From contig DALZEF010000006.1 of NCBI GenBank assembly GCA_031979385.1, positions 34,014 to 98,013 on the forward strand: DNA of 64,000 nt, read 5' to 3'. This document shows positions 1 through 64,000 of the stretch, piece after piece. Below the pieces are notes generated by a model that was not told where the DNA came from, did not search any database, and saw only the letters and a list, made by a program, of their open reading frames with translations. The stretch is from Timonella sp. (GTDB taxonomy: Bacteria > Actinomycetota > Actinomycetes > Actinomycetales > Cellulomonadaceae). The position numbers and the translations under genes were made by a program. Numbering within the stretch: position 1 is the stretch's first letter; every line of letters begins with the position of its first letter.

Positions 1-728
1 TGACCCAGTACCTCGACCGCAAGCCAAAGGCACTGTCCGGTGGTCAGCGTCAGCGTGTTGCAATGGGTCGTGCAATCGTTCGTCAGCCACAGGTCTTCCT
101 CATGGACGAGCCACTGTCGAACCTTGACGCAAAGCTCCGCGTTCAGACCCGTACACAGATCGCCTCCCTGCAGCGTCGTCTCGGCGTCACCACCGTGTAC
201 GTCACCCACGACCAGACTGAGGCACTCACCATGGGTGACCGCATCGCGGTCCTCAAGGACGGTCTGCTCCAGCAGGTTGGCACCCCACGCGAAATGTACG
301 ACACCCCTGCAAACGTCTTCGTTGCAGGCTTCATCGGTTCCCCAGCCATGAACATCGGCACCTACGCCGTCAACAACGGTGTCGCAGAGATCGGTGACGC
401 ACGTCTGCCGATCACCCGCGACGCAATCGCTGGCCTCACCGCGGCAGACAACGGACAGGTCACCATCGGTTTCCGTCCAGAGTCGCTCGAACTCGTTTCC
501 GCTTCGGACCCATCGGCGCTCGCTGTTCAGGTCAACATCGTTGAAGAGCTCGGATCGGACGCGTTCGTCTACGGTTCACTCAAGACCGCGAATGGCGACC
601 AGGACGTTATCGTCCGCGTGAACCCACGCACCGCGCCAGACAAGGGCGAGTTCATCCACGTGGCGATCAAGCCAGGTGCTGAGCACGTATTCTCCCCAAG
701 CAGCGGAGCACGTCTCGCAACCATCTGA
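1..728 (+). CDS. sugar ABC transporter ATP-binding protein, MsiK/UgpC/MalK family (5-prime end cut by window edge)
   Basis: The reading frame is open from base 3. The ABC signature LSGGQRQR spans bases about 30-55. Walker B is [11 protein letters not shown] and the H-loop is VYVTHDQ. The C-terminal MalK-type regulatory domain (FIGSPAMN...) is present. Confidence 0.9.
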
Positions 729-763
729 TCTGATCTTTAAAGGTCAACAGGTAGTTTCCTGAA

Positions 764-805
764 CTCAGGGTGGGCGATCCTCAGGATCACCCACCCTGAG
801 TTTTT
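764..805 (+). terminator. rho-independent terminator after the ABC ATPase gene
   Basis: A 17-bp stem (CTCAGGGTGGGCGATCC / GGATCACCCACCCTGAG, one internal mismatch) has a 3-nt loop and is followed by TTTTT. Confidence 0.8.
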
Positions 806-970
806 CTATGCGAACCCGGCACGTCCTAACCGATAGGTATAGGTAACGGCATCACTTCACAGCATCCGCCGGGAGGTGCCCTCACCCGCGTAGACTAGAG
901 GGCGTCGGTTCTCAGTATCCAACTCCCTCGCGCCACGACACACCTCACCAGACACGCAAGGATCTCGCCC

Positions 971-2215
971 GTGCCCAAGCAGACTCTTCAGATCACCGCA
1001 GCCAAGCCGGACCCGGCTCTCCTCACGCTGCCATGGGACACCCCACTCGAAGAATGGCCAACCGACATTCTCGCGGCGCTCCCCCGCGGTATCTCTCGGC
1101 ATGTCGTACGGTTCGTGAAACTCTCAGGTCAGGTACTCGCCGTCAAGGAGATCGGTGAAACCGTGGCCTTTTCCGAATACGAGTTGCTGCGGCAGTTGCA
1201 GCGCACCGATGTTCCCTCCGTTGAACCTGTAGGTGTCATCACCGGACGTAAAGACAAAAACGGGGAACGTCTTGAGGCGGTGCTGATCACGAAGCACCTT
1301 CAGTTCTCCCTTCCGTATCGTTCCCTGTTCAGTCAGGCACTCCAACCGGACACCGCGACCCGACTCATTGACGCCCTCGCAGTTCTCATGGTGCGTCTGC
1401 ACCTCATCGGGTTCTACTGGGGTGATGTCTCCCTGTCGAACACTCTCTTCCGGCGCGATGCCGAGACCTTCGCGGCTTGGCTCGTGGATGCCGAGACCGG
1501 CCAACTGCACCCTAAGCTCACACCCGGTCAACGCAACTACGACATCGATCTGGCGCGCACCAACATCATCGGTGAACTCATGGACCTACAGGCCGGAGAA
1601 ATGATCGATGAGGATGAGGATGTGATCGCAATCGGTGACGCCCTCATGTCGCGCTACAACGAACTGTGGAGCGCCCTGCACGATCAGGAGGAGTTCGACG
1701 CTGACGAGCCGTGGCGCGTGGCACAGCACATCGAATACCTCAACGCGCTTGGTTTCGATGTCGACGAGATCGAGATGACCACAGACATCGACGGCACGAC
1801 CATTGTGATCCAGCCGAAGGTTGTAGACGCAGGACACCACGCGCGCAGGCTCATGCACCTGACCGGGCTCGATGTACAGGAGAACCAGGCACGACGGCTT
1901 CTCAACGACCTCGAACACTACCGTGCGATCACCGAACGCCAGAATGACGAGATCGAGTTCGTTGCGCACGACTGGCTCGCCGAGGTCTTTGAGCCGACCA
2001 TTCAGGCCGTGCCACGGGCGTTGCGGAAGAAGCTTGAGCCTGCGCAGTTGTTCCACGAGATCCTCGACCACCGGTGGTTCCTGTCGGAGCAGCAAAACCG
2101 TAACGTACCCATGCCGGAAGTGGTGGACTCATACGTCAAGAACGTGCTGCCCGAACGACCAGATGAGATGGCTGTTCTTGGCCTCGACCCCGAGGATGCC
2201 TCGCTGCAGGACTAA
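971..2215 (+). CDS. DUF4032 domain-containing protein (kinase-fold-like, conserved in actinobacteria)
   Basis: 414-aa ORF with a GTG start. The N-terminus LTLPWDTPLEEWP...LPRGISRHVVRFVKL...AVKEI matches my memory of the DUF4032 family. Confidence 0.75.
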   Translation: MPKQTLQITAAKPDPALLTLPWDTPLEEWPTDILAALPRGISRHVVRFVKLSGQVLAVKEIGETVAFSEYELLRQLQRTDVPSVEPVGVITGRKDKNGERLEAVLITKHLQFSLPYRSLFSQALQPDTATRLIDALAVLMVRLHLIGFYWGDVSLSNTLFRRDAETFAAWLVDAETGQLHPKLTPGQRNYDIDLARTNIIGELMDLQAGEMIDEDEDVIAIGDALMSRYNELWSALHDQEEFDADEPWRVAQHIEYLNALGFDVDEIEMTTDIDGTTIVIQPKVVDAGHHARRLMHLTGLDVQENQARRLLNDLEHYRAITERQNDEIEFVAHDWLAEVFEPTIQAVPRALRKKLEPAQLFHEILDHRWFLSEQQNRNVPMPEVVDSYVKNVLPERPDEMAVLGLDPEDASLQD

Positions 2216-2374
2216 TAACGCACTCTCGTTGAAGGTAAGCGAACCACAGTGCGCAGCGACCACATACGACGAGGGGGCTGGAAACCAGCCGCCTCGTTGT
2301 CAATTTCAGTGGGTCAATCGCACGCAATCACGCCGCTCAAACGCGAGCAGCAACCTTGCGCGCACACCCACGCA

Positions 2375-3355
2375 TCACGCCTGTTCGGTGCGAGCCTTCG
2401 CTACCTCGTACAGCGTGATCGATGCTGCCACACCTGCGTTGAGAGACTCAACGACGGACGACATCGGGATCGACACGATCGAATCGCAGGTTTCGCGTAC
2501 GAGCCTCGATAGGCCCTTGCCCTCGGAACCGAGCACGATCACGAGCGGGTCCGTCGCAAACGGGATCGAACCGACGTTCACGTCCCCACCGCCGTCAAGG
2601 CCGATCACGAAGCAGCCAGCCTTCTTCAACGTCTCAAGCGAACGCACGAGGTTGGTCTCGCGGGCAACCGGCACACGGGCAGCGGCACCAGCCGATACCT
2701 TCCATGCCGACGCAGTCACACCGGCTGCACGACGCTCAGGCACGAGCACGCCGTGGGCACCGAACGCACCGGCGGAGCGAAGGACAGCACCCAGGTTACG
2801 CGGGTCGGTTACGGAGTCGAGCGCAACGATCAACGGTGCCTGACCCGCGTTTTCCGCAGCGTCAAGAAGATCTTCGAGCTCGTAGTACTCATACGGCGGA
2901 ACCGCGATAGCCACACCTTGGTGGATGGAGCCATCGGTCATGCGATCGAGTTCGATCTTGGAGGATTCGAACAGCGGCAAGCCGCGTTCGGTCGCGATCG
3001 CGAGGATCTCTTTGGTGCGGTCATCGTGTTCGATGCGGGTTGCAAGGAACACCTTGGACACTGGCATCTCGGCGCGCAGAGCTTCGAGAACCGAGTTGCG
3101 TCCGGCCACTACCTCGTTGACCCGGTCACCTGCGAAGTTCTGCTTGCGGCGTGGGGCCGCCTTGGAGCGCTTCTCGTCGAGGCGTTCGCGAGCCACCTTA
3201 CGCTTGTGCGCGGGGTGCCAGGTGCGGTCTTCGGCGCGTGGAGTGGCGCCGCGGCCCTCAAGTGCCTGGCGTCCGTTGCCGCCAGTGCCCTTGGTTGGGC
3301 CCTTTTTGGTCGAGGCTTTGCGTACTGCGCCGCGACGCTGGGAGTTTCCTGCCAT
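2375..3355 (-). CDS. rlmB: 23S rRNA (guanosine-2-prime-O)-methyltransferase, SpoU/TrmH family (RlmB-like)
   Basis: It has a basic Lys/Arg/Gly-rich N-terminus, a SpoU substrate-binding region and a C-terminal SPOUT knot (LVLGSEGKGLSRL...IPM...ESLNAGVAA). It lies next to cysS, as in other actinobacteria. Confidence 0.85.
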   Translation of the reverse strand: MAGNSQRRGAVRKASTKKGPTKGTGGNGRQALEGRGATPRAEDRTWHPAHKRKVARERLDEKRSKAAPRRKQNFAGDRVNEVVAGRNSVLEALRAEMPVSKVFLATRIEHDDRTKEILAIATERGLPLFESSKIELDRMTDGSIHQGVAIAVPPYEYYELEDLLDAAENAGQAPLIVALDSVTDPRNLGAVLRSAGAFGAHGVLVPERRAAGVTASAWKVSAGAAARVPVARETNLVRSLETLKKAGCFVIGLDGGGDVNVGSIPFATDPLVIVLGSEGKGLSRLVRETCDSIVSIPMSSVVESLNAGVAASITLYEVAKARTEQA

Positions 3356-3409
3356 GTGACTGGCCTTCCGTGAAAGTTATGTGGATCTGAAGTTCAGTGG
3401 GCGCACGGC

Positions 3410-4840
3410 TCAGCCGAGGGACCAGCGCGCCCCGGAGGCGGAGTCCTCGACTACGATTCCGGCGTTCGCGAGGATGTCGCGGATGGCATCGGCGGTGGCG
3501 AAGTCGCGGTCCTTGCGGGCCTGCGCGCGGTTTTCGATGTGCGCGGTCACAAGTACATCGAGGGCTTTGCGTGCCTTGTCGTCTCCGCTGGACTGCTGCC
3601 AGGATGCTGGGTCGAGGCCGAACACGTCAAGCATTGCGCGGAACACGAGGAGGTGCTCCCGCACAGCGTCTAGGTCACCGGAAGCAAGTGCGGAGTTACC
3701 TGCTTTAAGGTGCTCGTGCACGGAGGCCAGCCCGACCGACACGTTGAGGTCGTCGTTCATTGCGTCAATGAAAGTCTGCGGCAGGGATGCCTGCGCAACC
3801 TCATCAGCAGGGATCTCCCCAACCTTTTCGGTTGCCCGAGCGTAGAACCCCTCGAAACGCTCCCAAGCAGCCACGGCTTCCTCAAGCGTTCCCACTGGGG
3901 TTTCGTCACTGGCAGTGGTCCATTCGAGCATAGACCGATAGTGCACGGTCGCCAGCGCGTAACGCAGTGCTACGGCAGGCGCGTGTTTGAGTACCTCGCT
4001 CACAAGCAGCCCGTTGCCGAGTGACTTGGACATCTTGGTTCCACCCTGGGTCACCCAGGCGGAGTGCATCCAGTAGTTTGCGAAATCGTAGCCCGCTGCC
4101 TTTGACTGCGCCTGTTCGTTTTCGTGGTGCGGGAAGCGCAGGTCGAGGCCGCCGCCGTGGATGTCGAAGGCCTCGCCGAGGTAGCGCTTGGCCATCGCGG
4201 AGCATTCGAGGTGCCAGCCTGGACGTCCTGGACCATATGGGGTGTTCCAGCGCGCGGTTTCAGGCTCGCCGACCTTTGCGGCCTTCCATAGCGCGAAGTC
4301 TCGGGCATCCCGCTTGAGGGTTTCCTCGTCCAAGTCCTCGCTGGGGAGTGCGTCCTCGATCTGCTGGTTGGTAAGTTGCCCGTACGCATCCCACGAGCGG
4401 GTATCGAAGTACACGTTGCCCTCGCCCGCCTGGTAGGCGTGCCCGCGCTCAACCAGGCGGTCCATGAGTTCGATCATGTCGGTCATGTGGCCGGTTGCGC
4501 GTGGTTCGTAGGTGGGCAGCAGATTACCCAGCGCGTCGTAGGCGTCGGTGAACTTGCGTTCGTGCAGGGCAGCCCAGGCCCACCATGGCTGATCTGCGGC
4601 TTCGGACTTTGCGAGGATCTTGTCGTCGATGTCCGTGACGTTGCGAATGTAGGTGACGTTCAGGCCGGTGCGACGCAGCCAGCGCACGAGCACGTCGAAC
4701 GCAACGGCAGAGCGCATGTGTCCGATGTGGGGTGCTGCTTGAACCGTCGCTCCACACACGTACATGCCAACCTGTCCGGGTACGCGGGGTTGGAAGTCGC
4801 GCACTTGGCGCGTTGCAGTGTCAAAAAGCCGTAAAGTCAC
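3410..4840 (-). CDS. cysS: cysteine--tRNA ligase
   Basis: Class I HIGH motif (PHIGHMRS) and KMSKS motif (TKMSKSLGN). The length is 476 aa and the start is GTG. Confidence 0.95.
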
Positions 4841-5082
4841 CAGATAAGTCTACCTGTTTCGGCGCGTTTACACGGTTTCGTGAGGGGTATCATGGGCGCC
4901 GACCGCGCCGGTTTCGTCACAGTGCTCACTTTTTCGTACATTGCGTTCTGGCAGCGTTTCGCTCCGCGAAACCACTGCACTACTTTGTCAGCAACCGTGG
5001 ACTGTTGGCAGATTTCCGACGAGACCCCACTCTCCCCCGCATCTCACGTCCTCAGAGTGGCCGGGTTGGTTAAGTACTCCCA

Positions 5083-5153
5083 CCGATGTTGCGGCCCAGC
5101 CGGCACTGTCACGGTGAAAACCCACAACAGTGCCGAAACAACCGCAACATCGG
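5083..5153 (-). other. nested inverted repeat (possible factor-independent terminator or boundary element)
   Basis: The outer arms are 12 bp (CCGATGTTGCGG at 5083-5094 and CCGCAACATCGG at 5142-5153). The inner arms are 8 bp (GGCACTGT at 5102-5109 and ACAGTGCC at 5127-5134). No U-tract follows on the minus strand. Confidence 0.4.
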
Positions 5154-5158
5154 CTTCT

Positions 5159-5187
5159 GGTTAGTAACACATTCAGGTTAGTAACAC
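5159..5187. repeat. tandem direct repeat GGTTAGTAACAC x2, 5 bp apart
   Basis: Exact 12-mers lie at 5159-5170 and 5176-5187. They straddle the stop codons of the last gene of the AT-richer operon. Confidence 0.9.
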
Positions 5188-5502
5188 TCGGGAAGGCAGA
5201 CCGGTGGGTCCTGCGCGTACTGCTCGATCCACGCCGGTTCCTCCGTGGTCGTGAGCGTATACCCCGACCACTGCGCCAATACTCGATCTACCGAGGGACC
5301 ACGCACTGGCGCTTTGGGCGGGGAAGATAAACAGGTTGTCTTCCCGCGCCTCGATCACTCTCTGCAGTGCGTCTTTCGTGTCCCGCCAATCTAGGTAATA
5401 CGGGTGGTCCTCCTCGGTCGGTGCCGGAGTACATCCAGTTACGAAGACGCTAAGAACCAGTGCACCCACGGCATGAAAGACAACCGCTCGCCGTCTATCC
5501 AT
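5173..5502 (-). CDS. small putative lipoprotein, possibly frameshifted near its 3-prime end
   Basis: An internal ATG at 5502 gives MDRRRAVVFHAVGALVLSVFVTGC, which is a signal peptide plus lipobox Cys. The tail of this frame looks non-coding, while a neighbouring frame (5178-5290) looks coding (see findings). Confidence 0.45.
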   Translation of the reverse strand: MDRRRAVVFHAVGALVLSVFVTGCTPAPTEEDHPYYLDWRDTKDALQRVIEAREDNLFIFPAQSASAWSLGRSSIGAVVGVYAHDHGGTGVDRAVRAGPTGLPSRVLLT

Positions 5503-5563
5503 CAGCGCACGCTCCAAATGAGTTCCTAGAGTGTTCAAATCCATCAACACCCTTCTTCATGGC

Positions 5564-5836
5564 TTAAATGCGGTAAGACCATTCTCGGCAAACCGTAACA
5601 AGACCTGCTGACCGTACACTGCTGCCGTCATCCCCATCCGTTATCCGCGCTGTCTGCGCTACTATTTTGAACTCACGAGAATCAGATTCTGACGGGGATA
5701 CTATGACCGGAGTTGTTGCCGATGGGAGGAACCACTGATCCTGTGCACTAAATTGACCGCTAGGGAACTGCTGTTCTAGCAGGATCAGCACGAAGAAACT
5801 AAGAAGTACGGCGAAAACGGTACACTCTCGCAGCAC
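5564..5836 (-). CDS. small hypothetical membrane-anchored protein
   Basis: 90 codons with a GTG start 13 nt after the permease stop. There is one N-terminal hydrophobic helix (VFAVLLSFFVLILL). I recognise no family. Confidence 0.45.
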   Translation of the reverse strand: MLRECTVFAVLLSFFVLILLEQQFPSGQFSAQDQWFLPSATTPVIVSPSESDSREFKIVAQTARITDGDDGSSVRSAGLVTVCREWSYRI

Positions 5837-5849
5837 AATTCCGCCCTCA

Positions 5850-7058
5850 CTACTGAAACTGCCGCTCGTGGTTCAAAAGCGTCAGTACATCAAGTCTGAC
5901 GTGCGTGCGAATCAACCATCTCCGAATCCCCGCGTAAAGGAGGCCGCCACCTACCACTAGCAGTACCAGAGTCACAGCGAAACGTTGAGCCGCAACCGCA
6001 GGTGGGAATAACACCAAGGCCGCGACGAACGTTGTAGCCCCTGAAACCAGAACAGGATAGGTAACCGTCCGAAGCAGCACACGTGCGTACTGCTCAATGA
6101 TGGTCGTCTCAGCCAGTTTCCAGTGTTTGAGGATCCCGATGTCACGCCGGCTAAGCGCCAGATACGATCGCCATGTCACGATAAAGAACACGATTGCAGC
6201 AAGGGCAGTGAACCCGACAACGGCGAACGACAGATTTCGCTGTAGTTGCAGCCCAGATTCAATCGAGTCGAAGGCCCGCAGCGCGAACCCCGAACTATAT
6301 CCCTTGGAATCAAGCGCGGCTGCTACGTCTCGAACGCGATGGTAGTCCGATACTTGCACAAGGGCCCCAGAGTAGACAGGGATCATCTCAATCCGCCCGG
6401 CATCGTACTCTTGGATTATGGCAGCTCGGTTCGCACCGAACATCTGCTCAGCGATACTCCAATAGGTATCAGTTGTGACGTATCCTTCTAAGCCCGGCGC
6501 ACCAGAGGTGAGGTAGTCGAACCTTACTGGATCGACCTCGGAAGAAAACGCGATGTGCGTAGTCGCCACGTCAGTACTTACAACCCCAGATTCGTCCACT
6601 TCAGAAAGTATTGGGATCTGAATCTCGCGCTCTTCGCTCCCAAGATCAAGACCGTACGCCACGCCATCTTGCATGGCCTCTACACCGATGACTTCTGCAA
6701 GTGTGGGGTCGATTCCGTAGAGTGTAACGGACTCACCCTCAGCCAGTTCAAACCCGGTTCCAAAGCCATACAATGCGGAAACTGTAGCCTCAGCAACACC
6801 CGTTGAAATCTCTGAGATGCTCGCCAGATCGGCCGTTGTCAATGGAGCCACATACGATCCATCTTCACGGCCTAAGACATCTACCAGATGAAGATTGCTG
6901 TTGTGTTCAAACTCTGCACGCCGCAGGTCACTTTGCTGCGCGAAGAACAGTACGACCACAATGTTCACTATGAGGATCAGAGAAAGCAGTATGGTGGATA
7001 ACCTGATTTGCTTTCTAGATCGGGTCGTAACGGCAGATAAAACTACTTGATTGTTCAT
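5850..7058 (-). CDS. ABC transporter permease, FtsX/MacB type (4 TM with a large extracytoplasmic loop)
   Basis: TM1 is LSTILLSLILIVNIVVVLFF, followed by a soluble loop of about 250 aa and three C-terminal TMs. An FtsX-like motif (RRDIGILKHWKL) follows TM2. The start codon abuts the ATPase stop (TAAATG at 7056-7061). Confidence 0.75.
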   Translation of the reverse strand: MNNQVVLSAVTTRSRKQIRLSTILLSLILIVNIVVVLFFAQQSDLRRAEFEHNSNLHLVDVLGREDGSYVAPLTTADLASISEISTGVAEATVSALYGFGTGFELAEGESVTLYGIDPTLAEVIGVEAMQDGVAYGLDLGSEEREIQIPILSEVDESGVVSTDVATTHIAFSSEVDPVRFDYLTSGAPGLEGYVTTDTYWSIAEQMFGANRAAIIQEYDAGRIEMIPVYSGALVQVSDYHRVRDVAAALDSKGYSSGFALRAFDSIESGLQLQRNLSFAVVGFTALAAIVFFIVTWRSYLALSRRDIGILKHWKLAETTIIEQYARVLLRTVTYPVLVSGATTFVAALVLFPPAVAAQRFAVTLVLLVVGGGLLYAGIRRWLIRTHVRLDVLTLLNHERQFQ

Positions 7059-7700
7059 TTAAACTACCTCGGTAAGTGCGCTGAGGTTGCCTTCTGCCTG
7101 CAGCCGCAGTATGACTGCATCGGCTGGGGCATTCAGCAGGTTTGGCTCGTGCGTGACAATGATGATGGTTCTACCTTCTCGCACCCTCCATAGGCTGTCA
7201 TAGACACTGATGGCGTTGTCGGGGTCCAAACTTCCTACGGGTTCGTCAAGGAGCAATACACTTGGCGAGCCAATGAGCGCTCCAGCAATTTCGACTCGCC
7301 TCCTTTCACCACCGGAGAGGTCGCGGACCATTGATTGCGCAAGGTGTGGCAGTCCCACCTGCTCCAAAACATGCTCAACTTGGGCTACTGCATCCACGTC
7401 CTGCACGCAGGCTCGATCTTGGTTCGCGACCACGCGAATCATCAGGTTTTGGGTGACGGTTAGTTCAGAGAACAGCAACTCAGTTTGAAAGAGATATTCA
7501 ATCTCACCATCGTGGGAAACTACGCCGGAGTCGGGTTTTACGTACCCAGCGCACAGGTTCAACAGAGTGGTCTTTCCAACGCCGCTCGCGCCCTGCACGA
7601 AGTACACGGAGTCTGATTCGAACCTAAAGCTTGCGTTGTTGAAGATGGACCTCGCACCGAGTTTCAGCGAGATGTTGTGGAGTTCAATCATTGAGTTCAC
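7059..7700 (-). CDS. ABC transporter ATP-binding protein (stand-alone ATPase of about 213 aa)
   Basis: Walker A is GASGVGKTT, the signature is LSGGERRR, Walker B is LLLDEP and the H-loop is IVTHE. Confidence 0.9.
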   Translation of the reverse strand: MNSMIELHNISLKLGARSIFNNASFRFESDSVYFVQGASGVGKTTLLNLCAGYVKPDSGVVSHDGEIEYLFQTELLFSELTVTQNLMIRVVANQDRACVQDVDAVAQVEHVLEQVGLPHLAQSMVRDLSGGERRRVEIAGALIGSPSVLLLDEPVGSLDPDNAISVYDSLWRVREGRTIIIVTHEPNLLNAPADAVILRLQAEGNLSALTEVV

Positions 7701-8607
7701 CTAACGGGTAGGTCTTTACGCCTTGTGCGGTATAGATTTCTAGGTTCTCGCCGTTGACTTCGAAACCGAGAATACTTCCGGTTTCGATGGCTCGGGTTTC
7801 TCCAGAGCCGACCTGGGTTGCGTGTGCTGTGAGCGAGTTATCTTGAAGTTCTAGCCAGAGCACGAGTTCATCGTTGATCACGTCGCAGGATAGGGCGCAC
7901 ATGCTGGCTGGATATTGCTCATCGAAAGCCCCGTCAGCAACCACCTCGCCTCCAAGAACTTGCAGGGCTGCGGAGTCTAACCCTTCACGTACTACGGTTA
8001 GTGCACTAAGTTGATCGATTGGAGCTGAATACAGTGAAAAATCGTCTGTTTCGGCGATGTACCTAGTCACATACAAGGCGCCATTCTCTAAGACAGAATC
8101 AACCACAACGAAGGGGAGCTCACTCACTTCCCGCACGTCATAACTGGCAGTGAGCTCGTAGACGGCAGAGCGTGCGGGGAGTCCCTCGGCGTCAAATTCC
8201 TGCCCAACGAACTGCTCTTTGCCCTGCTCAGAACCCAGCGGGATCATGAGTCGACCTGGTGTTTCGGCAACTATTCGCGCCTGCCCCCGCTCCAGTTTGA
8301 AGATCTTGTAGTCGAGGTTGACTGAGTCTCCGTAGGAGAAATAAGTGTGCGGGATCGTGCGGTCAAGGTACGCAAAGTAGTGGTCACTGTCTTTACTCGT
8401 TCGACTAGTCCCATCTGTGGGACTGTAGTAGACGACCTTTGAAGAGAATCGATCAATAACTACGAGTTCATCTTGTTCAATGTTGTCGAGTGTCGCGTTC
8501 ACGTAGGGAACTTGTCCGGCATCGTCGCTGGCAGAATTTCCTTTGGTAGGCGTACAGGCAACTACGGAGAGCACGATGGCCAACACCGCGATATATGGAC
8601 GTTTCAC
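7684..8607 (-). CDS. hypothetical lipoprotein (307 aa)
   Basis: The GTG start gives MKRPYIAVLAIVLSVVAC, a signal peptide plus lipobox. The 3-prime end overlaps the ATPase start by 17 nt. I recognise no family. Confidence 0.6.
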   Translation of the reverse strand: MKRPYIAVLAIVLSVVACTPTKGNSASDDAGQVPYVNATLDNIEQDELVVIDRFSSKVVYYSPTDGTSRTSKDSDHYFAYLDRTIPHTYFSYGDSVNLDYKIFKLERGQARIVAETPGRLMIPLGSEQGKEQFVGQEFDAEGLPARSAVYELTASYDVREVSELPFVVVDSVLENGALYVTRYIAETDDFSLYSAPIDQLSALTVVREGLDSAALQVLGGEVVADGAFDEQYPASMCALSCDVINDELVLWLELQDNSLTAHATQVGSGETRAIETGSILGFEVNGENLEIYTAQGVKTYPLGELND

Positions 8608-8650
8608 TTGGCTTCCTTGTCACTAGATAACAAGTTAAATTCGGGGAGGT

Positions 8651-8701
8651 AGGGTAGGAAGTCCGTCCACGATATTGCGCGTGGCACGTTCTTCCTACCC
8701 T
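8651..8701 (-). other. intra-operon hairpin between the secreted-protein gene and the downstream genes
   Basis: The 11-bp stem pairs AGGGTAGGAAG (8651-8661) with CTTCCTACCCT (8691-8701). Inside the loop, CCACG (8667-8671) pairs with CGTGG (8680-8684). Confidence 0.5.
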
Positions 8702-8713
8702 TCGCGGATTGGC

Positions 8714-9223
8714 CTACGCGGCGGCTGTAATCTGCCAGTTTCGGTTGTCGCCCTTGAACTTCACATACGCCGTGTTTTTCAAGAAGATCGTCCCAAATCG
8801 GTAGTCGGCTCTCGGTGCCACAACCATGTTTGAACCGTACGACGCAGTCCTAGCGCCATTCGTGTTCGACCAATACTTAGTCTCTTGCACTGTGCTCCAC
8901 GTGCTTCCGCCACCAACGGTCACACCGTTTCCGCTAGCGCCTAGGGAGAAAGATGCAGAATTACGCATGCTCGCTCCTCCCGTCCAAGTGGTTTTGATCT
9001 GCGCTACGGATTGCTTACCGCCGATTTTCGCTTTCACCGCATAGTTCCATTTGCGCGTACCGCCCTTGTCTGTGCCTCCGTCGTACCAGACATCAGCCGT
9101 GAGTACACCGTACGGCGTCGCCTTCGTTTGCGAGTCCTGCCATGCACTCGCCGGGACAGTGAAGCCCAAGGAGAGTGCAGCGGCAGTAATGACAACAACA
9201 CTGCTTTTTAGCAGCCTGTGCAT
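8714..9223 (-). CDS. secreted hypothetical protein (169-aa precursor, Gly/Ser/Thr/Trp/Asn-rich, predicted beta-rich)
   Basis: Sec signal peptide MHRLLKSSVVVITAAALSLGFTVPASA with an AXA cleavage site. A GAAAGGA Shine-Dalgarno lies 6 nt upstream of the ATG. It is the first gene of the operon. Confidence 0.7.
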   Translation of the reverse strand: MHRLLKSSVVVITAAALSLGFTVPASAWQDSQTKATPYGVLTADVWYDGGTDKGGTRKWNYAVKAKIGGKQSVAQIKTTWTGGASMRNSASFSLGASGNGVTVGGGSTWSTVQETKYWSNTNGARTASYGSNMVVAPRADYRFGTIFLKNTAYVKFKGDNRNWQITAAA

Positions 9224-9261
9224 GAGTGGTCCTTTCGGTTTATCCTGCGTGAATGAAGATT

Positions 9262-9273
9262 GGTTCCGGAACC
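9262..9273. promoter_or_regulatory. perfect 12-bp palindrome GGTTCCGGAACC in the leader or promoter of the secreted-protein gene
   Basis: Read directly from the sequence. It overlaps the expected transcription start of the candidate promoter below. Confidence 0.4.
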
Positions 9274-9280
9274 GAAAGTG

Positions 9281-9310
9281 ACATTAGTGCTCGTCAGAGC
9301 GCCCCGTCAA
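9281..9310 (-). promoter_or_regulatory. candidate sigma-A type promoter for the AT-richer operon
   Basis: On the minus strand there is TTGACG (9310-9305), an 18-nt spacer and TAATGT (9286-9281), about 60 nt upstream of the ATG at 9223. Confidence 0.35.
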
Positions 9311-9597
9311 TGATGTGAATGAATATCTGACTGGAGCAACCCACCTCTGCGTCCGCGATCTGAGATCGTTGCAATGCGAATGATTATGACTAAGTTGACG
9401 CCACATAGACCCGCACACGCCACAGCAGGCGCAAAAGTCCCAAATTATGGCAAAGAGGATCTGACAAGGGCATCAACAAAGTCCCGCCTGAGCACAGAAA
9501 AACACCCCTTGACCTCAACAAACTTTCCACGTGGATACCATCCGCATAGTGAGAGTCGAGCAGTCAAGGGGCTGGGGTGAGTCGGGTTGGGTGGGCG

Positions 9598-9674
9598 CAC
9601 GCCGAACTCAGCCTTTACCCCGAGTTCAGCCCGGAGCAGGCTGAGTTCGTGGGGTTTTGGCTGAGTTCGACGTG
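9598..9674. repeat. palindromic intergenic element, copy A (CGAACTCAGCC / GGCTGAGTTCG family)
   Basis: The 16-bp outer stem pairs 9598-9613 with 9659-9674, with one position that is a G-U pair on the minus-strand RNA. An extra GGCTGAGTTCG lies at 9639-9649. The element sits 21 nt downstream of the bglX stop. Confidence 0.7.
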
Positions 9675-9694
9675 CGGGAGCGAGCGGTGTCGGT

Positions 9695-11998
9695 TCAGGA
9701 CCCGACGGTGACCTCGGTGATCCGTGGGTCATCGAGGCTTACCGGGTACACCGTTCCTCCGAGCGCAACGGTAGTGACCGAGTTGGCCGGCGTGGCACTC
9801 GTTCCAGTCCAGAACGTGAAGTCGCCTGGTTCCACGATCCTGCGCAGGTCGCGCCCAGCGAACGCGAGGCGAGTGGGTGGCACGGTGAACGTGACATCGC
9901 GCTGCTCTCCGGGCGCCAACTCCACACGGGTGTATCCGACCAGTTGCGCGACCGGACGGGTCACGGAGCCGACGAGGTCACGGACGTACAGTTGCACGAC
10001 CTCGGTTCCCGGAAGGTCCCCAATGTTGCGGACAGTGACGTTCACGGTCACCGGCTGGTCAGTGGTGGTGGCGCTCACCTGCGGCACCGTGTGCTCGTAG
10101 TTCGTGTACGAGAGTCCGAAGCCAAACTCCCGAGCAGGGGTCGACGAAAGGCTCGTGACATCCGAGTTTCCGCCGAGCGCCGGGTGCAGGTAGGTGTACG
10201 GTTGCGAACCGGTCGCGCGTGGCAGGGAGACGGGGAGTTTGGCCGATGGGTTCACCCGACCAGACAGCACACCTGCAACCGCGGCAGCGCCCTCTTCGCC
10301 GGGGAAGAATCCCTGAACAACCGCAGCAGCCTGCTCCAATGCCCAGCCGACAACGTAGGGGCGTCCAGTCAGGAGCACGAGGATCACAGGTTTGCCGGTG
10401 GCGATGATCCGCTCCGCGAGCGCGCGCTGCACGCCAGGCAGTTCGAGGTCGTCGCGGTCGCAGCCCTCACCAACGGTGCCGCGCCCGAACAGGGCGGACT
10501 GGTCACCGAGCACGAGGACGGCAACGTCTGCATCGGAAGCATATTCCACCGCCTCGGCGAACCGCGAGGTGTCGTCGGAGTCGATGTCGCAGCCTTCGGA
10601 GTAGAGAATCGAGGCGTCTGCGAATTCCTGGTTCAGTGCCTCACGCATTGTTGGCACCTCGATCCCCATCTCGTATCCCTCGTGCAGGGAGAGCACGTGG
10701 TTGACGAACGAGTAGCAGCCGAACATCGCGGATATCCGGTCAGCATTGGGACCGATGAGCGCGATCTTGCGTGGGGACCCAATGCTCGCATCGCTACCGT
10801 TTGCAGGCGACAGGGGCAGGATTCCGTTGTTCGCCACGAGGACGACGGACTGTTCGGCCAGTTCACGGGCTACGGCACGGTGACGCGGCGAGTCGAGGTT
10901 GATGTCGCTTGGTGGTTCGTCGTTGAACGTGTTGCCGAGCAGTCCGAGTTCTGCCTTTTGCTGTAGCGCGCGCAGCACCGCACGGTCCACGAGTTCGATC
11001 GGCACATCACCGGCACGCACCGCGGCGGCCAGTGGACCGAGGTAGGCGTCTCCGGTGGGCAGTTCGATGTCCACTCCGGCTTCGAGCGCAAGTTGTGCGG
11101 CTTGCGAGAGGTTACCCGCCACGTGGTGCAGTTTTTCGAGGAAGGCCACGCCAAAGTAGTCAGCGACGACGGTTCCATCGAAACCCCACGTGTCACGGAG
11201 CAGGCCGGTAAGTAGTTCGGGGTTAGCCGCAACCGGCACGCCGTCGATTTCATTGTAGGAGTGCATGACCGAGCGGGCCTTGCCGTCGAGTACAGCCATC
11301 TCGAACGGAGGAAGCAGCACGTCAGCGAGTTCACGTGGTCCTGCATGTAGTGGTGCGAAGTTGCGTCCGGCCTGCGATCCGGAATATCCCACGAAGTGCT
11401 TGAGCGTTGCGTGGATGCCCTGCGATTGCAGGCCCTTGACGTATGCGGTTCCGATGGTGGCAACCGTGTAGGGGTCCTCGGCGATGCATTCCTCCACGCG
11501 GCCCCAGCGCGGGTCCCGGATAACATCTAGCACCGGGGCTAGACCCTGATGCACACCGAGTTGCCTCATCGACTCGCCAATAAGCGCGCCCATATGCTCC
11601 ACAAGTTCGGCGTTGAAACTCGCTCCCCACGCCAGTGGGGTTGGGAAGGTGGCGGCCTGCCATGCGGACAGGCCGGTCAGGCATTCCTCGTGCACGAGCA
11701 TCGGGATACCCAGTCGGGTTTCGTTGACCACTCGGCGCTGTTCATGCCACAGCCACTGTGCCCGTTCGATGGGGTCAACGGGGCGGGTGCCATACACTCG
11801 GGTCACATGTCCGAGTCCGTGTGTGGTCGCTCCCGCGAAGGTCACGGCTTCCGCGAACTCGCCTTGCAGCGGTGCGACGGCCTCGCCGTCTCCCTTGTCC
11901 CAGAACCCAACGATCTGGGCGAGTTTCTCCTCAAGCGTCATCTGCGCTAAGAGTTGCTGCGGGTCGGTGATGACCTCTCGAGGTGTTTCGATACTCAT
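9695..11998 (-). CDS. bglX: glycoside hydrolase family 3 beta-glucosidase (BglX-like)
   Basis: GH3 N- and C-terminal domains plus a fibronectin-III-like C-terminal domain. Motifs include RDPRWGRVEE and GFDGTVVADY. I chose the ATG at 11998 (MSIETPRE) because a GGAGAAG Shine-Dalgarno precedes it and the longer ORF would run into the upstream permease gene. Confidence 0.9.
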   Translation of the reverse strand: MSIETPREVITDPQQLLAQMTLEEKLAQIVGFWDKGDGEAVAPLQGEFAEAVTFAGATTHGLGHVTRVYGTRPVDPIERAQWLWHEQRRVVNETRLGIPMLVHEECLTGLSAWQAATFPTPLAWGASFNAELVEHMGALIGESMRQLGVHQGLAPVLDVIRDPRWGRVEECIAEDPYTVATIGTAYVKGLQSQGIHATLKHFVGYSGSQAGRNFAPLHAGPRELADVLLPPFEMAVLDGKARSVMHSYNEIDGVPVAANPELLTGLLRDTWGFDGTVVADYFGVAFLEKLHHVAGNLSQAAQLALEAGVDIELPTGDAYLGPLAAAVRAGDVPIELVDRAVLRALQQKAELGLLGNTFNDEPPSDINLDSPRHRAVARELAEQSVVLVANNGILPLSPANGSDASIGSPRKIALIGPNADRISAMFGCYSFVNHVLSLHEGYEMGIEVPTMREALNQEFADASILYSEGCDIDSDDTSRFAEAVEYASDADVAVLVLGDQSALFGRGTVGEGCDRDDLELPGVQRALAERIIATGKPVILVLLTGRPYVVGWALEQAAAVVQGFFPGEEGAAAVAGVLSGRVNPSAKLPVSLPRATGSQPYTYLHPALGGNSDVTSLSSTPAREFGFGLSYTNYEHTVPQVSATTTDQPVTVNVTVRNIGDLPGTEVVQLYVRDLVGSVTRPVAQLVGYTRVELAPGEQRDVTFTVPPTRLAFAGRDLRRIVEPGDFTFWTGTSATPANSVTTVALGGTVYPVSLDDPRITEVTVGS

Positions 11999-12173
11999 GG
12001 ACTTCTCCAACTTCAGAATTTTGTATTTTCGACGAGCCGTCCGGCAGGAACTTGGGCCTGCGCTGGTAGGTGAGGGCTCGTCGGCAATAGGCCTGCCACG
12101 AGTGGAAAAGTCTCCACTTGGGGCAGCGCGAGTGGGGATTTCCCCACTCGCGGGGTAAGGGGTGTAAGGGCTG

Positions 12174-13052
12174 CTAGCCCTTGACCGCACCCTGGAGGCC
12201 GTTCACGATCTTGTTCTGCATCGCCAGGAAGAAGACCAACGCCGGGATCATCGAAAGCGTGGTGAATGCGAACACGCCCGCGGTGTCCGAGGAGTATTGC
12301 GATGAGAAGTCCGCAACACCCAACGGCAGGGTGCGCATGTCGCCGTTCAGCAGAAGCAGCGGCAGCAGATAGGCGTTCCACGATGCGACAAAGGCAAGCA
12401 CACCGGTCGTGACCATTCCAGGGCCAGACAGCGGGAGCAAAATCCGCGCGAAGAACCCAACCCGACCTGCACCATCCAAGGTGGCGGCCTCCTCGATCTC
12501 AAGCGGAACCGCCTGGAGGAACGGCCGCAAGATCACGATCGTCATCGGCAACTGGAAGGCTGCCTGCGGCAGTGCCAACCCGAGCCACGTGTTTCCCAGT
12601 CCCAGGTCCTTGGTGATGAGGATAAACAACGGAATGATCGCGACGGTCGCCGGGAACAGTAACCCGGCCACAAAGATCATGTAGATGCGTTCCCGCCACT
12701 TGAACCTGAAGCGGGCCAGCGGGTAGGCGGCCATCATGCCGAACACCACCACGAGCGCGACGGTAATCAGTGCGACAACCGTGGAGTTCAGCGCGTAGCG
12801 CCAGAAGTTGGGGTCAGTCAGCACCCGCACATAGTTGTCGGTGACCCACGGGTCGGGAAGGCCAGCCGGGTTCGCCGCAAGTTGGGCGTTCGTACGGAAA
12901 CCACCAAGCACTGCAAACGACACCGGCCCAAGGGTGAGTCCCACCAGAACAAGGGCAATGAAGTAGGTGGCCGGTCCGGCCCGGTGTCCGCGAACCTTAC
13001 GTACTCTGCGCTCGCCGGATTCTGTGGTCTGGGTGAATGTTGCGGCGCTCAT
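12174..13052 (-). CDS. carbohydrate ABC transporter permease (MalG-like)
   Basis: Six-TM protein with the EAA loop IEEAATLDGAGRVGFFARILLP. Confidence 0.9.
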   Translation of the reverse strand: MSAATFTQTTESGERRVRKVRGHRAGPATYFIALVLVGLTLGPVSFAVLGGFRTNAQLAANPAGLPDPWVTDNYVRVLTDPNFWRYALNSTVVALITVALVVVFGMMAAYPLARFRFKWRERIYMIFVAGLLFPATVAIIPLFILITKDLGLGNTWLGLALPQAAFQLPMTIVILRPFLQAVPLEIEEAATLDGAGRVGFFARILLPLSGPGMVTTGVLAFVASWNAYLLPLLLLNGDMRTLPLGVADFSSQYSSDTAGVFAFTTLSMIPALVFFLAMQNKIVNGLQGAVKG

Positions 13053-14089
13053 GCCTTGACCCTCCTCTTGCGTGACACGTAGTCGGGGTTGTCACGGCGC
13101 AGAATGAACCGCTGGTAGAACAGCGCCATAATGAGTGCGATAACGAACAAGATGACCGAGGCAGCCGACGCGATACCAAAGTTTGACCGCTGCGTGCCCT
13201 CAGTGATGAGGAACGTGACCATCGTGGTGGTCGAGTTTGCCGGTCCACCCTTGGTCAGAATCCACACCATGTCGAACAGTTGGAGTGACCCGACCATCGA
13301 AAGGAACGCCCACATGCGGATCGTGGGACCAAGCAGTGGAATCGTGATGCGGAACTGAGTCTGCCACCACGATGCGCCGTCGATCTGAGCAGCTTCGTTG
13401 AGTTCCTCAGGAACGCCCTGAAGCCCTGCCAAGAACAAGATGATCGCAAGGCCTATGTATTTCCAGGTCAAGACCACCATCACGGTCCACAGTGCATACT
13501 TCGGGTCCCCGAGGAATCCCTGCGCCGGACCTGAGAGACCTATCGACTCCAAGATCGTGTCGATTGCGCCATACCGTGGTTGCAGTAGTTGGAACCACAC
13601 GACAGCAACGATGACCTCGGCCAGGATGTACGGCACGAACACAATTGTGCGGAGCACGCCACGGCCCCACATCTTACGGTTGAGCAGCAGTGCGATACCC
13701 AGTCCGAGTGGGAGTTGCAAAATGATGGAGACAACCACGATGAAGAGGTTGTGGGCGAGCGCTCCCTGAAATACCTCGTTCGTCAGGACCGACACGTAGT
13801 TTCGCAAACCCACAAAGTCCACGAGCGGCCCAAAGCCCTTCCAGCGGTACAGCGAGAACTGCACGGCGCGGATGATGGGCCAGACAACGAAGAACAGGAA
13901 GAGCAAGAGCGCGGGGGCAATGAAAATCGATGCCTCAAGCGCCATACGGCGGTTGTGTTTTTTCTTGCGACGATCATTGCCCGTTGGTGCAACCGGGGGC
14001 GTTACGCCCCCGGTTGCGTTTGAGCGGGTCGTCGCAGACATTGCATCTGTAGCAGATGCCGTTGTCATGTCTGCCACGGGTTGACTCAC
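13049..14089 (-). CDS. carbohydrate ABC transporter permease (MalF-like)
   Basis: EAA loop LNEAAQIDGASWWQTQFRITIP. It overlaps both neighbouring genes by 4 nt. Confidence 0.9.
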   Translation of the reverse strand: MSQPVADMTTASATDAMSATTRSNATGGVTPPVAPTGNDRRKKKHNRRMALEASIFIAPALLLFLFFVVWPIIRAVQFSLYRWKGFGPLVDFVGLRNYVSVLTNEVFQGALAHNLFIVVVSIILQLPLGLGIALLLNRKMWGRGVLRTIVFVPYILAEVIVAVVWFQLLQPRYGAIDTILESIGLSGPAQGFLGDPKYALWTVMVVLTWKYIGLAIILFLAGLQGVPEELNEAAQIDGASWWQTQFRITIPLLGPTIRMWAFLSMVGSLQLFDMVWILTKGGPANSTTTMVTFLITEGTQRSNFGIASAASVILFVIALIMALFYQRFILRRDNPDYVSRKRRVKA

Positions 14090-15426
14090 TTCTCTGCGTC
14101 GGCTGCGGCCTGGGTCTTGGTGACGATATCGGCTGCGGTGGACTGTCCGGCGAACACGAGTGCGATCTCGTCGTTCATCGCGCCACCGATCGACGTGCCG
14201 AATGCGGTGTCGAAGTAGAGCTGGATGAACGGAGCCTCGTCGCGCACCTGGAGTAGGTCAGCGAGCGCTGGGTCAGCGACCGAACCAGATGCTGCCGGGT
14301 TGGTGGGCAGACCCATTCCGAGTTCCGCGAAGCCCTTTTGGACCTCATCGGAGAGCAGGTATTCAACGAACTTGACCGCTACGTCCGGTGCACTTTCGGC
14401 AACGGACCAGGCGTCACCGCCACCGAGTTGAGCTGCTGGATCGCCTTCGCCGCCCTCAACTGCTGGGAATGCGAACCATCCGGTGTCTTCTCCCAAGCCT
14501 TGGTTGTCCTCGGTCAGGCCTTGCATGACGCCTGGCTCCCAGTGTCCAGCGAGTTCCATCGCAACCTTTCCTGTTGCGAGCAGACCCGAGGCGGACGTTG
14601 GGCCGGACTGTGCCGGCGTGGACAGGAAGCCTGCGTTGAATGGTTCCTTTGCCACGATCTCTTCGAGGGTTTCACCGGCCTTGAGGAAGCATCCTGCGGT
14701 GAAATCGAGTGAGGTCACAGAATCTTGGAGGGTGTCCTGTGGGCACTGGCGTAGTGCGGTGTAGTACCAGTAGTGAGCGGCTGGCCACTTGTCACCTGCA
14801 CCAACTGAGACCGGTTCGATGCCCGCAGCCTTGAGCTTGTCCACAGCGTCATAGAACTCTGTCATCGTGGTTGGCGGGGTGTCGATGCCCGCCTCGGCGA
14901 ACAGCGACTTGTTGTACCAGAAGCCAACTACGCCCATCGAGAATGGCAGGCCGTAGGTCTTGCCGTCGATCTGCCAACCACCGACGTTTCCGCCGAGTTT
15001 GCCGATCGTGTCCTTGGCGAGTTCGGACAGGTCCTTGGTCAGTCCTGCCGAGACGTGGTCTGCGAGTTCGCCGCCGCCACGTTCCATGTAGATGTCTGGA
15101 AGATCGCCAGATTGGAAAGAGGCTTCGAGTTTGGTCAGCATGTCCTCGTGTTGAAGCGCCTCGATCTGGATCTTCACGCCGGGGTTTGCGTCTTCGAAGT
15201 CCTTTGCAACGTCTTCGTAAAAACCCTTGCCGGGTTCCGAGTTGCTGTTGTGCCACCAGGTGATGGTCTGGTCGGAACCTTCAGCATTGGTGCCGTTGTT
15301 CTCGCCCTCACCGCCACCGGAACACGCAGCCGCGATCAGCGAGATCGATGCTGCGAGTGCGATGCCTTTAAGCCATGGTGTGTTCTTCACGGAAAAAAAT
15401 CTCCTCGTCTTTGAGTGATGTAGCAC
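14086..15426 (-). CDS. sugar ABC transporter substrate-binding lipoprotein
   Basis: Signal peptide plus lipobox (ISLIAAAC), and a family-1 solute-binding-protein fold of 446 aa. Confidence 0.85.
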   Translation of the reverse strand: MLHHSKTRRFFSVKNTPWLKGIALAASISLIAAACSGGGEGENNGTNAEGSDQTITWWHNSNSEPGKGFYEDVAKDFEDANPGVKIQIEALQHEDMLTKLEASFQSGDLPDIYMERGGGELADHVSAGLTKDLSELAKDTIGKLGGNVGGWQIDGKTYGLPFSMGVVGFWYNKSLFAEAGIDTPPTTMTEFYDAVDKLKAAGIEPVSVGAGDKWPAAHYWYYTALRQCPQDTLQDSVTSLDFTAGCFLKAGETLEEIVAKEPFNAGFLSTPAQSGPTSASGLLATGKVAMELAGHWEPGVMQGLTEDNQGLGEDTGWFAFPAVEGGEGDPAAQLGGGDAWSVAESAPDVAVKFVEYLLSDEVQKGFAELGMGLPTNPAASGSVADPALADLLQVRDEAPFIQLYFDTAFGTSIGGAMNDEIALVFAGQSTAADIVTKTQAAADAEK

Positions 15427-15455
15427 CCAATATATGCGTGCCTTTCCATCCAGTC

Positions 15456-15490
15456 AAACGTTATCGGTAACGTTTTCGATAACGTTATCG
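15456..15490. promoter_or_regulatory. LacI-type operator cluster in the 88-bp divergent promoter region
   Basis: AAACGTTA-TCGG-TAACGTTT lies at 15456-15475 and the perfect 14-bp palindrome CGATAACGTTATCG at 15477-15490. Three AACGTT cores recur at a 12-bp period. Confidence 0.65.
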
Positions 15491-15514
15491 TAAAGATGGC
15501 CGCGACAACCTATA

Positions 15515-16540
15515 ATGGCTATTGTGAACACCACTGCCCGAGTAACGATGGCCGACGTAGCCCAGGCCGCCGGCGTATCCGTTGCCACCGTCTCCAAAGT
15601 CGTCAACAACAAGGACGGCATCTCCCCTGCACGCACCGCCCACGTTCGCAGAATTATCGACGAGATGGGTTACGCAGCATCGCTCGGCGCGCAATCCCTA
15701 CGGTCCCGCAGCACTGGAGTACTCGGGATGCTCGTGGCAGAGTTCGAACCGTTCTCGACCGAACTCCTCAAAGGCGCCTCACGTGCGATCAAGGCAACCG
15801 AATACGAACTACTCGCCTACTCGGGGCGCAGCCACTCCGCACCAGAAGACGGCTGGGAACGCCGCCACCTAGCACGCCTATCAGGTGCTCTCATTGACGG
15901 CGCAGTGATCGTCACCCCATCCGGGACAGAAACGATATTCCCCGTACCCGTAGTCGCGATCGATCCACACCTCGATACCGATGCGCTGCCAACAGTGCGG
16001 TGCAACAGCTACGACGGCGCATTCCAGGCAACCAGTTACCTCGCCGATCTCGGACACACCAAGATCGGCTACCTCGGGGGCCGCAGCGACCTGAAATCCT
16101 CTCAGGAACGCGAGCTAGGCTACCGCGACGCACTGCTAAACGCTGGCATCGCAGCCAACGATGACTACATCGGCCAGGGCGACTACCTCCCCGAAGCCTC
16201 ACAGGCACCGGCCCGAGAAATTCTGTCCCGCAAGGACCGCCCAACCGCGATCTTCGCAGCAAACGACCTGTCCGCAATCGAGGTCATCAAGGTCGCGGAA
16301 GAATTAGGGCTGAACGTCCCGCGCGATCTGTCCGTGATCGGGTTCGACAACGTTCCCGAGGCCGCACTATTCCGTATTCCGCTCACCACGATGGCCCAGC
16401 CACTCGGCGAGATGGGTGAGATCGCGTTGAACATGCTCGCGAAGATCATCTCCGGCGAAGACGTCGAAACCCAGGCGCTCCTACCCGTCGAGTTAGTGGT
16501 GCGCGACTCGTGCGCGCCACCACTTGCCTCCGAAAACTGA
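15515..16540 (+). CDS. LacI family transcriptional regulator
   Basis: N-terminal helix-turn-helix (VTMADVAQAAGVSVATVSKVVNN) plus a periplasmic-binding-protein-like effector domain. Confidence 0.9.
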   Translation: MAIVNTTARVTMADVAQAAGVSVATVSKVVNNKDGISPARTAHVRRIIDEMGYAASLGAQSLRSRSTGVLGMLVAEFEPFSTELLKGASRAIKATEYELLAYSGRSHSAPEDGWERRHLARLSGALIDGAVIVTPSGTETIFPVPVVAIDPHLDTDALPTVRCNSYDGAFQATSYLADLGHTKIGYLGGRSDLKSSQERELGYRDALLNAGIAANDDYIGQGDYLPEASQAPAREILSRKDRPTAIFAANDLSAIEVIKVAEELGLNVPRDLSVIGFDNVPEAALFRIPLTTMAQPLGEMGEIALNMLAKIISGEDVETQALLPVELVVRDSCAPPLASEN

Positions 16541-16619
16541 AAGTGACCATGACCTGCGGTCACATTCGACCGCCCCTAGTCACACGACCTGTCATCTGCG
16601 GTTCTCAGGTAGGCGCCCA

Positions 16620-16841
16620 CTACCCATGACAAGAAAACTCAAGAGGGGTGCCCGTTTCGTTTGAAACCGAAACACTGGAAGGAAGCCAATAGACAGGGTT
16701 CATGAACGTCACCTTCCCATCGCCCTTCAGAGCAAGCACATCCGTGGATTCATCCAGGCTTGAGATCTTCGGCTCGCCGCCAGAGCATCCAACAACGAAC
16801 AACATCAAGACTGAAACTGTAAAGACACGGAAAGAGTTCAT
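16620..16841 (-). CDS. small hypothetical lipoprotein
   Basis: The internal ATG at 16841 gives MNSFRVFTVSVLMLFVVGC, a signal peptide plus lipobox. The segment is AT-richer than its surroundings and I recognise no family. Confidence 0.45.
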   Translation of the reverse strand: MNSFRVFTVSVLMLFVVGCSGGEPKISSLDESTDVLALKGDGKVTFMNPVYWLPSSVSVSNETGTPLEFSCHG

Positions 16842-17027
16842 GCGTAGCCGACCGCCCCTTCCATCTTTCGCTTGAGCACTTCTTTCAGCAAAAGAAAAAT
16901 CCATATACAGCACTTGAGAAGTCATTCACAGTAATACTCACCCTTTTTCAGAGCGCTTACGCACAGCCCGTGGGAGTTCGTAGATCAACAGGTATCCTCC
17001 TGAGAAAAACCAAGAGAGTGCGCCCAG

Positions 17028-17096
17028 CGAACTCAACCAAAAGTGCACGAACTCGACCGGAAAGCGGTTGAGCTCGTGCACTTTTGGTTGAGTTCG
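17028..17096. repeat. palindromic intergenic element, copy B (CGAACTCAACC / GGTTGAGTTCG family)
   Basis: The 32-position stem has one mismatch and one wobble, with a loop of 3-5 nt. It lies 71 nt downstream of the stop of the PLP-enzyme gene. Its first 30 or so nt are similar to copy A. Confidence 0.8.
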
Positions 17097-17166
17097 ATTC
17101 GGGAGGTGGCGTGGAGCGGCAAACACGAGGCAGGTAGACGGATGTGTGTGCTTCAGCCCAACGCAA

Positions 17167-18345
17167 CTACCCGAAATTCTGGCCTTCGCCCCGGTAGGTG
17201 AGCGACTCGTCGACAATGTGGGAGCCATCGAGCAGATAGGTGGTATTGAAGCGTTCCATCTGTTCACCGGCCTTGGCGTGGCGGAACCACACGCGATCTC
17301 CCACCGCAGGGCGTCTACCTCCACGCGTCACGCGCAATGGCGTCTGCACCTCCCCCACCCCTTCGGCGCCGATGAATCTAAACCCCGACTCCACCGCCAC
17401 CGGATGGCGCGAAATACGCGGAGGACCGGATGCAACGTAGCCGCCCGCGAAGGCGGTGAAGAATCCCGCACCGGGATGACGTACAACGTCGAGTCCAAAG
17501 TAAGCGGAAGGGCGCAGGCCGAGACCACGATATCCGTCAAAGAGCGCAGGCGCATAGAACCCAGAACCGGCTGTTACCTCGGTGACTTCACCGGCCCGTT
17601 CGTAGTCACCAACTGAACCCGTGCCACCGGCATTCACCACACGCACATCGTCCACGCGCAACTCAAGTGCAGCCACGATCTCAGCCCGACGCTCTGCGAG
17701 TTCCACGCGTGAAATCTTCTTCATGGTGCGCACGGCCCACGAGTTGTCCGGCATCCCGGCGATCTGGGCATCGTAGAACATGGCCCCAACCACACGTACG
17801 TGCTCATACGAAGCCACGGCACCGAGCAAGGAAACCGCGTCCTGCACGGTATGCACAGGCGAACGGCGAACGCCCAGGTGCAGTGGGATTCCCAGGTTCC
17901 GTCCGATCCGCAACGATGCATCCACGTCGAACGCCACCTGCACGGGAGACACCGGACGTGCGGCCGAGATCAGTTCCACGTGTTCAACGCAGTCCACGAT
18001 CAGCACGATCTCCGCGAGCGCCCGCTCATCCTGGGCGAGAGCAGCCAAGGCGCTGCGGTCAACGGTCGGATAGGCAACGAGGATATCCGTGTATCCGTGT
18101 CCTACCAGCCATAGAGCTTCACGCAATGAGTAGCACATGAGACCTTGATAACCGGGAGTCTCCAGAGCCCGGTCGATAAGGGTGCGGTTTCGCAGGGATT
18201 TTGTGGCAACGCGGATGGGCTTTCCGTGGGTCCGGGTTGCCATGTGTCGGGCGTTCGCATCAAATGCAGCAAGATCGAGCACTGAGATCGGTGCCGGTAA
18301 GTGCGTTGTCGCTGCACTGAGGGTCTGCGAGAGGTGTGGTGCCAT
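17167..18345 (-). CDS. PLP-dependent alanine-racemase-fold enzyme (amino-acid deaminase/aldolase, DSD1-like)
   Basis: The N-terminal TIM-barrel region has a candidate PLP-binding lysine in IRVATKSLR. The length and C-terminal beta domain fit the D-serine dehydratase / D-threonine aldolase-like family. I chose the start at the ATG at 18345. Confidence 0.6.
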   Translation of the reverse strand: MAPHLSQTLSAATTHLPAPISVLDLAAFDANARHMATRTHGKPIRVATKSLRNRTLIDRALETPGYQGLMCYSLREALWLVGHGYTDILVAYPTVDRSALAALAQDERALAEIVLIVDCVEHVELISAARPVSPVQVAFDVDASLRIGRNLGIPLHLGVRRSPVHTVQDAVSLLGAVASYEHVRVVGAMFYDAQIAGMPDNSWAVRTMKKISRVELAERRAEIVAALELRVDDVRVVNAGGTGSVGDYERAGEVTEVTAGSGFYAPALFDGYRGLGLRPSAYFGLDVVRHPGAGFFTAFAGGYVASGPPRISRHPVAVESGFRFIGAEGVGEVQTPLRVTRGGRRPAVGDRVWFRHAKAGEQMERFNTTYLLDGSHIVDESLTYRGEGQNFG

Positions 18346-18440
18346 GTCGTTAACGGTTGCACGGCTGCGGGTCAAACGCAAGATATAACAGTCGTGGACG
18401 CACGCCACGGTCAGCGGGTTTAGCACTAGACTCATCAGGT

Positions 18441-19856
18441 ATGGGAAGCTTCCGATTCCGCAGCGCTGCAGAACCCTCACACCCGCGTGCACGCGACGAC
18501 CGCTGGACTAACTCGTGGACTAATTGGGCAGGTAATGTGACCAGCCGTCCCCACGCGACGGAGACTCCCCGGGACCCTATGGCGTTGACGCGGATCGTTG
18601 ACCGGGCGGTTGCCTCCGGAGACACGATTCGGGTGGTGGGAGCAGGGCATTCGTTCACGCCAGCCGCCGCGACGAACGGCGTCCAAGTGAGTTTGGATCG
18701 GCTCGATCAGTTGGAGATAATCGCCCCGATCCCAGGCACAGATGGCGAATGCCTCGTGACGGTTGGCGCAGGAATCCGCCTTCATGCTCTGAACGAGTTG
18801 TTGGCTGAGCACGGTCTTGCAATGCCCAATCTCGGGGATATCGACCAGCAGTCGCTCGCCGGTGCACTGTCCACGGGCACCCACGGTACAGGGGCCGCAC
18901 TGCCTGGTCTGGCGGCGCAGGTGCGAGGGATGCGTATCCTGCTGGCAAGCGGCAGCGTTATCGAGGTATCCCAAGACCAGCACCCGGAGGTTTTTCAGGC
19001 AGCCCGCGTGAGCGTGGGTGCGCTCGGCATTCTCCTTGCGGTGACGATCCGCTGCGTGCCAGCCTTCCTGCTGCATGCTCGCGAGACCCCGATGCAGTTC
19101 GACGAGGTCATGGAGGGCCTCGACGAGTTCGCGGACACCAATGATCACTTCGAGTTCTACTGGTTCCCCGGCACTCATGGCACGCTCACCAAGTTCAACA
19201 ACCGAGTTCCTGAAGGAACTCCCACCACGGTGGATTCCTTGAAGCCTGCTGCGGCCGCCGCTTATTCGGCTCGTTCCTGGTGGGACGATGAACTGCTCTC
19301 GAATGGGCTGTTCCAGTTCACCAATTCCCTGTCGGCTCGGGTGCCGCAACTCACCGGTCCACTCAATGTTGTCGCGTCCAAGGCGCTGTCCCCTCGCGAG
19401 TATGTTGCCCCGTCGCATGAGGTGTTCGTGTCTCCACGGCGCGTCCGCTTCATCGAAATGGAGTACGCGGTTCCGAGGACTGCACTCAGCGATGTACTCC
19501 AGGAACTCACTACGGTGGCCAACCGCCGCGATCTGGCCATCCAGTTCCCTGTTGAGGTGCGCTTCGCTGCGGCTGACGATGTGTGGCTCTCCACGGCCCA
19601 CGAACGCGACAGTGCGTACATCGCCGTGCACCAGTATCAACACAGCCCATACCGCGAATACTTCGATGCGGCTGAGGCGATCTTCCGTGCGGCCGGGGGC
19701 CGCCCGCACTGGGGCAAGATGCACTCACTGACGCGCACGGAACTGACCGATCTCTATCCACGGTTCGAGGCGTTCTGCACGATCCGTGAGAAGCTCGACC
19801 CACGCGGCCTGTTCGCTAACTTCTACACCAACCAGGTGTTTGGCAAACTCACCTGA
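18441..19856 (+). CDS. FAD-linked oxidoreductase, D-arabinono-1,4-lactone / L-gulonolactone oxidase family
   Basis: WTNWAGNV, VVGAGHSFT (PCMH-type FAD-binding domain) and the C-terminal ALO-domain motif GGRPHWGK. I chose the start at the ATG at 18441. Confidence 0.8.
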   Translation: MGSFRFRSAAEPSHPRARDDRWTNSWTNWAGNVTSRPHATETPRDPMALTRIVDRAVASGDTIRVVGAGHSFTPAAATNGVQVSLDRLDQLEIIAPIPGTDGECLVTVGAGIRLHALNELLAEHGLAMPNLGDIDQQSLAGALSTGTHGTGAALPGLAAQVRGMRILLASGSVIEVSQDQHPEVFQAARVSVGALGILLAVTIRCVPAFLLHARETPMQFDEVMEGLDEFADTNDHFEFYWFPGTHGTLTKFNNRVPEGTPTTVDSLKPAAAAAYSARSWWDDELLSNGLFQFTNSLSARVPQLTGPLNVVASKALSPREYVAPSHEVFVSPRRVRFIEMEYAVPRTALSDVLQELTTVANRRDLAIQFPVEVRFAAADDVWLSTAHERDSAYIAVHQYQHSPYREYFDAAEAIFRAAGGRPHWGKMHSLTRTELTDLYPRFEAFCTIREKLDPRGLFANFYTNQVFGKLT

Positions 19857-19889
19857 GTCGCCTACACCACCGCCACGAAAGCACCACCC

Positions 19890-20450
19890 ATGCCACGAGT
19901 CGGGCTCACCCGCGAGAAACTCATCGCCACGGCAACAGCGATCGCCGATGAACACGGCCTCGCTGCCGTGACCATGCATGCCCTCGCACGCCAATACGGG
20001 GTGGCGGCTCCCAGCATGTACAAGCACGTGCGTAATCTCGAGGACCTGCACAGCGCCATCGCTGCGGAAGGCTTGGTCCTGTTCGAACGGTCGCTGCGCG
20101 CCTCGGACGGTTCGGTGACAGGGCTTGCCCGCGCGTATCGCGCATTCGCGAGCAATCACCCCGGCCTGTACGACGCGTCTCAAAGCCCTGCACTCACCGC
20201 GCAGGGTCAGGGTCAAGAAATCTCCCGACGAGTCGTCTCGTTCATCGCGTCGGTCCTGCCCGAGAATTTGAGTCCCGACGATACGGTCGATTCAGTCCGC
20301 ATCATCCGTTCCGCTCTGCACGGGTTTGTCACGCTTGAGCGTGACGGAGGTTTTGGTCAGTCTGCAAGCGCGGACCGGACGTTTGAGGAACTGTGCACGG
20401 TGCTCACCATGATCGTTTCCATGCGGGCTGTCGCCAAGCGACAAACCTAA
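19890..20450 (+). CDS. TetR/AcrR family transcriptional regulator
   Basis: N-terminal helix-turn-helix (LAAVTMHALARQYGVAAPSMYKHV). The length is 186 aa. Confidence 0.8.
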   Translation: MPRVGLTREKLIATATAIADEHGLAAVTMHALARQYGVAAPSMYKHVRNLEDLHSAIAAEGLVLFERSLRASDGSVTGLARAYRAFASNHPGLYDASQSPALTAQGQGQEISRRVVSFIASVLPENLSPDDTVDSVRIIRSALHGFVTLERDGGFGQSASADRTFEELCTVLTMIVSMRAVAKRQT

Positions 20451-20458
20451 GTTTGAGG

Positions 20459-20947
20459 TCAACGCTCAACAGGTATCACCAAGGCCGTCGCAATCGCGGC
20501 AAGCCCTTCGCCCCGACCAGCGAACCCAAGAGTATCCGTGGTTGTTGCCGAGATACGTACCGTGGCTCCGGCCGCCTGTGACATTCGCTCCTGCATGAGT
20601 TCCCGGTGCGGACCGACCTTGGGCCGGTTACCAATCGCCTGAACTGCCACGTTCCCGATCTCAAAACCGGCGGCACGGACTCGACGGGCTGCCTCGGCGA
20701 GCAAAACTGAACCAGCAGCGCCAACCCACTGCGGTTCACTCGTGCCAAAGTTCGAGCCCAAGTCCCCCAAGCCAGCAGCAGAAAACAGAGCATCTGCGGC
20801 AGCGTGGGCAATCACATCAGCATCCGAGTGTCCCTCCAGTGGACGTTCGTTGGGGAAGAGTACTCCCCCGAGCCACATCTCGCGTGTTGACCCTTCCTCG
20901 GCAAAAGCATGTACATCCGAGCCGATGCCCACCAGCGGCAGTTTCAT
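20459..20947 (-). CDS. ispF: 2-C-methyl-D-erythritol 2,4-cyclodiphosphate synthase
   Basis: GIGSDVHAF and GHSDADV motifs. It overlaps ispD by 4 nt. Confidence 0.95.
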
Positions 20948-21765
20948 ACGTTTTCCTCCCTAAGCTCCGTGCCTGCTAGGTGTAGCGCTTGCGCGTACAG
21001 CACCCGAGCAACAGTTAAATCAGTGGGAGTCGTAATCTTCAACGCCAACTCATCACCGCTCACGCAGTCCACTTCGTGACCAGCCCACTGCGCAATCGTT
21101 GAGTCATCCGTCGCAGCCGTTGTCTCATCCAAGCCGCGATCAGCAAAATCAACGTGCGCCTGCCACAATACCTGCCACGGGAAACCCTGCGGGGTCTGAA
21201 CACTACGCATCACTGAGCGATCAGCCGACCCCACGATCCGTTCCCGCCCGGTCGCTTCCGGTTCAGCATTGACATCCACCAGCTTTAACGTGTCCGACAC
21301 CGGCAGTGCGGGAATCACCGCAGCGCTACCCGCAACGACCCCACCAACAACACGATCCATCATCGCCGGACCGGCCAGCGCACGCGCGGCATCATGCACA
21401 AGAACAGTATCGTTCGGTTCGACCCCGAATCCCGCTGCTTCCAAGGCTCGCAGCCCTGCAAACACCGAAGCCTGCCGGGTACCCGCTCCAGGGACCACCT
21501 CAACCGGAACAGCCACGCCCAACTGTGCGACCGTTGCCGAAAAAACATCCACTTGGTCTGCAGGAGCGGTCACCACAACGTGCGCAATCCCAGAGACACC
21601 AGCCACCTGACGTAAGGCAACAACAAAAAGCGAAGAATCGTCGCCAATCAATCCATCGGTAGACAGGGGAACGAGCGCCTTCGGTGCGCCATACCCAAGC
21701 CGCGAACCCGAACCCGCCGCAGTGATCACCACGCCAACCCGTGCGGCAGAAACCAAACTAGTCAC
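20944..21765 (-). CDS. ispD: 2-C-methyl-D-erythritol 4-phosphate cytidylyltransferase
   Basis: AAGSGSRLG motif. Its position between carD and ispF is conserved. The start is GTG. Confidence 0.9.
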
Positions 21766-21800
21766 CAGCCAAGCCTACTTGCCCACCGACACAACAACGA

Positions 21801-21831
21801 AGGCGGCGGTGTGAAAACCACACCGCCGCCT
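21801..21831 (-). terminator. terminator hairpin downstream of the galactanase gene
   Basis: The 13-bp stem pairs AGGCGGCGGTGTG with CACACCGCCGCCT around a 5-nt loop. A T-rich run follows on the minus strand. Confidence 0.65.
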
Positions 21832-21885
21832 CACCGTAGCCGACCATCAATGCGCATCAGTGTGGCCGCAACTACCTCCTCGCGG

Positions 21886-25136
<3,251 letters not shown>

Positions 25137-25184
25137 TTAGATTTATCAGCAGCGCACTTCCCGTGACTCAGTCATAGACGACGA

Positions 25185-25239
25185 AGGCCCGGGTGGCGGC
25201 CGAGAAATCTGTTCCATTTCTCGGCCACCACCCGGGCCT
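25185..25239 (-). terminator. long terminator hairpin after the 594-aa orphan gene
   Basis: The 24-bp stem pairs AGGCCCGGGTGGCGGCCGAGAAAT with ATTTCTCGGCCACCACCCGGGCCT around a 7-nt loop. The single non-Watson-Crick position is a G-U pair on the minus-strand RNA. Confidence 0.7.
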
Positions 25240-25252
25240 ATCACCAGAGGCG

Positions 25253-27037
25253 TCAGCTAGTCTTGATCCGCACTTTGGGCGTCTTCAAGACAGTGGTTGC
25301 ATGCCCTAACCTGCGCAACAGGACACGAGCCCATATCTTCTCGTCCACGTCGGCCAGGCCAACAGCATAGGACATCGCACGCTCGCCGCGGATCATTTCC
25401 TTGCCCCGCATCCACTGCACCTCAATGGAGTCCGGCGCAGGGTAAACAAAGTCATGATCAAGAAGGATCTTCAGGATCTCGCCCGCACGCGGCTTACCCT
25501 TGATCCGCAATTCCTCACCCAGGTATTCGGGGGCATCGCCAAGCCCCACAACGCCGAGTGATGCATCAAGGGTTGTCGTCATCGCGTTGGCACCACTCGC
25601 CTCGATGAATACGCTCAGTTCACGGCCGCGCATCGCGGGAGTAACCTCGATACGGGATTGAGTTTCCCCAGGAATCTCCTGACCGTTGAGGCACCACTGG
25701 TACGACAGTGTCTGTGCGGCGGGTTCGAAGTCCTTCCGCTTGACCTTCACCCAGGCTTCCTCACCCACCCGTGGCGTAGCCACGCGAACAGCTATTCCGT
25801 CACGCAGCGAGTAGGCAGCCCCGCTTCCGATCCAGCCAGCGTTCACTGCGAACACTGCGTCCTCGGCTCCTTCCCGGTGCGCGGTAACACGAGCGGTCAA
25901 CGAGTTTCCGCCACTGCCCTGGGGAGGGGTGAATACAGCGGTGAAGAATGGCTGCGTGGCATCCACGAATACCTTGCGTGGTTCGAACGTGGTGCTTCCT
26001 CCTCGTCCGAGATCAACAGCCTCGGGCGCATCACCGTCTGACGCCGCAAAAGCACCAGCATCCTTGATGCGTACCGCCGCTTTCCCGACTTCATGGTCCA
26101 CGCTCTCCAAGACCTCGCCAGCACCCCCGGGAAGCACCTCGCCGCCTAGCAACTCGGCAAAGATGCGCGGCAGCCCTTCAAGATCCTCTACGCTTGCGAG
26201 CAGGTCAAATCGTTCCATCGGCGAAAGAACGTCGCCTTCGCTCCTGACGACAGCGCTGCGCGATGCCCCGACTCGGGTCACATCCAAGTTGGTGTCGAGT
26301 ATCTGCGGCAGGATACCGGTTTCAGCAGCGACCTCATCCCCGCCGATCAGCCACGCAACGTCGATTGAGTCAACGGCGGGGCTGAACGCGGCACTGTCCA
26401 CGTAGAGGTAGGCGGGCGAGAACTCACGCACACCCGAATCAGGGGCGCCCTGCTCGCCGAGCGCGTCACCGGTGAGGGTAACGTAAGAACGGTCAATCTC
26501 GGGCGCGGAAGCCAGCACAACAGGACCGCACTCAATGGTCACTTCGAGTGGTCGCATATCAGCACCCTCGAAGGTGGCGGTGGCCGTGAGGGTCTTACCT
26601 AAATCTTCAGGGCGTACATGATAGGTGGGCCCCTCATAGCCGTTTGACCACACGACTTTAAGATCTCCGGCAATTGGCGAGACTGATCGTTCGGTTAGGC
26701 TCAACCGGATCTCCTGCCCGACAAGAACCTCACGTGCCGGCCCCGCCACGGACACAGCAGCCGGTTCGACAGCTGACGTATTCCTAGCGAAACGGGCAAC
26801 GCCGTCCGAATCAAACTCGACGATGTTTTTGAGGTCAACCATGAGGCTGAATACGCCCTGACCACCCTCTTGCATGGAGTTGAAAAGGGTGTCAGATTCA
26901 TAACCATCAAACTGCGCGGTCACGATCAATTCTCCAAGTTGCGTAAAGCGCCTGCCCCAAGGCGCAGTTCGGGACGGAAACACGGGCACCGCGGCCACGG
27001 AATCATTCAGCGATACCCTGCCACGTTTGGCAGCCAC
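25253..27037 (-). CDS. hypothetical protein with degenerate Ig-like repeats and no signal peptide
   Basis: A 594-codon ORF in a high-GC context has no competing long ORF. At least four W-centred repeat modules are present (see findings). The start is uncertain. Confidence 0.6.
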   Translation of the reverse strand: MAAKRGRVSLNDSVAAVPVFPSRTAPWGRRFTQLGELIVTAQFDGYESDTLFNSMQEGGQGVFSLMVDLKNIVEFDSDGVARFARNTSAVEPAAVSVAGPAREVLVGQEIRLSLTERSVSPIAGDLKVVWSNGYEGPTYHVRPEDLGKTLTATATFEGADMRPLEVTIECGPVVLASAPEIDRSYVTLTGDALGEQGAPDSGVREFSPAYLYVDSAAFSPAVDSIDVAWLIGGDEVAAETGILPQILDTNLDVTRVGASRSAVVRSEGDVLSPMERFDLLASVEDLEGLPRIFAELLGGEVLPGGAGEVLESVDHEVGKAAVRIKDAGAFAASDGDAPEAVDLGRGGSTTFEPRKVFVDATQPFFTAVFTPPQGSGGNSLTARVTAHREGAEDAVFAVNAGWIGSGAAYSLRDGIAVRVATPRVGEEAWVKVKRKDFEPAAQTLSYQWCLNGQEIPGETQSRIEVTPAMRGRELSVFIEASGANAMTTTLDASLGVVGLGDAPEYLGEELRIKGKPRAGEILKILLDHDFVYPAPDSIEVQWMRGKEMIRGERAMSYAVGLADVDEKIWARVLLRRLGHATTVLKTPKVRIKTS

Positions 27038-27125
27038 TAAGACAACACAAGCCGCCCGTTTCGTATTCCGAGCATAATGCAGAATACCGATGCCGAGCGG
27101 CTTGTGTGGTGAACTAGATTAACTG

Positions 27126-27608
27126 TTAACTTGCAAGAACTTCATCCAGGAGTTCAGCGGCCTTGTCCTCTTCGGTGTGCTCGGCGAGCGCGAGTTCCGA
27201 AACGAGGATTTGACGGGCCCGGGCGAGCATTCGCTTCTCTCCAGCGGACAGACCGCGATCGGTGTCCCGGCGCGATAGGTCGCGCACGACCTCTGCAACC
27301 TTGATGACGTCTCCGGAAGCGATCTTCTCGACATTGGCTTTATAGCGGCGCGACCAGTTGGTTGGCTCCTCGGTGTATGGCGCGCGAAGCACCTCGAACA
27401 CCTCGTCCAAACCTTCCTTACCAACCACATCGCGCACACCTACCAGGTCTACGTTATCTGCCGGAACTTCGATGGTCAGGTCGCCCTGCGCTACTCGTAG
27501 TTTCAAATACGTTTTATCTACGCCTCGGATGGTTCGCGTCTTGATCTCTTCGATTAGAGCGGCTCCGTGGTGTGGGTAGACGACGGTCTCCCCTACTGTG
27601 AACGACAT
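27126..27608 (-). CDS. carD: CarD family RNA-polymerase-binding transcriptional regulator
   Basis: [22 protein letters not shown]... is the classic CarD N-terminus. The ATG at 27608 has a GAAAGGGGA Shine-Dalgarno. Confidence 0.95.
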
Positions 27609-27974
27609 CAGTGGTTGTCCCCTTTCGCGGATACCCATTCTATCACGCAGGGGGCAAAAATTGGGCGCATAATCTTTCATACTGTCCGGATGCTAGTCAA
27701 GTACTTAAGGCTTCGTGTCGGTAACGTGTTGCACTTCATAGGATTCTCATCAGGTGGAAACCTCTGTTTTTGGTCCGTACAGCTAGAATTGGTGTGGCAT
27801 GTCTGCTGATGTTTCATTACGGCCGCACCGACTAAGTGCAGTGATCCCAACGCACCACCACCCCTGCCCGCAGGGTTGTGATCCGCGTGAGATACGGCCC
27901 TTGGGATTCCTCAGCGAAATTCGACCTTTCCCGCGATCGCCCTAGCGATCTACACTCGCGCACCTGGAGTTTTC

Positions 27975-28460
27975 ATGTTCAACCCCGCTTCCCGTCCACT
28001 TCGCGTTGTCGCAGGTGCGGCACTTGCTGGCGGTCTCGTGCTGGGCGCTACCGCTTGCGCCCCATCGACCACGGACCTGTACTACGCAGCTTCGGACGGC
28101 ACCCGCGTAACACTTGACGAAGGCACGGTTGAGGTCATCAACCTGATGATCCTCACCTCCGGCGAGGGCGGCACCGCTCACGTACACGGTGCGATCAAGA
28201 ACCACACGACCGGCGACAACGTGGCCACACTCGTGTCTGAGGATGGCGCCTTAAACCTCCAGGTTGAGTTGTCCTCACAGCAGACGGTAAACCTCAGCAA
28301 CGACGATGTTGCGGGCACCGAGATCGCCGGCTTCCCAGCGAAGCCTGGTTCAACCCTTGACGTTCAACTTTCGGATGCTGCGGGCAATGCGAAGGTCGTC
28401 CACGTTCCGGTTCTCGACGGCACACTTCCTGAATACCAGGATCACGCTCCAACCGAGTAA
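27975..28460 (+). CDS. hypothetical lipoprotein
   Basis: Signal peptide plus lipobox (LVLGATAC). The length is 161 aa and I cannot assign a family with confidence. Confidence 0.6.
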   Translation: MFNPASRPLRVVAGAALAGGLVLGATACAPSTTDLYYAASDGTRVTLDEGTVEVINLMILTSGEGGTAHVHGAIKNHTTGDNVATLVSEDGALNLQVELSSQQTVNLSNDDVAGTEIAGFPAKPGSTLDVQLSDAAGNAKVVHVPVLDGTLPEYQDHAPTE

Positions 28461-28478
28461 AGCCCTCTCGCTCAACTA

Positions 28479-28513
28479 GGCCGTGCCCCTCAGATGAGGG
28501 GCACGGCCTTTTT
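28479..28513 (+). terminator. rho-independent terminator
   Basis: The 13-bp stem pairs GGCCGTGCCCCTC with GAGGGGCACGGCC around a 4-nt loop and is followed by TTTTT. Confidence 0.85.
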
Positions 28514-28656
28514 GCGTCTGGATCACCTGCGTCCAGATTGCCGACGAGAGACTCAGTTAACCGCTCGCCTCACGCCCCAGCAGCGCTGGATCGCAAGGAC
28601 ACAAGGTGCCTGGCCGACTCGTCGCCAATCCCCTGTGAGAGTTACCCAATGCAGAA

Positions 28657-28699
28657 GAGAGCCGAGGTAGGCCCCGACACGGTACCTACCTCGGCTCTC
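28657..28699 (-). terminator. terminator hairpin downstream of pstB
   Basis: The 15-bp stem pairs GAGAGCCGAGGTAGG with CCTACCTCGGCTCTC. It lies 22 nt after the pstB stop. Confidence 0.65.
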
Positions 28700-28720
28700 T
28701 TTGTGAACGTCGCTTTGGCC

Positions 28721-29500
28721 CTACCCAAAGCGACCCGAGATGTAGTCCTCAGTCGCCTGCACGCGAGGAGAGGAGAACATCGCGGAAGTATCATCGATCT
28801 CGATCAGCTTGCCCGGCTTGCCGGTGCCTGCGATGTTGAAGAATGCGGTGCGGTCAGACACACGGGCTGCCTGCTGCATGTTGTGGGTCACGATCACGAT
28901 GGTGTACTGCGACTTCAGCTCGTGCATGAGGTCCTCGATGGCGAGCGTCGAGATCGGGTCGAGCGCGGAGCATGGTTCGTCCATGAGCAGCACGTCGGGC
29001 TTCACGGCAATCGCACGTGCGATGCACAGACGCTGCTGCTGTCCACCGGACAGCGACGAGCCCGGCCGGTCGAGACGATCCTTGACCTCGTTCCACAGGT
29101 TTGCACCGCGCAGCGACTGCTCAACGATGCCCTCGGCATCCGATTTGGAGATCTTCTTGGAGTTCAGGCGCACGCCGGCAAGAACGTTCTCCGAAATCGA
29201 CATGGTCGGGAACGGGTTCGGACGCTGGAACACCATACCGACGTGGCGGCGGACCAAAACCGGGTCGACGCTTGCGCCGTACAGGTCTTCGCCGTCGAGC
29301 AGCGCTTTGCCTTCGACGCGTGCGCCCGGGATGACCTCGTGCATGCGGTTCAAGGTGCGCAGGAAGGTCGACTTACCGCAACCGGACGGGCCGATGAGAG
29401 CGGTGATGGAACGAGGTTCGACCTGCATGTTCACGTCTTCCACGGCGAGGAAGTCCCCGTAGTAAACGTTGAGGTTCTGTACGTCAATTCGCTTGGACAT
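28721..29500 (-). CDS. pstB: phosphate ABC transporter ATP-binding protein
   Basis: [17 protein letters not shown]..., [24 protein letters not shown] chose the start at the ATG at 29500. Confidence 0.95.
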
Positions 29501-29618
29501 GATGTGCCTTTTCTGTGTCGGCCTGTCTGGCCGAACCGTGTCGGGTTGGGCGGTGTAGGGCTTGGGGTGCGATCGCCGGCGGGCTGTCAGCACTCCGTGA
29601 TCAAACGGTCGGGATGGG

Positions 29619-30680
29619 TTAACGGTCGAGTTTCGGTGCGAAGTACTTCGAGACCAGTCGAGCCAGGATGTTCAGGAGCATCACGACAACGATCAATACG
29701 AGTGCGGCACCCCATGCTCGTTCAACCCCGATTCCACCCTGTTGATACTGGCGGTAGGCGAACACTGGAAGTGTCGCCATGCGGCCTTCGAATACGTTGA
29801 AGTTCGCATCGGCTGCGATTCCGATGGTCAGGAGCAGGGGTGCGGTTTCACCGATGACACGGGCGACCGCGAGCATCACACCTGTCACGATGCCACCGAT
29901 CGCGGTGCGAAGCACCACCTTGAAGATCGTACGGGCCTTGGTGACTCCAAGCGCATAGGAGGCTTCACGCAGCTCATTGGGAACCAGACGGAGCATTTCC
30001 TCGACGGAGCGGATGACCACCGGGGTCATGAGCACCGCGAGCGCTGCAGCACCCATGATTCCGGCACGGTATGCAGGACCGAACAGGAGCGTGAAGAGCG
30101 TGAAGGCGAACAGACCCGCAACAATTGATGGGATACCGGTCATGACGTCCACGAAGAACGTGACGCCGCGGGCCAGTGGTCCACGGCCATACTCCACGAG
30201 GTAGATCGCAGTGAGGATGCCGATTGGGACCGAGATGATGGTGGCGGTGAGGGTCACCATGATGGTTCCCCAGATCGCGTGGTAGATGCCGCCCTCGGTC
30301 ATTTCCCCGAAGACTCCCACCATGTTGGTGTTGAGGAACTGGAAGTCGACAACGCTCAGGCCTTTGGCCAGCACGGTTCCGAGGAGGGAGACGAGCGGGA
30401 TAAGGGCGAGTCCGAACGCAACGACGACGAGGGTTGTGGCAAACCGGTCCGTTGCGTAGCGTGATCCTTCAATCCTGCGGGACAAGATCGTGATCGACAG
30501 TGCGTAAAGCACCACGGTCAGCGACACGATGGTCGCAATCGACGCGGAATCGGCGAGGAACAGGATTCCGGCGGCAACGGCGGCGGAGCCGCCAAGGATT
30601 GCCCAAGGAGCCCACTTTGGTAGGCGCGGGGTCGAGCTCAGAACGCCGGGCGCGATGTTAGAAGCGGTAAGGGTCGCCAT
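29619..30680 (-). CDS. pstA: phosphate ABC transporter permease PstA
   Basis: Multi-TM permease with an EAA-like loop ([22 protein letters not shown]), positioned between pstC and pstB. Confidence 0.9.
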
Positions 30681-31822
30681 CAGTTTGCTCCACTAAACTC
30701 GCTGCGGCGGCTCACGATCCAGCGTGCGGTCATGTTGACCGCGAGGGTGATCAAGAAGAGCGCAAGACCGGTTGCGATCAAGGTCGATACGGCGAGGCCG
30801 GATGCCTCAGGGAATTTCGCGGCGATGTTTGCCGCGATGGTTTGATGTTGCCCTGGCTTGAGCAAGAAGAAGGAGAACAGGGTTCCGGGCGAGAGGATCA
30901 TGAGCACGGCCATGGTCTCACCGAGCGCGCGGCCAAGACCAAGCATGGAGGCCGAGATGACTCCGGAGCGCCCGAACGGAAACACCGTCATGCGCACGAG
31001 TTCCCAGCGGGTTGCACCGAGTGCAAGCGCCGCCTCTTCGTGGAGGCGTGGCGTCTGTAGGAAGATCTCGCGCGAGACGGCGGTGATGATCGGAAGGATC
31101 ATGACTGCGAGCACGAGGCTTGCGGTCAGCACGTTTCGTGCTGGCGCCTGGTAGCCCTCGAAGAGTGGGATGAAGCCGAGGTAGCTGGTCATCCATGCGA
31201 ACAGTGGGTCGAGGGTGGGTGCGAGCCAGAGCGCCCCCCACAGGCCGTAGACCACAGATGGGATGGCCGCCAGGAGGTCGATCACATAGCCGAGGACTCC
31301 GGAGACACTACGCGGTGAGTAGTGGGAGATGAACAGGGCGATTCCCACTGACAGTGGCACCGCGACTGCCAAGGCGATGATGGATGCGAGAAGCGTTCCA
31401 AAGATGAGCGGCAGGATGTAGCCGAGCAGGGAGTCCCCGTTAAACCAGGAGATCGCCTGCAACTCAGAGATATCGGCCGTTAGTGCGGGCCAGGCGCTAT
31501 AGATCAGGAAGCCCGCTACCGCGGCCAGGATAACCAGGATGGTTATCCCAGCCGCGGTGGAGAGGAATTCGAACCAGCGTGCCACAAGCACCGCCATGAA
31601 CTTAGACCGGTTCTTACCCGCCAGACGTGTTCCGCCCGGTTGCGGAGCACCCCCTTGGGTCTGGACATCTGCACTGTGGTGGTCGCTCGCAGCGGCGTGT
31701 GTGCCTAGCTGCCCACCCTGTGTAGATTCGCTCGTAGTGTGAGCGTTGTGTGCCCCGTTAGGGAAGGGCGTTGAGCTCAACTGAGTCATTGGGTCAGCCT
31801 CATCGGTCTGTGTATCGCGCAA
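30680..31822 (-). CDS. pstC: phosphate ABC transporter permease PstC
   Basis: EAA-like loop (LHEAALALGATRWELVRMTVFP). The long hydrophilic N-terminus makes the exact start uncertain. Confidence 0.9.
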   Translation of the reverse strand: MRDTQTDEADPMTQLSSTPFPNGAHNAHTTSESTQGGQLGTHAAASDHHSADVQTQGGAPQPGGTRLAGKNRSKFMAVLVARWFEFLSTAAGITILVILAAVAGFLIYSAWPALTADISELQAISWFNGDSLLGYILPLIFGTLLASIIALAVAVPLSVGIALFISHYSPRSVSGVLGYVIDLLAAIPSVVYGLWGALWLAPTLDPLFAWMTSYLGFIPLFEGYQAPARNVLTASLVLAVMILPIITAVSREIFLQTPRLHEEAALALGATRWELVRMTVFPFGRSGVISASMLGLGRALGETMAVLMILSPGTLFSFFLLKPGQHQTIAANIAAKFPEASGLAVSTLIATGLALFLITLAVNMTARWIVSRRSEFSGAN

Positions 31823-31872
31823 TGTTCTGCTCGTTACGTGTGTCGGGGTTTAGTGGTGCTGGTTCGGTTGAA

Positions 31873-33024
31873 TCACTTGGTGGTGATTGAGTCGATTGCT
31901 GCGGTGACCTCGCCGCGCAGCGCTTCGGAGATCGGGGCCGATCCAGCGACATCAGCCTGCGCTGCGATTGCTTGGCCCTCAGTCGAAGCTACGTAGTTCA
32001 GGAATGCCTTGACGTTGGTGGCTTCTTCAGCGGTCTCATACACGGAGCAAGCAACCGAGTAGGAGATCAGGACGAGTGGGTAGGCACCCTCTGCGCTCGT
32101 GTTGCGGTCGAGTTCAACCACGAGGCGCTTGTCGTTTGCGCCCTCTGCGCGTGGCGAGGCGTCAACGACTGCTGCTGCGGCTTCTGCGGAGAACGGTACG
32201 TAGTTCTCGCCGACCTTGAGGGCAACGGTTCCCAGGTCGCCTGCACGGGACGCGTCGGCGTATCCGATGGTTCCCTCGGCACCCTTGACGGTGTCGATCA
32301 AGCCGGAGGTTCCGTTACCAGACTGGGTTCCAGAGATTGGCCAGTCGCCGGATGCCTCGTGCTCCCACGCACCGTTCGAGGCTGCCTCGAGGTATTCGGT
32401 GAAGTTTTCGGTGGTGCCGGACTCGTCGGAGCGGTTCACCGGAGTGATTGCGAGGTCTGGGAGTTCGACGCCCTCGTTCTGTGCAGCGATCGCTGGGTCG
32501 TTCCACTTGGTGATCTTGCCGGAGAACACGTTCGCGATGGTCTCGGCGTCTAGGTTGATGTGCTCTGCGTCCACGCTTGGCAGGTTGTAGACAACCGCGA
32601 TTGGGGAGATGTAGAGCGGGAGTTCGAGTGCTTCGCCACCGTAGCAGCGGTCCACTGCCTGCGCGAGTTCCTCTTCCTTCAGTGGGGAGTCGGTGCCAGC
32701 AAACTGGACACCACCCGCGAGGAACTGGGTACGTCCACCACCGGAGCCAACGGCTTCGTAGTTGACGGTGAGGTTTGGTGCAACTGAGGTGAGGGTTGCA
32801 ATCCATCCCTCCATTGCCTTCTCCTGGGAACTTGCACCAGCACCGGCGATTGAGCCGGATGCCTCTGGCTCATCGGTCTCGGTTGGAGCGTCCGTGGTGC
32901 TGGTCTCTGCTGGCGAGGTTGGCTCTTCCTGTGGCACGGCGTCCGAGCCGCAAGCGGCAAGAGCAAGCACGAGTGCGCCGGACAGGGCGGATGCGGCTAG
33001 GGCGCGGCTCTTTACGTTCTTCAC
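31873..33024 (-). CDS. pstS: phosphate ABC transporter substrate-binding lipoprotein
   Basis: Signal peptide plus lipobox (LALAAC) and a PstS-type fold. It is the first gene of pstSCAB. Confidence 0.9.
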   Translation of the reverse strand: MKNVKSRALAASALSGALVLALAACGSDAVPQEEPTSPAETSTTDAPTETDEPEASGSIAGAGASSQEKAMEGWIATLTSVAPNLTVNYEAVGSGGGRTQFLAGGVQFAGTDSPLKEEELAQAVDRCYGGEALELPLYISPIAVVYNLPSVDAEHINLDAETIANVFSGKITKWNDPAIAAQNEGVELPDLAITPVNRSDESGTTENFTEYLEAASNGAWEHEASGDWPISGTQSGNGTSGLIDTVKGAEGTIGYADASRAGDLGTVALKVGENYVPFSAEAAAAVVDASPRAEGANDKRLVVELDRNTSAEGAYPLVLISYSVACSVYETAEEATNVKAFLNYVASTEGQAIAAQADVAGSAPISEALRGEVTAAIDSITTK

Positions 33025-33127
33025 GTTGTAAACCTTCTTAAGTTTGCGTCAAAAAGTCTGGGGTGGCAGTTGGTTGATCCCTGCGCACAACTAGAAAGTT
33101 AGGAGCCGTAAATGACTGTCGTTTGGT

Positions 33128-33191
33128 GTTTGGGTGAAGCAAAGATGAACGTTACGTTTTTTATTCGCCCCGTAGGTTACGTAAGGGTGAA
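33128..33191 (-). promoter_or_regulatory. PHO-box-like direct repeats upstream of pstS
   Basis: The minus strand reads GTTCACCCTTA-CGTAACCTACG (33191-33170) and GTTCATCTTTG-CTTCACCCAAA (33149-33128). These are pairs of 11-nt units with a GTTCACC-like core, 105-170 nt upstream of the pstS start. Confidence 0.55.
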
Positions 33192-33281
33192 CGAGCACAT
33201 GGGATTTTCCAGAGGCGGTCGTCCTATGCCACGCGCAGGCGTGCTATCCGGTCTCGGTCGGGCTGCACCCTACATGGAACC

Positions 33282-33761
33282 TCAACGGCTGGTTGGCATA
33301 TACGTGATCACGGTAAGCGGCCCCTCGGCGAGTGTAGGTACCTCGAAGTTGTCAAAGTACTGTTCTGCGAGTTGCGCTGAGAGTTGGAAATCATCTGTGT
33401 TTTGGTTACCACGGTCGCGCACCCGTTTGAGGGCGACGTCTCTGGGCGTCTCCAGATAGATGGTTTCGGGTGTGACCCCGAATGGTGCGAGCAGTTCTCG
33501 ATATTCGTCTCGCATCCTCTTCGACCAGAACGAGAAGTCGAGCACGACGTCCGTGTCTTGCTTTACCAGGGCAAGGAGCCTCTGCTTCAGCTCGAAGGTG
33601 ATCAGTTCGTGCAGCTCGTGGGAGATGGGCATTTCCCGTGCCCCACGATTCCATGCTTCAACATCGTAGGAAAGTCGTGTGTAACCGCTTTTCTCGTATT
33701 GTCTGGCACGGTGGGTTTTTCCCGCTCCTGCGGGGCCGCACATGAAGACTACGTGGCTCAT
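33282..33761 (-). CDS. stand-alone P-loop ATPase/kinase (AAA_33-like)
   Basis: Walker A (MCGPAGAGKT) lies at the N-terminus. The length is 159 aa. Confidence 0.7.
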   Translation of the reverse strand: MSHVVFMCGPAGAGKTHRARQYEKSGYTRLSYDVEAWNRGAREMPISHELHELITFELKQRLLALVKQDTDVVLDFSFWSKRMRDEYRELLAPFGVTPETIYLETPRDVALKRVRDRGNQNTDDFQLSAQLAEQYFDNFEVPTLAEGPLTVITYMPTSR

Positions 33762-33894
33762 GGTATCGACACTACAGGTGCTTGACGACGATTCCCGCAG
33801 ATCGCTGCAATTGCGGGCTAGGCAGTCGGCTGGGAAATAAGAAGTCCGCCGGCCCCGCTATGCAGCGGGGCCGGCGGACGAAACTGTCAGCGCG

Positions 33895-34611
33895 CTATGA
33901 GCCGGAGGGGTCAGTGAACTTGTATCCCAGTCCACGTACCGTCAATACGAGTTGGGGATGTCCCGGGTCGTCCTCGATCTTGGCGCGGATGCGTTTGATG
34001 TGAACGTCCAGCGTCTTGGTGTCTCCCACATAGTCCGAGCCCCACACCCGATCAATGAGTTGACCACGGGTCAGCACGCGACCTGCGTTTCGGAGCAGGT
34101 ACTCAAGGAGGTCAAACTCCTTGAGCGGGAAGGAGACCGATTCACCGTTCACGGTCACGATGTGGCGCTCGACATCCATTTTGACCGGGCCTGCAGCAAG
34201 GACCTGGTCGTTCTCCTCGGAGGCCTGTCGGTCCTGTTCAACCGGAGCCGAGTGGTTGCGGCGCAGCACAGCACGCATGCGGGCGAGCAACTCGCGGAAC
34301 GAGTACGGCTTGGTGACATAGTCATCCGCACCCAGCTCCAAGCCCACGACCTTATCGATCTCGCCATCCTTGGCAGTCAGCATGATGACCGGGACATTGC
34401 CGCGTTGGCGCAGTTCCCGGCACACCTCGGTGCCAGAGATACCGGGAAGCATCAGATCCAGCAGCACTAGGTCCGGCTGCTCGGCGTCATATGCCTCAAG
34501 GGCCTCGTTGCCTGTTGCAACAGCCACAACGTCGTATCCTTCACGCGTGAGCTGATACGTCAGCGGCTCACGGTACGACTCTTCGTCCTCAACAACTAAG
34601 ATGCGCGTCAC
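33895..34611 (-). CDS. regX3: OmpR-family response regulator (RegX3/PhoP type)
   Basis: The receiver domain has ILVVEDE...LLDLMLP, followed by a winged-helix C-terminus. The gene lies downstream of the sensor kinase with a GTGA overlap. The gpmA-senX3-regX3 arrangement matches mycobacteria. Confidence 0.8.
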   Translation of the reverse strand: MTRILVVEDEESYREPLTYQLTREGYDVVAVATGNEALEAYDAEQPDLVLLDLMLPGISGTEVCRELRQRGNVPVIMLTAKDGEIDKVVGLELGADDYVTKPYSFRELLARMRAVLRRNHSAPVEQDRQASEENDQVLAAGPVKMDVERHIVTVNGESVSFPLKEFDLLEYLLRNAGRVLTRGQLIDRVWGSDYVGDTKTLDVHIKRIRAKIEDDPGHPQLVLTVRGLGYKFTDPSGS

Positions 34612-35918
34612 GCGCCCTCCTCATTATCGTCAGGTTCCGCCTTGCGCGGGATGCTGCGCACCTGCAGCACGTCGGTTGGTAGTAAGACTCTGTTGGGTCG
34701 CTCAAACCGGGTGCGACCCGTGCCCGTGGGTTCTGGGATGTCGATGTCGTCGTAGTAGTCATCGTCCTCGGAGATTGATGTCTCTGGACTTTGCTTGACC
34801 TCGGCGGGAATGCGCAATGTGAAGGTTGACCCCTGGCCCTCGCGCGACCATACCGTGACGTCACCGCCATGGTCTGCGGCAACATGCTTGACAATCGAGA
34901 GTCCAAGCCCTGTTCCACCTGTGGCTCGTGAGCGCGCCGGGTCGACGCGATAGAAGCGCTCGAAGATACGGCTCTGGTGTTCCGGTGAGATGCCGATGCC
35001 CTGGTCCACCACCGTGATCTCGACGAGGTCGCCCTTTTGGGTGACGCCGACCCCCACATTCGTCTTCTCCGGAGAGTAGGCGACTGCGTTGTCGACCAGA
35101 TTTCGCACTGCGGTGACGAGCAGATTGTGATCGCCGTACACATGGGTGTCGAGGTCTCCGCCGACGGTGAGGGTGATGTCCTTGCCCTGAGCGACGACTC
35201 GGGCGCGATCGGTGGCCTCCTCGATGACCCCACGCACCTGAACGACGCTCGCCGGGTGTGTGGACCCCTCCAGTTGGAGACGCGAGAGCTCGATGATCTC
35301 CTGCACGAGTTGCGCCAAGCGCTTGGACTCCTGGCTCATTCTTCCCGCAAAATGGCGCACAGCTTCTGGATCGTCTGCCGCGTCCTGGAGCGTCTCCGCG
35401 AGCAGACCGATTGCTCCAACAGGTGTTTTGAGTTCGTGTGAGACATTGACTGTGAAGTCCCGGCGGATGGTCTCAACCCGCTTGGCCTCGGTTTTGTCCT
35501 CCGCGAGAACCAATACATGGTCGGCGTTGAGTTGCGCGACCCGCACCTGAAGCATCACGCGACCACGCCCAACGGGACCGAGCGGAAGCTCGAGTTCCTC
35601 GTCGGCGATCAGGCCTGAACGTCGTACGGAGTCAATCATGTCCTGGATCGCGGGGTGCACGATCTTGGTTCCACGCACTACACCCAGCGCATAGGCAGGC
35701 GCACTCGCCCGCAACACGGTATCGTCGTTCGAGATGATGACCGCAGCCGAGCGCAGAACTGACAGGACCCTGATAGCACCGCCATCGAGCCCAGTCGAAC
35801 GCAACGAACTTGCCGTACGCTGCTGCTTCTCACTGAACGTGAAAGCAAGCGTGGCAAAGACACCAACAGCGATGCCCACGGCCCCAGCGATGATCAGCGA
35901 AAAACTATCCACGCCCAA
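34608..35918 (-). CDS. senX3: sensor histidine kinase (SenX3/PhoR type)
   Basis: It has an N-terminal TM helix and an H-box (FTVNVSHELKTP), plus N, G1 and G2 boxes (VDNAVAYS, DQGIGI, GGTGLGLSIV). The start is TTG or GTG. Confidence 0.8.
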   Translation of the reverse strand: MGVDSFSLIIAGAVGIAVGVFATLAFTFSEKQQRTASSLRSTGLDGGAIRVLSVLRSAAVIISNDDTVLRASAPAYALGVVRGTKIVHPAIQDMIDSVRRSGLIADEELELPLGPVGRGRVMLQVRVAQLNADHVLVLAEDKTEAKRVETIRRDFTVNVSHELKTPVGAIGLLAETLQDAADDPEAVRHFAGRMSQESKRLAQLVQEIIELSRLQLEGSTHPASVVQVRGVIEEATDRARVVAQGKDITLTVGGDLDTHVYGDHNLLVTAVRNLVDNAVAYSPEKTNVGVGVTQKGDLVEITVVDQGIGISPEHQSRIFERFYRVDPARSRATGGTGLGLSIVKHVAADHGGDVTVWSREGQGSTFTLRIPAEVKQSPETSISEDDDYYDDIDIPEPTGTGRTRFERPNRVLLPTDVLQVRSIPRKAEPDDNEEGA

Positions 35919-36039
35919 TAGCCTACGGTGCTACCACACCGTTTGGCGCCCACCTCCATCACCGCGGAATGCAGAAACCGCAGAAATTTAGGGGTTTCTC
36001 GCATCACTCGGACAAGAGTTCATACATGCGACACCAGCC

Positions 36040-36060
36040 GTTCACCTTAGGGTTCCCCCA
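36040..36060 (+). promoter_or_regulatory. PHO-box-like direct repeat upstream of phoU
   Basis: GTTCACCTTAG-GGTTCCCCCA is two 11-nt units. It lies 92 nt upstream of the phoU ATG in the divergent senX3/phoU intergenic region. Confidence 0.5.
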
Positions 36061-36151
36061 AACACACTTGGCTTTGTCAGTGTAGAGGCTGTTGAGCAAG
36101 TCGATGACTTCGGTGTGCTCGCCTAAACTTTTACGTCCCAAAAGGAGCGAC

Positions 36152-36805
36152 ATGCGCAAGATCTTCGAGGCTGAACTTCAGGCCCTCGGTGACGACCTCG
36201 AGCAGATGGCCGAGCTCGTCCTCAAAGCAATCACCGGTGCAAGCAAGGCACTGCAGACTCAAGACCTCACCCTTGCACAGCAGGTCATCGCCGACGACCA
36301 GGCAATCGATGCACTCGAACGAGACCTCGACGAACGTTGCGTTCTCCTGCTCGCGCAGCAACAGCCGGTTGCCACCGACCTCCGTGTCATCGTCTCGGTT
36401 CTGCGGATGAGCGCCAGCCTTGAGCGCATGGGCGACCTCGCTCGCCACATCGCAGAGGTATCGCGCCGCGCATTCCCAAACCCCGGTAGCCCCTCGCAGC
36501 TCCGCGACACCTACGAGCAGATGGGCGAGGCCGCGCAGCGAGTCGCGCAGCGTGTCTACGAGATCGTCACATCCCACGACCTCGAAGAGGCCGGTTCCAT
36601 CGAACGCGATGACGATCTACTCGATGAGTTACACAACTCCGTGTTCACCACTGTGCTTGGACCGGACTGGAAGGGAAGCGCGCAGGAGACGGTCGACGCC
36701 ACCCTACTCTCGCGCTACTTCGAGCGATTCGGTGACCACGGCGTATCCGTGGCCCGCCACGTCCAGTACCTCGTGACCGGAGAGTTCGGCCCTGTCGAGG
36801 CCTAG
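36152..36805 (+). CDS. phoU: phosphate signalling complex protein PhoU
   Basis: It shows the duplicated PhoU helical repeat (ERDLDERC..., ERDDDLLDEL...). The ATG at 36152 is preceded by an AAAGGAG Shine-Dalgarno. Confidence 0.9.
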   Translation: MRKIFEAELQALGDDLEQMAELVLKAITGASKALQTQDLTLAQQVIADDQAIDALERDLDERCVLLLAQQQPVATDLRVIVSVLRMSASLERMGDLARHIAEVSRRAFPNPGSPSQLRDTYEQMGEAAQRVAQRVYEIVTSHDLEEAGSIERDDDLLDELHNSVFTTVLGPDWKGSAQETVDATLLSRYFERFGDHGVSVARHVQYLVTGEFGPVEA

Positions 36806-36950
36806 TTCCGTCTCACGGCTGTTCCCTTTCCCCAACCTCTGTCCCTCAAGCCCATGGGCCAGAAATGGTCCAGGCGCATAAAAAAGATACGCACCTGGAC
36901 GAAAAACAACCCATTGATATTTTCTCGGGTACAGACGATCGAGTACAAAC

Positions 36951-36991
36951 AAAAGGTCGGGCCCACCGGTTTTCCGGTGGGCCCGACCTTT
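36951..36991. terminator. bidirectional terminator between phoU and gpmA
   Basis: The 15-bp stem pairs GGTCGGGCCCACCGG with CCGGTGGGCCCGACC around a TTTT loop. An A-tract precedes it and a T-tract follows. Confidence 0.85.
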
Positions 36992-37008
36992 AACTCACAA
37001 GGGCTAGG

Positions 37009-37752
37009 TTACTTTTTGCCCTGGTTTGCAACAGCCTCAGCAGCAGCCTTCGCAGCTTCTGGGTCGAGGTAGCGGCCACCCTTTTCGATTGGCTTGAAGT
37101 TCTCGTCCAACTCGTACACCAATGGCATACCGGTTGGAATGTTGAGCTCGGCGATGTCCTCGTCCGAGATCTCGTCGAGGAGCTTCACAAGCGCGCGCAG
37201 CGAGTTACCGTGTGCCGCGACCAGAACGGTCTTACCAGCCTTGAGGTCATCCTTGATGTCGGACTCCCAGTAAGGGATCTCGCGCTCAAGAACATCCTTG
37301 AGGCACTCGGTGCGGACAGCGGCAGCGTCCCCGACGTAGCGTGGGTCAGCGTCCTGGCTGAACTCGGTGCCAGCCTCGATTGCCGGTGGTGGCACGTCGT
37401 ACGAGCGGCGCCACAACTTGAACTGGTCTGCACCATACTCCTCGAGGGTCTGCGCCTTGTCCTTGCCCTGGAGCGCACCGTAGTGACGCTCGTTCAGACG
37501 CCAGTCGCGCTTCACTGGAATCCAGTGGCGGCCAGCAGCCTCAAGTGCAAGGTTTGCGGTGGTGATTGCGCGGAGCAACATCGAGGTGTGCACGACATCT
37601 GGGAGGATGCCTGCTTCCTTGAGGAGTTCACCACCGCGCTGCGCCTCTGCGCGGCCCTTGTCGGAGAGTTGTACGTCAACCCAACCGGTGAAGAGGTTCT
37701 TAGCGTTCCATTGGCTCTCGCCGTGGCGGAGCAAAACAAGCGTGTAAGTCAT
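37009..37752 (-). CDS. gpmA: 2,3-bisphosphoglycerate-dependent phosphoglycerate mutase
   Basis: [12 protein letters not shown] catalytic-histidine motif. I chose the start at the ATG at 37752. Confidence 0.95.
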
Positions 37753-37815
37753 GATCCTCATTCTTTCATTTTTCCGGCCCACGTGTGCGGGTCTTTCGTC
37801 CATATGGACAGGTGT

Positions 37816-39129
37816 TCACGAGATTTTCGTGCGTTCTTTGATCACACCGTCATAAACCTCGAGGGTCGCTTTCGCGGCGTGCTGCCAGGTAAACGTCGCG
37901 GCGACGGACCGGGCGTTGGCTGCGAGCCGTGCGCGTAGTTCCGGGTGGCTGAAGAATCTGCGGGTCTCCTGCGCCCACGTGACCGGGTCGTGGTTCGCAA
38001 TGAGCAGGCCGGACTCTCCATGCCGTACCGCCGTGCGTAAACCGCCCACTTCCGCCGCGATCACCGGTGTGCCGCAGGCCTGCGCCTCCACGGCAACAAG
38101 ACCGAAGCTCTCGTTTCGTGAGGGCATGGCCACCACGTCGGCAACGCGGAACCACGCTGCCAGCTCTTCACGCGTGCACGGAGGTTCGAACCTGACCTGG
38201 CGTCCCACCCCAAGCGCATGCACCAGTCTCTTCAAGTCGTCCAGAGCGCTCTCTTTGCCGGAGGCTCCGCCGACAATCACGAGTTGCGGCGCCTGTACAT
38301 CATCGGTCGCACCCTGTTCACGACGAACTTGTTGACCATACGCGAGTTCACCAAGCATCTGCACCAGAACGTCTGCACCCTTGAGTGGCTGAATCCGTCC
38401 AGCGAACACCACAACGTTGTCGTTGGGTGTGAACCCGTGACAAGCGCGTTCCTGATCACGAGTCAGACCTCGCGGCGAAAGGTCTGAGAATGTCGTCAGA
38501 TCTACGCCCGGGGGGACAACGTGGACACGATGTGGGTCAGCGTCGTAGTACTCGATAAGCTCGCGCGCCTCGTGCTCTGTGTTGGCCACGAGCGCATGCG
38601 CTTCCGAGACGACCTGCTCCTCGCCGAGAATACGCAGTCTCGGTTCAGGGGTGTCCCCCGGTGCCAGTTGAGCGTTCTTGACCCGCGCCATGGTGTGCAT
38701 CGAATGGGCAAGCGGCACGTTCCAGCGATCGGCCGCGAGCCAGCCCACCTCGCCGGCGAGCCAGTAGTGGGAATGCACGATGTCGTACCAACCGGGAGTC
38801 CGACCGGCTTCCGTACGCAACACACCCTGAGTGAAATAGCACAGTTGGCTGGGCAGGTCTTCCTTGTGCAGCCCCTCGAACGGTCCGGCCGTGATGTGAT
38901 GCACGAGCACTCCGTCGGAGAGTTCTACGCGATCAGGCTCCTTGGAACTGGTCCGCCGGGTGAATATCTCAACCGCGACGCCCTCGTGGGCAAGCGCCTT
39001 GGACAACTCCGTGATGTACACGTTCATACCGCCTGCGTCTCCGATTCCAGGCTGCGCCAGCGGAGAGGTGTGGACAGAAAGCATCGCAACACGAGTCGCG
39101 GTGCTGTCACAGGTCAGAGTCTTGGGCAT
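37816..39129 (-). CDS. mshA: D-inositol-3-phosphate glycosyltransferase (mycothiol biosynthesis)
   Basis: GT4 fold. The N-terminal motif [25 protein letters not shown] is typical of MshA. Confidence 0.85.
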
Positions 39130-39293
39130 GTACTACCTTGCATTGGTCCTAGACCTCATTGTTCCAAAGCATTGAAGGTAAGCACAAAAGACGTGTCCAC
39201 CGAATGGGAATGTGACGTATGACAGGCGCATAGCCCGACACCTAGGGCCATAGGTCCCACGGTTTTACAGGGCGTAACAGGCAGCATTGAACA

Positions 39294-39590
39294 ATGGACA
39301 CCATTGCAGACCCGCTCGCAGCAATCCGTAACCTCGTTGGCACTGACGAACCAGAAGCCGCAGTCGTCCCAGCATCCGCCGAGGATTGCGCCACCTTCGA
39401 CGACGATGCAATCGTCTGCACCTGCGCCAACGTGAACGCCGGAGAGATCCGCAACCTCGTCCGTTCTGGAACCTGCAACTCCCTCGACGACATCCAGGTC
39501 AAGACCCGCGCCGGAGGCGGCTGCGGTGCCTGCCTACCGTTCGTCGCAGGAATCGTACAGGTCGAGATCGGTCTACGCCCGCAAGACTAG
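39294..39590 (+). CDS. BFD-like [2Fe-2S]-binding domain protein
   Basis: The Cys pattern is C-x-C (VCTCANV) followed by GGGCGAC. Confidence 0.75.
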   Translation: MDTIADPLAAIRNLVGTDEPEAAVVPASAEDCATFDDDAIVCTCANVNAGEIRNLVRSGTCNSLDDIQVKTRAGGGCGACLPFVAGIVQVEIGLRPQD

Positions 39591-39594
39591 GTTC

Positions 39595-40677
39595 CTATGC
39601 TTCAACCGGCAACACGCATGCCGGGCTTGGAAGCCGCACGCTCGTGCGCTCTGAGAACTCACAGCGGGTTGCATCGAAACTCAGAACATCAACCGTGTGA
39701 GAATTCTGGTTGGCCACGACAATGATGTCGTGCCCTGCCAGTGCATCTGTGCCCTCGATGACTCGGAAGTGCCGTGGCCATGCCCCTATAACCGGTGCCG
39801 AAGCGACCCGGCGTAGCGATCCGTCATCCACAACATCGAAAACCACGACCTGGTCAACGCCACGCAGCGCAACATACAGACGTTTCTGGTCCGCCGACAA
39901 CTCCACGTGGGATGCCCAGTACTCCTGCTCTGTGTCCTCAAGTAGCAGCCCATCCCAGACAATCTGTCCGCTGCCGTCAGCGGTGCTATAGGCAACCGTG
40001 TAGACCTTGCCATCCAGCTCCCCCACCACATAGGCGTGGCCATTCAGACCGCACGCAATATGCCGTGGCCCCACGCCACCGGGGAACTCAACAGCGGACC
40101 CGAGTGCATCAAGGGTTGGAGCACCGTTCGAGTCTTGTGAGATTGCATAACGGAAGATGCGATCTGCGCCAAGGTCTGCAACCCATACGTACTGTGAACC
40201 AGGCAGTTGGCCCGCGAAATGAGCATGCGGACCCTCTTGCCGGTCTGCAACGGGCCCGGACCCGGTCTGCTGGAAGTTGCGCCCGCTGGCGCTCTGTGAG
40301 TCTTGAGCGAGTGGAAGCTGCTGCGAGAACACAGACCCACTGCCATAGTTTGTGACAATTGCCTGCCCGCCGGTGACAATCACGTGACAGGGGTGTGCAC
40401 CACGCGTCGAAACCCGCGCAACGATTTCCAGTTCTTCGTCAGTTACGGCAAGTTCCGTGAGTCCCCCCTCCGGGTTCTCAGAAACCGCTATAACAGTGGA
40501 GTGGTCATGATCCCATGTAATAAATGATGGGGAACTCAGTTCAACTTTTTGCTGCAGATCGGTGATTTGCGCGGACGAGGCATCAAGGCTGGCACACCAA
40601 ATACCCTCCTGCGGGAATTCCGCGATGCCATGGGGATAGGTACCGAAATAGAGGCGCATCGAATTAGTTCCATTCAT
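39595..40677 (-). CDS. beta-propeller lactonase family protein (6-phosphogluconolactonase-like)
   Basis: LYFGTY at the N-terminus, repeated propeller blades and GAWPRHF near the C-terminus. The start is uncertain (ATG at 40677 or 40659). Confidence 0.75.
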   Translation of the reverse strand: MNGTNSMRLYFGTYPHGIAEFPQEGIWCASLDASSAQITDLQQKVELSSPSFITWDHDHSTVIAVSENPEGGLTELAVTDEELEIVARVSTRGAHPCHVIVTGGQAIVTNYGSGSVFSQQLPLAQDSQSASGRNFQQTGSGPVADRQEGPHAHFAGQLPGSQYVWVADLGADRIFRYAISQDSNGAPTLDALGSAVEFPGGVGPRHIACGLNGHAYVVGELDGKVYTVAYSTADGSGQIVWDGLLLEDTEQEYWASHVELSADQKRLYVALRGVDQVVVFDVVDDGSLRRVASAPVIGAWPRHFRVIEGTDALAGHDIIVVANQNSHTVDVLSFDATRCEFSERTSVRLPSPACVLPVEA

Positions 40678-40832
40678 GGGCACAACTGCATGTTCGCCGG
40701 ATAACCATAACAGGCTGTGAGTTACCTGTATGCATTCACAGCGATTCACAGATTTGCGGCTACTTGACTTGGAGACGCAAGAAACAGTAAACGGGGTGCT
40801 CCCTCATGGGAACACCCCGTCTAATACCAGAG

Positions 40833-41162
40833 TCAGTGTGCCGCGTCGTATGCGTCGCGGATTTCCTGTGGAACGCGTCCGCGCACATTAACCTCGTAGC
40901 CATTTGCACGAGCCCAGTCGCGAACCTCGGTAGCTGAAGGGCCACCAACGGTTGCGGCACGGCCCTTGCGCGCACCACGGGTGCCACGACCGACCTTACG
41001 GGATACCGCTACGTAATCAGCAAGAGCTCCACGAAGCTTCTCAGCGTTGCTAGTGTTCAGGTCGATCTCGTAGGAAACACCGTCAAGGCCGAACTGAACA
41101 GTCTCGTCTGCGGAACCACCATTGAGATCATCCACAAGGATGACTTGAACCTTCTGTGCCAT
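40833..41162 (-). CDS. lsr2: Lsr2 family nucleoid-associated protein (xenogeneic silencer)
   Basis: MAQKVQVILVDDL...DGVSYEIDL plus the C-terminal AT-hook-like motif (VRDWARANGYEVNVRGRVPQE). It is adjacent to lysS, as in mycobacteria. Confidence 0.95.
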   Translation of the reverse strand: MAQKVQVILVDDLNGGSADETVQFGLDGVSYEIDLNTSNAEKLRGALADYVAVSRKVGRGTRGARKGRAATVGGPSATEVRDWARANGYEVNVRGRVPQEIRDAYDAAH

Positions 41163-41246
41163 TTCAAACTCTTTCGTGAGCAAATTGCGTTGGACTGTAA
41201 AACGATGATTACAGAATCCAATCAAGTCGTCAAATGAAAACGCTAT

Positions 41247-41432
41247 TCACTCATCCGTAGAATTCGGCGACTCCTGCTGCGCTTCTCGCTCTAATTCGGC
41301 CAGTTGCGCACGCTCGTTTTTGTCAGCTCGAAGCACGAATCTCATGACAAAGTAAAACAGCACTCCGACCCCAATGGACGGAACCAAGGCCGCGAATCCC
41401 AGCCAAAAGCCTTCCATACCAACGCCTTCCAA
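41247..41432 (-). CDS. small hypothetical membrane protein
   Basis: One TM helix (FAALVPSIGVGVLFYFVMRFVL) and a charged tail, wedged between lysS and lsr2. Confidence 0.4.
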   Translation of the reverse strand: MEGVGMEGFWLGFAALVPSIGVGVLFYFVMRFVLRADKNERAQLAELEREAQQESPNSTDE

Positions 41433-41458
41433 TTAATGGGGTGCAACACCCATATTCG

Positions 41459-43006
41459 TTAGTTCTGCGGCTTGACCAGCGGGAACAGAATTGTCTCCCG
41501 AATACCCAGGCCAGTGAGCGCCATAAGCAGACGGTCAAGCCCCATTCCCATACCTCCGCTTGGCGGCATCGCATATTCCATTGCAGTGAGGAAGTCTTCG
41601 TCCAGGACCATTGCCTCGTCATCGCCAGCGGCAGCCAGAATTGCCTGTGCCTCGAAGCGTTGTCGCTGGATAACAGGGTCAACAAGCTCTGAATATGCTG
41701 TGGCAAGTTCAAATCCACGGACGTAGAGGTCCCACTTTTCCACCACGCCCCTCTTTGAACGGTGGTCGCGAGTGAGCGGTGAAGTTTCCACTGGGAAATC
41801 ACGTACAAAAGTGGGTTCATACAGGTCATCGCCCACAAAGTGTTCCCAAAGTTCTTCAACCAGTTTTCCATGGTTGGTCTTTTTAGGATCGACCTTTACG
41901 TCAACCTTGTCGGCGAGTTTCTGGAGTTCCGCCACTGAGGTCTCTGGGGTGATCTCCAGTCCCGCGGCAGAGGACAGCGAGTCATACATGGATAGTTCTG
42001 CCCACTCTCCGCCGAGTTCGTACTGCTCTCCGTTCGCGAGCGTCACGAGAGTCTCACCGTCATACGCATCGCGGGCCGCGGTCTGTACGAGATCCTTGGT
42101 GAGTGCCGCCATGGTGTTGTAGTCGCCATAGGCTTCATAGGCTTCAAGCATCGCGAACTCTGGCGAGTGGCTTGAGTCCACTCCCTCGTTGCGGAAGTTG
42201 CGGTTGATCTCGAAGACCTTTTCGATACCACCCACCACGGCACGCTTGAGGAACAGTTCTGGTGCGATGCGCAGGTACAGTTCCATGTCGAACGCGTTCA
42301 TGTGCGTCACGAACGGTCGAGCTGCGGCCCCACCGTGGATGGTCTGCAGCATCGGGGTCTCGATCTCAAGGAAGTCCCGATTGTGGAAGTTGTTGCGCAG
42401 GGATCGTACGACTGCAGCCCGGAGGCGAGCGTTGTCACGGGCTGCGGGGCGTGCAATGAGGTCGACGTAGCGTTGGCGTACGCGGGCTTCCTCTGACAGC
42501 TCAGCGCTCGTGCCATCCTCGCGCTCGTACATGTTTGGCAGCGGACGCAGCGACTTCGCGGCAATCGCCCACTCACTGGCAAAGATGGACAGTTCACCCC
42601 GGCGCGAGGAAATGACACGGCCCTTCGCGAACAGGTGGTCCCCAAGGTCGACGTCAGCCTTGAAGGCGGCGAGCGATTCAGCCCCGATTTCGCCCTGCGA
42701 GAGCATCACCTGGATGCGGCTGCCCTCACCGTCTTGCAGGGACACGAAACAGAGCTTTCCGGTGTTGCGGAGGAAGACAACGCGTCCTGCGATCCCGACA
42801 ACGTCATCGGTCTCTTCCCCGGTGTCAAGGTGAGCGTACTGCTGACGCACCTGCTTGATCTCGTGAGTGCGATCCACGGTCACCGGGTACGCTTCACCGC
42901 CTTCAGCGATGAGGCGCGCACGCTTCTCACGGCGCACTCGCAACTGCTCGGGCAGATCGGTTTCAGTGGTGGCGTTAGCCGCGGTGTTCTTTGGGTCTTC
43001 AGTCAC
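41459..43006 (-). CDS. lysS: lysine--tRNA ligase (class II)
   Basis: It has an OB-fold anticodon-binding domain and class II motifs (FRNEG..., [10 protein letters not shown]). Confidence 0.95.
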
Positions 43007-43103
43007 CCGTTTATTCTATCCGCCGCAAGCGATCCTAAAACTGGCACTATCGGTGGTACGGCTCACTTTCAGCGATCGGGTTCGGCCACCTGATCCGCTG
43101 GGC

Positions 43104-44093
43104 TCATCGGCTGACGAGATCCAGAGCGAGGTCGAGGATTGGAGCGGAGTGCGTCAGAGCGCCCACGGACATGTAGTCAACGCCCGTGGCCGCGATTCCC
43201 GCAGCACGCGGTACGGTCACGGTCCCGGTTGCCTCGAGTTCGATCTTGCCCAGGTCGGCTTCGCGGGGACGCAGCGTCTCCACAACCGCACGCATCTCGT
43301 CGTTGCTCATGTTGTCCAGTAGCAGGAACCGCGCCCCCGCATCAACGGCCTCAATGGCCTGGGCATAGGTGTCGGCCTCCACCTGGACGAGCACCTCAGG
43401 GAACTGTGCGCGAACAGCCTCGATTGCCGCCGATACCGATCCCGCGGCAACCACGTGGTTGTCCTTAACCATTGCGACATCGTACAGTCCCATACGCTTG
43501 TTGGTGCCGCCACCGGCCCGTACCGCGTACTTTTCAAGTTCACGCAGCCCCGGAGTGGTTTTGCGGGTGTCAAGCACCATCGCAGATGTACCCTCGAGCT
43601 GGTCCGCAAACACCCGGGTCGCGGTCGCAACGCCGGATGCGCGACTCGCCAGGTTCAACAGGGTACGTTCCGCGATGAGGATCGCTTGAACCGGGGCGGT
43701 CAACACCGCAAGACGGTCTCCCGCCCTCACCCGGGTTCCGTCGGGAACGTCGAACACGACAGATGACACAGGCCCATCCGCATTCGTCATTCCGAAGCGT
43801 TCAGCCACCTGTGCAAGAGCCTCAGGCACCACGGCAAGCCCTGCCACAACACCATTCTGGCGCGCCATCAGATGTGCCGTGACCTGTTTGCTCGGCGAAA
43901 TCGTCGCCTGCGAGGTCACATCCCGTCCAGGGAAGCCTCCCAGGTCCTCATCCAGGGTCATACGTACCGTTCGGCGCACCCAGTCAAGATCAAGTGGCTC
44001 CACACCCGGTGCCATTGGCGATACCGAAGCGATCATTGTGCTGTTCCTCTGTTTCATTGACGACGAGCCGGTTGCTCTACGCACCCGGCTCAC
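43104..44093 (-). CDS. nadC: nicotinate-nucleotide diphosphorylase (carboxylating)
   Basis: QPRTase motifs (LDTRKTTPG, DNHV, LLDNM). The start is uncertain. Confidence 0.9.
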   Translation of the reverse strand: MSRVRRATGSSSMKQRNSTMIASVSPMAPGVEPLDLDWVRRTVRMTLDEDLGGFPGRDVTSQATISPSKQVTAHLMARQNGVVAGLAVVPEALAQVAERFGMTNADGPVSSVVFDVPDGTRVRAGDRLAVLTAPVQAILIAERTLLNLASRASGVATATRVFADQLEGTSAMVLDTRKTTPGLRELEKYAVRAGGGTNKRMGLYDVAMVKDNHVVAAGSVSAAIEAVRAQFPEVLVQVEADTYAQAIEAVDAGARFLLLDNMSNDEMRAVVETLRPREADLGKIELEATGTVTVPRAAGIAATGVDYMSVGALTHSAPILDLALDLVSR

Positions 44094-44136
44094 CGATTAC
44101 CTGTGCCCACGTCAGATCTGGCAGCGCTGCTGCCAG

Positions 44137-45888
44137 CTAGTTGTGTTCGCCGCGCCGCAGCGGAGCGGTATCCGTCACCAGCGTGCCGTCATCGTGCAGG
44201 CGGATGATCACGCGCTGTAGCCACTCGTCGGAAATCTGTGGAAAGTCGGTGCGGTAATGCCCGCCGCGCGTCTCCTCGCGAGCCAGCGCGGCGGCCGCGA
44301 GCGCTGAGGACACCATGTGAATGTTGGTGGCCTCCCATTCCGCAGCCTGTGGGGTGGCGTGGTGATCACCCGCAAGCGATTCCGGCACTGCGGCATCGGT
44401 GCGCACCTGACCCAGTTTGTCGAGGGTGACGCGCAATGACTCCGCACTGCGGCGAACTCCAGCACCTGCGGTCATCGCCCTCTGGATTCGCGAACGTGAG
44501 GCGGCCATGACCAAGCCACTCGAGCCCTCTCGCGGTGCGGGTTCCCGCTGTGGTAGTTCCCCAGCCGCCATGCGGGCCGCAATGTCCCTTGCGGCTCGCT
44601 GTGCGAACACAAGACCTTCGAGAAGGGAATTCGAGGCGAGACGATTCGCCCCGTGTACGCCGGTGCACGCAGACTCGCCGACCGCATACAAACCGCGCAG
44701 GGTGGAACGCCCATTGATGTTGGTGACGATCCCACCCGAGTGATAGTGCTGCGCAGGAGCCACAGGGACCGGTTCGGCGGTGATGTCGAATCCCTGGGCA
44801 AGGAGTCTTTCGTAGATCGTGGGGAAACGCGATTTCAGGAAGTCGGTGCCGAGATGACGAGCGTCCAGTAGGACGTGATCGGAGTTGGTCTGAGCCATCT
44901 GTTCCACTATCGCGTGTGCGACCACGTCGCGTGGGGCAAGTTCAGCCATGGGGTGGATATCCGGCATGAACCGCTTACCGTCAACGTCGATCAGGTAGGC
45001 GCCCTCGCCGCGAACCGCCTCCGAAATGAGCGTGAGCTGGCCCTTCGCGCCTGACCCGAGCCACAGTACCGTCGGATGGAACTGCACGAACTCCAGATCC
45101 GCGAGGTCCGCACCAGCCCGTAAAGCGGCCGCTGTCCCATCACCCGTGGTCTGTGCCGGGTTCGTCGAGGACACGTAGACCTGTCCGATTCCCCCGGTTG
45201 CCAGAACGACCGCACGCGCCAGTGCTGCGCCCACGCCATCACGCTGCCCCTCACCACGGACGTGCAGCGTCACACCGCAGGCGACACGGCGATCATTGTC
45301 GTTCTCCTGCGGTTCGATCAGTCCCGATGAAGTCAAAATGTCGAGTACCTGAGCGTGTTCGATGACTTCGATATCCGGGTCGTTGCGAACAGCTTCCAGT
45401 TGCGCCACCAGGGCACGGCTGATCTCAGCGCCCGTTGCATCCCCACCCGCATGCGCAATACGGTCAGCGTGGTGTCCGCCCTCCCTGGTGAGGGCCACAT
45501 CGCCGTCGGGTTCAAGGTCGAACTTGGTGCCACGTTCGATCAGTTCCCGCACGCGTGCCGGGCCTTCGGTCACCAAGACCTCAACGGCATCCGTGTCACA
45601 CAGACCCACGCCCGCAGTCAGAGTATCCTCGAGGTGAGCCTGCGGTGAATCGCTCGGGTCAAGAGCCGCTGCGATCCCACCCTGCGCCCACACTGTTGAA
45701 CCCGATGACAGCCGGTCCTTGGTCACCAAGAGCACCCGTCCCACATGCGAACGCAGTTCGAGGGCTGCGGTGAGACCGGCGATGCCGCTGCCCACGACAA
45801 TCACGTCCGCGCGAGCCACCCATCCAGGGTCGGCCGCTGACAGGTGCGTGGGCAGGCAGATGCGTGGCTCCGCTTGGGGCGTCAGCAT
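44137..45888 (-). CDS. nadB: L-aspartate oxidase
   Basis: FAD-binding motif VVGSGIAGL and a succinate-dehydrogenase/fumarate-reductase flavoprotein fold. The length is 583 aa. Confidence 0.9.
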   Translation of the reverse strand: MLTPQAEPRICLPTHLSAADPGWVARADVIVVGSGIAGLTAALELRSHVGRVLLVTKDRLSSGSTVWAQGGIAAALDPSDSPQAHLEDTLTAGVGLCDTDAVEVLVTEGPARVRELIERGTKFDLEPDGDVALTREGGHHADRIAHAGGDATGAEISRALVAQLEAVRNDPDIEVIEHAQVLDILTSSGLIEPQENDNDRRVACGVTLHVRGEGQRDGVGAALARAVVLATGGIGQVYVSSTNPAQTTGDGTAAALRAGADLADLEFVQFHPTVLWLGSGAKGQLTLISEAVRGEGAYLIDVDGKRFMPDIHPMAELAPRDVVAHAIVEQMAQTNSDHVLLDARHLGTDFLKSRFPTIYERLLAQGFDITAEPVPVAPAQHYHSGGIVTNINGRSTLRGLYAVGESACTGVHGANRLASNSLLEGLVFAQRAARDIAARMAAGELPQREPAPREGSSGLVMAASRSRIQRAMTAGAGVRRSAESLRVTLDKLGQVRTDAAVPESLAGDHHATPQAAEWEATNIHMVSSALAAAALAREETRGGHYRTDFPQISDEWLQRVIIRLHDDGTLVTDTAPLRRGEHN

Positions 45889-45905
45889 GGAAGGGGTCTC
45901 CTAGA

Positions 45906-46343
45906 TCATTCTTGGAACGGAGCGATGGGCAGGCCGGAGGGTTCGAGGTCGTAGCCATCGGGGACCAGACCCGGCTCGTTTGAGCACTCGACGATCCTGT
46001 TGTTCTCGTCAACGAACACGACGTGGGGAACGTAGTGGCGGGCCTCGTCGCTGTGCATCATTCCATAGGCGATGAGGATAACCGTGTCTCCAGGGTTGAT
46101 CAGGTGTGCCGCCGCACCGTTGATGCAGATCTGCCCCGAACCAGGCTCGCCCGGAATCACATATGTGGTCAGACGCGAGCCATTGGTCACGTCAACCACG
46201 TCAACCTGTTGACCGGGGTAAAGGTCCGCTGCCTCCAAGAGATCGGCATCCACGGTGATCGACCCGACGTAGTGCAGGTCGGCCTGCGTCACGGTGGCTC
46301 GGTGGATCTTCCCAATCATCATTGGGCGTTGCAAAGACGTCAC
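45906..46343 (-). CDS. panD: aspartate 1-decarboxylase
   Basis: [21 protein letters not shown] contains the self-processing Gly-Ser site. Confidence 0.95.
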
Positions 46344-46397
46344 GGTAAAAGTTCCTTCAAAACAGCTATGTTGGCGCGTGTGCCTTAAGGCAACGGC

Positions 46398-47282
46398 TCA
46401 GACGTGGGCTGAGCCAAGTACGATGCGCATGTTGTCAATAAGTCTAGTCCTGCCCACGCGAGCGGCCACGAGGACAAGTGCCTCCCCTGTGAACTGGTCC
46501 CCCGCATCCGCGATCGTGTCGGGGTCGACCACAACACAGTAGTCCACTTCGATACCTGGCTGATCAGCAAAGACTTTGAGGGCTGCCGCACGCGCCTCAA
46601 GCGCATCGGCGCCACCCTCCGCTGCCTGGCATGCAGCGAAAAGCGCTCGCGACAAAGTGAGTGCGATCTCACGTTCTTCAACGGTCAGGTAGGCGTTCCG
46701 CGAAGACAGAGCCAACCCATCCTCTTGACGCACGATGGGGACGGGACAGATGTCTACCCTGTGTCCGAAGTCCTTCACCATCCTTTGGATGATGAGCAGT
46801 TGTTGTGCATCCTTCTCCCCGAAGAATGCAAGGTCTGGATCGATGAGGTTCAGTAGTTTGTTCACAACCGTGACCACCCCATCGAAGTGGGTGGGACGGA
46901 ATTCTCCCTCAAGGACTGTGCCAAGTTTCCCCGCCGTCGCCCGAACGAGCGGATCCCCTCCCGGATACATGTCCTCCAGCGTCGGAGCGAAGACGACATC
47001 CACTCCGTGCTGGCCGAGCAATTCCACGTCCGCCTCAAGCGTGCGCGGGTAGGCGTCATAGTCCTCGCCGGGACCAAACTGCAGGGGGTTGACGAAAATC
47101 GTCACAACGACCTGATGCGCTGCGGCCCGTGCTTGATCCACGAGTTCCATGTGCCCGGCGTGCAGCGCCCCCATGGTCATGACGACGGCGCGCGGGGCTC
47201 GGGAACCATCACCGGGAATAGTCTGGCCAAGGATCTGACGTAACTGCTGCTGAGTGTGTACTACGAGTGGCTTGTGAGCCAT
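46398..47282 (-). CDS. panC: pantoate--beta-alanine ligase
   Basis: MGALHAGH motif. I chose the ATG at 47282 (MAHKPLVV) because the longer ORF would overlap the upstream gene. Confidence 0.9.
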   Translation of the reverse strand: MAHKPLVVHTQQQLRQILGQTIPGDGSRAPRAVVMTMGALHAGHMELVDQARAAAHQVVVTIFVNPLQFGPGEDYDAYPRTLEADVELLGQHGVDVVFAPTLEDMYPGGDPLVRATAGKLGTVLEGEFRPTHFDGVVTVVNKLLNLIDPDLAFFGEKDAQQLLIIQRMVKDFGHRVDICPVPIVRQEDGLALSSRNAYLTVEEREIALTLSRALFAACQAAEGGADALEARAAALKVFADQPGIEVDYCVVVDPDTIADAGDQFTGEALVLVAARVGRTRLIDNMRIVLGSAHV

Positions 47283-47385
47283 GAGCTTCCTTAGATCACC
47301 GTTGCTTATTGCTTTATAGTCACGAACTTTCGTCCGTTGCGCTGCGGTAGGGGCCTGCTCCGCGAAACCCCTACACTCCGCTCCA

Positions 47386-48318
47386 CTACTTTGTCCGCAA
47401 CGAGTGCGCCAACGTATCGAGCAGGTCTTGTGCCTGGCCCTCATTGATCCGGCTAAGGCGCAGTGCACGCGCCGTTGCCGAACGTCCAAGTTCCGCATAC
47501 GAGTGAACCACGTCCATCGCGTCTTCCTGGGCCGCATACTGAGCGATTGTCTCAAGGTGTTTGGCCACGGTTCCGCTATCGCCACGTGCCACAGGACCGG
47601 TCAACGCCGAGATGGGGTCTGAGGTTCCGTCAGCATGCCGCAATGCCCCATCAAGCGCCGCATACAGCAGCGGAGCGAGCGTGTGGCCCGGATGGGAGAT
47701 GCCAGCCTGCGCAAGCATCTCCGCTGCCTGCGCTACCAGGACGACAAGATGATTGGCTCCGTGTGCGAGAGCCGCATGATAGAGACTGCGCGCCGATTCG
47801 TCGACGACAACGGGTTCACCGCCGATCTCGACCACGAGTGCCTGCCCGATCGGCAGAACCGGGCTTGGAGCCGTCACCGCGAAGGTGGCCCCCTCAAGAC
47901 GGGAGAGATCCAGCGAGGTTCCAGTGAAGGTCATCGCCGGATGGATCGCCAGTGGGATAGCGCCAAGCCCACGCGCTGGGGCCAGGATGTCTGCACCATA
48001 TGCGCCCGAGGTGTGCACCACGATCTGTCCGGGTTGCCAGGCACCCAGATCCGCAAGTCCTTGCACAACAGACTCGAGGGCATCATCAGGAACCGTAAGC
48101 AGCACAAGTTCAGAGCGTTCCACGACCTCCTGCGGAGTGGCAATCGGGATGCCCGGCAGCAACGCGTCAACTCGATCACGCGACTGAGCGGATATTGCGG
48201 TTGCCCCGATGATCGTGTGTCCTGCGGCTCGTAGCGCACTACCGAGAACAGCACCGACCCGGCCCGCCCCAATGATTCCGATGCCAAGGCGGCCCGGCTT
48301 CGTTGTAGTTGCGGTCAT
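47386..48318 (-). CDS. Rossmann-fold oxidoreductase-like protein with a DUF2520 C-terminal domain
   Basis: IGIIGAGRVG dinucleotide-binding motif. Its position upstream of panC is conserved. The ATG at 48318 overlaps the upstream stop (ATGA). Confidence 0.75.
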   Translation of the reverse strand: MTATTTKPGRLGIGIIGAGRVGAVLGSALRAAGHTIIGATAISAQSRDRVDALLPGIPIATPQEVVERSELVLLTVPDDALESVVQGLADLGAWQPGQIVVHTSGAYGADILAPARGLGAIPLAIHPAMTFTGTSLDLSRLEGATFAVTAPSPVLPIGQALVVEIGGEPVVVDESARSLYHAALAHGANHLVVLVAQAAEMLAQAGISHPGHTLAPLLYAALDGALRHADGTSDPISALTGPVARGDSGTVAKHLETIAQYAAQEDAMDVVHSYAELGRSATARALRLSRINEGQAQDLLDTLAHSLRTK

Positions 48319-50087
48319 GGCTCGGGGGTTTCCCTCTCCGGTTCGGTGTCTCCCTCGAAGTGATGCTGTTCGACTTGAGCGAGCCACTGCTCCGGCCCTG
48401 CGGCGGCACGGGCACGACGGGCACGTTCTGCCTGTTCGGCAAGGAGATCTCGGATGGTTTCAGGGCTCTGGTGCGGAACATGGGGAACGATTGATCCGGG
48501 CGTCGAGTGCAATTGGAAACTAGCCACATTCAGAGCACGCTGCCATGGTCCCTGCTTAGCGCCAATGGACTGAGTGCGCTCGTGTGGCACAACTGCAACC
48601 TGGCGAGTCAACCAACCGGTACGGATGACCAGAGCGCGTTCGGTCTCTGCGAATCCGTTGCGCTTGTAACTGAGCGGGTCGAGCCAGCGCGCGGAGCGTG
48701 GGCTCACCGTGAAGCCGCGGTCGGTTCCCTTCCCGTTGAACGCCGCTTCGAGGAATTCCAGCGGCTGTGCCACGCCAAGGTCAGGAAGTACGAGCCACAG
48801 TGCGTCGAGGGCTTCCACGGTGGTACCGACCGGAAGGAGAACCGATTCCATGGACACGGAGTTGCCATTCGTTTCGACCGCTTGACCGGCGACGTTGACG
48901 TCCACCCGCCACCAGCCGAGTTTGCGCCACAGAATCGACTGGCGCAGTCGAACTGCTTGAACGCGTCCCGGTGGAATCGTTTTGGCGCGGGTTTCAAGCA
49001 GTCCGTGCCGGACCCGGATACCGTCCTGGGAGATCGCACCTGTGAAGCCGTATTCGCCGATGATCGCGTTCCATGCCATTGGTCCGAAAGCAAGCAGACC
49101 CGGCAACAATGATAGGGCGATCGCACCGAGTCCAAGCGTGAACAGCACTATGATTGCGACCACGAAGATCACTGCGAAGATGGTCGACCACGACAGTAGG
49201 CCACCGATGATGATCCGCTTGGGTGGGACCTGGTAGATGATGCGTTCCGGGGTCTCATACTGCAGGGCTGGTGGAACTGGAGGGTAGCCGTCAGATGCCG
49301 TATCCGGTTGAGAACCAGGCACAGCGAGACTTGGGGCGCTTCCGTGCATCGCCCCCGTCGGCGCCTCGGATGAAGCACCAGAAGCCGGGGTAGGTACTTG
49401 ACCTCGTACACGCTGGACTGCGCCCGATGCTCGGGCCAGCAGTTCGATGCGCAGCAGGTTTGCCTGCTCTTCCTTGAGGAAGCCGATCTTGACGTTGCTC
49501 TCGCCGCCAGCCGCCGAGGTGATCGTCAGTTCTGCGAGCCCGAAGATACGGGCGATGAGCGGCTTCACGATGTCGATGGACTGGATGCGGTCGAGGCGCG
49601 CCTTGCGTTCCTGACGGAACAGGATCCCGCTGTTCATGTACACCGACTCATGGTCATACGCGTATCGCATCCGGCGCCAGGCAAGGTAGCCGTACAGAAC
49701 AGCCACGATAAGACCGATGACGGCGATACCGAGGACGATCAACACTTCCCAACGCGCGATCGTTTCGACGACCTCTGCCTCATCTGGGTCCTGTCCTACC
49801 AGGCCCTGCCCGAAACTTTGCAGGCCACCGTACAGGATCGCGACGATGACGATCCATCCCTTGATGAACGGGGTCGCCTTGTGAACCTGATGCCACTCTT
49901 TGTCATCGGTTGCCGCGGGAGGTTGACTCTGTAGGGTCTCTACCTGATCGATGGCTGGTACCTCGAGGGGCACCTGGTGACTGGTTGGGGGCGCGAACGA
50001 CTCACGCACTGTGGGCGAGGGGTTCTGCGCGGGATCGGGTGTGCCACCGCTAGGCACAGGAAGATCGTTGTTCTGGCTCACGGTCAC
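48315..50087 (-). CDS. membrane protein with three bacterial PH (bPH_2/YdbT-like) domains, pair 1
   Basis: A Pro-rich N-terminus is followed by TM hairpins alternating with three repeats of the YGR..., R..., G... PH-like module. It forms a GTGA overlap with the upstream gene. Confidence 0.7.
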   Translation of the reverse strand: MTVSQNNDLPVPSGGTPDPAQNPSPTVRESFAPPTSHQVPLEVPAIDQVETLQSQPPAATDDKEWHQVHKATPFIKGWIVIVAILYGGLQSFGQGLVGQDPDEAEVVETIARWEVLIVLGIAVIGLIVAVLYGYLAWRRMRYAYDHESVYMNSGILFRQERKARLDRIQSIDIVKPLIARIFGLAELTITSAAGGESNVKIGFLKEEQANLLRIELLARASGAVQRVRGQVPTPASGASSEAPTGAMHGSAPSLAVPGSQPDTASDGYPPVPPALQYETPERIIYQVPPKRIIIGGLLSWSTIFAVIFVVAIIVLFTLGLGAIALSLLPGLLAFGPMAWNAIIGEYGFTGAISQDGIRVRHGLLETRAKTIPPGRVQAVRLRQSILWRKLGWWRVDVNVAGQAVETNGNSVSMESVLLPVGTTVEALDALWLVLPDLGVAQPLEFLEAAFNGKGTDRGFTVSPRSARWLDPLSYKRNGFAETERALVIRTGWLTRQVAVVPHERTQSIGAKQGPWQRALNVASFQLHSTPGSIVPHVPHQSPETIRDLLAEQAERARRARAAAGPEQWLAQVEQHHFEGDTEPERETPEP

Positions 50088-50593
50088 AGACCTGCCAGTC
50101 GAGACTCGCCGCGGCTCGCCAGGCGGTCGCGGAGTCGAGCAGCCTCTTCCGGGACGAGTCCACTCACCACCGCATCCGTCTGTGCTGAGGCGGTGTGGAG
50201 AGTAACCTTTGCAATGCCGAAGGCACGGTCGAATGGCCCTGCCTCAACATCGACCAGTTGCATGCGTCCGTAGGGCACAACGGTGATCGATTTGAACATG
50301 ACACCCTTTTTCACCAACAGATCGTCCTCGCGTTCGGCGTACCCCATTGCGGGAACCTGCCTGCGAATGACCCAGGCCACCCAGCTAAACAGCACGAGCA
50401 CACCGGCGGGGATCAGGTAGGCCCACACCTCCCTGATCACAATCGCGAGAACCAGTGAACCGATGAGCGGCACGAGTATCGACAGGAACCAGGTCAAAAG
50501 CCGCACGTGCGCCAATTTGGGTGACACCCGCTGCCACTCGATGCCTTCAGGGTCGAAAATGGGGTCCATGAGGTTTCCTCGTACCGGGCGCAC
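50084..50593 (-). CDS. membrane protein with one bacterial PH domain (YdbS-like), pair 1
   Basis: A TM hairpin is followed by VPYGRMQLVDVEAGPFDRAFGIAKV. Confidence 0.7.
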   Translation of the reverse strand: MRPVRGNLMDPIFDPEGIEWQRVSPKLAHVRLLTWFLSILVPLIGSLVLAIVIREVWAYLIPAGVLVLFSWVAWVIRRQVPAMGYAEREDDLLVKKGVMFKSITVVPYGRMQLVDVEAGPFDRAFGIAKVTLHTASAQTDAVVSGLVPEEAARLRDRLASRGESRLAGL

Positions 50594-50713
50594 TACTGAA
50601 GCACGCGAACTTGAGCCAAATCATTGAGCACCTCCACTTTACTGGTGCTCACCGACATCCTTAACTTTCTTTTCCCGTGCTGGGAACAGATCACCCTAGC
50701 ACTTAACTCTGCC

Positions 50714-52453
50714 TCAATGCTGCGGAGTACGGGTGCGCTCACGTAGTTCCGCGAACAGTTCCTCCGCCACGTACTCATCAAGGTTCTCAATCAGATAACT
50801 TCCAGCTGAAAGCGCCCCATTGATTACAACATCACCTAGCCCGAGGAATCTTTGCAGTACGCCTTGTTCTAGACCAGTGTGTTGGATGTTCTTCAACGGG
50901 ATTGCGACAAGTGCCGTGGTCCAGCGGCCCGTCCGGGCATAGAGTACCGAATCGTTCAGTAGGTACCCTTCGTGTCCGTGGACGAATGGACTAAAGAACC
51001 GCGCTCGACGGGATGTTGTTGCAGTCAGCGGGCGGGACCGCGAGGCAACGCTCAGCGCATCAACAGAGTTGATGTTCGTGTACTGGGCCAGCAAATCGAG
51101 GATCTTCCCGACCTCGTCGAGTGTCGCTACGGGAAGCACGAGTTCATTAGGCTTTGCGTTATCGTCCTCTGAATCATCGTCGTCATCATAATCAATGACA
51201 GAAACGGTTCGGACTCTCAGCCGCCATAATCCCGGCCAACGCCATGCGAAGGGCTGCGAGACCTCAACCCAGTGTACGCGGGTGGTGTACAGGGTAGAAG
51301 AAAACTCCTTGAGTAATCCACGCGAGATACCAAAAGCACCGGGCACAACGCGGACCTTCGAGGCATAATACTTGGTCGCCGCACGAAACGCCGCATACAG
51401 CCCACCAGCAAACATGAGAACGACGTTGATCGACGCTAAACCTGCGAATATTCCACCAGCGTACGCAGAGATAGAAAAATCAAATCTTGCGAGGACAATC
51501 ACTACAGGGACCGCCAAGATCATCAAGATACCCGCAACGATCACCGCGCCAATACCAGCACGCCACGCCTGAGCTTCCACGCTTCGACGCACCGGTAGGT
51601 CATACACGATCGCCTCTTCACGGTCCAAAGCGAGAAAATCTACCCGCTCACGCCTCGGTTTACCGCCAACCCAGTGTTTGTCGTTGTTGTCGGTGTTCGG
51701 TTCAACGCTTTCGGTAGGTTCATCGCCCAGGTTCGCGTCGCTGTCTGATGCGGGCTTGTGCAATGGTTCCTCACCTACTGCACCGTCAGTCTGGGCACTG
51801 TCAACCCTTTCGCTTGCCTCTAAGGCTTCAAGCAGCCTGCGGCGCAGTTGGTCTGCTGCCGCCGCACGCAAGTACCTGAACTCGAAAGTTTCAGAGTCAG
51901 GAAACCGAACTGTCACAACCGAAAAACCGAAGATCTTCGCGACCGTGTTTCGGGTGACATCAACAGCATCTATGCTCGCGATGGCCGCTTTCCTCCGCGA
52001 GGCTGAGAAAACCCCTGACTTCTCCAACACATACACATCGGTGAGCGCCCAGTACCGGTTACGCCACACCACATACATGAGAACCGTGGCCAGGACGAGC
52101 AGGCCGTAGGCTATCGCGCTAAGACCCACAGCACCTTGCACTGTCTCCAAGACAGAGTGGCCTTCCCGCCGGTCCTCCCGGCGCACTTCCTTCAGCAAGA
52201 AAGCCGTGAGGAGGCCAAACCCAACCCCCGCAGATAAAAACGGTGAGGCGGGATGCGCGCGAAACCACTCAATTTTCGCGTCCTCAAACGCTGGATCAAC
52301 AATTGTCTCTTTCTTCCTACGCCTACGCCGCTCCTTACCCAAAACTTTGGCAGGTGCACCATTCACCTCAGATGAGCCACGGGAACTGGAACCAACCGGC
52401 TCAGCCACCTGATCGTCGGCAGTAGAAGCAGAAGAGCGCTCTCCAGCGCTCAT
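50714..52453 (-). CDS. membrane protein with three bacterial PH domains (YdbT-like), pair 2
   Basis: The architecture is the same as 48315-50087, but the sequence is divergent and visibly AT-richer. Confidence 0.7.
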   Translation of the reverse strand: MSAGERSSASTADDQVAEPVGSSSRGSSEVNGAPAKVLGKERRRRRKKETIVDPAFEDAKIEWFRAHPASPFLSAGVGFGLLTAFLLKEVRREDRREGHSVLETVQGAVGLSAIAYGLLVLATVLMYVVWRNRYWALTDVYVLEKSGVFSASRRKAAIASIDAVDVTRNTVAKIFGFSVVTVRFPDSETFEFRYLRAAAADQLRRRLLEALEASERVDSAQTDGAVGEEPLHKPASDSDANLGDEPTESVEPNTDNNDKHWVGGKPRRERVDFLALDREEAIVYDLPVRRSVEAQAWRAGIGAVIVAGILMILAVPVVIVLARFDFSISAYAGGIFAGLASINVVLMFAGGLYAAFRAATKYYASKVRVVPGAFGISRGLLKEFSSTLYTTRVHWVEVSQPFAWRWPGLWRLRVRTVSVIDYDDDDDSEDDNAKPNELVLPVATLDEVGKILDLLAQYTNINSVDALSVASRSRPLTATTSRRARFFSPFVHGHEGYLLNDSVLYARTGRWTTALVAIPLKNIQHTGLEQGVLQRFLGLGDVVINGALSAGSYLIENLDEYVAEELFAELRERTRTPQH

Positions 52454-52944
52454 AGTTCAACCCGCCGCAATTCCGCTGCGGCTAACACTTCGTCGCGTAA
52501 TGCCTGCGCGCTCGGCGCAGGCAAGCCACTAATCGTCAGGTCTCCTGCACCAGCGGACGAGAAGCGGATCTGTGCGAGCCCGTAGCTCTGGTCAATCGGT
52601 CCTTCTTCCGTGTCCACTCGCTGAATCCGTCCGTAGGGCATAGCGGTTATGGAGCGCGATAATGCGCCTTGCCGCACCAAAATCTCGTCTTCGCGGACCA
52701 TGAAAAACAAGTTCTTGACCTCAAGATACGCAAACGGCACATTCGCCAACCCAAGAACCAACACTCCTAGCGGGAAAGCTAATAGCCACACCCAACCCCA
52801 AATGAAATACGGGATTATCAGCAGCACACACAGTGCAAGCAAAGACCAGGCCATTGTTTGCATCTTCGCTTTGAACCAGTCCTTGGATACTGAAATCCAC
52901 TCATTACGTGGAATGGTCACAGCGCCCTCTTCGGTAGGGCTCAT
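52450..52944 (-). CDS. membrane protein with one bacterial PH domain (YdbS-like), pair 2
   Basis: A TM hairpin is followed by MPYGRIQRVDTEEGPIDQSYGLAQI. It has ATGA overlaps on both sides. Confidence 0.7.
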   Translation of the reverse strand: MSPTEEGAVTIPRNEWISVSKDWFKAKMQTMAWSLLALCVLLIIPYFIWGWVWLLAFPLGVLVLGLANVPFAYLEVKNLFFMVREDEILVRQGALSRSITAMPYGRIQRVDTEEGPIDQSYGLAQIRFSSAGAGDLTISGLPAPSAQALRDEVLAAAELRRVEL

Positions 52945-53420
52945 GCGGGGCTTCCTGCGGGACTCTGGGCTTCGGTTTCAGGTTCGCTCGGAGGAATCTG
53001 GCAGTTGCGTTCAGCAATCATCGCGCACACGGTCATGATGAGCGCGGACACTGCCGCCGCCCCCGCCCACAGTGCCCGTGCCTGCTGCGACTCGACGGAG
53101 ATGTTTTCAAGTGCGAGCAGTACCTGGGCTCCATACCAGCCCATGAAGATCACTCCACCCAATGAGCATGCCTTGGCGAAGACCGCGATTCGCGCTGCGG
53201 CGAGTCCACTCAGGTTCGGCTTCTTGCCCGCAATGTAGGCGCGCACGCTTAAGCCACCCCAGGTCACCAGACCTGCAAGGACGAGGCACGCGAAGATCTG
53301 CGGCCAATTCACCACGCCGAGGTGGATTCCCTGATGCACAAGCAGCCGCAGCACGCCCCATGCGAGGGTGAGTGCGATCAAGAAGACAGTCACGAGCTGC
53401 GTGATCGTTGTGCGTGTCAT
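52941..53420 (-). CDS. DUF3180 domain-containing membrane protein
   Basis: Four-TM protein of 159 aa immediately downstream of folK, which is the conserved actinobacterial position. Confidence 0.75.
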   Translation of the reverse strand: MTRTTITQLVTVFLIALTLAWGVLRLLVHQGIHLGVVNWPQIFACLVLAGLVTWGGLSVRAYIAGKKPNLSGLAAARIAVFAKACSLGGVIFMGWYGAQVLLALENISVESQQARALWAGAAAVSALIMTVCAMIAERNCQIPPSEPETEAQSPAGSPA

Positions 53421-53448
53421 GAAGCTCCTGAACTCGGCACGTATTGGG

Positions 53449-56277
53449 CTACGTCAACCAGTTTAGTGCCAGCCACCGTACGCCCGAACGGTCTGGTGCC
53501 GTCGCGGCGAGCGCGCTCACCGGTCCACCGCCCAGTCCTGGTAGCACCGCCTCGTGGTCCGCTTCCTCCCATGGGACGAGCACGAATGCACGTTCCTTGG
53601 CGCGTGGGTGCGGCAGTTCGAGGTCTTCGGCGCTCGCCACGAGCATGCCGTAGGTGATGATGTCGATGTCGATGGTCCGTGGGCCCCAGTGCACCTCACG
53701 TGTGCGGTTGTGGGCGTTTTCGATCGCTTGGGTTGCGTGCAGCAGTTCGCGCGGCGACAGGGTCGTCTCGCCGATGACCACCGAGTTGTAGTAGTCGTTT
53801 TGTTCTGGCCCTCCGACGGCCGCGGTCAGTGCGAGTGGCCCAACTTTCACGATGGTGAAGCCCTCGGTCTCGCCAAGCGCCTTCACCGCGGCATTGAGCG
53901 TGGCCTGAGCATCACCGAGGTTTGCGCCCAGTGCCAGGACCACGCGAACTGGTTCCTGTGGGATCTCATCCATTTGGTCGAGTGTCTTGAACATTGAGGT
54001 GTTCAAGGAGGCCTCTGCGGAAAGCGCCGAGGCGCGTTCGGGCCTGCTCGCCGGTTCGATGATCGCGGTTCCACCACGGCTCAGGTCCTCTTGCGGATCA
54101 TCGGGGACGATGACCGGAATAACCTGGGTTGGGGCATCATCGCTCGACGGGGCGGGGCTCTCGGCAGACGGGCTAGATGCGCTCGCTCCCGATGCCTCCT
54201 GCGATTGCGTAGGCTGGGACGCAACGAGAGGGATCGCCGACACCGTGGTCGCAGGTTCGTCTGCGGAGGCAGCACTGGCTTGCCCGGCAGCCCCGTTTTC
54301 GGCTGCAACTTGTGGCGAGTCACCACCTCGGTTGCCGGCCTTCACATCGATGTCGAAATGTTCCGACATCATCGCCGCGAAGCGCTCTTCAAGACGTTGC
54401 TGAGCCGATGGGCTCAACGTGGTCGTGTGCTCGGTCTCCATACTTGACGACGAGTCTGCTTGCGGTTCGTCCCCGGGTGCGGTCTCTGCGGCAACGGACT
54501 GGGCTGGGCCGGCAGCCGATATGGGTGGGGCAGGTTCCGAGTCGTTCGAACTCGACGCACTCGGTGCGCTTCGTGGAGTCTCAGGGCTGAGCGCGCTGTT
54601 GGAGGTGTGGGCGCTCTGTGCACTCTCCGGTCGTGACGGCAGCGGTTCAGGCTCAGTCGGCTGCGTTTCTGGGGTATCAAACGCGAAGACCGGTGGCGCC
54701 CATTCGTTCTGATCCGCAGCGGGAGCACCTGAGACTTCCGGTGACTGAGCACTGGTTTGGGTGACGGACGGAGCCTCGGGTGCTGTGGTCCGGTTCTGGG
54801 CGCTGACCACCGGTGCGTTCGTCTTCGTTGCGGCTGCCTCAAAGAATGGCTTGGGAAGTGGCGGCAGTTCCTTAGGCGTTCCCATCGCGAACAGGGGTTT
54901 GGACAGGTCGAGTGGTTCATCTTGGCTACCGCCGAGCAGCTCCGATAGGGTCGGCCCCAACGGCACGGTGTTGCTCTGTGCCTGATGCCAGGGGTAACCG
55001 GAGGCGTCGCTGACACCGAGCGATTCCGATAACGCCGCGAACTGCGTGGTGTGGGTTGACGCCTCCTCCTCAGGTTCTCCTTCGAGCGCAGGAGAAACAA
55101 CGGTCTCGGCAGAGTCATCAGCAACAGATGCTTGATCGACAACTGGGATATCGGCCGCGGCTGGCACATGTTCCACAACGGGTACGGCGTGTGTCGTGAT
55201 CGCAGCGTCTACCGAGTCGAGCGCGGTTTCCCCAACCTGCGGCTCAGGTAGGGCGGGCAGGTCTTCCTCAAGTGTGGGAACCACGGTGGGTTCCACGACG
55301 CTCTGCCCGACGGGTGCCTCGCTGATCTCATCCGGGTGTGACGGCTCGGTGTCTGCGGCTGATGCTGTCTGCTCCGCTGCCACCGGGGTCTCATCCGCGC
55401 TATGAGTCTCGGCGACGAGTGGGCTCTGAGCGGAGGCCACTCCAGCGGGTTCCTCTGCACCATTCTCGTCACTCTGAGTGGGTTCGTCGCGGGTATCAGC
55501 TACTGCCTCAGCGGGAAATTCTTCCACAGCCTCTAGCGAGGTGTCTTCTTCCCCAGTCGGCTCGACAACCTCATCAGACGGCGTTACCCCTCGGCCGGAA
55601 GCAGTTTCGCTTCCGTGGAAGGCCTCTTGCGCTGACGCGACGGAATCGCTCGTGGGAATCGGCGCGGGAGACACCGCAACACTCGGTGAAACAGAGGCGA
55701 CAACGGGTGCGGCGAATGCGGTTGCAACGGCGCTCACCGGGGTGGTTGCGGTTTCGGGTTCAACCCCGGGAGCAGAATCCAACTCGGTAGGGGACGATGG
55801 GGAGTCTACGTCCTGCCATCGGGGAAGAGCGGCAACGGCTGGGGCATCCTCCACAGCGAATGGACGGCTCACACGCGCGGGATTGGTGCGGCTGCGGTGC
55901 ACGGTGACCGCAACCGACCCGAACGGAACTGGAATCGGTGCGTGTGGTTTGTGGATGGACACCGAGACGGACTCAACCAGCTGGTTCTCGAGGGTGACGG
56001 CAGCGATACGCTCTGCAAGGGTCTCGATGAGATTGACCGCAGGCCCCTCAATAACCGAAACGGCGGCCTCGGCGAGGTGGGCATAGTTGACTGTCTTGTC
56101 GAGGTCATCGCCTGCGGCAGCATCGCCCAGGGCAAGACCCAGAATCAGGTCAACGATGAATTCCTGCCCTGATTCACGCTCGCTGGACAGCACGCCGTGC
56201 CGACCGGTGGCGGTTATCCCAGAGATCGCTATCTGGTCGATCTTGAAATGGGACGTGGGGTCGTGAGCCAAGGTCAT
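53449..56277 (-). CDS. folB-folK: fused dihydroneopterin aldolase (FolB) and HPPK (FolK), joined by a low-complexity linker of about 646 codons
   Basis: The N-terminal 130 aa are FolB-like (GITATGRHGVLSSERESGQEF...). The C-terminal 166 aa are FolK-like (VVLALGANLGD...WGPRTIDIDII...PHPRAKERAFVL). One uninterrupted frame joins them. I chose the start at the ATG at 56277. Confidence 0.85.
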   Translation of the reverse strand: MTLAHDPTSHFKIDQIAISGITATGRHGVLSSERESGQEFIVDLILGLALGDAAAGDDLDKTVNYAHLAEAAVSVIEGPAVNLIETLAERIAAVTLENQLVESVSVSIHKPHAPIPVPFGSVAVTVHRSRTNPARVSRPFAVEDAPAVAALPRWQDVDSPSSPTELDSAPGVEPETATTPVSAVATAFAAPVVASVSPSVAVSPAPIPTSDSVASAQEAFHGSETASGRGVTPSDEVVEPTGEEDTSLEAVEEFPAEAVADTRDEPTQSDENGAEEPAGVASAQSPLVAETHSADETPVAAEQTASAADTEPSHPDEISEAPVGQSVVEPTVVPTLEEDLPALPEPQVGETALDSVDAAITTHAVPVVEHVPAAADIPVVDQASVADDSAETVVSPALEGEPEEEASTHTTQFAALSESLGVSDASGYPWHQAQSNTVPLGPTLSELLGGSQDEPLDLSKPLFAMGTPKELPPLPKPFFEAAATKTNAPVVSAQNRTTAPEAPSVTQTSAQSPEVSGAPAADQNEWAPPVFAFDTPETQPTEPEPLPSRPESAQSAHTSNSALSPETPRSAPSASSSNDSEPAPPISAAGPAQSVAAETAPGDEPQADSSSSMETEHTTTLSPSAQQRLEERFAAMMSEHFDIDVKAGNRGGDSPQVAAENGAAGQASAASADEPATTVSAIPLVASQPTQSQEASGASASSPSAESPAPSSDDAPTQVIPVIVPDDPQEDLSRGGTAIIEPASRPERASALSAEASLNTSMFKTLDQMDEIPQEPVRVVLALGANLGDAQATLNAAVKALGETEGFTIVKVGPLALTAAVGGPEQNDYYNSVVIGETTLSPRELLHATQAIENAHNRTREVHWGPRTIDIDIITYGMLVASAEDLELPHPRAKERAFVLVPWEEADHEAVLPGLGGGPVSALAATAPDRSGVRWLALNWLT

Positions 56278-56456
56278 TGTGGAGCCTTTCGTGTACCTGC
56301 ACAGTGGCCCGCGGCGTGGGGGCTTCTGCACTTCATCGCGCGCAGCAATCTTAGCGGGTGAAATGCGGTTTGGGCCAGAGCCAAGCGGTTCTCATAGGTA
56401 TCGTGCTCCATGAGAACCGGTATCAAACGGAGAAAACCTGGCATGAAGGCTGGAAG

Positions 56457-57374
56457 TCACCCTAACCGTTTGACGTTTGCCGCCTGCCAGGCCTGAGCCA
56501 CCTTGAGGGCATCGACCGAGGCTGCGACGTCGTGTACCCGCACGGCCCAGGCCCCTTCCACCACGGATAACGCGGTGATGGCGGCTGTGGCCACGTCACG
56601 TGCCTCGGGTGCGACTGGCTCACCTTCCTGCGAGGCAAGGAGTTGTCCAAGGAACCGCTTACGCGAGGCTCCCACCAGAACCGGATACCCTTCATCCACG
56701 AGATCCCTGGTGCGGGCGAGCAATGGCCAATTGTTCGCTCCGCTCTTGGCAAAGCCGAGTCCCGGGTCAAGCACGATCTGTTCGCGTTTCACTCCCGCCT
56801 CAAGAAGTTGCCCGACTCGAGTCATGAGTTCCCGGCGCACATCTTGGTACACGTCGTCGTAGCGATCAAGTGCGTCCATCTCGGTTGCGTGCCCGCGCCA
56901 GTGCATGGCGATGAACACTGCTCCCGTCTCCGCCGCGGTCTGGTCCATGTGCGGGTCTGCAAGTCCACCAGACACGTCGTTGATGATGTGTGCCCCCGCC
57001 GCGATCGCGGCTTCGGCGACTGAGGCCCTTGTCGTGTCGATCGACAGTGTGACTCCGGTTCCCGCAAGTTCTTCGATGACCGGGATGACGCGCCGCAATT
57101 CCTCGTCCACGTCGACGCGGGCGGCACCCGGCCTGGTTGACTCGCCCCCGATGTCGAGGATGTCCGCGCCCTGGTCCAGCAGTTCATGTGCGTGGGCCAC
57201 GGCTGCATCTCGCGAGAACCATTTCCCTCCGTCAGAAAACGAGTCGGGGGTGACGTTGACGATTCCCATGACCAGGGCACGGTCAAGCGTGGAAACGCTC
57301 GCGGGAAGCGGAGACGGGTGGCGCATCATGTCAGTTCTTTCATCGCTCGGATACACGCGCGGCCACACACCCAT
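56457..57374 (-). CDS. folP: dihydropteroate synthase
   Basis: GIVNVTPDSFSDGG and DIGGESTRPG motifs. The start may be the internal Met pair near 57329. Confidence 0.95.
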   Translation of the reverse strand: MGVWPRVYPSDERTDMMRHPSPLPASVSTLDRALVMGIVNVTPDSFSDGGKWFSRDAAVAHAHELLDQGADILDIGGESTRPGAARVDVDEELRRVIPVIEELAGTGVTLSIDTTRASVAEAAIAAGAHIINDVSGGLADPHMDQTAAETGAVFIAMHWRGHATEMDALDRYDDVYQDVRRELMTRVGQLLEAGVKREQIVLDPGLGFAKSGANNWPLLARTRDLVDEGYPVLVGASRKRFLGQLLASQEGEPVAPEARDVATAAITALSVVEGAWAVRVHDVAASVDALKVAQAWQAANVKRLG

Positions 57375-57403
57375 TCAGGGGCATGTGGCCGCTTCGGTGA
57401 GTG

Positions 57404-57997
57404 CTACTTACCGATGATAAGACTCATCGCCTCGGCTCGGGTCGCGGTGTCTCGCATCTGACCTCGAACTGCCGAGGTGACCGTGCGCGATCCGGGTTTT
57501 TTGACCCCACGCATCGACATGCACAGGTGCTCACACTCGATCACCACGATGACGCCGCGGGGATTGAGCGCCTTCACGAGCGCGTCCGCGATCTGCGCGG
57601 TGAGTCGCTCCTGGACCTGCGGCCGTTTGGCAAACACCTCGACAACGCGCGCGAGTTTGGACAGCCCCGTGACTCGTCCGTCCTCACCGGGAATATAGCC
57701 AACGTGCGCGACGCCGTGGAACGGCACCAGGTGGTGTTCGCAGGTCGAGTACAACTCAATGTCCTTGACCAGGATCATCTCATCGTGGCCGATGTCGAAC
57801 ACGGTGTTGAGGATTTCCTGCGGGTCTTGGTCGAGACCGGAGAACACCTCGTTATAGGCTCGGGCAACCCGCATCGGGGTTTCCTTCAGGCCCTCACGAT
57901 CCGGGTTCTCCCCCAGCGCGATGAGCAGGTCACGCACTGCGGAGGCGGCCCGATCAAGGTCGATCGGGCCGCGTCCGTTTGAACCGAGATCAGCCAC
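57404..57997 (-). CDS. folE: GTP cyclohydrolase I
   Basis: CEHHLVPF and the [11 protein letters not shown] zinc-site motifs. The start is GTG. Confidence 0.95.
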
Positions 57998-60048
57998 TAC
58001 GCCTTGTCCTCTTCCGCGTCCACGGCACCTTCGGCACCGGCAGGCTCGGTCGGCGAGACGGCGCTTGGCTCATCATCGGTGTGCGGTCCAACCACGATTC
58101 CAGTCTCGGTCTCGGGTGCTGCCGCAGCGGTTGCCGGCGTCTCGATTGGACCGGGGGCATCATGCAGTGGACGCTCGTCCGAGGAATGCCATATTGGGCG
58201 GTCCGGACGGCGGACGACCGGCTTGAAGATCTCCGCGAGTTCCTGCTCGTTCAGGGTTTCCTTCTCCAGCAGCTCTGCAACGAGGTGGTCAAGCACGTCG
58301 CGGTACTCGGTGAGCACTTCCCATGCCTCCTTGTTGGCGGTATCAAGCAGTGCGCGCACTTCATCATCGATTGCGTTGGCAACGTTGGGTGAAGGAGTGC
58401 GTCCACTCTGTCCGCCACCGTAACCGTACATCGGTTCCCCTGTGGACTGGCCCAGATCAATCGTGCCCACGCGGGAACTCATGCCGTACTTGGTGACCAT
58501 CTTGTAGGCGGTCTGGGTTGCCTTCTCGATGTCGTTTGACGCACCCGTGGTTGGGTCCTTGAACACGAGTTCCTCTGCGACACGACCACCCATTGCGTAG
58601 GCCATCTCATCGAGTAGTTCGTTGCGGGTCTTGGAGTACTTGTCCTCGGTTGGCATCACCATGGTGTATCCAAGCGCTCGACCACGTGGCAGGATCGTCA
58701 CCTTGGTCACCGGGTCGGTGTTACGCATCGCAGCCGCCACGAGTGCGTGACCGCCCTCGTGGTATGCCGTGTTCTTGAGTTCCTTGGCGTTCATCAGGCG
58801 GGTGCGCTTCTGCGGTCCCGCGATGACTCGGTCAATGGCCTCGTCGATTGCGCGGTCGTCGATGAGCTGCGCGTTCGAACGGGCGGTCAGCAGTGCGGCC
58901 TCGTTCAGAACGTTGGCGAGGTCCGCACCCGAGAACCCAGGGGTGCGCTTTGCCACGGAGTGCAGGTCCACGCCCTCGACCATCGGCTTGCCCTGCGCGT
59001 GCACTCGCAGAATCGCCTCGCGGCCCTTGAGATCCGGTGGCTCGACACCGATTTGGCGGTCGAATCGGCCCGGACGCAGGAGCGCCGGATCAAGGATGTC
59101 CGGGCGGTTGGTTGCGGCGATGAGGATCACGTTGGTCTTGACGTCGAATCCGTCCATCTCCACAAGGAGCTGGTTCAGCGTCTGCTCACGCTCATCGTGT
59201 CCACCGCCCATGCCCGCACCGCGGTGACGGCCCACTGCATCGATCTCGTCCACGAAGATGATCGCCGGAGAGTTTTCCTTGGCCTGCTTGAACAGGTCAC
59301 GCACACGCGAGGCACCGACACCGACGAACATCTCCACGAAGTCCGAACCGGAGATCGAGTAGAACGGTACGCCAGCCTCACCCGCAACGGCACGTGCGAG
59401 GAGAGTCTTACCGGTTCCCGGAGGGCCGTACAGCAGCACGCCCTTCGGGATCTTCGCTCCAACAGCCTGGAACTTCGCGGGCTCAGACAGGAACTCCTGG
59501 ATCTCGCGCAGTTCCTCGACGGCTTCGTCAGCACCAGCCACGTCGCTGAACGTCACCTGCGGCATGTCCTTGCTTGCCATCTTCGCGCTGGACTTGCCAA
59601 AGCCCATCACGTTGCGGCCACCACCCTGCATGCGTGAGGTGATGAAGTAGAACAGACCGATGATGATGATGAACGGGATGATGAAGGTCAGCATCGACAC
59701 GAACACGTTGACGCGCGGAACCTCGGAGTTGTATCCGTCCTTCGGGTTCGCGTCCGCCACGGCCTGAACCACGGTCTGCCCCTGAGGCGCCACGTAGTAG
59801 AACTCGACCTTGGTGCCGATCTCCTTGTCGTCCACCGTGAACGGCTCGCTCAACGTAAGACGAACACGCTGGTCACCGTCCACTATGAGGGCCTGGGTGA
59901 CCGTGTCACCCTTCAGGAGTTCAAGCCCCTGTGAGGTGTCAATCTTGCCGACTCGCTCACTGAACAGCGAGGATGCGGCAAAGGCGAGTAGTACGACGGC
60001 GAGGACCACCCACAGGAACGGTCCGCTGAGTAAACGCTTCTTCTTCAT
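57997..60048 (-). CDS. ftsH: ATP-dependent zinc metalloprotease FtsH
   Basis: Two N-terminal TM helices, an AAA+ module ([16 protein letters not shown]) and the HEGGH zinc site, followed by an acidic/Ala-rich C-terminal tail. Confidence 0.95.
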
Positions 60049-60312
60049 CGGTGATCGAGGTACCCCTCGTATCCCTTCTTAACTTGTGGCACGTGCACGT
60101 TGCTGCTTAGACAGTACATCGAAAAACTCCCGAAGTGCTGTGTACGTTCCCTTGTTCGCCCTGGGCACCGTGTTTGTTCGCCCAAGGCGTGATACTGGCT
60201 CGAAAACGACCGACCTCCGAACACGTGGGGCAAGCAAACAGCCGAGCCGCCCACCTCCCGGCGGGGAGGGGACAGCCCGGCTGCCAACTCGTCGAAAATC
60301 TAAAGGGAACCG

Positions 60313-60942
60313 TCAGCCTTCGTAGACGTGCGGAGCGAGCGTACCCACATAGGGCAGGGTGCGGTACTGCTCGGCGTAGTCGAGTCCGTACCCGACCACG
60401 AACTCGTTGGGGATGTCGAACCCGATGTACTTCACGTCAACCTCAACCTTGGCCGCATCAGGTTTACGCAGCATCGCGGCAACCTCGATCGAGGCGACCC
60501 CGCGCGAACGCAGGTTCGAGATCAGCCATGACAGAGTCAGACCTGAGTCAATGATGTCCTCGACGATGAGCACGTGACGGCCCGTCAGGTCTGCATCCAA
60601 GTCCTTGAGGATCCGCACCACGCCCGAGGACTTGGTGCCGGAGCCATAGGACGACACGGCCATCCAGTCCATGGAGGTACGGGTGTGCTTAAGCTTGCGG
60701 GACAGGTCGGCCATGACCATGACAGCGCCTTTGAGCACCCCCACCAGCAGCACATCGCGGTCCGCATAGTCGGCGTCGATCTGCGCCGCCAGTTCATCAA
60801 GCTTGTCCGAGATCTGTTGCTCGGTCAGCAGGATGTGCTTGATGTCTTGTTCACGTGCAGAACCCACGGGGATGCTCCTCGATGTCGAAGATGTTGCGTA
60901 CTTGCAAGAGTGTGAAGTGGCGCGGGACGTTCCGCGGCGCAC
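60313..60942 (-). CDS. hpt: hypoxanthine phosphoribosyltransferase
   Basis: PRPP-binding motif [14 protein letters not shown]. The start is uncertain: either the GTG at 60942 directly after the tilS stop, or an internal GTG closer to DIKHILL. Confidence 0.9.
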
Positions 60943-62025
60943 TCATTCAAGGGTAGGCGGTGAGATGGTGATGTGACCACTCGCCCGCCACGCTGTGAAC
61001 GCCCCCGGGAGGTCAATTGGCTTTTGTCCACGCCAGTGCGTGATAAGGCGTTCGATTTCCTCGACATGCCGATATTTCAGCGGTCCAGCGGGCACTCCGG
61101 CTCTGAGCGCAGCTGCCCGTAGCGCCCTCGTGCGCAGCGCCCGTGGCGCTGTTTCGAGAGGCGCGAGGCGCAGTGTGACGTGCATTGCATTTCTGCTTTG
61201 CGACGAGTCGGGCACGGTTCCCAGCCCCTCACCCTCAGCGTCGGGCTGGCCTGAGTTCGGTTCCCACGCCACAAGTGCCTGCGTCAGCAATTCCCCTGCA
61301 AGCGCGTCGAGCGCATCGGCATCATCTTGAAGCTGGGCTGCCGTGCGTGCGAGGGTGTCCGCGATCCGCGGACCCAGTATCTCGTCGAGAAGCGGCAGAA
61401 CCCGGCCACGCACCTGCGACCGCAACGGCCCATCATGCGCAGCTAGGTTGGTGGGATCCACCCAGAACTCAAGACCAGCGTGTGCGCAGACGGCCTCCGT
61501 GTCGGCGCGGGTGAGAGCGAGATAGGGACGGCGGAAGATGCCGATATGTGGGCGCATTCCTGCGAGCGAGCGCGTACCGGAGCCTCTGGCAAGGCCGAGC
61601 AGGACGGTTTCGGCTTGATCGTCGAGTGTGTGCCCGAGCAGCACGGTGTGCGCTTCATGCCGTTGCGCGAGTTCGGTGAGCGCACGGTACCGAGCAGTGC
61701 GGGCCGCTGCCTCAAGGCCTCCGGTCCCGGCACCTTGAGGCACTTTCACGCGCACGGTTTCGACGATGTCGAGGCCCAGCTCCTGGCAGGCGTGTGCTGC
61801 AGTGGCGACCACCGTATCGGAGCCAGGTTGCAGTCCATGGTCAACGAGGAATGCCGCGGTACGCCATCCCTGCCGCCGTGCGAGAAACGCGAGTTCGCTG
61901 GCGAGCGCAAGCGAATCTGCACCGCCTGAGCACGCGACCGCGATGGTAGCCCCCGGCCCCAGATCGGCCAGTTCGGCCCGCAATGCGTTGCGGGCGCGCA
62001 TAACCGCGCGAGGAGGTGTGGTCAC
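60943..62025 (-). CDS. tilS: tRNA lysidine(34) synthetase
   Basis: PP-loop motif ACSGGADS. It forms a GTGA overlap with the upstream gene. Confidence 0.9.
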   Translation of the reverse strand: MTTPPRAVMRARNALRAELADLGPGATIAVACSGGADSLALASELAFLARRQGWRTAAFLVDHGLQPGSDTVVATAAHACQELGLDIVETVRVKVPQGAGTGGLEAAARTARYRALTELAQRHEAHTVLLGHTLDDQAETVLLGLARGSGTRSLAGMRPHIGIFRRPYLALTRADTEAVCAHAGLEFWVDPTNLAAHDGPLRSQVRGRVLPLLDEILGPRIADTLARTAAQLQDDADALDALAGELLTQALVAWEPNSGQPDAEGEGLGTVPDSSQSRNAMHVTLRLAPLETAPRALRTRALRAAALRAGVPAGPLKYRHVEEIERLITHWRGQKPIDLPGAFTAWRASGHITISPPTLE

Positions 62026-63191
62026 GCCGCGTTATCTCCGGTTTCGGTGGCTTCGTCAGGTGTTGGCTCCGCCGCTTTGGAAGCGGCCAGCAGCACATCA
62101 GTGCGTTCAACCCATAGAGCAACCTGCTCCAGCTCCGCAACGGTCGGGAGGAACTCAGGCGCTGCGAACACCCGGTTGAAGCCCTCAATCCCCACTCGCT
62201 TCTGTGCCTCGCGCACGAAGTGCGCTCCTACCCGATACTGAGTCGATTTCTGGTCGAGTCCACTGACCCGCCCTAACGTCGCCACAAGGCGTTTGCTCTC
62301 TTTGCGACGAGCATCAAATTTCCGGCGCAGCGTACGTCGCGCGGGAAGCACGGAGGCTGGCACGAGGTCCATAATGACCTCGGCATGCCCTTCCAACACG
62401 GTCATGAGCGCGGTGATCTTCGCGATCTCCTCGCGCTGCTGATCGTTCAGGAGCCGGTCGATGACCGAGTCCCTGCCCCGCAGCGATTCCGCGAGCGCCC
62501 GCGCCCATTCGAGGAGTGAGCTCTCCGAGTCAAAACTCCGCACGACCGTTTCAAGGCGTTCGCGCATATAGCTCGGCAGCCAGTCGGCGGCAGCGAACTG
62601 GAGCGCGTGCGTGTATTCGTGCAGGGACACCCACAACGCGAACTGCTTGAGGTCAACGGCCATTGCCCGTTGGAAGACGAGCACGTTTGGAGCCACGAGC
62701 AGAAGTTGCCCCGGAGAACTACCCCGTTCACGAGTGGACTCGAGGTTGGGTGCGAACTGTCCGAGTGTTTTCTGCGCCAAGAACGTGAGCACGGCAACGG
62801 TCTCAACCGTCCCGTTCAAGTCGGTCGGGTCTGGAACCCCCTCAAGTGGCTCCGCCTCATCCACGCCGAACAGATCCGCCATGGACTTGGCCGCGTAGTG
62901 TGCCCAACCGGGACGATCCACGACAAGGACATCGGCCAGATGGTCCGTGTGAAGATCCAGATGCCGTGCGCTCGGCTGCAGTCTACTCGTGGTTCGCACA
63001 TGTTTCTCTGCAACGGCCGCCTGCTCTCGCAACGCAGACACGACCTCCTCAGCCTTGAGTTTCGAGACTCCTGGACCGGGGTTGACGATAGTGCCCACAA
63101 GGCGGGCCGCCTTCTCCCAAGAGGTTTGCGGCTGAGGCCGTGAGCGGACAAGAGGAGCCGCGAGTTCCTTCACGAACTCCTTGAACTGCAT
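62022..63191 (-). CDS. zinc-dependent metalloprotease (DUF2342 family)
   Basis: HExxH motif (LHEYTHALQF). Its position between dacB and tilS is conserved. Confidence 0.75.
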   Translation of the reverse strand: MQFKEFVKELAAPLVRSRPQPQTSWEKAARLVGTIVNPGPGVSKLKAEEVVSALREQAAVAEKHVRTTSRLQPSARHLDLHTDHLADVLVVDRPGWAHYAAKSMADLFGVDEAEPLEGVPDPTDLNGTVETVAVLTFLAQKTLGQFAPNLESTRERGSSPGQLLLVAPNVLVFQRAMAVDLKQFALWVSLHEYTHALQFAAADWLPSYMRERLETVVRSFDSESSLLEWARALAESLRGRDSVIDRLLNDQQREEIAKITALMTVLEGHAEVIMDLVPASVLPARRTLRRKFDARRKESKRLVATLGRVSGLDQKSTQYRVGAHFVREAQKRVGIEGFNRVFAAPEFLPTVAELEQVALWVERTDVLLAASKAAEPTPDEATETGDNAA

Positions 63192-63328
63192 CGTGTTCCC
63201 GCCTTACCAAGCACCCTGAGTGCCTACCGTGCTTTCCTTCGCCTGTGGGTCCATGGCCCGTGGCCTTTTCCCGGGCCGCTGCCGCGTCATACGCTTCCGT
63301 ACCGCAGATGTGTCCCCTTGAACTTAGC

Positions 63329-64000
63329 CTAGTTGCAGCCGCACTCCGAGACTTTTTCCACGAACGCGTCGACAGCGCGCCGCACACCCCACTGAGCGCC
63401 AGGCTCTGTCTTGTCTGCGATCACAACAAAGTTCAGTTGCCTTTGGTCAAGTGTGACAAGGGTGCCCGCGAGCGCAGTCACCCCCGTCAAAGATCCGGTC
63501 TTGGCGCGTACCAGCCCTCGTCCATTGCGTAACTCGTAGCGATCGTGCAAAGTTCCGTTCAGGTAGCCAACCGGAAGATTGATCACTCCAGTGTTCAGGT
63601 GCGGGTACTCCGGAGAAACCATGAGATTCAAAACGTCGTTGACCAGTTGAGCCGTCACCCGCGATGTGTCTCCAAGGCCCGAGCAGTCCACCAGGTCCAC
63701 GCCGGTTGTGTTGAGGCCAAGTTTCTCAAGTCCCTGAACCACAGCAGTCGTGGCTCCCGCGAACGATGCGGGCAAGCCACGGTCAAGCGCAATCGTATGG
63801 CCCACGATCTCCGTGATGGCGTTGTCAGAGGTCTTCAGGAAATACGAGACGATATCGGCGATGGGCGCAGATTTCACCTCCGCGATCACCGCCTCGTTGC
63901 CCGTGCTCATTGCCACGCCAGGTGAGTTGAACGTCCGATGCGAGACCTTCCCCTCGACGGTGATACCGCGCTCCTTGAGACGTTCCGCGAATATCTTGGC
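63329..64000 (-). CDS. dacB: D-alanyl-D-alanine carboxypeptidase/endopeptidase (PBP4, S13 family), C-terminal part; the 5-prime end lies outside the window
   Basis: The frame stays open to base 64000 (AKIFAERLKERGITVEG...). The KTGS box is present in RAKTGSLTGV. Confidence 0.85.
   Translation of the reverse strand, partial: AKIFAERLKERGITVEGKVSHRTFNSPGVAMSTGNEAVIAEVKSAPIADIVSYFLKTSDNAITEIVGHTIALDRGLPASFAGATTAVVQGLEKLGLNTTGVDLVDCSGLGDTSRVTAQLVNDVLNLMVSPEYPHLNTGVINLPVGYLNGTLHDRYELRNGRGLVRAKTGSLTGVTALAGTLVTLDQRQLNFVVIADKTEPGAQWGVRRAVDAFVEKVSECGCN

Follow-up and report, generated by a model that had tools for sequence, protein, structure and literature searches.

In a window of 64 kb (the whole stretch of Timonella sp. 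DNA analysed here), the gene block at 5173-9330 raises the question of whether a compositionally foreign set of genes for secreted and envelope proteins encodes a weapon with its own protection, an envelope machine, or a housekeeping system. A preliminary description of the locus had reported six minus-strand ORFs, and the ORF listing places all of them, with their junctions, where they had been claimed: the ATPase and permease genes meet in a TAA-ATG junction (7056-7061), gaps of 13 nt lie at 5837-5849 and 5551-5563, and the ATPase gene overlaps the lipoprotein gene by 17 nt when read from GTG 7700 (213 aa) or by 8 nt when read from ATG 7691 (210 aa), a start that better fits the orthologues. 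The genes cysS (3410-4840), ispF (YgbB; 20459-20947) and Lsr2 (40833-41162), also named there, lie in the same window. The block is indeed AT-richer than its flanks: its GC content is 0.534, whereas the window averages 0.598, it marks the GC minimum of the 64 kb on a 4.2-kb scale (lowest value 0.530; mean 0.597, sd 0.019), and GC3 is 0.47-0.64 in its genes versus 0.66-0.79 in the flanking genes. The features are listed in Table 1.

Table 1. Coordinates of the genes and sequence elements of the locus in the window.
Feature	Position	Strand	Basis
Secreted beta-protein gene, 169 aa	8714-9223	-	ORF and alignment A1
Lipoprotein gene, 307 aa	7684-8607	-	Alignment A4
ABC ATPase gene, 213 aa	7059-7700	-	PF00005 match
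Type VII (MacB/LolCE-like) permease gene, 402 aa	5850-7058	-	AF2 fold, alignment A2
ORF5, 90 aa, outside cassette	5564-5836	-	Comparison with L021
ORF6, 125 aa, outside cassette	5173-5550	-	Comparison with L021
Ser/Gly/Ala-rich amphipathic beta-hairpin, codons 84-112	8888-8974	-	Alternation in alignments, AF2 model
Conserved upstream block, with perfect palindrome TCCACGTGGA at 9526-9535	9505-9590	-	Window/L021 comparison
Candidate promoter, TTGACG (9310-9305)-18-TAATGT (9286-9281), ~55 nt before ATG	9281-9310	-	Read from sequence
Intercistronic stem-loop right after first gene	8651-8701	-	Arms 8651-8666/8686-8701
Terminator-like hairpin, arms 5083-5109/5127-5153	5062-5166	-	Inverted repeat I2

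The six genes had been taken for a single operon; the true unit is a four-gene cassette (window 5850-9310) encoding a beta-protein, a lipoprotein, an ABC ATPase and a permease, because ORF5 and ORF6 have no counterpart in any related cassette. The cassette is missing from the same GH3-cysS site in the sister species Populibacterium corticicola (L021), whose site is common with the window over ~460 nt at 80% identity, covering the promoter, the signal peptide and the first mature codons. The common N-terminal part consists of the Sec signal and the first ~15 mature residues, and beyond it P. corticicola encodes an unrelated 494-aa secreted protein and two envelope proteins. ORF5 is 82% identical over 60 aa to the product of L021 8319-9014, a gene for a 232-aa two-TM protein, and its first 15 codons are new; it is a junction chimera that retains the 3' remnant of the alternative module's two-TM gene. 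ORF6 matches the 202-aa lipoprotein gene at L021 9070-9675 (91% identity for aa 37-80, 73% for aa 76-124) and is an internally deleted copy of it. The terminator-like hairpin lies inside an element of ~105 nt, which in P. corticicola is a direct repeat flanking the island (L021 6304-6426 and 9640-9774).

Judged from this sequence comparison, GH3-cysS is a polymorphic site, with a 5' region common to strains and with payload and downstream genes exchanged; we infer, rather than observe, the direction of the exchange. Polymorphic toxin and bacteriocin loci likewise combine a conserved 5' region with an exchangeable payload and exchangeable downstream immunity genes; here two closely related strains carry unrelated C-terminal payloads, what is left of the displaced module survives downstream, and repeats flank the island. 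Where polymorphic toxins have a large delivery domain, the common N-terminal part here is limited to the Sec signal and a short segment, nor is there a T5SS, T6SS, T7SS or Rhs apparatus.

The same arrangement of four genes, with a lipoprotein of ~300 aa, an ATPase of ~200 aa and a permease of ~400 aa encoded behind the beta-protein, recurs in Actinomycetota and on low-GC contigs that are probably of Firmicutes type; its carriers are Oerskovia turbata, a genome of the Cellulomonadaceae, a MAG of Propioniciclava, several contigs from metagenomes and distant loci of low GC content. The named hosts belong to the Micrococcales and Propionibacteriales, other loci have 33% GC, and none lies in the mycolic-acid-containing Mycobacteriales; the hosts are presumed to have neither an outer nor a mycolate membrane. 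In three cases the GC content of the cassette falls below that of the host: it is 0.53 as opposed to 0.60 in the window, ~0.66 compared with 0.72-0.75 in Oerskovia, and 0.43 against ~0.6 in L019. This recurrent composition, the absence from the P. corticicola site and the sparse, island-like occurrence elsewhere uphold the initial view of a foreign block; the four-gene cassette is horizontally acquired and mobile. The beta-protein is its best-conserved component, with a mean pairwise identity of 52%, compared with 43% for the ATPase, 35% for the permease and 29% for the lipoprotein.

The first gene product had been described as small, secreted and beta-rich, and it has a Sec signal peptide (aa 1-27, cleaved between ASA and WQD) and an all-beta AF2 model (pLDDT 79.5). 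The mature protein (142 aa, 15.2 kDa) contains no Cys and is strongly basic (pI 10.0; pI >8 in 55 of 62 relatives). The model combines a beta-sandwich with a long hairpin, the strands of which (E73-97/E100-121) end in a tip of low pLDDT, the distal half scoring 53-66. Hydrophobic and polar residues alternate strictly at positions 84-97 and 100-112, a pattern kept in the 21- and 62-sequence alignments, and W109/Y111 lie close to the hairpin base. This putative membrane-insertion hairpin is consistent with the best Foldseek matches, which are MspA, pore-state NetF, NetB, VCC, CytK, Epx4 and beta-toxin; all are weak (TM 0.2-0.39, high rmsd), and the long hairpin alone may drive them. As in the MspA porin and the beta-pore-forming toxins (PFTs) of the haemolysin/aerolysin type, one long hairpin with alternating small polar and hydrophobic residues protrudes from a beta-sandwich body; in contrast to these proteins, there is no pore-former Pfam match, and at 15 kDa the beta-protein is far smaller than the 30-kDa haemolysins. 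No known beta-PFT has a lipoprotein and a MacB-like ABC as partners. The beta-protein belongs to an undescribed family: its sequence matches nothing in Pfam, NCBIfam or the PDB, and its relatives number 22 in a word-indexed search of 5.8 billion proteins and 89 cluster representatives in an exhaustive profile search.

The lipoprotein gene is second in every cassette. Its product has a lipobox (VVAC, Cys18) and an invariant CxxxC (C237/C241, alignment A4), and no family or PDB match was found. The mature form is acidic (pI 4.2, net charge -30), as are the orthologues in most loci (pI about 4.1, net charge -26 to -40), with two exceptions. The charge complementarity between lipoprotein and beta-protein is weak evidence because acidic extracytoplasmic proteins are frequent in Actinomycetota.

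The ATPase (PF00005, E 4e-27) has intact motifs, comprising Walker A GASGVGKT, signature LSGGERRR, Walker B LLLDEP and the H-loop VTHE. The permease consists of TM1, an acidic outside domain of ~205 aa (pI 4.05), TM2, a coupling helix (SRRDIGILKHW), TM3 and TM4, with a C-terminal REFQ. A stand-alone ATPase with a 4-TM permease and a large outside part had been recognised from the start, and the permease can be placed by the fold of its AF2 model (pLDDT 83.5): its best Foldseek matches are LolE (E 2.9e-11, TM 0.57) and LolC, and Spr0694-95, MacB, BceB, YtrF, YbbP and HrtB also match (TM up to 0.58 overall). The match to LolC/E, MacB, YtrF and BceB identifies it as a type VII mechanotransmission ABC, not FtsEX. 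Type VII ABCs are a class that performs work outside the membrane. Known members (MacAB-TolC, LolCDE, Spr0693-0695, YtrEF, BceAB, HrtBA, YbbAP-TesA) share with the cassette a permease of four TM segments, in which a large outside domain joins TM1 to TM2 and a coupling helix follows TM2, as well as a separate NBD and an outside partner encoded alongside. They differ in that the window permease has no Pfam match, its orthologues reaching only sub-threshold FtsX and MacB_PCD matches, and in that the partners here are a beta-protein and a lipoprotein, both undescribed, instead of MacA, LolA, EnvC or TesA. No BceRS-type sensor is encoded in the window.

The proposal that the block has its own promoter gains from the retention of both hexamers in P. 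corticicola (TTGACG / TAACGT) but not from a generic promoter scan, which made no call at 9281-9310, so the site is a candidate promoter. Further upstream, the block at 9505-9590 is near-identical in the two species despite the different coding payload downstream, and its palindrome is a candidate operator or regulatory site. The internal hairpin noted earlier is real (dG -42.8 kcal/mol, z -4.5) and is a candidate partial terminator or mRNA stabiliser. Stem-loops of unrelated sequence occupy the same position in five further loci, three of them stable beyond shuffles (L005, L010 and L007; z -3.3 to -4.1) and two indistinguishable from shuffles (L006 and L014; z -0.6 and -1.3).

We put at about an even chance that the cassette is a new bacteriocin-like system, made up of a putative pore-former and a lipoprotein/ABC self-protection module, the toxicity, pore formation and immunity of which we infer. 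A toxin or bacteriocin with export and immunity functions had been the original suggestion, and this part of it is strengthened because the locus is polymorphic, a cationic secreted protein would face an acidic lipoprotein, and a conserved hairpin follows the first gene; membership of the lactococcin-972 group, of which the layout had been reminiscent, is not supported.

A less probable explanation, although one to be taken seriously, is that the four proteins are an envelope machine and not a weapon, exporting or expelling some compound (for instance an antimicrobial peptide, or a hydrophobic molecule such as a lipid), with the beta-protein as extracytoplasmic partner of a MacB-like pump, for example an oligomeric wall-spanning conduit or adaptor, or a substrate-binding or sensor module. 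In favour of this, the four genes are passed on as a single unit with correlated divergence, and type VII ABC systems normally have outside partners, namely MacA, LolA, EnvC and TesA (PMC5985334, PMC12646458). The cassette of L015 adjoins an OmpR-type two-component system, as in peptide-resistance modules. In L016-18 an overlap of 4 nt couples the translation of the first two genes, which suggests equimolar partners and not an over-expressed toxin. In one subfamily the beta-proteins have a lipobox (GSGC, GIGC, GTAC) and would stay tethered to the producer, which is odd for a diffusible toxin, and lgt adjoins the cassette of L019. Stronger conservation of the secreted protein than of the ATPase would also suit a structural partner of the pump, but it counts for the effector reading too: in mediterrocin, a Sec-dependent bacteriocin, the core is highly conserved (PMC12345188). 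However, a lipid-facing hydrophobic hairpin face would be needless in a soluble conduit, and a site at which one promoter and signal peptide precede unrelated secreted proteins in sister species is typical of effector loci, not of pumps. The absence of substrate-synthesis genes, the sparse, island-like distribution, and the lack of a MacA-like adaptor fold or MacA-like Pfam signal also argue against a pump.

It is very unlikely that the cassette is a divergent lactococcin-972 (Lcn972)-type system, in which lipid II would be bound and the septum blocked without pores, with target protection by the ABC. Such loci (lcn972, scbABC for streptococcin B, mediterrocin) also start with a Sec-dependent beta-protein, behind which they encode a membrane protein and a separate ABC ATPase with a presumed immunity role, and the layout here resembles scbABC and mediterrocin (PMC11796350, PMC12345188), including the highly conserved effector core of the latter (PMC12345188). 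The beta-sandwich protein is likewise followed by an ATPase whose nearest NCBIfam model in 4/6 cassettes is TIGR03608 (Lcn972-group ABC), and the DUF1430 proteins of Lcn972 loci share a Pfam clan with FtsX-type domains (PMC6588880). Yet the TIGR03608 scores of 105-128 bits (128 in the window, its top NCBIfam match) are about half of the cut-off of 254.85 or less. None of the 62 beta-protein family members matched PF09683 or TIGR01653 at E<=1, the Lcn972 chain 2LGN was retrieved neither from PDB sequences by profiles A1 and A5 (E<=10) nor among the top 50 Foldseek matches, and hhalign gave a probability of 0.9% against a manually entered Lcn972 sequence. The mature protein, with 142 residues and a long amphipathic hairpin, is twice as large as the 66-89 residues of that group, and its partner has four TM segments and a MacB-like outside domain instead of seven TM segments with DUF1430, with no match to TIGR01654 or to PF07242/DUF1430. 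The obligatory lipoprotein is an extra component.

The last reading, a housekeeping type VII system (FtsEX control of cell-division hydrolases, or lipoprotein release) or an MspA-type porin locus that is foreign in appearance only, is contradicted by the presence/absence data and extremely improbable. In its favour, FtsE is the second-best model for the ATPase (121.7 bits), the best fold matches are LolE/LolC for the permease and MspA for the secreted protein, and a lipoprotein occurs in every cassette, with lgt adjacent in L019. Against it, the cassette is missing at the sister species' site and richer in AT than its host; among 5.8 billion proteins the beta-protein has only ~22 close relatives and the permease 8; the ATPase falls short of the FtsE cut-off of 264.85; FtsX structures match the permease model at E>=0.02 only (Foldseek); a peptidoglycan hydrolase partner is absent; and the hosts presumably lack the outer or mycolate membrane that a Lol pathway or an MspA porin would require.

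The explanation that we favor, a secreted effector with self-protection, has a parallel in lantibiotic producers, where a surface lipoprotein (LanI) binds the secreted cationic membrane-active agent and an ABC (LanFEG) expels it from the producer membrane, for example in NisI/NisFEG. The logic may be the same here, by analogy only; LanFEG belong to the ABC-2-type exporters and are not MacB-like, lantibiotic producers secrete a small modified peptide, and no component is homologous. The beta-protein would act as an antibacterial effector that binds the anionic envelope of competing Gram-positive cells and oligomerises, after which the hairpins would insert as a beta-barrel pore. Through the stem-loop behind the first gene, effector mRNA would stay more abundant than that of the protection genes. 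Protecting and serving the producer would fall to the three downstream genes, which are translationally coupled. At the producer's own surface the acidic lipoprotein, anchored in the membrane, would trap the cationic effector, and cytoplasmic ATP hydrolysis by the MacB/LolCE-like ABC would move the acidic outside domain. This movement would push or extract the effector out of the producer membrane, conferring immunity by expulsion and possibly also assisting the release of the effector.

Conservation across related loci reduces the AT-rich block between the GH3 and cysS genes to a cassette of four genes, which encode a secreted beta-rich protein (beta-protein), a lipoprotein, an ABC ATPase and a permease. 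The preliminary description had proposed a six-gene operon, and all six minus-strand ORFs are present at the positions it gave; however, when the six proteins were compared by tblastn with the related loci, the first four were found in every locus examined and ORF5 and ORF6 in none. The TAA-ATG junction and two of the 13-nt gaps that it reported were read directly in the sequence, whereas its 17-nt overlap between the lipoprotein and ATPase genes holds only from GTG 7700 and shrinks to 8 nt if ATG 7691 is the ATPase start, which gives MIELHNIS in agreement with the orthologues. The AT-richness is genuine (GC 0.534 vs 0.598 for the window), the block being the lowest-GC 4.2-kb stretch in the 64 kb (mean 0.597, sd 0.019), with GC3 of 0.47-0.64 in its genes vs 0.66-0.79 in neighbouring genes. 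The proposed internal hairpin is stable (dG -42.8 kcal/mol, z -4.5), cysS, ispF/ispD and Lsr2 lie where expected, and the block has no regulator gene, as claimed. No tRNA, integrase or flanking direct repeat was found around it, and a generic sigma-70 scan called no promoter on the right strand. The sole Rfam match was sub-threshold and fell on a long hairpin with 26-nt arms 3' of the GH3 gene, which is most likely the GH3 terminator; its assignment to the plant microRNA family MIR6459 is spurious (38 bits vs a gathering score of 100). Elsewhere in the window, two further low-GC dips occur, one spanning small minus-strand ORFs that adjoin a LacI gene, and two minus-strand ORFs between an alanine-racemase-like gene and ispF gave no Pfam match at E ≤ 1e-5.

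A word-indexed search of 5.8 billion proteins returned 22 relatives of the beta-protein and, where the DNA suffices, these are followed by a protein of ~300 aa, an ABC ATPase of ~200 aa and a permease of ~400 aa. This four-gene order occurs in a JGI metagenome contig, Oerskovia turbata, an uncultured Cellulomonadaceae genome, a Propioniciclava MAG and further metagenome contigs. An exhaustive profile search enlarged the family to 89 cluster representatives, among them low-GC sequences that probably stem from Firmicutes and a subfamily whose signal peptides are of the lipoprotein type, and the gene order is kept to the contig limits in four distant members (L016-18, L019, L020 and L015). A metagenome scan added two short loci and no more. 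Neither an IMG/VR scan nor tblastn detected a cassette copy in phage, viral or plasmid records, and thus nothing points to a phage or plasmid vehicle. Over 28 cassette pairs, identity averaged 52% for the beta-protein, 43% for the ATPase, 35% for the permease and 29% for the lipoprotein, and the pairwise values of the four components co-vary, implying that the cassette is inherited as a unit in which the small secreted protein, with the highest identity, is the most constrained part. Substitutions between near-identical strains (one synonymous and no non-synonymous in the beta-protein gene; no synonymous and one to three non-synonymous in the lipoprotein gene) are too few for use.

The cassette in Oerskovia has a GC of ~0.66 vs 0.72-0.75 in its surroundings, and in L019 it forms, together with the prolipoprotein diacylglyceryl transferase gene lgt, a 0.43-GC island in a ~0.6-GC genome. 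The beta-protein of L019 carries its own lipobox, FVGSGC. In L015, the low-GC (0.33) cassette is directly preceded by genes for an OmpR-type two-component system and a small secreted SH3_3 protein. An extra 306-aa protein, proline-rich, Cys-rich and with a single TM helix, follows the permease in L016-18 and has no Pfam match. L010 and L011 carry an identical cassette and are told apart by a DDE_Tnp_1 transposase insertion, which cuts short the His_Phos_1 gene upstream.

At ≥90% identity, the window CysS protein falls into one cluster with its Populibacterium corticicola counterpart, which places the window host in the Jonesiaceae (Micrococcales). A contig of this sister species (GCA_042683685.1) runs collinear with the window; identity is 93% between LacI and GH3 and 90% from cysS onward. 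The cassette is absent from the same site in P. corticicola, which answers for this species the presence/absence check that had been proposed; the different AT-rich island found there (GC 0.46-0.54) has genes for a secreted protein of 494 aa, a two-TM protein of 232 aa and a lipoprotein of 202 aa, possibly another effector/immunity module. For the alternative 494-aa payload, Pfam, NCBIfam and PDB gave no match. The two strains have ~460 nt in common at 80% identity, which extend from the entire upstream region through the signal peptide into the first ~15 residues of the mature protein and include a promoter candidate, TTGACG-18-TAATGT; downstream of this stretch, homology ends abruptly. Both strains have, 5' of the first gene, a ~86-nt block in nearly identical form; it holds a perfect palindrome, TCCACGTGGA, which is a likely regulator-binding site. 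ORF5 aligns at 82% identity with the C-terminal portion of the 232-aa gene and opens with 15 new codons at the junction; ORF6 corresponds to the 202-aa lipoprotein gene with an internal deletion. The common 5' stretch and these remnants therefore delimit the window-specific DNA, which corresponds exactly to the mature beta-protein plus the lipoprotein, ATPase and permease. Direct repeats of 111-135 nt flank the P. corticicola island; they are 88% identical, and each contains a hairpin with 32-nt arms as well as the 3' end of the lipoprotein gene. The window retains one copy, a ~105-nt element that is the sole repeat signal at the block. At the position of the GH3 3' hairpin, P. corticicola has this ~105-nt element instead, and in the window a 16-nt tandem repeat (TTCTGGTTAGTAACAC / TTCAGGTTAGTAACAC) spans the ORF6 stop. 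The remnants speak for displacement of a P. corticicola-like module by the cassette, whereas the common N-terminus AWQxSxxKxxPY, typical of the beta-protein family, argues for the reverse direction; repeated exchange at the site would be the simplest view.

Positions of the cassette, its surroundings in the window and the compared loci
Feature	Record	Position	Remarks
Beta-protein gene	window	8714-9223	minus strand
Lipoprotein gene	window	7684-8607	minus strand
ABC ATPase gene	window	7059-7700	minus strand
Permease gene	window	5850-7058	minus strand
ORF5	window	5564-5836	minus strand
ORF6	window	5173-5550	minus strand
TAA-ATG junction	window	7056-7061	
Internal hairpin	window	8651-8701	
Window-specific DNA	window	~5791-9126	
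Stretch common with P. corticicola	window	9590-9127	~460 nt
Near-identical block	window	9505-9590	~86 nt
Palindrome	window	9526-9535	
Retained repeat copy	window	5062-5166	
Tandem repeat	window	5155-5187	
GH3 3' hairpin	window	9596-9676	
cysS	window	3410-4840	
ispF/ispD	window	20459-21765	
Lsr2	window	40833-41162	
Low-GC dip	window	16500-17250	GC 0.52
Small ORFs in dip	window	16620-16925, 16938-17324	minus strand
Low-GC dip	window	22500-23000	GC 0.54
ORFs before ispF	window	18477-19724, 19725-20216	minus strand; 415 aa, 163 aa
P. corticicola island	L021 (JBHUOP010000006.1)	6787-9678	corresponds to window site 5173-9590
Direct repeats	L021	6304-6426, 9640-9774	
Cassette with lgt	L019	6911-11099	
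Two-component system and SH3_3 gene	L015	642-3252	contig stops after second gene
Actinobacterial cassette locus	L016-18		between tsaD and groES
Gene for extra 306-aa protein	L016	11453-12373	also in L017, L018
Low-GC cassette	L020		33% GC; contig stops within fourth gene
Transposase insertion	L011	25-1581	compared with L010

The preliminary view of the first product as a Sec-secreted, beta-rich protein agrees with an AxA-site signal peptide kept in 21 relatives, predicting export, and with an all-beta model. The signal peptide ends in ASA, directly before WQD, and the mature part (142 residues, 15.2 kDa, pI 10.0) contains 18 aromatic residues and lacks cysteine; of 62 relatives, 55 likewise have a high pI. 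No Pfam or NCBIfam family matched the window protein at E ≤ 1, no Pfam family matched the 62 diverse relatives, and profiles searched against PDB sequences found neither Lcn972 (2LGN) nor MspA. The AF2 model (pLDDT 79.5) is a beta-sandwich with a very long protruding hairpin (strands 73-97 and 100-121) whose tip is of low confidence. After MspA, ranked first by Foldseek (E 4e-5), come arrestin/ApaG-like sandwiches and pore-state proteins of the haemolysin family (NetF, NetB, VCC, CytK, Epx4 and beta-toxin), with TM-scores of only 0.2-0.39; for NetF, NetB, VCC, CytK and Epx4 in the pore state, E is 3e-4 to 6e-3, TM 0.16-0.37 and rmsd >20 Å. Foldseek against viral structures returned nothing meaningful. 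Membership of the MspA porin family is contradicted by the lack of a PF09203 match in the window protein and the 62 relatives and by a TM of only 0.27 with 1UUN; MspA moreover needs a mycolate outer membrane, whereas the hosts are Jonesiaceae, Cellulomonadaceae, Propionibacteriales and low-GC bacteria, and the window host is a monoderm. Residues 84-97 and 100-112 alternate between hydrophobic (A, L/M, A, F/L/I, L/V/I, A/V/I; V, V/A) and small polar (S, S, S, S, G, S) positions, with W109 and Y111 near the hairpin base. This pattern is kept in both the narrow (21 sequences) and wide (62) alignments, independently of the model, and is suggestive of a membrane-inserting beta-hairpin. The beta-protein thus shows the amphipathic Ser/Thr/Gly-rich pattern of a beta-PFT insertion hairpin, and neither it nor its 62 relatives match the Pfam families of known beta-PFTs (haemolysin/leukocidin, aerolysin/ETX-MTX2).

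Scans of all six proteins with Pfam, NCBIfam and PADLOC gave generic ABC matches only. The ATPase matches PF00005 (E 4e-27), and its translation has intact Walker A/B, signature and H-loop motifs. Its best NCBIfam model is TIGR03608, for ABC proteins of the lactococcin-972 group, which ranks first in four of six cassette ATPases (the window and three of five others) and third in the remaining two; the suggested placement in this clade nonetheless fails, with 105-128 bits in the six vs a cut-off of 254.85. A PDB sequence search with the ATPase was uninformative because multi-NBD proteins dominate. The window permease has no Pfam or NCBIfam match, including to FtsX (PF02687) and MacB_PCD (PF12704), the families that had been proposed for this check, but sub-threshold matches lie at the expected positions in its orthologues (FtsX, E 0.006 in L019 and L012; MacB_PCD, E 0.002 in L004). 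Even by profile, only eight permease relatives were found, and their profile matched no PDB sequence. The AF2 model of the 402-aa permease (pLDDT 83.5; helices 3-51, 260-302, 304-312, 317-350 and 353-387) has a long TM1, a 205-residue mixed alpha/beta outside domain (54-258; acidic, pI 4.05), TM2, a short cytoplasmic helix, TM3 and TM4, which is the type VII topology of a large extracytoplasmic domain after TM1 and a coupling helix after TM2. A motif after TM2 is conserved in the alignment (WRSYLRLSRRDIGILKHW; SRRDIGILKHW at the coupling helix), as is a C-terminal REFQ. The best 40 Foldseek matches in the PDB are all type VII ABC permeases, led by LolE/LolC (E 2.9e-11, TM up to 0.58) and including the pneumococcal Spr0694-0695 transporter, MacB, BceB, YtrF, YbbP and HrtB. 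Judged by its model, the permease is a very divergent MacB/LolCE-like mechanotransmission protein, not FtsEX.

This fold bears out the MacB half of the earlier MacB/Bce-like pump idea. The Bce half fails: a BceAB-type module pairs a 10-TM permease with a BceRS-like two-component system, whereas the permease has four TM helices, BceB matches it via the shared MacB-like half only (TM 0.30-0.33), and a two-component system is absent from the window block and adjoins the cassette in L015 only. FtsEX housekeeping homology, named beforehand as grounds for refutation, is opposed by an FtsE score of 121.7 bits vs a cut-off of 264.85 for the ATPase, by FtsX structures that match the permease at E ≥ 0.02 only, by the absence of the cassette from the sister species, contrary to the universal conservation of FtsEX, and by the tiny size of the family.

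All lipoprotein orthologues have a lipobox except that of L015, which has an N-terminal membrane anchor. Their identity is only 20-29%, the CxxxC cysteines are invariant in an alignment of eight sequences from actinobacterial-type loci, and in most loci the mature protein is strongly acidic, with a pI of ~4.1 and a net charge of -26 to -40. Pfam, NCBIfam and PDB profile searches found no match for the lipoprotein; a WD40 hint in one orthologue (E 0.078) is not significant, and a VirB7 match at E 0.085 in PDB profile searches with the permease, lipoprotein and beta-protein is a chance one. A stem-loop lies directly 3' of the first-gene stop in the window and five other loci (L005, L006, L010, L014 and L007), with unrelated sequences, and among these five clearly beats shuffled controls only in L005, L010 and L007. 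Such a stem-loop fits a first-gene transcript held in excess; unlike this layout, the first and second genes overlap in L016-18.

We put the chances at about even that the cassette encodes a bacteriocin-like effector with lipoprotein/ABC self-protection, inferring both toxicity and immunity from the combination of a secreted cationic membrane-hairpin protein, an acidic surface lipoprotein, a pump class that works outside the membrane, an island-like spread and a swap site at which an unrelated secreted payload stands behind the same promoter and signal peptide. The main rival takes the beta-protein as a structural partner of the pump, as would suit the lipobox subfamily, the coupling of the first two genes in L016-18 and the strong conservation of the beta-protein; we consider it unlikely. 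Other readings carry small weights, and the remaining probability goes to something else.

Membership of the Lcn972 family, like that of FtsEX, MspA and BceAB, did not withstand testing. The proposed PF09683/TIGR01653 searches gave no match at E ≤ 1 for the window protein and none among the 62 relatives, hhalign against the Lcn972 sequence gave a probability of 0.9%, and in place of a ~650-aa, 7-TM DUF1430 partner (TIGR01654) the window has a 402-aa, 4-TM membrane protein without a match to that model. The cassette does resemble Lcn972 in the predicted Sec export of an unmodified beta-protein, and its putative protection logic parallels that of Lcn972 loci (PMC11796350, PMC12345188). By analogy, this putative logic also parallels LanI/LanFEG self-protection; its components differ from those of both systems.

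Sec-dependent protein effectors with ABC/lipoprotein protection are already known in kind. No paper found in our literature searches describes this cassette, and its protein families, a MacB-like machine with these partners and exchange behind a fixed signal peptide are undescribed in the libraries and papers searched. More tentatively, the bacteriocin-like effector could open a new family of Gram-positive bacteriocins, small (15 kDa) and cationic, that form beta-barrel pores. Producers would survive by means of a dedicated Lol/MacB-like mechanotransmission ABC machine that, working with the acidic lipoprotein, physically pulls the toxin out of the producer membrane; where the beta-protein carries a lipobox, the toxin so removed would be lipidated, and the module would be exchanged with other effector modules by recombination behind a common promoter and signal peptide.

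If true, this would be the first type VII ABC system to act as an immunity and release device for a pore-former, giving such systems the new task of clearing a pore-forming protein from the producer membrane. The family would join the short list of Sec-dependent protein bacteriocins and would extend beta-barrel pore formation to warfare between bacteria among Gram-positives. The window strain, with the cassette, and P. corticicola, with another payload at the same site, would offer a ready genetic test pair and a clear case in Actinomycetota of effector cassettes being swapped while the promoter and signal peptide stay in place. Even if the beta-protein is not a toxin, the cassette constitutes an unstudied, phylum-crossing set of partners for a MacB-like pump.
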